A DNA stretch of 6,231 bases from a virus. Its lineage: Duplodnaviria; Heunggongvirae; Uroviricota; Caudoviricetes. Of the stretch, positions 1 through 6,231 are shown one piece after another (within the stretch, counting starts at the first letter, position 1; the number at the start of each line of letters is the position of its first letter). The DNA is taken from IMG/VR virus record IMGVR_UViG_3300029711_000132; one strand, written 5' to 3'. The notes beneath the pieces are model-generated. The model saw nothing but the letters and a program-made list of their open reading frames with translations. It was not told the origin of the DNA and made no database searches. Position numbers and translations under genes: made by a program.

Positions 1-30
1 TTTTTCCTCTGCTGTAAATGTTCGTCTCAT
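1..30 (-). CDS. insI: IS30 transposase, first 10 codons only (MRRTFTAEEK...), truncated by the window edge
   Basis: ATG at 30..28 on the minus strand, 62 nt inside the IS30 end; translation MRRTFTAEEK matches my recollection of the IS30 transposase N-terminus. Confidence 0.7.
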   Translation of the reverse strand, partial: MRRTFTAEEK

Positions 31-92
31 TCAAAAAACCTCCGCAACCCCATGTTTTCACATAACTGTTGCGTTGACCAATTGAATCTACA
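1..92 (-). mobile_element. IS30, left end only (element continues beyond the window start)
   Basis: Minus strand of 92..1 reads TGTAGATTCAATTGGTCAACGCAACAGTTATGTGAAAACATGGGGTTGCGGAGGTTTTTTGAATGAGACGAACATTTACAGCAGAGGAAAAA, which I recognise as the IS30 terminal inverted repeat followed by the start of its transposase gene. Recognition is from memory, not a search. Confidence 0.8.
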
Positions 93-343
93 GCGGCTTT
101 TTTTAATATGTCCCGTTCGTCGGTAACCCGTTTCAGCTCTTTCTGGAGACGGCGGATCTCGGCCTGAGCATCTGACTGTTCTTTATTAGTGGAAGAATCC
201 GGACCGTACTTCTTTATCCAGGCATAAAGGCTGTGGGTGGTGATATCGAGACGTGTTGCAACGCTGGCAACAGAATAACCGCGATCAACAACCTGTTTGA
301 CTGCTTCAGTTTTAAACTCTTCGGGATAACGCTTACCGCTCAT
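93..343 (-). pseudogene. IS3-family orfA (HTH transposase subunit), truncated by the IS30 insertion
   Basis: ATG at 343..341; translation MSGKRYPEEFKTEAVKQVVDRGYSVASVATRLDITTHSLYAWIKKYGPDSSTNKEQSDAQAEIRRLQKELKRVTDERDILKKAA has the IS3-family OrfA architecture (HTH then leucine-zipper-like region). The A-run slippery motif (A AAA AAA G) sits at 98-105, immediately before the IS30 junction. The native OrfA C-terminus and the orfB transposase are absent from the window. Confidence 0.7.
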
Positions 344-453
344 GGGCACCTCTCTTTAAGCCATCTTAAATGACTCTGAGGTGTCTGTTAAACCCGTGGC
401 GATTCATTCAATAGTTTTCCTTCTAAGCATCCTACAAAATCGGTGACGAGTCA
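93..453 (-). mobile_element. IS3-family insertion sequence fragment (IS150-like terminal repeat), interrupted by IS30 at 92/93
   Basis: Minus strand from 453 reads TGACTCGTCACCGATTTTGTAGGATG, resembling the IS150 end TGTACTGCACCCATTTTGTTGGACG (shared CACC-ATTTTGT-GGA pattern). About 110 nt of leader is followed by an orfA-type ORF. The exact outer boundary is uncertain. Confidence 0.6.
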
Positions 454-600
454 TGACCAGTTCACGTAGTGCAATGAAATTACTGCAATCTATTATGACG
501 CAAATGCGTCAATACTCGAATCAACTGATCATCCTGCCACGACTGAAATCTCAAATAGGCCGTTTCTCAAGTAAGAGATTTTGAATGCATTATTGGCTAC

Positions 601-630
601 TGAAATAAAAAACCCAGCGCCAACTGGGTT
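601..630 (-). terminator. Intrinsic terminator for the secreted-protein gene
   Basis: Minus-strand hairpin AACCCAG-ttggcg-CTGGGTT (611-630) followed by TTTTTATTT (601-610), 18 nt downstream of the stop at 648. The plus strand also has a T-run after the same hairpin, so it could act bidirectionally. Confidence 0.6.
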
Positions 631-647
631 CATATGAAATTTTTTTG

Positions 648-1142
648 TCATTTCCAATTGCAAGACTGTGAAATTTTTTCCACAACCTTATCAATCTCAG
701 ACAAGTCAAACTCAACTACTTGCATAGTTGATCCATAAGGTTCAAACCCAAAAATAGCTTTTTTATGCTTAGCCAAGGTCTTTATAAATTGTATTGGTTG
801 TGGAACAAATGCAGAATCACCGCCTTCCCCACCTCCCCAAACACTCTTGACCGGCTTTCCGCCATCTAACCGCACTGTAATTCTTGGGTTGTCCGACCCC
901 ATATAATCATTGAATGATAAATAGGCATCTGTTTTGTTATCACTACAACGCAACACCAGTGAAGTTGCACGATCAGTACCTGCTTTGTTATATGAATCTG
1001 GTGATAAATTAAGAGCCACAAAGTCAGTCTGGTCAGTCATTTTATTTATCTCAGACTTTGTTATCCACGGCCCTAACTTCTCTACACCAGCATTTGCTGT
1101 AAACGAGGCACTTATGACAAAGGCTAAAATAAATTTTCTCAT
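648..1142 (-). CDS. Secreted/periplasmic hypothetical protein (164 aa) with Sec signal peptide; accessory gene downstream of ren
   Basis: ORF with AAGGAG Shine-Dalgarno about 8 nt upstream of the ATG at 1142. N-terminus MRKFILAFVISASFTANA|GVEK is a classic signal peptide with an A-x-A cleavage motif. Two Cys (66 and 162) could form a periplasmic disulfide; Gly-rich segment WGGGEGGDS. Own terminator downstream. I do not recognise the family. Confidence 0.75.
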   Translation of the reverse strand: MRKFILAFVISASFTANAGVEKLGPWITKSEINKMTDQTDFVALNLSPDSYNKAGTDRATSLVLRCSDNKTDAYLSFNDYMGSDNPRITVRLDGGKPVKSVWGGGEGGDSAFVPQPIQFIKTLAKHKKAIFGFEPYGSTMQVVEFDLSEIDKVVEKISQSCNWK

Positions 1143-1172
1143 AACCCTATCTCCTTGGATTTAAAGAACTAA

Positions 1173-1178
1173 ATATTA
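1173..1178 (-). promoter_or_regulatory. Possible -10 hexamer (TAATAT) for an independent promoter of the secreted-protein gene
   Basis: Minus-strand TAATAT about 30 nt upstream of the ATG at 1142; the -35 is poor (TTTCTA). Speculative. Confidence 0.25.
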
Positions 1179-1288
1179 TCAAGTCTCTTGCCACTAGAAA
1201 ACCCACTTTATTTCCAAACTCTGACGGCATTCCTGAAAATCCGCTTCATACTCACTTGCCCCGCCCTATCATCCTGAGTAGCTAACCG

Positions 1289-1462
1289 TTAAACAAACGT
1301 TCGCCAGACCTTACCATCAATGACCAGGATTCCTGCCCGCGCCATTTTTGCCGCAGCCTGATTTATGCTGGTTAATGTCATACCTGTTGTCGCAGCAACG
1401 TCCGGCGCACAGAAGCTCTTGTGCGTCTCCAGATAATGAATAATTGCCTCTTTGCCCGTCAT
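1289..1462 (-). CDS. ren: Ren-like protein, truncated and divergent at the C-terminus (57 aa)
   Basis: ATG overlaps the P stop (GTATGAC). Translation MTGKEAIIHYLETHKSFCAPDVAATTGMTLTSINQAAAKMARAGILVIDGKVWRTFV* tracks lambda Ren (96 aa) up to KVWRT, then ends. Too short to appear in the supplied ORF track. Confidence 0.6.
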   Translation of the reverse strand: MTGKEAIIHYLETHKSFCAPDVAATTGMTLTSINQAAAKMARAGILVIDGKVWRTFV

Positions 1463-2163
1463 ACAGTTGCTCCTTTCAGTCCGAACTTCGCTTTGATTTC
1501 TGCGATCTTCGCCAGAGCCTGTGCACGATTTAGAGGTCTACCGCCCATGACAGGAAGTTGTTTTACTGGTTCAGGTATCGCCTCACCACGGTTAATTCGC
1601 GCGGTCATACAAGTCAGTTCATCGGCAGCCTTGCGCCGTAATTCCGCATCAGTCAGCGCATTGGCCCGCATGTTCTGATACAGGTTGGTAACCAACCAGT
1701 AGTGCGCGTTTGATTTCCATGGATAAGACTCTGCATCCGGATAAAGGCCACGCTTCCGGCAATACTCGTAAACCATATCAACCAGCTCGCTGGCGTTTGG
1801 CAGCCCGGCGTTAACGGATGCTTCTTCCCGGCACCAGGCGACAAACTGCCCGGGTGATGGCAGGAATGGTCGATTCTGCCGACGGGCTACGCGCATTCCT
1901 GCGTTAACCTGTTCCATTGTGGTGATCCCGTTTTCCCGGANNNNNNNNNNNNNNNNNNNNNNNNNNNNNNNNNNNNNNNNNNNNNNNNNNNNNNTAGCCA
2001 GGCTCGCCGGGAAAGTTGCCAGTAACTGGCTGAACACACCGTTGATGATCTGCGCTACCTGCTGTACCTGCGGCTTTTCGTCGTACTGTTCCGGCATGTT
2101 GTTGGCGATCCGGCGCATCTGCTCACGGTCAAAGTTAACCATCTGTGCGGCGATGTTTTTCAT
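1459..2163 (-). CDS. P: Replication protein P (DnaB helicase loader), lambda type
   Basis: Translation MKNIAAQMVNFDREQMRRIANNMPEQYDEKPQVQQVAQIINGVFSQLLATFPASLA...KAKFGLKGATV is essentially the lambda P sequence as I recall it. Start overlaps the O stop (ATGA). The N gap at 1941-1994 preserves frame length, but the 18-19 residues there are unknown. Confidence 0.93.
   Translation of the reverse strand: MKNIAAQMVNFDREQMRRIANNMPEQYDEKPQVQQVAQIINGVFSQLLATFPASLAXXXXXXXXXXXXXXXXXXXRENGITTMEQVNAGMRVARRQNRPFLPSPGQFVAWCREEASVNAGLPNASELVDMVYEYCRKRGLYPDAESYPWKSNAHYWLVTNLYQNMRANALTDAELRRKAADELTCMTARINRGEAIPEPVKQLPVMGGRPLNRAQALAKIAEIKAKFGLKGATV
1941..1994. other. Run of 54 N (assembly gap or masked bases) inside the P gene
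   Basis: Directly visible in the sequence. Confidence 0.99.
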
Positions 2164-3089
2164 AAATCCACCCCGTAAATCCAGTCAGTGTTTGTCAGGT
2201 CGAGTTTTGATTTTCCGGCTGTCACGCCAGCCTGTTGCTTGTTACGGTTGATTTCGAGTTGGGTCCACTTGTCGCGGAGTTTGGCCGGACTCAGCACGTT
2301 ACCTGACCAGAAGTTGTCCTGGCATGCCCAGCGGAACAGCACGCACATGTCGCGGTGGTTACGTCCGTCACGTTCACGCATCAGGCGGATATCGTTAGCC
2401 CACCCTGCAAAATTCGGTTTTCTGGCTGAGGGCGCGATGGTCTTCACCATGTCAAACATCCACTCTGCGGCGGTCAGGTCTTCTGCTGTCCCCCACTTGC
2501 TGCCGCTCTGAATTGCAGCATCCCGTTTCTCCACAGGAAAGTCGTTTTCTGGCTGGTCAGAGGATTCGCCAGAATTCTCGGACGAAAAAGGTTTTATATT
2601 GTCTTTTGTTAGTTTGTCTTTTGTGTTTACCTGATTCGGGTAAGTGCCTTTACCTGATTTGGGTAAACTTTTCTTACCTGATTCAGGTAAATTTACCTCT
2701 TTCAGGTAAACTTTATTTTTCTTACCTGATTCGGGTAATGTTGACCATTCACTGACCACATTATTAATGCCGATATTCCGCCCGCTCTGAATAAAAATCC
2801 CACGCTTTACCAGAACACTTTTTGCAGCAGAACACTTGTGCGGCAATATCCCGGTCAACTCGGAAAGTTGCTCGTTGCTCACCCAATCCAGTTTTTTATT
2901 AAAGCCATATGTTTTGCGCATGACAGCCAGGAAGACCAGAAGCTGGTGCTGTGTTAATCCGGCCAGCATCACAGCTTCCAGCAACTCATTTGCAATGCGC
3001 GTATAACCATCATCGAGATCTGCCACGCGCGGCTCCTTTTGTGCCGCATCCGGCACTGGAAAATTGAATATCTCAGCAGTGTTTGCCAT
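2160..3089 (-). CDS. O: O-family replication initiator (N-terminal iteron-binding domain, C-terminal P-recruiting domain)
   Basis: C-terminus ...KSKLDLTNTDWIYGVDL matches the lambda O C-terminus; N-terminus MANTAEIFNFPV...ADLDDGYTRIANELLEA...LRKTYGFNK aligns with lambda O MTNTAKILNFGR...ADLDDGYARLSNMLLEA. Start chosen at ATG 3089 (RBS GGGAGG 4-5 nt upstream), which aligns with the lambda O start. The longer ORF from 3179 overlaps the upstream stop as ATGA and cannot be excluded. Confidence 0.85.
   Translation of the reverse strand: MANTAEIFNFPVPDAAQKEPRVADLDDGYTRIANELLEAVMLAGLTQHQLLVFLAVMRKTYGFNKKLDWVSNEQLSELTGILPHKCSAAKSVLVKRGIFIQSGRNIGINNVVSEWSTLPESGKKNKVYLKEVNLPESGKKSLPKSGKGTYPNQVNTKDKLTKDNIKPFSSENSGESSDQPENDFPVEKRDAAIQSGSKWGTAEDLTAAEWMFDMVKTIAPSARKPNFAGWANDIRLMRERDGRNHRDMCVLFRWACQDNFWSGNVLSPAKLRDKWTQLEINRNKQQAGVTAGKSKLDLTNTDWIYGVDL
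2627..2738. repeat. Replication origin iterons: five copies of TTACC-N7-GGTAA inside O, with an adjacent AT-rich stretch (about 2585-2626)
   Basis: Copies at 2627-2643, 2650-2666, 2674-2690, 2693-2709 and 2722-2738 (e.g. TTACCTGATTCGGGTAA), each an inverted repeat. The AT-rich run GGTTTTATATTGTCTTTTGTTAGTTTGTCTTTTGTG follows on the downstream side in the direction of O transcription, as in lambda ori. The repeats encode the reiterated LPESGKK/LPKSGKG linker of O. Confidence 0.85.
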
Positions 3090-3175
3090 AATTCCTCCCG
3101 CAATGAGTGTGTTACGATTTGCACCTGAAAGTCGGTTCTGTTCCAGCAGACCGGCTTTCGCCATTTCTGAACCTG

Positions 3176-3715
3176 TCATATCGCCCCCAGCATGGTAGTA
3201 ACCATCGCCATCAATGGACCAGCCAGATCCGGGTCCACACGAAACATCGACACAATACCTTCACTCATTTCCTTCAGTTTCTGGTGGCGTGGTGCGTTGA
3301 GAATGACAGCCTGTTTTGCCTCACTGAGTTCCTTTTCCATTTCAGCCAACCTAGCCATGAAGCTATCCTGCTCAACCAGGTAACCGCGATATTCCAGCGG
3401 TAGTACCGCCAGAATTGCCGGGGTCAGTTCACGCACGTTATTTCGGTATTTTTCAGAATCGAATTTGTTATCGAGGAAGCGGAACAGCTTCTGGCGTGCA
3501 CGGCTGACATCATCAGGGAAATCGATGGTGCCGTCGCCCTGCTCCCGATACTCATTCACAATGAGTGCGGCAACGACATCCTGATTATCTACAGCCGACC
3601 AGGCGCGGACGGCATCACGGATTTTTTCGTGGCCTGGAGCTTGTTTTGTTTGAGAACGATTTATCACCGCAGTCGGAATAAATTCGCTAGTCTGTTGGTA
3701 TGTAAGTGGTTGCAT
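3176..3715 (-). CDS. YdaT-family protein in the cII position (putative lysis-lysogeny regulator)
   Basis: 179-aa ORF with strong RBS AAGGAG 6 nt upstream of the ATG at 3715, lying between cro and O where lambda has cII. No similarity to lambda CII; the segment LTPAILAVLPLEYRGYLVEQDSFMARLAE resembles what I recall of Rac/CP-933P YdaT. Family call is from memory and needs an HMM check. Confidence 0.7.
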   Translation of the reverse strand: MQPLTYQQTSEFIPTAVINRSQTKQAPGHEKIRDAVRAWSAVDNQDVVAALIVNEYREQGDGTIDFPDDVSRARQKLFRFLDNKFDSEKYRNNVRELTPAILAVLPLEYRGYLVEQDSFMARLAEMEKELSEAKQAVILNAPRHQKLKEMSEGIVSMFRVDPDLAGPLMAMVTTMLGAI

Positions 3716-3759
3716 AATTGACTCCTTTAGTTTGAATTGACTGTTAAGTTGATTGCTTA

Positions 3760-3772
3760 TTGTTAAAGAGCG
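3760..3772 (-). promoter_or_regulatory. boxA-like element (nutR position) in the cro-ydaT intergenic region
   Basis: Minus strand reads CGCTCTTTAACAA, 13 nt after the cro stop. This matches the boxA consensus (lambda CGCTCTTA; rrn TGCTCTTTAACAA) at the location where lambda carries nutR. No convincing boxB hairpin was found next to it. Confidence 0.35.
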
Positions 3773-3784
3773 TGAAATGGAAAT

Positions 3785-4015
3785 TTAAGCTGCGTTCTTT
3801 TCGGTGTGTGGAAACAACTTCGGAAGATCCGGACGAATCTGGTATGCCTTCACAACTCCACCAGTAGCCGTAACAATGCTGCCGACATGTTCAGGGGATA
3901 CCTTTGCTTTGTTGTGAAGCCACTTATAGACGGCCTGCTGTGAAACTTCGCAGGCATCGCCTAGTTTCTTTTGTGAACCAACGATATTGATCGCTGTTTT
4001 GATTGCTGGGTTCAT
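3785..4015 (-). CDS. cro: Cro-like small HTH regulator (Cro/CI-type, YdaS-like)
   Basis: 76-aa ORF transcribed divergently from the repressor gene, first gene of the early-right operon. GGAGG sits just upstream of the ATG. Sequence LGDACEVSQQAVYKWL is a helix-turn-helix signature. Confidence 0.8.
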   Translation of the reverse strand: MNPAIKTAINIVGSQKKLGDACEVSQQAVYKWLHNKAKVSPEHVGSIVTATGGVVKAYQIRPDLPKLFPHTEKNAA

Positions 4016-4119
4016 AACAACCTCCGCGGTTAATCCGAATCAAGATTAAAACTATGGTTGTTTTTAGTCAACAACCATTTTCGTTTGATGAAATAAAACC
4101 TTGGTTGTACATTTGATCT
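4016..4119. promoter_or_regulatory. OR-like divergent operator/promoter region between cro and cI
   Basis: Inverted repeat ATGGTTGTT-N7-AACAACCAT (4044-4068) plus a related half-site CTTGGTTGTACA (about 4099-4110). Candidate pR on the minus strand: -35 TTGACT (4061..4056). Candidate pRM on the plus strand: -35 TTGATG (4085-4090), 17-nt spacer, -10 TACATT (4108-4113), ending 7 nt before the cI ATG with no Shine-Dalgarno, i.e. a possibly leaderless cI mRNA as in lambda. Confidence 0.55.
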
Positions 4120-4809
4120 ATGAAAACAACACTCTCAGAAAGACTTAAAGAAGCCAGATTAGCGCGAGGCCTTACACAAAAGGCGCTTGGGGATTTGGTC
4201 GGGGTTAGCCAGGCTGCTATTCAGAAAATCGAAACAGGGAAAGCTAACCAAACAACTAAAATCGTGGAGATCGCGAACGCTTTGGGTGTACGCGCAGAAT
4301 GGTTATCTTCTGGCGTTGGAAATATGTCAGACAGTACAGTGCAACCAATACAATCAACTGTCAGCCATTCCAAATACTTCAAAATTGACGTTCTTGATAT
4401 AGAAGTCAGTGCCGGGCCAGGTGTAATCAACCGTGAGTTTGTAGAAGTTCTACGCTCGGTTGAGTACTCGTTTGACGATGCTCGTCACATGTTCGATGGC
4501 AGGAAGGCGGAAAATATCCGCATCATTAACGTGCGAGGTGACAGCATGTCAGGGACGATCGAACCAGGTGACCTGCTGTTCGTTGATATCACTGTTAAAT
4601 CTTTCGACGGTGATGGCATCTATGCGTTTCTGTACGACGACACTGCCCATGTAAAACGTCTTCAAATGATGAAGGATAAGCTGCTGGTTATCTCTGATAA
4701 CAAGAGCTACTCGCCGTGGGACCCGATCGAGAAAGACGAGATGAACCGGGTGTTCATATTCGGTAAGGTCATTGGAAGCATGCCGCAGACGTACAGGAAG
4801 CATGGTTAA
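4120..4809 (+). CDS. cI: CI-like prophage repressor (N-terminal HTH, C-terminal LexA/S24-type autocleavage domain)
   Basis: 229-aa ORF. N-terminus LTQKALGDLVGVSQAAIQKIETGK is an HTH; Ala-Gly candidate cleavage site in EVSAGPG (residues 98-99); catalytic Ser in RGDSMSGTIEPGD and Lys in AHVKRL. Divergent from cro across the operator region. Confidence 0.9.
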   Translation: MKTTLSERLKEARLARGLTQKALGDLVGVSQAAIQKIETGKANQTTKIVEIANALGVRAEWLSSGVGNMSDSTVQPIQSTVSHSKYFKIDVLDIEVSAGPGVINREFVEVLRSVEYSFDDARHMFDGRKAENIRIINVRGDSMSGTIEPGDLLFVDITVKSFDGDGIYAFLYDDTAHVKRLQMMKDKLLVISDNKSYSPWDPIEKDEMNRVFIFGKVIGSMPQTYRKHG

Positions 4810-5038
4810 TTTATCTACGACTTAAGGGAGCGAAGGTTAAGGTTTATACCACTCGGATTAGATATTGCACTAAATTCTCTATAAGAACGCCAAATCTGTT
4901 TGCATATTTCAGTAAATATTCTCGTTGTTAGCTGAGATTTGTTGCTACTGTCAGCAAAATGTCCCCCTATCTCGTAGCGGTTTTTATTTCGAATCATTAT
5001 GTTAAGATGTTTCTGATTATAATGAATGGAAACATAAA

Positions 5039-5419
5039 ATGAGAAAAATCCTAATCGCTGCCATGATGGCATCTGTATTGGCTGGGTGTGCTTCTTCAGG
5101 CAACCAGCAACTCAAAAATGAAACTGAAATTAGTGTCCAGTCTAAACTTCAGGAAGGTAAAACAACCAAGAATGAGGTTAAATCTTACTTTGGTTCTCCT
5201 GATGCTGTTTCATATACTGACAGTGGAAACGAGATCTGGAAGTACGCCTTTGCAAAAGTAAAAGTGAATGGCACCACTTTTATTCCATTCTATGGATTAT
5301 TCCATAATGGAACGAACGGTACGAAAAAAGAACTTACTATTCTTTTTAACGATGACACGATTAAGAAATACACAATGTCAGAAACCCAAATAAACTCGAA
5401 ATCAGGTTGGGCTGACTGA
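5039..5419 (+). CDS. Predicted outer-membrane lipoprotein with BamE-like (SmpA/OmlA-type) domain; accessory gene in the rex position downstream of cI
   Basis: 126-aa ORF. N-terminus MRKILIAAMMASVLAGC has a lipobox (LAGC, Cys17) with Ala at +2, predicting outer-membrane sorting. Mature part EGKTTKNEVKSYFGSPDAVSYTDSGNEIWKY...KKELTILFNDDTIKKY parallels the E. coli BamE pattern GMTQQQVAYALGTPL...NTWFYVF...QQTLTLTFNSSGVL as I recall it. Weak RBS (GGAA about 8 nt upstream); strong terminator downstream. Confidence 0.8.
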   Translation: MRKILIAAMMASVLAGCASSGNQQLKNETEISVQSKLQEGKTTKNEVKSYFGSPDAVSYTDSGNEIWKYAFAKVKVNGTTFIPFYGLFHNGTNGTKKELTILFNDDTIKKYTMSETQINSKSGWAD

Positions 5420-5427
5420 TAATCATA

Positions 5428-5455
5428 CCCGGCAACCGCGCCGGGTTTTCTTTTC
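5428..5455 (+). terminator. Rho-independent terminator after the lipoprotein gene
   Basis: Hairpin CCCGGC-aaccgc-GCCGGG (5428-5445) followed by TTTTCTTTTCC, beginning 9 nt after the stop codon. Confidence 0.7.
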
Positions 5456-5565
5456 CTCCCCCTCATAACTCATACCGTCCAAAAAACCACCACACCTCAC
5501 TTCAGTTATCGCTATGCGATGCAAGTCACAAAATAAATCCATCCTAAATACAACCAGTTATATTA

Positions 5566-5622
5566 AAAACAACCGATAAAACAACTTTTGTTGTTGACGA
5601 TAAAACAACTATAGTTTTAAAT
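5566..5622 (+). promoter_or_regulatory. OL/pL-like operator-promoter cluster
   Basis: Three direct AAAACAAC copies (5566, 5578, 5602) and a palindrome ACAAC-TTTT-GTTGT (5581-5594) share the ACAAC/GTTGT core of the OR half-sites. Candidate promoter: -35 TTGACG (5594-5599), 17-nt spacer, -10 TTAAAT (5617-5622), pointing rightward away from cI as lambda pL does. Confidence 0.4.
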
Positions 5623-5815
5623 AAATTCATCGCAACGACACAACGATACGATAACCACCTGTTTCACCGTTGCGATGACCGCTTAGATCCGCAGTTTGAA
5701 TTTCAGCAGGCTTCGGGGAGTGCGAGGGGTGAAACGGACGCGTGAACGTCGGTGTGACCAGCTGAAATCAACTCAACATTTCATACCTTAGTCGCTTCAA
5801 CGAGGCGGCTTAGTT

Positions 5816-6100
5816 ATGACAACCGGCGGCCATCCACCGCCTGAATACGCGCAGAAGTCTTTATATGTTCAGCAGCCCAGCTTACGGGCAGGAGTTTTTA
5901 TGGTTCATCAACATTACGGAACGCAGACCGTTAATCGCGGTGCGGTCATGCCAGGAATGCTGGTCAAACGCAAAGATGGTACCTGGACTGCATCAGCTAA
6001 TTTACGCGGACGACTTTATCTGCATCGCGGCATTGAGCGCACTTATATACCCGTGACTTGCTCGTGGAAGTTTTTCTCGACGGACGCGGCAACGGTCTGA
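5816..6100 (+). CDS. Hypothetical protein (94 aa) in the position lambda uses for N; no arginine-rich motif
   Basis: Longest ORF in this interval, with a modest GAGG about 11 nt upstream. Composition is not obviously coding-like and there is no homology that I recognise; may be non-coding. Confidence 0.3.
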   Translation: MTTGGHPPPEYAQKSLYVQQPSLRAGVFMVHQHYGTQTVNRGAVMPGMLVKRKDGTWTASANLRGRLYLHRGIERTYIPVTCSWKFFSTDAATV

Positions 6101-6182
6101 ATCACTAATCCCCTTTCCTGTTTTCCGAATCAGCCTGGCATTCCGCGGGCGATTTTTTCACAGCCATTTTCAGGAGTTCAGC

Positions 6183-6231
6183 CATGAACGCTTATTACAT
6201 TCAGGATCGTCTTGAGGCTCAGAGCTGGGCG
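6183..6231 (+). CDS. 5' end of an ORF running off the window ([16 protein letters not shown]...)
   Basis: ATG preceded by AGGAG at 7-8 nt spacing. Only 16 codons are visible; identity unknown. Confidence 0.45.

Follow-up and report, generated by a model that had tools for sequence, protein, structure and literature searches.

The locus considered here raises the question of what a gene for a small exported protein is doing in the replication region of a lambdoid prophage, at a place where ren of phage lambda is followed by ninB with no gene between them. The window, that is, the whole stretch of 6,231 nucleotides that was analysed, comes from a lambdoid (DLP12-like) prophage, whose immunity and replication region it represents; most of it is read on the minus strand. 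The S24 cI-like repressor gene (4120–4809) is on the plus strand. On the minus strand there are a cro-like gene (3785–4015), a gene for a YdaT-domain protein in the cII position (3176–3715), O (2160–3179), P (1459–2163), a ren pseudogene and, in the ORF list, a gene of 164 codons (648..1142, with the ATG at 1142–1140 and the TGA stop at 650–648). An Rfam scan of the whole window yielded no match.

Several plus-strand ORFs overlap the 164-codon frame, among them one at 934..1164 (76 aa). They were rejected, as conservation and the family matches are all in the minus-strand frame. The product of the latter matches the phage protein family PHROG 1848, its relatives (54–80% identity) share 44 invariant alignment columns, and it is found in 84 E. 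coli genomes and 110 viral contigs. Hence, judging from conservation, the ORF at 648..1142 is a real gene, and a chance ORF is ruled out.

The N-terminus of the protein, MRK-FILAFVISASF-TANA|G, is arranged in n-, h- and c-regions as in a Sec signal peptide: a basic n-region, a hydrophobic core and an AxA site. The predicted signal peptide comprises codons 1–18 (MRKFILAFVISASFTANA; 1089..1142, minus strand), with the cut at ANA|G. Although the sequence of this segment varies, its layout is retained in all 25 of the 25 relatives considered. A lipoprotein was considered and ruled out: the protein lacks a lipobox, and its predicted cut is at an AxA site. No further hydrophobic segment is present in the protein beyond the signal peptide. 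The predicted mature periplasmic domain, residues 19–164 (651..1088, minus strand), is mainly beta with two helices and bears the Gly-rich loop W102-GGGEGGD-S110; the protein has exactly two cysteines, C66 and C161. The signal peptide, the two cysteines and the Gly-rich loop described in the initial annotation are thus all present, and, as far as its sequence tells, the product is exported by the Sec route and becomes, after cleavage, a soluble protein of about 16 kDa in the periplasm.

It had been suggested that the acquired segment spans 601–1288 and that homology to lambda ends where the ren ORF is cut short. The ORF (1462..1289) indeed ends after codon 57: in the alignment with lambda, the TAC of codon 58 is replaced by TAA, and a 1-nt deletion lies beyond it. 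However, the homology does not end there and continues for about 70–90 nt as decayed ren, to about 1198–1218, so that the pseudogene as a whole occupies 1198..1462 on the minus strand. In a blastn comparison with 152 lambdoid phage records, ren homology (query positions 1–253) reaches window position 1218; aligned pairwise with lambda, the sequence can be recognised to about 1198. The end of homology corresponds to approximately codons 82–88 of the 96 codons of lambda ren. RefSeq labels the longer ren span as "protein ren, frameshifted; internal stop". At the end of the homology the GC content steps from 52% (1218–1288) to 33% (1143–1217). This junction is situated about 55–75 nt upstream of the ATG of the 164-codon gene. 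At the other side, the window diverges from phage IdasGreatGrand at position 570. Given the end of ren homology, the GC step and this divergence, the acquired AT-rich cassette is assigned to about 570..1217 (minus strand) rather than to 601–1288.

The gene had also been described, by eye, as richer in AT than the flanking DNA, and the counts agree with that. Its GC content is 39.2% and its GC3 is 32.7%, whereas in the neighbours (ren, P, O, the gene in the cII position, cro and cI) these values are 47–54% and 47–58%, respectively; over 601–1217 the GC content is 38%. The contrast is general: across all 34 non-redundant viral loci, the GC content is 39–45% in the gene and 47–56% in the flanks, the gap being 5–16 GC points.

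The gene is provided with signals of its own on both sides. A Shine-Dalgarno sequence AAGGAG is read directly at 1151..1156 (minus strand), with 8 nt between it and the ATG at 1142, as expected from the strong ribosome-binding site noted earlier, and it falls within a block of DNA that is homologous to copies of the gene located in phage tail modules (see below). Further upstream, comparison of loci yields a candidate extended -10 element, TGATAATAT (TG-n-TAATAT; 1173..1181, minus strand), with a weak -35-like TTTCTA at 1200-1195 and a spacer of 16 nt between the two. A standard consensus scan calls no promoter upstream of the gene. The relatives in other prophages have a similar block about 40 nt before the ATG, reading CTGnTAGGAT, GGGTAGGAT or TTTAGGAT, compared with CTTGATAATAT in the window. 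The T-A..A-T columns of this TGnTA(A/G)(G/T)AT block are invariant in the cross-context alignment, and the strict pattern is matched in 20 of the 34 non-redundant viral loci. The conserved block resembles an (extended) -10 element accompanied by a poor -35 element, and it may have promoter activity.

Downstream of the gene, the scan yielded a hairpin (631..610, 9 bp, loop of 4) followed by a T-run, together an intrinsic-terminator-like element at 601..631 on the minus strand. Taken alone the hairpin has little strength, with dG of -12.2 kcal/mol and z of -1.5. However, a homologous hairpin, AAACCCAGC-ACTC-GCTGGGTTT, with a T-run is found downstream of the 80%-identical tail-module copies, and a hairpin with a T-run is situated within about 60 nt downstream of the gene in 30 of the 34 non-redundant viral loci. 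The intrinsic terminator proposed initially is thus retained as a predicted one, and the case for it rests better on conservation in other phages than on the fold of the hairpin.

The gene is rare. It is carried by 84 of 5426 E. coli genomes (1.5%), and among 185,579 species-representative genomes only three have a close relative, these three loci being too few for a census of genomic contexts. In the IMG/VR collection, 110 viral contigs contain a relative of the gene. Two unrelated slots are seen among the best 80 of these 110 contigs. The 41 near-identical E. coli copies, with at least 98% identity, all come after P and ren, whereas most of the 39 copies with 55–80% identity have a DUF6246 tail-chaperone-like gene on one side and the tape-measure gene on the other. 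The E. coli copies agree with the former arrangement, always being situated behind P and the ren pseudogene and ahead of nin-region genes. The relatives from Klebsiella (55% identity) and Pantoea (58–59%) occupy the latter, DUF6246/tape-measure slot, in the tail module of a siphophage of a different type. More distant versions (26–28% identity) follow ogr where P2-like prophages end, and distant versions are also present in Pasteurella and Brucella phages. Every member of the clade that was sampled, with identities of 54–99%, is carried by a prophage; the sample comprises 84 E. coli genomes, 80 viral contigs and chromosomes of Klebsiella and Pantoea. The initial annotation had named, as evidence against its own reading, a confident match to a housekeeping periplasmic protein family with no link to prophages, and no such match emerged. 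The close copies differ by 1–3 nt within the gene, too few to inform on selection.

The lambdoid and the tail-module copies can be aligned as DNA from the Shine-Dalgarno sequence through the T-run of the terminator (window 1156..604), with 77–79% identity. Together with the conserved -10-like block, this homology indicates that the cassette appears to move as a whole. At the level of sequence it has features by which a moron, as defined for HK97 and HK022, is recognised: it is extra DNA compared to related phages, has a different base composition and carries its own terminator. Since the base composition contrasts with the flanks, the gene has its own Shine-Dalgarno sequence, terminator and -10-like element, there is nothing at this position in lambda, and a homologous unit occupies a second slot, the segment is very probably a moron, a mobile and self-contained transcription unit of about 0.65 kb of Enterobacterales temperate phages, consisting of a -10-like element, a strong Shine-Dalgarno sequence, one gene and a terminator. 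On the same reading, insertion of the cassette into a lambdoid (DLP12-like) prophage would have cost ren its 3' end, and what was left of that gene would have decayed afterwards. The initial proposal of a horizontally acquired moron with a Sec-exported product is therefore upheld as far as sequence can tell.

The tail slot has a precedent. The original moron, gene 15 of HK97, is a superinfection exclusion gene in the slot between the chaperone and tape-measure genes, and it is the case for which the word moron was introduced (PMC3594210). The two cases share an AT-rich insertion with its own signals and an envelope-targeted product (a predicted one in our case), and the relatives of the 164-aa protein use the same tail slot. 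The proteins, however, have no kinship in sequence or fold: HK97 gp15 is a small YebO-like inner-membrane protein, while here a soluble, mainly-beta periplasmic domain of about 146 residues is predicted. Exclusion activity has been shown for gp15; for the 164-aa protein we infer it.

The initial annotation could not assign the protein to any family. In fact it belongs to PHROG 1848, which it matches over the full length (E=2e-70, positions 1–166 of 166) and which carries no functional annotation. The Pfam family PF11319 (VasI) is matched at 25.5 bits (E=1.2e-5; profile positions 78–184 of 184), one bit under the gathering threshold of 26.5. The same family is matched by 47 of 51 wider relatives, and precomputed PF11319 matches exist for most relatives with 54–80% identity. 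[quoted passage not shown] A profile search against 1.84 billion cluster representatives retrieved 3,835 clusters at E<=0.001, including 1,232 at E<=1e-10; the VasI/TagO-IalB superfamily, clustered at 50% identity, thus numbers 3,835 clusters or more.

The signature of this superfamily consists of W26, D37, R65-C66, T71, R91, D93, W102, F112, P135-Y136, F145 and C161-x-W163, and the 164-aa protein has 14 of the 14 residues. Each of them is the majority residue in 76–100% of about 138–149 representatives (taken from the 150 best), all but Y136 in at least 87%. Both cysteines are invariant among the 150 best superfamily representatives; from this co-conservation, C66 and C161 probably form a disulfide that ties the C-terminal helix to the sheet. 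The hhalign match and the conserved residues make domain homology to VasI secure, and the 164-aa protein is a divergent, core-only member of the VasI/TagO-domain family (PF11319) with an IalB-like fold, the latter being described below. RefSeq names the identical gene TagO. No match was found among the PADLOC defence models.

In sequence databases, the 90%-identity cluster that holds the 164-aa protein is represented by a sequence named "Replication protein P", which is a clustering artefact. Because of it, the first homology search contained no full-length copy of the protein at about 100% identity.

The name TagO suggests a T6SS component, and a tie to the T6SS has to be considered. The protein could be an accessory subunit that modulates the T6SS of the host, or a decoy or shield against an incoming T6SS attack. 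The domain is homologous to VasI of T6SS clusters, and both proteins are periplasmic, the one considered here by prediction. Besides, the T6SS and phage tails are related machines. However, the T6SS-specific model TIGR03360 gives the 164-aa protein only 13.6 bits, with the cut-off at 124.2, whereas VasI of EDL933 (EDL933_RS01165), encoded between tssA and tssH, scores 257.4; other non-T6SS relatives score 23–76 bits. The identity to EDL933 VasI is 18% (BLASTP E=0.055). The likeness to VasI/TagO (EDL933_RS01165 and VCA0118 of V. cholerae) comprises the C-terminal domain, the signature residues, the signal peptide and, as predicted here, the periplasmic location. The differences are no less clear. 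The canonical VasI is about 200–250 aa long and has an N-terminal Cys...RLxCYD module, whereas this module is absent from the 164-aa protein and its close relatives, in which the mature protein opens with the core domain. The consensus loop W-x-x-S-T-D is replaced by W-GGGEGGD. On the other hand, the version from a P2-like phage has three copies of the Cys...RLxCYD module. Elsewhere, a Zn-ribbon membrane protein is encoded next to VasI domains or fused to them and is a candidate partner.

The genomic context points in the same direction. The neighbours are ren, P, O and nin-region genes, and there are no T6SS genes near the 164-codon gene or any of the relatives examined, the phage version being prophage-encoded and never adjoining T6SS genes. 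The latter holds also for five distant PF11319 relatives, sampled randomly as to context: none of the five is in a T6SS locus, although two of them are named VasI or TagO by their sources. Hence, for much of the superfamily, the T6SS name should not be relied on. Even for VasI itself, a 2026 review lists the molecular activity, and with it the role in the T6SS, as unknown (PMC13584744). The identity as a T6SS component was rejected on the TIGR03360 score, the absence of T6SS neighbours and the location of every close relative in a prophage; judged by these data, the gene is prophage cargo and not a working part of a T6SS. We consider any modulating, decoy or shielding role with respect to the T6SS very improbable.

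The fold suggests other comparisons. The AlphaFold2 model, built with 25 relatives, has pLDDT of 84.9 and pTM of 0.80, pLDDT falling below 50 only at residues 1–17, that is, in the signal peptide. The best structural match of the model is IalB of Bartonella henselae (PDB 3dtd), with 9–11% sequence identity. The IalB Pfam model (PF06776) has no match to the 164-aa protein itself, and the search of PDB sequences with this protein gave nothing below E=0.1. A weak sequence link between the VasI and IalB models is also seen in the relatives. The modelled fold also resembles what is probably the N-terminal domain of MotY (8z5n, flagellar motor ring), a protein of the flagellar T ring.

The resemblance to IalB suggests that the gene may be a host-fitness or virulence conversion factor acting at the envelope, in its integrity, in adhesion, in invasion, or in resistance to serum or stress. 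Such factors are known from lambda itself, Bor and Lom being the analogues. IalB is associated with erythrocyte invasion by Bartonella, the arrangement as a moron implies that the lysogen gains from the gene, and the carriers of the gene include STEC, ETEC and clinical isolates. Further, RgsG of Sinorhizobium, which has an IalB domain, is essential, periplasmic, located at the growth pole and linked to Tol-Pal (PMC7327166). At the same time, the carriers also come from soil, sludge, frogs and crayfish and include a phage isolated from mud, with no pathotype pattern. The identity to IalB is low, and as the mechanism of IalB is not known, the analogy predicts nothing specific. IalB is, moreover, the product of an alphaproteobacterial chromosomal gene and is reported at the inner membrane, whereas here the gene is of a prophage and the product is predicted to be periplasmic. 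Finally, the same fold occurs in phages that we take to be virulent, which is hard to square with virulence towards the host. On these grounds a conversion function seems unlikely.

The phages in question were retrieved by Foldseek from BFVD. They are RB16, KP15 and Aeromonas phage 65.2, which are T4-like, and Vibrio phage VH7D; all these T4-like and other phages are presumably virulent, and all matches are to uncharacterised phage proteins. Since the fold is present in such phages, a role in the infection cycle of the phage itself is possible, and the protein could be a periplasmic factor of the lytic cycle, made by read-through from pR (in the tail-module copies, from the late operon) and acting in lysis, in a block of re-adsorption or re-injection, or in conditioning of the envelope. 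During its lytic growth T4 produces Sp and Imm, which are exclusion proteins of the periplasm and membrane. The orientation of the gene fits this reading, as it is co-oriented with the early rightward operon here and with the tail operon in other phages, and expression by read-through alone is thus possible. However, the gene has a conserved -10-like element in front and a terminator immediately behind, which are traits of morons expressed from the prophage and not of operon genes. The gene is also dispensable, being missing from lambda and most lambdoid phages, and its occurrence in E. coli genomes is low. A function in the lytic cycle of the phage therefore appears rather improbable.

Overall, the best explanation, and on balance a probable one, is a moron with a role at the level of the cell envelope. 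In the lysogen the gene would be transcribed from its own weak sigma-70 promoter, with additional read-through from pR during lytic growth. The product would then be exported and oxidised in the periplasm. The relatives in fold, that is, IalB, RgsG, VasI and probably the N-terminal domain of MotY, are all small periplasmic proteins, none of which has a known enzymatic activity. Several of them have a physical or genetic tie to an envelope-spanning machine, which is Tol-Pal for RgsG, the flagellar motor ring for the component of 8z5n and, through its gene clusters, the T6SS for VasI. For this reason we regard binding or scaffolding as the task of the 164-aa protein, which may act, in a non-enzymatic way, on a structure that spans the envelope.

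The role that we favour is superinfection exclusion or protection of the envelope, in which the protein would block the tail tip or the tape-measure channel of an incoming phage or a tail-like injector. Three considerations lead to it: the gene is carried as a moron by temperate phages, its relatives occupy the slot of the HK97 exclusion gene, and the predicted compartment is the one crossed by incoming tail tips and tape-measure proteins. An analogue is Sim of P1, a periplasmic protein. As a specific mechanism, exclusion or protection at the envelope is tentative, a possibility suggested by these analogies.

The gene itself is not new to databases, being present there as TagO in RefSeq and as a member of PHROG 1848, and the cassette is an ordinary moron with a gene of no assigned function. 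The main value of its description is in correcting a misleading T6SS annotation and in giving a tractable entry to a large superfamily. A literature search for PF11319, prophage TagO, VasI/VCA0118 and the RefSeq accession returned no functional reports, and no description of a mechanism was found for the VasI/TagO and IalB families. More speculatively, and with doubts that we would not hide, the core-only proteins of phages with the VasI/IalB fold, namely PHROG 1848 and its relatives in P2-like and other phages, may form a widespread, unrecognised class of periplasmic exclusion factors. They would bind the tip or the tape-measure channel of tail-like injectors (phages and possibly T6SS spikes) and stop their passage through the periplasm; should this be true, it would provide the VasI/TagO-IalB superfamily with its first molecular function. 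The version from E. coli phages, a single domain of 146 residues that may be expressed autonomously, offers a convenient handle on what the VasI/IalB fold binds. The cassette is also a clean case of one moron that is found, together with its signals, both in the slot of a tail operon and in the lambdoid nin region.

The family name VasI/TagO exaggerates the link of the 164-aa protein's family to type VI secretion. None of the five sampled loci carrying distant relatives that match PF11319, the Pfam VasI/TagO domain (L013, L014, L015, L016 and L017), contains a T6SS gene cluster around the matching gene: one relative has transposase genes as neighbours, another belongs to a P2-like prophage, and the other three are surrounded by unrelated chromosomal genes. 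At that, two or three of these five relatives, all outside T6SS loci, bear the name VasI or TagO in the source records.

The VasI-domain genes of P2-like prophages (regions 3235–4465 of locus L004 and 9664–10897 of locus L015) encode proteins in which the core domain is accompanied by a signal peptide and three Cys...RLxCYD repeats. The gene directly 5' of them encodes a Zn-ribbon membrane protein, and in other organisms a single fused protein combines the VasI domain with a Zn-ribbon and a transmembrane segment. Taken over the two loci and the proteins P0066 and P0074, this arrangement suggests that the Zn-ribbon membrane protein and the VasI domain are functional partners, the putative partnership being absent from the lambdoid cassette.

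In the 90%-identity protein collection, the 164-aa protein (648–1142, minus strand) is grouped with 233-aa sequences annotated as "Replication protein P", one of which is the cluster representative. This co-clustering is evidently an artefact, and it masked full-length identical copies of the 164-aa protein in the homology search on this collection. The replication gene P of the window is itself broken by 54 N at 1941–1994; these are masked or unsequenced bases and no biological feature.

The ren gene (1198–1462, minus strand), as seen from the comparison with lambda, is a pseudogene: codon 58 is TAA in the window and TAC in lambda, a 1-nt deletion follows, and the cassette stands in place of the final 8–14 codons, approximately. 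The product of the gene in the cII position (3176–3715, minus strand) matches the YdaT_toxin domain (PF06254, 102.9 bits) and is not a lambda-type CII.

The gene for the cI-like repressor is closely followed by a second AT-rich single-gene insert (5039–5419, plus strand, GC 38%). This insert encodes a 126-aa lipoprotein with the lipobox LAGC, whose BamE domain score, 21.8 bits, is below the cut-off of 23.2 bits. As a different gene, of 313 aa, occupies this slot in E. coli STEC1590, the insert marks a further variable moron position.

Finally, the end of an insertion sequence occupies window positions 1–404, about 200 nt 3' of the cassette terminator. Its partial orfA (2–352, minus strand) matches the HTH_Tnp_1 domain and has thousands of near-identical copies in E. 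coli, annotated as "transposase". The corresponding site in STEC1590 is uninterrupted.

Follow-up and report, generated by a model that had tools for sequence, protein, structure and literature searches.

The 6,231-nt stretch of DNA analysed here (the window; IMG/VR virus record IMGVR_UViG_3300029711_000132) encodes, between cro and O, a 179-aa protein that is a phi80-type CII regulator of the YdaT family. The best explanation for the conserved nucleotides at the 5' end of its gene, and a reasonably probable one, is that this protein targets an inverted-repeat box within its own coding sequence and from there activates a PRE-like promoter that has no -35 hexamer and faces cI.

The window covers the immunity/replication region of a lambdoid phage and is part of a common lambdoid E. 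coli (pro)phage. Its rightward operon, cro (YdaS-type), cII (YdaT/phi80-type), O and P, lies on the minus strand (Table 1). The ORF encoding the 179-aa protein follows the YdaS/Cro-like gene, precedes the replication genes and is divergent from the S24 repressor gene; its stop codon overlaps the start of O (ATGA). The cro-cII-O gene order is also found in annotated phage records. Escherichia phages PhiR26_1, PhiR34_1, IdasGreatGrand, PhiR5_1, and PhiR47_2 match the region at 97-99% identity, and their genes carry the labels cI, Cro, cII, and O. A 461-bp probe running from cro across the spacer into the 5' end of cII matched 1513 of 5426 complete E. coli genomes at a coverage of at least 80%. 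An Rfam scan of the whole window (E <= 1) returned zero matches.

Table 1. Genes, candidate regulatory elements and repeats of the window (the box, the -10-like hexamer and the transcript start are predictions).
Feature	Position	Strand	Remarks
P	1459-2163	-	PF06992
O	2160-3179	-	PF04492
phi80-type cII gene (YdaT family), 179 aa	3176-3715	-	Pfam PF06254, PHROG 163, identity to phi80 cII, AF2/Foldseek
YdaT-box-like dyad, candidate operator	3650-3667		TTGAGAACGATTTATCAC on the + strand; codons 17-22 (VINRSQ)
Spacer from box to -10-like hexamer, 20 nt	3668-3687	+	length the same in 10/10 lineages; sequence not conserved
-10-like hexamer TAGTCT (TAnnnT)	3688-3693	+	antisense to codons 8-10
Predicted PRE-like transcript start	3699-3701	+	placed by geometry only; with +1 at 3700, box centre at -41.5
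AATTGACT copy 1	3716-3723	+	AGTCAATT on the gene strand; closes the Shine-Dalgarno sequence (its final 2 nt) and fills the spacer before ATG
AATTGACT copy 2	3735-3742	+	upstream of the Shine-Dalgarno sequence
TTGATT-GCTTAT-TGTTAA, perfect canonical YdaT half-site without dyad partner	3749-3766	+	in the TTGANT cluster
boxA-like CGCTCTTTAACA	3761-3772	-	on the rightward mRNA, 13 nt past the cro stop; the window has no other close match
cro-like gene (YdaS family)	3785-4015	-	PF15943 YdaS, 61.5 bits; PHROG 35
cI-type repressor (HTH + S24 peptidase)	4120-4809	+	PF00717, PF01381; PHROG 4

In a search against Pfam the 179-aa ORF matched YdaT_toxin (PF06254) with an E-value of 1.3e-29 and 102.9 bits, the cut-off being 21. 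This was the sole Pfam match at E <= 0.01 and no lambda-CII model was matched, which bears out the original prediction that the gene between cro and O encodes a YdaT-family protein and not a lambda-CII-like one. No NCBIfam model matched the protein. Among the PHROGs it belongs with PHROG 163, 'CII-like transcriptional activator' (E 1.8e-66). Comparison with phage cII proteins gave 65.6% identity to phi80 over the full length, about 66% to mEp237, and 51-52% to HK639 and HK225. The YdaT structures 8bt1 and 3c4r are distant sequence relatives (E about 1e-3), and inside this alignment the recognition helix reads QKLFRFLD in the 179-aa protein and QKIFRWLD in the structures. The guanine/base-contacting arginine of the recognition helix is given as Arg60 in CP-933P YdaT and as R57 in Rac YdaT (PMC9986795, PMC11879457). 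It is kept in the 179-aa protein as R79, which is invariant in 22 homologues, and all members of the subfamily share RQKLFR(F)LDN unchanged as their recognition-helix segment.

An AlphaFold2 model of the protein, built from 22 homologues, has a pLDDT of 73 and contains helices from residue 29 onwards. Residues 1-25 are predicted to be disordered (pLDDT < 50). When the PDB was searched with Foldseek, the top five matches were YdaT chains (3c4r/8bt1) with a probability of 1.0, a target-normalised TM of 0.64-0.66 and an identity of 27-28%; the next match had an E-value above 1. The model shows a POU-like helix-turn-helix domain with long helices after it, and the protein is presumably a tetramer.

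The Pfam and PHROG 163 matches, the identity to phi80 cII, and the fold all agree with the role of CII analogue that had been predicted for this YdaT-family protein. Such an analogue at this locus is already known: phage records label the gene cII, YdaT is described as the CII analogue in CP-933P and Rac, and its homology to phi80 CII was noted earlier by Jurenas et al. (PMC8630535, PMC9986795, PMC11879457, PMC5917428). In RefSeq the ORF is nonetheless a 'toxin YdaT domain-containing protein'. A type II toxin-antitoxin pair, as the 'toxin' naming of YdaS/YdaT would have it, was rejected, the genes being embedded in a cI-cro-cII-O-P region, and the toxin-antitoxin reading is also rejected in the literature (PMC5917428, PMC8630535). 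Membership in the lambda CII family was rejected as well: the Pfam search shows no homology to lambda CII, and there are no TTGC-N6-TTGC repeats, none being present in 3100-4200 even with one mismatch allowed.

The original prediction placed the operator of this protein in a pair of direct repeats. These do exist: AATTGACT occurs exactly twice in the window, at the predicted positions and 19 bp apart. Both copies are contained in the intergenic spacer between cro and cII (3716-3784, 69 bp). The cII ATG occupies 3715-3713, and because of this the repeats adjoin the ORF without overlapping it, contrary to the claim that they overlap the gene start. The Shine-Dalgarno sequence GGAG is found at 3725-3722, and the gene-strand sequence here is ...ACAGTCAATTCAAACTAAAGGAGTCAATTATG; on that strand the repeats lie in the translation-initiation region of cII. 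Since both copies are intergenic and the lambda CII sites are inside cII, the relative position is not that of the lambda sites either, and a spacing of 19 bp amounts to about 1.8 helical turns and not to about two. Among random 69-mers of the same composition, 4.7% (after mononucleotide shuffling) to 15% (under a first-order Markov model) contained an exact non-overlapping 8-mer direct repeat, and by chance a window should hold about three such exact 8-mer pairs with a spacing of 8-30 bp. The repeats are only marginally unexpected (p about 0.05-0.15).

The distribution of the repeats among relatives follows cro. The same cII (94-97% nucleotide and 95.5-97% amino acid identity) is also found with a different cro, referred to here as type B, in 11 phages and in up to about 700 complete E. 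coli genomes. The type B spacer is 30 bp long (AGTCATTGCCTTATCAGTTAACGCCGCAG...) and has no AATTGACT, and homology to the window ends exactly at the ATG. The spacer sequence of the window was found only in 6 phages with the same cro. In other Enterobacteriaceae species, with proteins 39-74% identical, the repeats were present in none of 66 loci. The cro-cII spacer in these other-genera loci (n=66) is mostly 2-30 bp long, often 2 bp. In strain LD91-1, a natural variant, copy 1 is changed to AATTGATT and a 12-bp insertion follows copy 2. Judged by this distribution, the repeats belong to the cro (immunity) module and not to the cII module. As the recognition-helix segment is invariant across homologues, the DNA target should be shared, and with a shared target the repeats, absent from relatives, cannot be that target. 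They are most likely an incidental feature of the spacer of this immunity type.

It is accordingly very improbable that the YdaT-like protein has the repeats as its operator and that they flank the -35 element of a plus-strand PRE-type promoter with a start at about 3765-3780. This reading draws on the exactness of the repeats, on their location between cro and cII, on the TTGACT that each of them holds (5/6 of the -35 consensus and 5/6 of the half-site TTGATT), and on the use of direct repeats by lambda CII. However, the repeats are missing where a nearly identical protein follows a different cro and from the 66 other-genera loci, most of which have no room for them, and in LD91-1 both copy 1 and the spacing are altered. 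YdaT, moreover, is reported to act as 222 tetramers on inverted repeats (PMC9986795). No acceptable -10 element follows either TTGACT, a promoter scan was empty there, and the chance probability given above is not small.

A few other origins and functions were considered for the spacer. By inspection, the repeats did not fit IHF sites or DnaA boxes, CI/Cro operators (of the ACAAC/GTTGT type, at 4047-4110 and 5560-5610), or a local duplication. A promoter using TTGACT as its -35 was rejected: the sole hexamer at 18 nt, TGTTAA, lacks A2 and T6. A sigma-70 and terminator consensus scan of 3500-4200 found nothing in the spacer, and its single plus-strand match, at 3849-3877 inside cro, equals the chance rate. 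The spacer also contains a boxA-like sequence (Table 1) with no boxB after it. The mRNA-strand RNA of the spacer is unstructured (fold z +0.36) and therefore forms neither a boxB nor a tR1-like terminator. In the window no second boxA (a nutL) was found and no N-like gene was identified. In two relatives (L032 and L024) this cro-cII spacer contains nutR-like sites.

The most likely target of the 179-aa protein, as suggested by comparison of homologous loci, is a YdaT-box-like dyad inside the gene itself (Table 1). Its gene-strand sequence, GTGATAAATCGTTCTCAA, spans +49 to +66 and has the core TGA-N10-TCA. The box is degenerate: it reads TTGAGA...TATCAC, agrees with the strict canonical box in 8 of 12 positions, and keeps only the TGA/TCA core and its flanks intact; in this core it matches the TTGATT-N6-AATCAA site known from footprinting (PMC9986795, PMC11879457). 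No canonical YdaT box with two or fewer mismatches is present in the window, and at three mismatches there are 12 scattered matches, including 3749-3766, which has no dyad core. The candidate was first seen when relatives were scanned, in which NTGAT(A/T)-N8-TCA(R) occurs at +45/+48 of the gene in nearly all of more than 66 loci. The half-sites are kept despite changes in the encoded peptide (MINRAQ, LIFENQ, LISQNQ, MIYQNR, and others), and the 6-bp centre varies. When a core-constrained box score was applied to about 240 kb, 55 matches fell into the 0 to +50 bin and 0-3 into each other bin. Type B relatives, which have the different cro, carry a perfect YdaT box across the cro start codon.

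Synonymous sites were analysed in a codon alignment of 52 distinct homologous genes. Third-position entropy reaches its minimum for the gene in the 6-codon window from codon 16, where it averages 0.70, compared with 1.35 over the gene as a whole. The codon for Ile18 is the rare ATA in 48 of the 52 sequences (50 of which have Ile), while ATC and ATT dominate the other Ile columns, and codon 21 ends in T in 51 of 52 even though it may encode A, S, N, F, D or Y; such counts are non-independent within the phi80-type subfamily because the homologues share descent. Residues I18, N19, R20, and Q22 are oddly invariant for a 25-residue tail predicted to be disordered in phi80-type proteins, and conservation of the box (INR.Q) could partly be a constraint at the protein level.

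A second conserved element, resembling a -10 hexamer, is antisense to codons 8-10. The pattern TANNNT is present in 51 of 51 homologues with T1, A2, and T6 fixed. The third base of codon 9 is T in all 51 though the residue is N, S, D, T or I, and A is invariant both at the first base of codon 10 and at the second base of codon 8. At the -35 position there is CACCGC (3665-3670), and no -35-like hexamer. The distance between the two elements is fixed: a box, 20 nt, and TAnnnT were found in 10 of 10 lineages examined, while among the other offsets (10-31) two had one match each; the background frequency of TANNNT is 0.008 per position. In the Rac prophage of E. coli MG1655 the arrangement is TTGATTTTCATGAATCAT, 20 nt, TATGAT, and a CP-933P-like phage likewise has a box, 20 nt, and TATGAT. 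At the same distance from the box, the Klebsiella phages ST405-OXA48phi1.2 and Kp4865-4 have TAGCAT and TATGAT, Citrobacter phage Chris1 has TATTAT, and Aeromonas phage pAEv1818 has TAACAT. In Rac, the CP-933P-like phage, and Klebsiella phage L086 the box and TAnnnT are located in a different gene and reading frame.

The frozen nucleotides of codons 8-10 and 17-22 could instead reflect a constraint on mRNA or translation, with the rare ATA codon and a small GCGAU-GAUAA-AUCGC hairpin as candidates, or a pure autorepression/roadblock site without an antisense promoter. Selection of rare codons near 5' ends is possible, GCGATGATAAATCGC is able to form a 5-bp hairpin in many homologues, and binding inside the gene would also obstruct transcription from pR. 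Yet AAC variants disrupt the hairpin, which does not include the invariant TCA, and the fixed positions in codons 8-10 coincide exactly with T1, A2, and T6 of an opposite-strand -10 element of the sigma-70 type. The retention of box, 20 nt, and TAnnnT in Rac, the CP-933P-like phage, and phage L086, where gene and frame are different, further speaks against such a constraint, which is considered unlikely.

The spacer does contain one non-random pattern, a cluster of four same-strand TTGANT hexamers at 3718, 3732, 3737, and 3749 (p 5e-5 to 5e-3, for a pattern picked post hoc). The last of them begins the isolated half-site listed in Table 1, and 20 nt past that site the sequence is AAGCTG and not TAnnnT. 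The cluster might serve the 179-aa protein as auxiliary low-affinity half-sites in this immunity type only, which, like OL/OR flanking OM in CP-933P, would tune PRE or block pR read-through. Besides the low chance probability, this reading draws on TTGATT being the canonical half-site, on the change of copy 1 to TTGATT in the LD91-1 allele, and on the extended 95-nt footprint over incomplete repeats that is reported for CP-933P YdaT (PMC9986795). ANTCAA also recurs on the sense strand of other long spacers (6 occurrences against about 1 expected), but this recurrence is partly a leader sequence shared before the Shine-Dalgarno sequence and not a set of independent sites. All TTGANT hexamers, on the other hand, point in the same direction and have no dyad partners, they lie past the predicted transcript start at a distance of 51-100 bp from the box, and the cluster is not conserved with the gene. 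An auxiliary role is thus improbable.

The preferred explanation is activation from the box inside the gene. The 179-aa protein would bind the inverted repeat in its own codons 17-22 and would recruit RNA polymerase in the manner of a class-II activator, the box being centred at -41.5 where no -35 hexamer is present. A plus-strand transcript would then start near 3700 and pass over the start of cII and the 69-bp spacer before traversing cro in antisense and reaching cI (4120), making the promoter the equivalent of PRE with the cI-type repressor gene as its presumed beneficiary. The AATTGACT repeats would lie at about +17 to +43 of the leader of this transcript and would have no operator role. 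The original prediction of an auto-targeted plus-strand promoter is retained in its idea that the protein acts on the 5' end of its own gene and drives antisense transcription through cro to cI, and is abandoned as to the repeats being the operator. The predicted start near 3765-3780 also gives way: the better-supported box and -10-like hexamer lie 50-65 bp to the left, inside the gene, and point to a start near 3700. The prediction is therefore partly supported, its observation being confirmed in part and its interpretation being right on the family and the general logic and wrong on the elements and the start.

Because the promoter would sit inside the activator gene, the activator and its target would travel as one recombination module. 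Exchange of the cro/cI module exactly at the ATG would follow from activator and promoter being one inseparable module.

Whether this extends to the whole family is an even bet on present comparisons. In that case a class-II PRE with a YdaT box at -41.5 and TAnnnT 20 nt away would, from Escherichia to Aeromonas, be overprinted on the first 22 codons of the gene or, in Rac and CP-933P, on the 3' end of ydaS. If true, phi80-type CII owes its disordered N-terminal tail essentially to the translation of promoter DNA, and published promoter assignments (PracR4 in Rac; PRE upstream of the box in CP-933P) need revision. A single promoter geometry would then apply to phi80, Rac, and CP-933P, which have been studied by experiment and interpreted differently. 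The analysis also offers a candidate operator and promoter for a regulator found in roughly 40% of complete E. coli genomes and still labelled 'toxin' in RefSeq. A YdaT-type CII in a lambdoid phage is textbook knowledge for phi80 and the AATTGACT repeats are probably irrelevant; the embedded architecture of box and -10-like hexamer is the only part that may be new.

Among known systems, the closest is phi80 CII. It shares the position between cro and the replication genes and the same N-terminal tail, and the phi80 gene has a box at +48 (ATGATAAACCGCGCTCAA) with TATTGT 20 nt further on. The proteins of mEp237, HK639, and HK225 are annotated as CII too (PHROG 163). Unlike the window, where cII overlaps O, phi80 and HK639 leave a gap behind cII that holds an oop-like M3 RNA, and the cro/cI module and the spacer of the window differ from those of phi80. 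In the literature searched, no description of a phi80 PRE or CII site was found.

The YdaT proteins of CP-933P and Rac are reported to bind TTGATT/ATGATT-N6-AATCAA at the 5' end of ydaT and to activate a leftward promoter (PMC9986795, PMC11879457, PMC8630535). They do so as tetramers of 222 symmetry on an inverted repeat, TTGATT-N6-AATCAA in CP-933P or ATGATT-N6-AATCAA in Rac, a mode which the authors contrast with the direct repeats of lambda CII (PMC9986795, PMC11879457). The 179-aa protein resembles CP-933P YdaT (PDB 8bt1/3c4r) in Pfam family, fold, recognition-helix arginine, and an inverted repeat at the 5' end of the gene. CP-933P YdaT activates a leftward PRE-like promoter (PMC9986795, PMC8630535), of which the window would hold the equivalent. 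A phage copy 95% identical to CP-933P YdaT has TATGAT 20 nt from its box. The differences are an identity of only about 27-28%, a more degenerate box in the window, and the 25-residue N-terminal tail, which is absent from Rac and CP-933P YdaT; because of this absence the CP-933P box extends over the start codon together with the end of ydaS and not over codons 17-22. The putative PRE of CP-933P is described as upstream of the box (PMC11879457, PMC8630535).

Rac YdaT of E. coli K-12 is similar in having a box, ATGATT-CATGAA-AATCAA, at the ydaT start with TATGAT exactly 20 nt away. YdaT-dependent activation of leftward transcription toward the repressor gene is reported for Rac, and the authors ascribe it to PracR4, a predicted promoter about 190 bp away from the box (PMC11879457). 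The reporter fragment that was used includes the box-proximal TATGAT (PMC11879457, PMC8630535). For neither Rac PracR4 nor CP-933P PRE does the text of these reports give a start mapped under YdaT induction (PMC11879457, PMC8630535). Further binding of Rac YdaT is to the intergenic region between racR and ydaS and to host rcsA (PMC11879457), whereas the window contains no box-like site near pR.

With lambda CII and PRE, the system proposed here would share the place on the map, an activator bound around a missing -35 within the 5' end of its own gene, and a transcript that runs antisense through cro into cI. It is unlike lambda CII in that the protein families are unrelated and in that direct TTGC-N6-TTGC repeats are used in lambda, in contrast to the putative dyad found here.

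A sign of a further CII target lies in the type-B immunity phages, which carry the same cII with a different cro. In one of these relatives, L001, a perfect YdaT box spans the cro start codon (Table), and the counterpart in a second relative, L002, has two mismatches. Because of this perfect box, the sequence suggests that CII may also act at pR in type-B phages. Near pR and cro of the window no counterpart of the type-B box was found.

In most homologues, the antisense strand at the cII 5' end carries TTGATA immediately after the -10-like hexamer, within cII codons 6-7. The window version is TTGGTA (about 3695-3700, plus strand). TTGATA at these codons is another half-site-like element conserved at the nucleotide level. 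The ACAAC/GTTGT operator sets and the direct repeats AATTGACT of the original prediction bear no relation to each other.

The cro/cII spacer contains a boxA-like sequence. No boxB hairpin was found after it in the spacer, and the window contains no second boxA. At the same spacer, two relatives (L032 and L024) carry nutR-like sites, that of L032 consisting of a lambda-type boxA plus GCCCTGAAAAAGGGC. The leader downstream of pL/OL is predicted to fold strongly (MFE -66 kcal/mol, z -2.2), has no Rfam match, and may be either put-like or rich in terminators. No recognisable N gene was found in the window.

The iterons are the expected lambda-type origin, and an IS element is inserted downstream of the replication region. 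Three accessory ORFs and a run of N are listed in the table.

Table. Features located in the window and, where stated, in a type-B relative
Feature	Position	Strand	Remarks
Truncated IS3-family transposase orfA	2-343	-	PF01527, E 3e-19; extends beyond left edge
Signal-peptide protein ORF	648-1142	-	Weak likeness to VasI, below Pfam cut-off
57-aa ORF	1289-1462	-	At ren position
Run of 54 N	1941-1994		Within P; masked sequence or assembly gap
Tandem iterons TTACCTGATT, TTCAGGTAAA and others	2599-2720		Within O
boxA-like CGCTCTTTAACA	3761-3772	-	13 nt past cro stop
OR- and OL-type operator sets	4047-4110 and 5560-5610		ACAAC/GTTGT half-sites, e.g. AACAACTTTTGTTGTT
pRM-like TTGATG-17-TACATT	4085-4122	+	By inspection only
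Lipoprotein ORF	5039-5419	+	Weak likeness to BamE; between cI and OL (rex position)
GC-rich, strongly structured leader	5627-5800	+	Between pL/OL region and kil-like ORF
Perfect YdaT box TTGATTTGTCATTATCAA	L001 3363-3380		Spans cro start codon

Inspection of the pRM-like promoter places its predicted transcription start on the first base, A, of the cI start codon ATG (4120), and the cI mRNA is therefore predicted to be leaderless, as are those of lambda cI and CP-933P paaR2. phi80 and HK639 encode an oop/M3-like antisense RNA between cII and the replication gene, whereas in the window the cII stop and O start overlap (ATGA, 3176-3179) and therefore leave no space for one. The action of CII suggested at pR in type-B phages resembles that of YdaT in Rac, which acts in the racR-ydaS region.

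Follow-up and report, generated by a model that had tools for sequence, protein, structure and literature searches.

The spacer between cro and the ydaT-type gene of the lambda-like prophage analysed here contains what is, to judge from the match and its position, a genuine boxA, i.e., the boxA half of a nutR site, and this element stands without a boxB hairpin beside it, without an N gene and without a put RNA. Comparison with related phages gives good support for an origin of this boxA in N-dependent ancestors, from which it was passed on together with the cI-cro immunity module, and it can be regarded as an orphan nutR boxA. With respect to its present role, our tentative preference is for an accessory, N-independent guard that would rely on Nus factors only (as in rrn operons and CRISPR arrays) and would act against Rho at the rut-like junction of cro and ydaT; that the boxA is an inert relic of a nutR site is nearly as likely.

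Organization of the immunity and early region

The window, i.e., the whole stretch of 6,231 nucleotides that was analysed, comprises the immunity and early region of a lambda-like prophage. From position 3600 to its end at 6231 it is 99% identical to Escherichia phage PhiR26_1, whose genome of 48,207 bp was used as the whole-phage reference. The - strand carries pR (TTGACT-17-TAATCT, 4043-4071, inside the operator region 4016-4119), cro (3785-4015; a YdaS/Cro-type HTH repressor of 76 aa; Pfam YdaS_toxin, 6.6e-17, and P22_Cro; PHROG transcriptional repressor), a gene for a YdaT/CII-like protein, which is the first gene past the boxA (ydaT, 3176-3715; Pfam YdaT_toxin, 1.3e-29; PHROG CII-like activator, 1.8e-66), an O gene with iterons (2160-3179), a P gene that is broken by a run of N (1459-2163), and a small Ren-like ORF that follows P in the order of pR transcription. 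The + strand carries the cI repressor gene (4120-4809; HTH and S24 peptidase domains, Pfam HTH_3 and Peptidase_S24), pL (TTGACG-17-TTAAAT, 5594-5622, with a transcript start near 5629), a gene for a KilR-like FtsZ inhibitor (kil, 5900-6100; PHROG Kil, 2e-27), and the start of gam (6183-6231; Gam is annotated at the equivalent position of PhiR26_1). Both promoters were read from the sequence, and operator-like inverted repeats (I1, I3) are common to the pR operator region and pL.

Because ydaT, O, P and the next ORF overlap successively by 4 nt, their translation is expected to be coupled, with little access for Rho. Intrinsic terminators lie downstream in both early operons, in PhiR26_1 at 11828 (+) and 2000-1986 (-); in the direction of pR (- strand), a strong hairpin of this kind (610-631; a 9-bp stem, then TTTTTTATTT) follows a moron gene. 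Transcription from pR towards Q in PhiR26_1 has to pass a 1.5-kb gene of opposite orientation, and the RNA made there would be untranslated and a likely target for Rho. Phages of the PhiR26_1 type are called viable here because the PhiR26_1 record names K-12 MG1655 as the host.

Several other features of the region were recorded. Five 22-nt iterons (TTACCTGATTCGGGTAA type, spacing 19-29 nt) lie inside O (2622-2738) in the manner of a lambda-style origin, and the run inside P consists of 54 N (1941-1994), which represent masked or unresolved sequence. Two moron-like lipoprotein genes, each with its own terminator, were found, one BamE-like in the gap between cI and pL (5039-5446) and one VasI-like downstream of P (648-1142). 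In the stretch 1-410 there is a frame on the - strand (approx. 1-343) that resembles orfA of an IS3-family transposase, followed by an apparent IS end directly downstream of the terminator at 610-631, which suggests an insertion into the nin region. The C-terminus of kil (6040-6100) is frameshifted by a 2-nt insertion (TATATACCC vs. TATACCC; the majority C-terminus is ..RTYTRDLLVEVFLDGRGNGLNH). This frameshift, the IS fragment and the run of N may together indicate that the copy in the window is a decaying prophage or contains assembly errors.

A consensus boxA in the cro-ydaT spacer

The boxA occupies positions 3772-3760 on the - strand, which is the strand of the pR transcript, cro and ydaT, and reads CGCTCTTTAACAA (CGCUCUUUAACAA on the pR transcript; also written GCTCTTTAACA). 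The stop codon of cro (TAA, 3787-3785) is separated by 12 bases from the first C of the boxA, which therefore starts at the 13th base and is located approx. 265 nt past pR. Compared with the E. coli rrn boxA (UGCUCUUUAACAA), 12 of 13 positions are identical, and there is agreement at 11 of 11 positions with GYTCTTTAANA, the functional boxA consensus of gamma-proteobacteria (PMC5725501). Its positions 2-13 are those of the high-affinity boxA of E. coli and phage 21; NusB-NusE is bound better by the E. coli boxA than by that of lambda (PMC3177189). By chance, 0.04 matches to the consensus would be expected in the window, and 6 of 200 shuffles contained at least one, and the match is the only one in the window even when two mismatches are allowed, as well as the only one in the whole of PhiR26_1 when one mismatch is allowed. 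The original prediction of a near-perfect boxA 13 nt past the cro stop, at the place of nutR, was thus confirmed. A second boxA on the pL transcript, i.e., a nutL equivalent downstream of pL, for which a search had been proposed at the same time, was found neither in the window nor in the whole of PhiR26_1.

Motifs of 11 to 13 letters do arise randomly in AT-rich spacers, and the match could in principle be an accident that has nothing to do with nut sites. However, the low expected count, the location on the right strand within 13 nt of the cro stop, and the presence of the same motif at the same place past homologous cro genes of N-bearing phages make such an accident barely credible.

The spacer itself (3716-3784, 69 nt, - strand) is unstructured, rich in C and poor in G, i.e., rut-like. 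No hairpin was found in the 45 nt upstream of the ydaT start, and the 101 nt around the boxA fold at only -5.3 kcal/mol, which is no better than shuffled sequences (z +0.36), whereas the same folding applied to the nutR of phage PA28 as a positive control gives a clear boxB hairpin. The boxB hairpin is therefore indeed missing beside this boxA, as had been claimed. The strongest excess of C over G along the 3.4-kb pR transcript lies at 3811-3734 (C-G of +0.19 compared with a mean of -0.04 and an sd of 0.085), and the whole C-rich, G-poor bubble around the boxA spans approx. 3811-3690. By analogy with lambda nutR-tR1, this bubble is where Rho would load.

The boxA ends 45 nt before the ATG of ydaT and 32 nt before its Shine-Dalgarno sequence (AAGGAG, 3727-3722). 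This falls within the 50-bp limit used by Baniulyte et al. (PMC5725501), who described how the boxA complex of suhB represses translation of the next gene and provokes Rho termination, an effect that persists with up to 100 nt of inserted spacer, and whose survey also found boxA before toxin genes. As in suhB, the boxA overlaps a pyrimidine-rich, rut-like stretch. It is therefore conceivable that a Nus complex formed here loops the RNA, blocks the ydaT start, lowers the level of YdaT and provokes Rho termination, and thereby acts as a brake on the early right operon. We regard this as improbable: if ydaT were repressed and transcription ended ahead of O and P, the pR-dependent replication genes would be throttled, and the sister phages express these genes although they have no boxA.

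Absence of N, Nun and put

In PhiR26_1, pL is followed by a leader of approx. 190 nt, kil, gam, bet and exo, and the operon continues to int without an N gene; the only annotated antiterminator of this phage is Q. Searches with tblastn using N of the 21/933W type (PA28), N of phi80 and Nun of HK022 returned no match with E<0.6 from either the window or PhiR26_1. Furthermore, pL could be located in 76 of 80 IMG/VR loci with the same cro, and all 76 carry the same N-less leader. Thus, the claim that a recognizable N gene is lacking held, and the possibility that N lies just outside the window is excluded by the PhiR26_1 map, the 76 loci and the searches with N and Nun.

Membership in the family of put RNAs (HK022 type) was also rejected. 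A covariance model was built from 24 put sequences (HK022, HK639, UPF_BP1 and IMG/VR), the alignment of which shows the expected covariation, and it scores known puts (HK022 putL and putR, the putL-like element of HK639, and both UPF_BP1 copies) at 63.7-95.6 bits. The best score in the window was 7.9 bits (E 3.8), the best in PhiR26_1 was 12.3 bits (E 0.25) inside a tail gene, and nothing was found in phage 4A7. A scan of the window with Rfam at E<=10 returned three chance-level matches only, none of them near the boxA or the leader. With respect to put itself, the putL and putR of the P22-like Salmonella phage UPF_BP1 (1457-1532, - strand, and 2737-2806, + strand) are essentially identical to those of HK022, and variants of put with compensatory changes in stem II occur in many IMG/VR contigs.

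The original prediction had also stated that no ORF with an arginine-rich, N-like motif lies to the right of pL. This requires a correction, as a small arginine-rich ORF on the + strand runs from 5696 (TTG) or 5729 (GTG) to 5791 (MKRTRERRCDQLKSTQHFIP, with the stretches ..KRTRERRCDQLK.. and ..GVKRTRERRCDQLK..); nevertheless, the ORF failed coding tests, and there is no sign of a real N-like gene. Position 5729 is polymorphic (GTG/ATG), as is position 5789 (TAG/CAG), so that 16 of 49 variants have a stop and the others an in-frame fusion to kil, which is the annotated 125-aa 'Kil' of PhiR26_1. The 49 variants show 4 synonymous and 9 non-synonymous polymorphisms, which is a neutral ratio, and the ORF matches no family in Pfam or PHROG. 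For these reasons, it was rejected as a gene for a mini-N and is probably a by-product of a GC-rich stretch, with a low residual probability of being a real gene.

Origin and distribution of the boxA

The Cro protein of the window is 58-72% identical to those of PA28, SH2026Stx1, PSTCR7lys, UPF_BP1, phiEt88 and HK639, and four different arrangements follow these related genes. In PA28 (933W-like, N-bearing), CGCTCTTTAACA is located 7 nt past the stop and is accompanied by a boxB of the phage 21 type; in SH2026Stx1 (also N-bearing), CGCTCTTTATCAA is accompanied by a P22-like boxB; and in Providencia PSTCR7lys, TGCTCTTTAATAA is followed by a hairpin, and a boxA is present at pL as well. Salmonella UPF_BP1 and Erwinia phiEt88 have putR at this place, HK639 has a bare 29-nt spacer without a boxA, and the window has a boxA alone. 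A spacer without boxA is also found in phi80 (N-bearing, with a cII of the ydaT type), in which cro and ydaT are 30 nt apart and no nutR is annotated. Since the same motif occurs at the same place past the homologous cro of N-bearing phages, the boxA of the window is the positional homologue of a nutR boxA and a part of the cI-cro module. Among more diverged relatives of this cro, none with a boxA alone was found, as all 80 IMG/VR loci are 99-100% identical.

The cro-boxA-ydaT junction is present in 1516 of 5426 complete E. coli genomes (28%), and the boxA is present in all 78 IMG/VR loci with this cro, one copy having a G-to-T change within it. The spacer is invariant in these 78 copies apart from a type with a 12-nt insertion and single variants. 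However, the boxA copies are approx. 99% identical and their flanks are equally invariant, and thus conservation cannot separate selection from recent spread or common ancestry. In sister phages with a different type of immunity (4A7, Perceval, 1W and others), cro and ydaT are separated by 30 nt that contain no boxA, but ydaT, O, P and the N-less pL leader are shared with the window. Among 32 IMG/VR loci that combine this leader with ydaT, boxA is present in 17 and absent in 15. The expectation that the boxA is conserved in related prophages therefore held for those with the same cro but not for the sister phages of other immunity. As the latter share the downstream genes and the leader, the boxA cannot be essential. 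In 4A7 (L007 3960-3990; 15 IMG/VR loci), a spacer hairpin (GCCGC-CUAAUCU-GCGGC) spans the cro stop codon, and its loop resembles the CUAAC of a boxB of the phage 21 type; this boxB-like element without a boxA is the mirror image of the arrangement in the window.

These comparisons bear directly on whether the boxA might be an inert relic, i.e., a remnant of nutR left when a replication module with ydaT replaced boxB-tR1-cII in an N-less phage; such a remnant may still bind NusB-S10, with no consequence. The four arrangements past related cro genes are typical of module shuffling, the sequence becomes homologous again to that of the sister phages of other immunity at the ribosome-binding site of ydaT (and likewise at the pL transcript start, approx. 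5629-5630), the sister phages manage without a boxA, pL has no partner boxA, and a population with 99% identity is too young for decay to have set in. However, the site agrees fully with the consensus and represents the high-affinity rrn type rather than the weaker lambda type, and the boxA is placed exactly in the rut-like stretch where it would matter. Moreover, Nus-factor binding at such sites is expected to affect Rho or translation (PMC5725501). On balance, this origin without a present function is possible and only slightly less probable than a guard against Rho.

The pL leader and the T1 module

The lineage-specific part of the pL leader (5629-5789, + strand, approx. 160 nt) contains no boxA, no put and no real ORF, and it has no match in Rfam. 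Of 5426 complete E. coli genomes, 2225 (41%) contain it at 90-99% identity, in no case with an annotation. Relatives whose pL and initial transcribed sequence (CAUCGNAAC...) are the same have nutL and N, or putL, in the slot that it fills. The leader is kept across immunity types, and the boundary of homology coincides with the transcript start.

A search for conserved RNA structure downstream of pL had been proposed with the original prediction. With the leader and the T1 hairpin included, the 211 nt at 5620-5830 reach a folding energy of -66.1 kcal/mol, which is better than that of shuffles (z -2.3). However, the 40-49 leader variants show little variation and no compensatory changes, and the RNAalifold consensus disagrees with the single-sequence fold. 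By analogy with putL and putR, a copy of the leader might be expected on the pR side, but none was found there, nor was there a second copy in PhiR26_1. Ten nucleotides of the leader (GUUUGAAUU) are complementary to the cro-ydaT spacer, but approx. 18 complementary 10-mers would occur by chance, and 4A7 does not keep this one; the lead was dropped.

Homologues of the leader were also sought in other contexts. In the Rac prophage of E. coli K-12 (L009 4406-4503), an annotated sRNA, KilS, is encoded upstream of kilR and provides a precedent for a terminated leader RNA before kil, but its sequence is unrelated to the leader, and homology was rejected. A search in other genera by means of Kil yielded 15 loci with different leaders. 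In Kluyvera, Citrobacter, Leclercia, Enterobacter, Raoultella and others (L012-L025), kil directly follows pL with a different leader, and no N is evident. These leaders contain a conserved motif 100-200 nt upstream of kil, AACGUUCCGCYRGCC(U)GGCGAYAAGG(G)CA, which could form two mutually exclusive hairpins, one of which is supported by a paired U/G insertion.

The pL leader ends with a separate module (5783-5845, + strand), the T1 module. It consists, in this order, of CAUACC, the 6-bp T1 hairpin (AGUCGC-UUCAACGAG-GCGGCU, 5790-5810), which has a conserved UUYNNNGAG loop and a covarying stem, with at least 8 fully different stems that keep the pairing, and the conserved UUAUGACAACCGGCGGCCAUCCACCG (5814-5841), which starts a mini-ORF (MTTGGHPPP) and forms a GC hairpin (GGCGG-CCAUCCA-CCGCC). 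The UUAUGACAACCGGCGGCCAUCCACCG element is identical in the window, 4A7, phi80 and HK639, and the next base alone varies (C; A in phi80). A search with the 26-mer gave at least 120 IMG/VR loci (L031-L150), all of which contain it by construction; beyond it, the ORFs vary in length (MTTGGHPPP(..EVLY*)). The module is common to N-type phages (phi80, L005 3001-3060), put-type phages (HK639, L004 3501-3552) and N-less phages, and HK639 is the only phage in which it carries a terminator annotation. Possibly, it is an attenuator of the polyproline leader-peptide kind that precedes kil and the recombination genes.

The properties of the leader raise the question of whether an unrecognised antitermination system exists in which the boxA works with a phage partner, either the pL leader RNA in a put-like manner or an arginine-rich leader peptide acting as a mini-N. 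The phages are viable and have intrinsic terminators in both early operons but neither N nor put, and the leader lies exactly where relatives with the same pL carry nutL or putL. It is common to different immunity types with its boundary at the transcript start, and the KRTRERR of the leader ORF, the start of which is GTG/ATG polymorphic, resembles the arginine-rich motifs of N proteins. Nonetheless, the leader structure is not backed by covariation and differs between RNAalifold and single-sequence folding, and the pR side has no copy of it. In the ORF for the peptide, 4 synonymous changes stand against 9 non-synonymous ones, one third of the variants contain a stop while the rest are fused to kil, and no family matches; moreover, an arginine-rich peptide would find no boxB-like hairpin beside the boxA. 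In addition, it is just as conceivable that the leader serves as an attenuator to keep toxic Kil low. Such a system is thus an unlikely explanation. Similarly doubtful is the broader proposition that, in what is the commonest lineage of lambdoid prophages in E. coli, early antitermination proceeds without any phage protein or put RNA, through the stand-alone boxA and the host rRNA antitermination complex at pR, and through the leader of approx. 160 nt as a third kind of cis-acting antiterminator at pL.

A possible role in protection against Rho

Antitermination by Nus factors only is known to counter Rho and to be poor against intrinsic terminators. A major role for the boxA is therefore not to be expected in an operon with intrinsic terminators downstream; coupled translation, the existence of sister phages without boxA and the lack of a boxA at pL likewise argue against it. 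If the boxA is active, it would be an accessory device, not the main antitermination system of the phage.

The tentatively preferred guard against Rho could operate as follows. The boxA would be transcribed 12 nt past the cro stop, where the operon is most C-rich, G-poor and unstructured. As part of the pR transcript, it would then bind NusB-S10, as is to be expected since its core matches the high-affinity rrn boxA. NusB-S10, together with NusA, NusG and SuhB, could be loaded onto RNA polymerase as a Nus-factor complex in the way this happens at rrn operons or CRISPR arrays. Without any need for N, such a complex might shield the transcript from Rho where cro meets ydaT and wherever translation is poor further along. 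We infer Nus-factor binding at this boxA, and any effect on Rho, from known examples: a stand-alone consensus boxA recruits NusB/E, NusA, NusG and SuhB and blocks Rho at rrn operons and CRISPR arrays (PMC7665894), and the recruitment of Nus factors by boxA alone is documented (PMC7665894; PMC5725501).

Comparison with known antitermination systems

The N/nut system of lambda and the put RNA of HK022 are the two textbook routes by which lambdoid phages pass early terminators. The prophage family described here has neither, yet it is widespread (the leader and the junction occur in 41% and 28% of complete E. coli genomes, respectively) and includes plaque-forming phages such as PhiR26_1, 4A7 and IdasGreatGrand. 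To our knowledge, there is no phage case of N-independent boxA use. Thus, if the lone boxA works, this would be the first phage operon known to use host Nus-factor antitermination without N, and the short list of BoxA targets other than rRNA would be extended; if it is inactive, it would illustrate cleanly how module exchange can leave half of a regulatory site behind. In both cases, the question is posed of how delayed-early genes are expressed in lambdoid phages that have neither N nor put, for which the conserved pL leader is the obvious suspect.

With the nutR sites of N-dependent lambdoid phages (lambda, 21, 933W/PA28 and P22-like phages), the window shares a boxA of the 21/rrn type (CGCUCUUUAACA) located a few bases past the stop of a homologous cro, on the pR transcript and in a rut-like context. 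Unlike these phages, it has no boxB, no N and no matching nutL, and its next gene starts 45 nt further on, so that there is no intergenic region of the tR1 type. The put RNAs of HK022 and HK639 are the protein-free solution of other N-less lambdoid phages; they are found past a related cro in UPF_BP1 and phiEt88 and are absent from the window. The boxA in the 5'UTR of suhB (PMC5725501) is comparable in that it lies within 50 nt of a start codon and overlaps a pyrimidine-rich stretch for Rho loading; however, suhB represents repression and termination of a gene for a Nus factor, whereas in the window a phage CII-like regulator is followed by replication genes. Finally, the boxA elements of rrn operons and of the CRISPR arrays of Salmonella and Vibrio, at which recruitment of Nus factors is known (PMC7665894), resemble that of the window as lone consensus boxA sequences located early in a long transcript, but there they protect long untranslated RNA, whereas the transcript of the window is mostly tightly translated phage mRNA.

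What the first reader, a model, noticed from the sequence alone, without database searches (positions are those of the whole stretch)
5039..5455. BamE-like outer-membrane lipoprotein in the rex position downstream of the repressor
The gene sits immediately 3' of cI on the same strand, where lambda carries rexAB and where lambdoid phages typically keep lysogen-expressed exclusion or defence cargo. It is flanked by an AT-rich spacer upstream and its own strong terminator downstream, i.e. a self-contained cassette. The product has a lipobox (LAGC, Ala at +2) and a mature domain whose motif spacing resembles the BamE/SmpA-OmlA fold. A phage-encoded small OM lipoprotein expressed from the repressor transcript is the profile of superinfection-exclusion lipoproteins such as T5 Llp or phi80 Cor, but this protein is larger and has a different fold, so it may be an undescribed envelope-acting exclusion or BAM/OM-modulating factor.
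Basis: partly seen in the sequence, partly recalled or inferred. Interest (0 to 1): 0.7.

Follow-up and report, generated by a model that had tools for sequence, protein, structure and literature searches.

The report
Prophage BamE-fold lipoprotein in repressor cargo slot
A lambda-like E. coli prophage carries, just after its repressor gene in a slot that otherwise holds anti-phage systems, a strongly conserved but uncharacterised outer-membrane lipoprotein distantly related to the BamE assembly factor; it most likely alters the cell envelope of the lysogen, probably to keep other phages out.

Summary

One correction: the terminator is not the gene's own. The same backbone occurs in roughly a thousand E. 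coli genomes with this slot empty or filled by candidate defence systems (PDC-M63, PDC-M11), all ending at that terminator. So the cargo sits inside the cI transcription unit. It also brings an extended -10 promoter motif, conserved across 22 of 31 loci.

Close homologues are prophage cargo in two classical slots, cI-N (beside BstA in Salmonella phage S107) and the HK97 gp15 slot upstream of the tape measure. More distant ones are chromosomal.

Function is untested. RefSeq already names it "BamE", probably an over-call. The best reading is an envelope-acting superinfection-exclusion factor (about 0.4). It is not linked to a tail-tip type, unlike Cor and Llp. Interest is moderate: an uncharacterised family, not a new principle.

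The parts
4046..4110 (.). OR-like operator repeats between cro and cI (context: one boundary of the immunity region)
   Evidence: Inverted-repeat pairs I1, I2, I4 and I8 match 5564-5620, up to 19 nt at 95%.
4120..4809 (+). cI-type repressor (HTH_3 plus Peptidase_S24); the upstream gene of the transcription unit that contains the cargo slot
   Evidence: Pfam Peptidase_S24 1.2e-18 and HTH_3 5.4e-13; phrog_4 transcriptional repressor 8.7e-73. The identical protein WP_000858975.1 occurs in a prophage whose slot is empty.
4811..5426 (+). Variable cargo segment (the moron proper): a 229-nt AT-rich leader plus the lipoprotein gene. It is replaced by 122 bp of unrelated DNA, or by other cargo, in same-backbone prophages.
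   Evidence: Homology breakpoints at 4808/4810 and 5427/5428 against L107, L108 and L109; GC 0.36-0.37; 4810-5000 has no match in any other fetched locus except the same prophage.
5000..5008 (+). Extended -10 promoter motif TGTTAAGAT (TGnTAnnnT); the predicted transcription start is near 5015
   Evidence: The motif starts at -38 to -51 from the ATG in 22 of 31 homologous loci, in two unrelated leader types. Random windows give 2% and shuffled upstream sequences 7%. Within the window alone the motif is not enriched (11 found, 11.5 expected), and the standard two-hexamer scan found no + strand promoter here.
5028..5032 (+). Shine-Dalgarno GGAAA, 6 nt before the ATG
   Evidence: Read from the sequence; conserved in the leader alignment.
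5039..5419 (+). Lipoprotein CDS, 126 aa plus stop. Signal peptide aa 1-16, lipidated Cys17, BamE/BLIP-like domain about aa 23-122.
5270..5314 (+). Codons 78-92 (GTTFIPFYGLFHNGT): a family-specific insertion between beta2 and beta3 that BamE lacks. It is the most conserved stretch and the candidate binding loop.
   Evidence: hhalign leaves a 14-column gap in BamE here. Entropy is zero across 20 close homologues. I82 and P83 are invariant and the FIP motif is nearly invariant family-wide. AF2 pLDDT is below 50 over residues 78-90.
5427..5455 (+). Intrinsic terminator (stem 5427-5446 plus U-tract) of the immunity transcription unit. It belongs to the backbone and is shared by every occupant of the slot.
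   Evidence: dG -14.1, z -3.0. It is present, with two compensating changes in the stem, in the empty-slot prophage L107 and after the PDC-M63 and PDC-M11 cargos.
5564..5620 (.). OL-like operator repeats (context: the other boundary of the immunity region), upstream of kil (5816-6100)
   Evidence: Direct repeat D2 and the inverted matches to 4046-4110; kil matches phrog_294 at 2e-27.

Best explanation
What it is (well supported). The gene is a cargo gene (moron) of a DLP12/lambda-type prophage, placed in the variable slot between the cI stop codon and the immunity-region terminator. Its product is a Sec/Lsp-processed lipoprotein. [quoted passage not shown] There it displays a BamE/BLIP-type protein-binding domain in the periplasm. 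That domain carries a family-specific, invariant aromatic loop (FIPFYGLF).

How it is expressed (inferred). In the lysogen, transcription would come from two sources: read-through of the repressor transcript, because the slot lies upstream of the shared terminator, and its own extended -10 promoter, which travels with the gene.

What it does (inferred, not shown). It binds, through the conserved loop, a conserved periplasm-facing envelope component. By doing so it blocks an early step of infection by superinfecting phages, that is, envelope-level superinfection exclusion. Its logic would be that of Llp, Cor, HK97 gp15 or T4 Sp, but its fold is different and it is not tied to the prophage's own receptor.
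For: Lipobox and +2 Ala. BamE fold. Strong purifying selection, with the insertion loop the most conserved part. The slot lies inside the cI transcription unit, and its other occupants are candidate defence systems: PDC-M63 and PDC-M11 in the identical backbone, BstA in Salmonella phage S107. The literature describes cI-N as the rexAB/bstA hotspot (PMC8585504). In L028 and L029 the gene follows cI by about 50 nt with no terminator. A conserved extended -10 motif is present. The gene recurs in a second exclusion slot, between the tail chaperone and the tape measure, in Serratia, Klebsiella, Raoultella, Pantoea and Phytobacter prophages; this is where HK97 gp15 sits (PMC3594210). One copy lies beside gtrABC (L040). 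Other locations are next to an integrase in Pseudomonas phage Lodos and on a ParAB contig. The gene is present in only 71 of 5426 complete E. coli genomes, always on the chromosome.
Against: There is no experimental evidence, and no paper on the family was found. There is no PADLOC hit. The gene is not linked to a tail-tip type: the J C-terminus of PhiR26_1 is identical or 98% identical in many phages that lack the gene, whereas Cor and Llp travel with FhuA-using tails. Family members at 40-50% identity occur across Beta-, Gamma-, Alpha- and Zetaproteobacteria, Nitrospirae and others. Some are in plainly chromosomal, non-phage settings. That distribution fits a general envelope function at least as well as phage exclusion. 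The carrier phage also has non-defence envelope morons: Bor, Lom, an omptin and a porin.
Confidence: 0.4

Rival explanations
1. It is a lysogenic-conversion envelope fitness factor unrelated to phages. The outer-membrane lipoprotein would strengthen or remodel the envelope against osmotic, detergent, serum or antibiotic stress, as proposed for Bor, OsmE or OmlA, and so benefit the lysogen directly.
Against: The close clade repeatedly lands in slots whose other occupants are exclusion or defence genes. It is present in only about 1% of E. coli genomes.
Confidence: 0.27
2. It is a periplasmic inhibitor or orphan immunity protein. The BLIP-like domain would use its conserved loop to plug an incoming enzyme, such as a virion-associated or secreted peptidoglycan hydrolase, a T6SS effector, a colicin or a lysozyme. 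If the enzyme is a phage tail lysin, this would itself be a form of exclusion, as in the T4 Sp precedent (recalled from my own knowledge).
Against: No cognate effector or hydrolase is a recurrent neighbour. The structural scores are no better than for BamE. The loop is hydrophobic and aromatic and is modelled with low confidence.
Confidence: 0.15
3. It is a BamE mimic that docks on the BAM complex, replacing or joining BamE on BamA-POTRA5/BamD. This would change outer-membrane protein assembly and so alter receptor display or envelope signalling.
Against: Identity to E. coli BamE is only about 20%. The N-terminal PDINQGNY segment of BamE has no aligned counterpart, and a 14-residue insertion is added. 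The PDB profile search gives only E about 0.04. No BamE-named NCBIfam model is among the hits at E<=1. Interfering with BAM would probably be costly. Conservation of the interface was not tested.
Confidence: 0.12
4. It is an ordinary second copy of the housekeeping gene bamE, as the RefSeq product name implies.
For: RefSeq names it 'outer membrane protein assembly factor BamE'.
Against: It is prophage cargo with presence/absence polymorphism in an otherwise identical backbone. It occurs in 71 of 5426 genomes. It scores below the Pfam gathering score. It differs by the insertion and the N-terminal region. PHROGs lists the family as function unknown.
Confidence: 0.03

Closest known systems
BamE (SmpA/OmlA), lipoprotein subunit of the BAM complex; also OsmE
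   Different: About 20% identity. A 14-residue conserved insertion (FIPFYGLF) lies between beta2 and beta3, and there is a longer C-terminal strand. The BamE N-terminal segment is not aligned. It is prophage cargo rather than a core gene, and its host keeps its own bamE.
T5 Llp and phi80/N15/HK022 Cor (superinfection-exclusion lipoproteins that block FhuA)
   Same: Small phage-encoded lipoproteins of the outer-membrane inner leaflet that act from the periplasmic side (Llp: abstract of bioRxiv 10.64898/2026.03.26.714494; Cor: PMC3594210). This is the same proposed logic.
   Different: No sequence relationship: phrog_3135 has no annotated function. Neither Llp nor Cor appeared in the fold-search lists. 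The mature protein is about twice as long. It is not linked to a particular receptor-binding tail protein.
HK97 gp15 moron (inner-membrane superinfection-exclusion protein)
   Same: [quoted passage not shown] Like gp15 (YebO family), the phage copies have chromosomal relatives.
   Different: gp15 is a small inner-membrane protein unrelated in sequence. This protein is an outer-membrane lipoprotein.
lambda RexAB and BTP1 BstA (abortive-infection systems downstream of cI)
   Same: Same genomic position and presumably the same expression route, the repressor transcript (PMC8585504). In phage S107, BstA and the lipoprotein share the slot.
   Different: Those are cytoplasmic or inner-membrane abortive-infection proteins. 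There is no sequence or fold similarity, and an outer-membrane lipoprotein cannot act that way.
lambda Bor (moron-encoded outer-membrane lipoprotein, serum resistance)
   Same: A prophage-expressed outer-membrane lipoprotein moron, present in the same phage PhiR26_1.
   Different: An unrelated family at a different locus (the lysis region). Its function is not phage exclusion.
BLIP-like inhibitors and the Bacteroides T6SS immunity protein BtiO
   Different: 10-18% identity. BLIP is a tandem duplication. No effector partner is found next to this gene.

Membership tests
BamE/SmpA-OmlA domain superfamily (Pfam PF04355) | Match to the PF04355 profile at or above the gathering score | tested here: inconclusive
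   This protein scores 21.8 bits against a cut-off of 23.2, E 1.6e-4. 52 of 61 diverse relatives match at E<0.01, best 4e-9. Precomputed PF04355 hits exist on many relatives. hhalign of the family profile against E. coli BamE gives 88.9% probability, E 2.4e-6.
BamE/SmpA-OmlA domain superfamily (Pfam PF04355) | Two helices packed on an antiparallel sheet (BLIP-like fold) | tested here: met
BamE/SmpA-OmlA domain superfamily (Pfam PF04355) | N-terminal lipoprotein signal peptide with lipobox Cys | tested here: met
   LAGC at residues 14-17; Cys17 is invariant in 61 relatives.
Functional BamE (BAM complex subunit) | Core chromosomal gene present in essentially all strains of a species | tested here: not met
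   Present in 71 of 5426 complete E. coli genomes, inside a prophage, and absent from otherwise identical immunity backbones.
Functional BamE (BAM complex subunit) | Conserved BamA-POTRA5/BamD-binding surface and association with BAM | not tested
   Only an indirect indication is available: the BamE N-terminal segment (PDINQGNY) has no aligned counterpart, and an insertion is added. No complex modelling tool was available.
Llp/Cor-type receptor-blocking exclusion lipoproteins | Sequence or fold relationship to Llp or Cor | tested here: not met
   The only strong PHROG is phrog_3135, function unknown. Neither appears among the fold-search hits.
Llp/Cor-type receptor-blocking exclusion lipoproteins | Genetic linkage to the receptor-binding protein whose receptor is blocked | tested here: not met
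   An identical or 98% identical J C-terminus occurs in many phages without the gene, and the gene was found in only one E. coli phage record. It also occurs in prophages with unrelated tails.
Llp/Cor-type receptor-blocking exclusion lipoproteins | Exclusion phenotype and binding to an outer-membrane receptor | not testable with these tools
   Requires plaque, adsorption and binding experiments.
Moron (Hendrix/Juhala sense) | Extra DNA relative to close relatives, with deviant base composition | tested here: met
   Precise presence/absence breakpoints at 4808/4810 and 5427/5428; GC 0.36 against 0.44-0.52 in the flanks.
Moron (Hendrix/Juhala sense) | Own promoter | tested here: inconclusive
   Extended -10 motif TGnTAnnnT at -38 to -51 in 22 of 31 loci, against 2-7% in controls. 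There is no recognisable -35, the standard scan missed it, and no transcript data exist.
Moron (Hendrix/Juhala sense) | Own terminator | tested here: not met
   The terminator 5427-5446 is part of the backbone and is shared with the empty slot and the other cargos.
Known anti-phage defence systems (PADLOC) | Match to a defence-system protein model | tested here: not met
   No PADLOC family at E<=1. The neighbours and alternates in the slot do match.

The most novel reading that the evidence does not exclude
The protein is a phage-borne BamE paralogue that docks on a universally conserved outer-membrane machine (BAM, or another conserved periplasm-facing complex) through its invariant FIPFYGLF loop. 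It would thereby block phage entry or remodel surface receptor display. That would be a new, broadly distributed class of envelope-level superinfection exclusion, working independently of the identity of the phage receptor.
Probability: 0.12. Interest if true: 0.8.

Novelty: new variant of a known kind. Interest (0 to 1): 0.45.

Why it matters
Prophage-expressed outer-membrane lipoproteins are a small, well-known class (Bor, Cor, Llp). This would add a large, uncharacterised family: more than 1,300 clusters at 50% identity, with a different fold. It recurs in the two classical exclusion/defence slots of temperate siphophages, and in E. coli it alternates in an identical backbone with candidate defence systems.

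If it excludes phages, it is an exclusion factor that is not tied to one receptor. That is relevant to phage-therapy host range and to how defence hotspots are read. If it acts on BAM or on the envelope, it is a natural modulator of an antibiotic target.

It also flags a probable over-annotation in RefSeq ("BamE"). And it gives clean natural controls, namely the same prophage backbone with the slot empty.

Tried and rejected
- **Rfam:** a scan of the whole window at E<=1 found nothing.
- **SD-occluding hairpin in the leader:** the conserved leader looked like it could form one (TTTCC...GGAAA around the palindrome GATTGCAATC). RNAalifold gives only a 4-bp stem, -0.9 kcal/mol, with one compensatory pair. 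I dropped this in favour of the promoter reading.
- **Upstream terminator in the window:** homologues have a terminator-like hairpin plus T-run before the leader. The window's equivalent, 4925-5000, folds no better than shuffles (z about 0).
- **Two-hexamer promoter scan:** no + strand promoter upstream of the gene. The TGnTAnnnT motif is not enriched within the window itself, so the evidence for it is only its positional conservation across loci.
- **Receptor linkage:** I tested whether the gene tracks the tail-tip receptor-binding domain. It does not.
- **Literature:** searches for PhiR26, BamE with prophage/exclusion, SmpA/OmlA with prophage, 'BamE-like' phage, and WP_001226568 found nothing on this family. 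The mEpimmI exclusion lipoproteins (PMC11893012) lie in the structural gene cluster, and I did not show them to be related.
- **Genome-collection scan:** It worked with A2.
- **Minus-strand ORFs:** 4815-5072 and 5290-5466 overlap the region, are unannotated in both public records, and were treated as spurious.

Full report

Yes. The window is the immunity region of a lambda-like prophage, read in the cI/PL direction. In order it carries:
- a VasI-like ORF (648-1142, minus strand);
- ren, P and O;
- a YdaT/cII-like gene and cro (3785-4015, minus strand);
- cI (4120-4809, plus strand);
- the ORF in question (5039-5419, plus strand);
- kil (5816-6100, plus strand).

Operator-like repeats at 4046-4110 and 5564-5620 are inverted copies of each other. 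They bracket cI plus the ORF, so the gene sits where lambda has rexAB.

The ORF encodes 126 aa beginning MRKILIAAMMASVLAGC-ASS. This is a classical lipoprotein signal peptide with lipobox LAGC. Ala at +2 predicts Lol-dependent sorting to the outer membrane (the +2 rule is established knowledge, not tested here). A GGAAA Shine-Dalgarno lies 6 nt upstream of the ATG.

The gene is real and constrained:
- against homologues from other genera, synonymous sites are saturated while dN is 0.10-0.29, and dN/dS is about 0.05 where it can be computed;
- it matches PHROG 3135 (function unknown) at 2.9e-48;
- the segment 4800-5400 has 36-37% GC, against 44-50% in cI and 52% in kil;
- the hairpin at 5427-5446 with its U-tract is a good intrinsic terminator (dG -14.1 kcal/mol, z = -3.0).

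**2. Where does it come from?**

The region is 99.8% identical to Escherichia phage PhiR26_1 (PV340555.1), where the gene is annotated 'hypothetical protein / putative lipoprotein' between cI and kil.

It occurs in 71 of 5426 complete E. coli genomes, always chromosomal. RefSeq calls it 'outer membrane protein assembly factor BamE'. In strain Combat11I9 the prophage sits at the argU/DLP12 site.

**3. Fold**

Sequence evidence:
- Pfam BamE (PF04355) matches just below threshold: 21.8 bits against 23.2.
- 52 of 61 diverse relatives match PF04355 at E<0.01.
- A profile of the family aligns to E. coli BamE with 88.9% probability, E 2.4e-6.
- No close relative has a solved structure. The profile search of PDB sequences gives only BamE, at E about 0.04.

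Structural evidence:
- An AlphaFold2 model built on 45 sequences has mean pLDDT 73. The core is at 80-94. The signal peptide and residues 78-90 are below 50.
- Foldseek's best PDB hits are BamE chains (prob 1.0).
- In BFVD the best matches are SmpA/OmlA lipoproteins of Pseudomonas phages.

So the 'BamE-like fold' claim is supported. The family nevertheless differs from BamE:
- identity is about 20%;
- BamE's N-terminal PDINQGNY segment has no aligned counterpart;
- a 14-residue insertion (residues 78-92, GTTFIPFYGLFHNGT) separates beta2 and beta3.

That insertion is the most conserved part of the protein. It has zero entropy among 20 close homologues, and the FIP motif is nearly invariant family-wide. 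It is the obvious candidate for the functional site.

**4. The slot and the cassette boundaries**

A search with cro-cI-lipoprotein-OL against E. coli genomes found 2216 genomes with some match. Only 58 have the whole arrangement. About half of the evenly spaced sample rows (15 of 30) carry both flanks at 95-97% identity without the lipoprotein.

Three such prophages were fetched. The repressor proteins are identical or nearly so; WP_000858975.1 is shared with an ST131 strain.

| Locus | Content of the slot | Length |
|---|---|---|
| L107 (ST131 strain) | unrelated DNA, no gene | 122 bp |
| L108 | DUF6932 protein plus a 310-aa protein = PADLOC candidate system PDC-M63 A+B | about 1.5 kb |
| L109 | 353-aa protein plus an ASCH protein = PDC-M11 A+B | about 1.5 kb |

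In all three, homology to the window ends at 4808-4810, the cI stop codon, and resumes at 5427-5428, the first base of the terminator stem. Three things follow:
- The terminator belongs to the immunity backbone and is not the lipoprotein's own.
- The cargo unit is 4811-5426.
- Every occupant of the slot is placed inside the cI transcription unit, upstream of its terminator. This is direct architectural support for expression with the repressor.

The cI-N region is described in the literature as a hotspot that holds rexAB in lambda and bstA in BTP1 (PMC8585504).

**5. Own promoter**

The roughly 45 nt before the ATG travel with the gene and come in two unrelated types. Both contain an extended -10 motif, TGnTAnnnT:
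- type A reads TGTTA(A/G)GAT; the window copy is at 5000-5008;
- type B reads TGCTACCAT.

The motif starts at -38 to -51 in 22 of 31 loci. Random windows give 2% and shuffled upstream sequences 7%. The loci are related, so this is not a probability, but the two leader types are independent.

In tail-module copies, and where a terminator-like hairpin precedes the leader (S107, Citrobacter, Enterobacter), such a promoter would be needed for lysogenic expression. In L028 and L029 the gene instead follows cI by about 50 nt with no terminator.

The alternative reading of the leader, an SD-occluding RNA hairpin, is weak.

**6. Where are the relatives?**

Close homologues (at least 77% identity) in Salmonella phage S107 and in Citrobacter and Enterobacter prophages all lie downstream of the repressor. 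The repressors differ (155, 240 and 250 aa) and so does the intervening cargo, which includes BstA in S107.

Among the 25 Enterobacterales loci in the species-representative scan:
- 5 are in immunity regions;
- 8 are in tail modules near the tape measure gene, most of them directly between the chaperone genes and the tape measure, which is the position of the HK97 gp15 exclusion moron (PMC3594210); the same placement is seen in Serratia and in Klebsiella phage RAH1;
- one lies beside gtrABC;
- one lies after tail-fibre genes;
- several look like non-phage islets.

Other locations are beside the integrase in Pseudomonas phage Lodos and on a ParAB contig.

The wider family is large: 1332 clusters at 50% identity with E<1e-3, and 309 with E<1e-10. 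It is spread over Beta-, Gamma-, Alpha- and Zetaproteobacteria, Nitrospirae and others, at 40-50% identity and with almost no shared synteny. At least one lineage is plainly chromosomal: in Zetaproteobacteria the gene sits between nuoN and rpmE-rplU-rpmA-obg in two genomes.

The family is nevertheless not phage-specific. The situation resembles HK97 gp15 and YebO.

**7. What does it do?**

Nothing was found in the searchable literature, and there is no PADLOC match.

The context argues for a lysogen-expressed, envelope-acting cargo protein. It recurs in two exclusion/defence slots, and in an identical backbone it alternates with candidate defence systems. That makes superinfection exclusion the single most likely function, at about 0.4.

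Three observations temper the Llp/Cor analogy:
- The gene is not linked to a tail-tip type. The J C-terminus of PhiR26_1 is identical in Evi, 2B8 and PhiR29_1 and 98% identical in many Stx phages, and these lack the gene.
- The protein evolves under strong purifying selection, and its presumed binding loop is invariant. This points to a conserved host target rather than a fast-evolving phage protein.
- Relatives at 40-50% identity function in very distant diderms. This points to a universal target, such as BAM, another conserved outer-membrane machine, peptidoglycan or lipid, or a conserved enzyme class, rather than a species-specific receptor.

The rivals therefore remain live:
- a general envelope fitness factor (0.27);
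- a BLIP/immunity-like inhibitor of incoming muralytic or toxic enzymes (0.15);
- a BAM-docking BamE mimic (0.12).

The RefSeq implication that it is simply BamE is contradicted by the context (0.03).

**8. Novelty and score**

The fold, the moron concept, the hotspot and even the 'BamE' label are known. What is new is that a large, uncharacterised BamE-fold lipoprotein family with a distinctive invariant loop is recurrent prophage cargo in exclusion/defence slots. I rate this a new variant of a known kind, interest 0.45. It is a good, cheap experimental target with natural isogenic controls, but there is no evidence yet of a new principle.

Noticed in passing
window 4809-5427, compared with L107, L108 and L109: The slot between the cI stop and the immunity terminator is a cargo hotspot within one backbone. 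It is empty in an ST131 prophage, holds PADLOC candidate system PDC-M63 (A+B) in strain MB20 and PDC-M11 (A+B, ASCH partner) in an O157:H7 strain, and holds the lipoprotein here.
   Followed up: yes
window 648-1142 (-): A secreted 164-aa protein with a sub-threshold match to T6SS-associated VasI (PF11319, 25.5 bits against 26.5) and a strong match to phrog_1848 (function unknown). It sits beside ren, in a position where PhiR26_1 carries PD-lambda-1 and strain Combat11I9 carries emrE/ybcK. This looks like a second variable cargo slot.
   Followed up: partly
window 5620-5815: There is no N-like antiterminator gene between the OL/PL region and kil; the cro/YdaT-type immunity region resembles Rac. 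A strong 11-bp-stem hairpin (5627-5637 / 5668-5678) follows the putative PL. The 150-nt fold is not better than shuffles (z -0.9), and there is no Rfam hit.
   Followed up: partly
window 4998-5038 and homologous leaders (alignment A5): The type A leader contains a perfect 10-bp palindrome, GATTGCAATC, flanked by TTTCC and GGAAA (the SD). It could be an operator or a weak SD-occluding hairpin. RNAalifold support is poor (-0.9 kcal/mol).
   Followed up: partly
L018, L019 and L020, 6381-6668: In the Serratia tail-slot copies the lipoprotein stop overlaps the start (TAATG) of a 95-aa ORF with no Pfam or PHROG match, directly upstream of the tape measure gene. It may be a co-transcribed partner.
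   Followed up: no
L002 4423-4650 (-), L006 6413-6619 (-), L011 6410-6622 (-): A convergent 68-75-aa ORF (phrog_3975, function unknown) lies just downstream of the lipoprotein in the Citrobacter and Enterobacter immunity regions; an unscanned 75-aa ORF occupies the same position in Salmonella phage S107. It is absent from the window, where only a short remnant of similarity follows the terminator.
   Followed up: partly
window 1941-1995: A run of 55 N (masked or unknown bases) lies inside the replication gene P (1459-2163, minus strand).
   Followed up: no
L021 (PhiR26_1, record 15616-47734): The carrier phage has an unusual load of envelope morons besides this gene: an OmpD/NmpC-like porin, Bor, Lom and an OmpT-like omptin.
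   Followed up: no
L023, L024/L056 and L026: In Zetaproteobacteria (Mariprofundaceae), a 44-50% identical family member occupies a conserved chromosomal position between nuoN and rpmE-rplU-rpmA-obg. It could be the ancestral, non-mobile form of the family, or that lineage's own BamE.
   Followed up: partly

Follow-up and report, generated by a model that had tools for sequence, protein, structure and literature searches.

A Conserved RNA Structure in the pL Leader of N-less Lambda-Like Prophages Shares Its Slot with the put Antiterminator RNA

Here, we provide comparative evidence that the early-left leader of an N-less lambda-like prophage contains a real, conserved and unannotated RNA structure, designated module B. 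It lies within the window, that is, the whole 6,231-nt stretch of phage DNA analysed in this work:

5677..5770, plus strand: module B, conserved structured RNA element (~90 nt), defined by the RNAalifold consensus and by pair counts

Sequence comparisons show that module B is interchangeable with the put antiterminator RNA in the same leader slot, and that it is tied to the pL promoter, not to a particular gene. We consider it a serious, if still tentative, possibility that module B is a cis-acting RNA which modifies RNA polymerase for antitermination as put does, while belonging to a new structural type. This reading comes from position and comparison, from which we infer polymerase binding or modification and the suppression of termination. 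An earlier note on this DNA, made from its letters, had proposed a structured leader downstream of a pL-like promoter, and the conserved RNA described below bears this out.

Results

The Window Carries the Immunity Region of an N-less Lambda-Like Prophage

Over its length, the window represents the immunity region of a lambda-like prophage that lacks N, with the early-right operon running on the minus strand and the following features:

1462-1289, minus strand: ren-like gene
2163-1459, minus strand: P
3179-2160, minus strand: replication gene O
3715-3176, minus strand: YdaT/cII-like gene
4015-3785, minus strand: cro-like gene (YdaS family)
4120-4809, plus strand: cI repressor (HTH and S24 peptidase)
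5039-5419, plus strand: lipoprotein gene with its own terminator at 5427-5446
5560..5628, plus strand: OL/pL, with −35 TTGACG at 5594-5599 and −10 TTAAAT at 5617-5622
6183..6231, plus strand: start of gam (16 residues), Gam being annotated in all relatives

The 17-nt spacer of pL carries the operator AAAACAACTATAGTTTT. Together with this spacer, the −35 box is a near-copy of the pR promoter preceding the cro-like gene, so that the earlier identification of a pL-like promoter holds. Since the similarity to phages of other immunity types starts at about 5629/5630, the pL transcript is inferred to begin at ~5629. The closest complete phages, PhiR26_1, Perceval, 4A7 and Lambda_4C10, have the order pL, kil, gam, bet, exo onward and no N gene; tblastn detected no homologs of lambda N, HK022 Nun or phi80 ‘N’ in PhiR26_1 or the window.

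A boxA matching the consensus at all 12 positions, GCUCUUUAACAA, follows immediately on the stop codon of the cro-like gene (3771-3760, minus strand), where nutR would lie. No obvious boxB hairpin lies beside it, and no N gene is present. This pR-side boxA also occurs in PhiR26_1, which has the same immunity type, and is absent from the other module B phages examined; a tie between module B and the pR boxA was rejected, the boxA being confined to the immunity type of the window. Terminator-like sites are found downstream in both early operons of PhiR26_1 (L008 2000-1986, minus strand, and 11828-11842, plus strand). In the window-type phage, the sole terminator-like site between pL and gam-bet-exo is a weak one at 6133-6150.

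Several other features of the region were recorded. The lipoprotein gene, which gives a weak BamE-like match (phrog_3135), lies between cI and pL, i.e., in the position of lambda rexAB, and its slot is variable among relatives, being filled with a SIR2 gene, an ASCH gene or others. Inside the O gene (~2620-2760), there are four or five TTACCTGATTCGGGTAA-like repeats, probably origin iterons (cf. lambda ori), and a run of N at 1941-1994 masks part of the P gene. The prophage appears to be interrupted, since an ORF fragment at 1-345 on the minus strand was recognised by eye as a putative IS3-family transposase orfA.

The Leader Is a Mosaic of Three Modules

On comparison with relatives, the leader (5629-5899) splits into module A (5629-5676), module B (5677-5770) and module C (5781-5861), and the sequence from ~5843 onward belongs with kil. 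The first module forms the very 5′ end of the transcript:

5629..5676, plus strand: module A, 5′-terminal hairpin with arms AUCGCAACG (5629-5637) and CGUUGCGAU (5668-5676)

This hairpin of 9 bp with a variable 30-nt loop is seen in the MFE folds. Its arms are kept in relatives, and in the O157-type immunity variant the 5′ arm AUUGCAUCG still pairs at 8 of the 9 positions. No compensatory change was detected among the relatives compared, and a common substitution, G5637A, opens the top pair. Module A travels with the promoter region, and its opening CAUCG(A/C)AACG is common to the pL transcripts of HK639, HK225, phi80 and phiEt88. It is likely to serve as an mRNA stabiliser. The MFE of the 211-nt stretch 5620-5830 is lower than that of shuffled sequences (z = −2.3), an excess attributed mainly to the hairpins flanking module B.

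Module B Folds into Two Adjacent Stem-Loops Kept by Compensatory Changes

The RNAalifold consensus obtained from 24 distinct module B sequences comprises two adjacent stem-loops:

5680-5724, plus strand: SL-I, helices 5680-82/5722-24, 5689-91/5714-16 and 5693-98/5707-12 (P1), loop AAUUUCAG at 5699-5706
5725-5763, plus strand: SL-II, helices 5725-26/5762-63, 5728-30/5757-59, 5734-35/5752-53 and 5737-39/5748-50

In this fold, 98.9% of the cells are paired, against at most 39% in the slid-partner controls. The sequences fall into two classes, the second being ~80% identical to the first and found in IMG/VR contigs and one metagenome contig. Between class 1 and class 2, three pairs are changed on both sides (A5693-U5712 to C-G, G5694-C5711 to A-U and A5738-U5749 to G-C), two further pairs are altered (U5695-G5710 to C-G and A5734-U5753 to G-U), and all the remaining differences fall in loops or bulges, so that no pair is disrupted. 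At the G5736xG5751 mismatch, some class-2 copies have G-C and one locus (L250) has U-G instead. Within class 1, 13 of 64 variants carry G5729A, which costs the 3-bp helix 5728-30/5757-59 one of its pairs. Because only two sequence classes were found, the independent compensatory events are few, perhaps two or three. The G-U pairs point to an RNA read in the orientation of pL.

The consensus fold is the MFE structure of a class-2 homolog (L135), where it makes up 21% of the ensemble; it is also contained in the MFE structure of the isolated window element, and it forms first when prefixes of the transcript are folded. The MFE of 5629-5775 (−40.6 kcal/mol) is nevertheless unexceptional vs. shuffled sequences (−41.4 ± 3.5, z = +0.22). 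Thus, the evidence for the module B structure is comparative and not thermodynamic.

The 3′ tail CUGAAAU (5762-5768) is complementary to AUUUCAG (5700-5706) in the SL-I loop, and this complementarity could correspond to a pseudoknot or to an alternative helix. The earlier note had read it as part of one long-range helix between GAATTTCAGCAGG at 5698-5710 and CCAGCTGAAATC, the latter lying in fact at 5758-5769, one position downstream of the 5757-5768 given there. These segments do pair at 11 positions, but with A5700 bulged and an A5708xA5760 mismatch; the AUUUCAG/CUGAAAU core is conserved and compatible with pairing but never covaries, and CAGGCU (5707-5712), the 3′ half of the 5′ arm, covaries with 5693-5698 and not with the proposed partner 5758-5762. 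The enclosed hairpin CGGACG-cgtgaa-CGTCGG (5735-5752) fared better: it is present and maintained through compensatory changes, albeit in an imperfect form of 4 bp plus 1 bp interrupted by G5736xG5751. Both pairings appear in the MFE folds of 5620-5830 and 5629-5775, and covariation favours a fold which keeps the inner hairpin and partly departs from the long helix.

The same segment could be read as coding for a small arginine-rich peptide, (M/V)KRTRERRCDQLKSTQHFIP, starting from GTG/ATG at 5729 and bearing an N-like RNA-binding motif. A GGAG stands 8 nt upstream of 5729, several polymorphisms occupy third codon positions, and the peptide resembles the lambda N motif TRRRERR. Moreover, the class-1 G5729A haplotype, i.e., the 13 of 64 variants with an ATG, always carries a TAG at 5789, which yields a 20-aa Arg-rich ORF, MKRTRERRCDQLKSTQHFIP (5729-5791). 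However, the class-2 homologs read GUG UAA and have no ORF, in most class-1 copies the frame continues into kil, the Arg codons form the arms of the covarying hairpin P3, and the ‘synonymous’ A5734G is equally well explained as a change from A-U to G-U. The micro-ORF was rejected because its second codon is a UAA stop in class 2, and we regard a peptide-coding role as very improbable. The read-through of most GTG haplotypes from 5729 into kil accounts for ‘Kil’ annotations of 126-140 codons. In GenBank phage records, the module B RNA is either unannotated or absorbed into such over-extended ORFs.

Module B Is Widespread and Linked to pL

A search of 5426 complete E. coli genomes detected the leader stretch 5625-5815, and module B with it, in 2222 of them (at least 90% identity over the segment), with nothing annotated at this place. 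Pattern scans for a third sequence class gave nothing new apart from one more class-2 variant. The Rfam scan proposed in the earlier note returned no family for the leader: no covariance model matched 5400-6231 even at E up to 10, nor the class-2 leader. An HK022 control was also negative; Rfam lacks a put family, so that this result says nothing about put. A literature search by sequence strings gave nothing relevant on module B.

Module B is found behind at least 10 different immunity promoters, starting ~50-60 nt past the inferred transcript start, and the first genes or ORFs following it vary between phages; downstream of the class-2 copies, there are unrelated genes or ~500 nt of non-coding RNA. 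There is one copy per phage, at pL only. No second copy was found on the pR side in PhiR26_1 or the other loci, a 20.8-bit match lying in a tail-fibre gene. Within class 1, no excess conservation of the leader is demonstrable or can be claimed, because diversity is low over the whole leader-kil-gam segment, kil and gam being equally invariant.

Some class-2 leaders have peculiarities of their own. Right after module B, two of them (L232 ~10366-10400 and L204 ~4690-4715) carry a strong RBS, AGAGGAG, and a 3-codon mini-ORF, AUG AAG CAC UAA, followed in L232 by ~500 nt without a convincing gene. In phages with a long pL leader after class-2 module B, a 47-nt stretch (4959-5005 of L204) matches positions 237-283 of bacterial 16S rRNA (Rfam SSU model, 32 bits, E = 1.7e-7), and visual inspection revealed a similar rRNA-like stretch in one put-type leader.

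Module B, put and boxA-Like Segments Alternate in One Slot

In four IMG/VR contigs (L135, L183, L236 and L242), the module B homolog resides inside the flanks that in HK639 bracket the annotated putL, namely CCAUCGAAACGAAACAUCGA...GCCAGCGGCGAAGUGGAG on the 5′ side and UUACCAGCAGCUCUUUGCGAGGGGCUGACGGUAAACAA on the 3′ side; the HK639 occupant of this slot is annotated as ‘putL-like antiterminator RNA’. Two contigs (L234 and L241) have HK639's own pL and operators with module B replacing put, and two (L235 and L236) combine the pL of phi80 with module B. Conversely, phiEt88, whose operators and pL are very similar to those of the window, carries putL. The 98 classifiable leaders which share the 5′ flank differ in what comes next: 35 have put, 33 a phi80-type boxA-like segment and 13 module B, the other 17 being mostly boxA-like variants. 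These swaps and the census identify module B as a member of a small set of cassettes that replace one another at a fixed site close to the promoter.

In the pL leaders of phi80 and HK225 (L109 1790-1830 and L091 270-320), a hairpin is followed by boxA-like UGCUUUUUAACAA in the slot of put and module B. This boxA-like occupant is presumably an antitermination signal, too. The annotated 98-aa ‘N’ of phi80 has no arginine-rich motif. Given at least 10 immunity types upstream and unrelated first genes downstream, the role of module B would be operon-level and not gene-specific.

Comparison with put and nut Signals

The earlier note had drawn an analogy with the put RNAs which HK022 uses in place of N. 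As far as location is concerned, the analogy is apt: module B starts ~50 nt after the inferred pL start, it occupies the HK639 putL slot between the same flanks, and PhiR26_1 lacks an N gene. It does not extend to sequence or structure. A put covariance model (R2) was built from 11 putL/putR sequences with the consensus GUCGG...GGCG...AGG..GA...CAAU and two stems, and it recovers its own puts at 71-96 bits. With filters on or off, it gave no score in the window leader or the class-2 module B loci; the best match in the window reached 9.3 bits at 1131-1201 on the minus strand. Module B as a put RNA by sequence or structure was rejected on these grounds. The same model found no put copy in the module B phages and a single put in HK639.

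Another possibility is that module B is a nut-like site recruiting a trans-acting factor, either an unrecognised phage protein or host Nus factors. It would fit the boxA-containing segments held by the same slot in phi80-type phages and the perfect boxA after the cro-like gene of the window phage. It would also fit the alignment of the window leader with the lambda nutL/N-leader, which, in the same register from the transcript start, scores 97 vs. 62.8 ± 10.9 for shuffled sequences, 12 of 1000 shuffles scoring as high, and which places the G-rich block GGGGAGUGCGAGGGGUG opposite the lambda GGGGUGUGUG stretch, which we take to be boxC. On the other hand, there is no boxA (CGCUCUUA / GCUCUUUAACAA) within three mismatches in 5620-5900, the window stretch ACCGCUUAGAUCCGC aligned with lambda boxB is not self-complementary and cannot form a hairpin, and the covariance model of module B (R1) gives the lambda nutL region no score. 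Nor does the phage encode a homolog of N, Nun or phi80 ‘N’ to act there, and the first genes after module B vary. Module B as a nut site proper was rejected, having neither boxA nor boxB hairpin nor N, and the broader idea of a recruitment site seems unlikely to us.

The collinearity with the lambda leader may reflect a common descent of these leaders. Module B might then be an inert relic of a lambda-type nutL/N-leader left after the loss of N, which merely seems conserved owing to a recent spread of the pL-kil-gam segment, and the low class-1 diversity over this whole segment would agree with that. We find a relic quite improbable, however, considering that class 2 has diverged by ~20% with its differences confined to loops or compensatory, and that the element recurs behind so many immunity types.

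The Downstream ORF Is kil Preceded by Module C

The earlier note had placed a 94-aa ORF at 5816-6100, which is correct, and had considered it a doubtful ORF or a novel small early protein. From its homologs, the ORF is kil, a known phage gene for a cell-division (FtsZ) inhibitor, with an extension at the N-terminus:

5900..6100, plus strand: kil (FtsZ-inhibitor family, PF27398), SD AGGAG at 5890-5894, start ATG at 5900
5816..5899, plus strand: N-terminal over-extension of the 94-aa ORF, the upstream ORF of module C read in frame into kil

The ORF matches phrog_294 (E = 2e-27, residues 20-78), and position 1 of NCBIfam PRK11354 (FtsZ inhibitor) aligns to its residue 29. The PRK11354 score of 41.5 bits is under the cutoff of 92; the match spans residues 1-49 of Kil, the C-terminus beyond being frameshifted. 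Among 103 homologs listed, 101 have PF27398. The PGAP annotation of three E. coli genomes includes a 68-aa ‘phage encoded cell division inhibitor’ whose start corresponds to 5900, and the Kil homologs of Klebsiella, Enterobacter and Salmonella are ~68 aa long. Consequently, the kil part of the ORF is its C-terminal 66 residues (29-94), so that the protein is not novel, and the first 28 codons are a separate upstream ORF fused in frame. The kil start can now be set at the AGGAG-ATG with its five-base spacing. The modest RBS mentioned earlier does stand before ATG 5816, but this ATG opens a widespread short upstream ORF and not kil. The ORF is thus the kind of ordinary gene, known from homologs, which the earlier note had named as a refutation; the leader is not. 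Compared with the 68-aa consensus, the last ~17 Kil residues are frameshifted by an insertion of TA (2 bp) within the TATATA run at 6044-6049, a change likely to have inactivated a toxic gene in a defective prophage. A Kil-based search with one genome per species gave 17 loci with mostly other sequences upstream of kil, none of them containing module B.

The upstream ORF is part of the third leader module:

5781..5861, plus strand: module C, hairpin 3, upstream ORF start MTTGGHPPP, hairpin 4 and motif GCGCAGAAGUCUU (5849-5861)

In hairpin 3, UCAUA (5781-85) pairs with UAUGA (5815-19) around an inner stem 5790-95/5805-10, extendable to 5798/5802, so that GAGG and ATG 5816 are buried. In five sequence classes, all 6 pairs of the inner stem change on both sides, and 95.7% of the cells are paired vs. 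78% in shuffles and at most 42% in slid controls. Hairpin 4 is formed by GGCGG (5825-29) and CCGCC (5837-41). The upstream ORF, MTTGGHPPP...EVLY, comprises 16-21 aa in most phages and is fused to kil in the window family. Motif GCGCAGAAGUCUU is kept in different reading frames and is thus conserved as nucleotides, not as a peptide. For AUGACAACCGGCGGCCAUCCACCG in module C, part of the invariance is an artefact of ascertainment through the search pattern. Module C has further copies in phi80, HK225, HK639 and numerous IMG/VR contigs, in nearly all cases immediately behind a terminator T-run, with examples at

2496-2600 of L109
1500-1600 of L091
33171-33057 of L004, minus strand

A reasonable guess is that it controls the translation of the downstream gene.

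One might suppose that the whole leader is an ordinary regulatory 5′UTR for mRNA stability, Rho access or kil translation, maybe with a switch between SL-I and the long-range helix, and that distal termination is unaffected. The toxicity of kil, the first gene after pL, the 5′-terminal hairpin of module A and the start site buried in hairpin 3 are all in line with this, as are two near-isoenergetic folds (−40.5 kcal/mol for a transcript ending at 5765 and −40.6 for one ending at 5772). Yet module B is linked to pL and not to kil, its class-2 copies standing before unrelated genes or non-coding RNA, and the kil-adjacent module C is separable, being found elsewhere after terminators and without module B. 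Such a 5′UTR is, in our view, rather unlikely.

Discussion

To our knowledge, put and the Bacillus EAR element are the only two cis-acting RNAs known to render bacterial RNA polymerase resistant to termination by themselves. We return here to the possibility that module B acts in the same way. Transcribed at the start of the early-left transcript, it would fold co-transcriptionally into two adjacent stem-loops, and the SL-I loop could pair with the 3′ tail into a pseudoknot or an alternative helix. The element would convert RNA polymerase to a termination-resistant form, like put of HK022 and HK639, thereby allowing a phage devoid of N to express gam-bet-exo and the genes beyond downstream terminators. 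Antitermination in the right operon would have to differ, as no module B copy exists there and the window has a perfect boxA instead. With slightly more reserve, we may put the whole proposal as follows: module B could represent a second family of antiterminator RNAs that modify RNA polymerase, without structural kinship to put. It would be built of two stem-loops plus a pseudoknot between loop and tail and would trade places, as a cassette, with put and boxA-type signals in lambdoid pL leaders; ~40% of complete E. coli genomes carry it.

Should module B be a third such RNA, unrelated in sequence, the put-polymerase cryo-EM model could be set against an independent structure. This would also explain the expression of the early-left operon in the very common N-less lambda-like prophages, a group that includes O157:H7 prophages and the isolated phages Perceval and PhiR26_1. 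Finally, it would mean that antitermination signals are cassettes which lambdoid phages exchange at one set position of the leader.

It remains to compare the leader with known systems. Residues 29-94 of the ORF belong to the same family as Rac KilR and the phage Kil FtsZ inhibitors, from which the window copy differs by the C-terminal frameshift and by the 28-residue extension derived from the upstream ORF. With the phi80/HK225-type pL leaders, the window leader shares its start, CAUCG(A/C)AACG, and the module C cassette ahead of kil; those leaders differ in being ~400 nt long and in having the boxA-like UGCUUUUUAACAA segment in place of module B. The lambda nutL/N-leader is alike in its position after pL, in a weak collinear similarity from +56 to +127 in the same register, in a hairpin at the position of P1 and in a G/U-rich block opposite GGGGUGUGUG, but the module B leader lacks boxA, the boxB hairpin and the N gene.

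The put RNAs of HK022 and HK639 are cis-acting antiterminators that bind the zinc-binding domain of the RNA polymerase β′ subunit (PMC9378689). Module B has no sequence similarity to them, its helix lengths differ, its loop-tail complementarity is absent from the put descriptions compared, and its antitermination activity is putative. The resemblance concerns architecture and place: module B follows closely on pL in a lambdoid phage devoid of N, it consists of two adjacent stem-loops with bulges (~85 nt vs. ~70-74 nt for put), and, present as a single pL copy like put in HK639, it fills exactly the position, flanks included, that putL has there.
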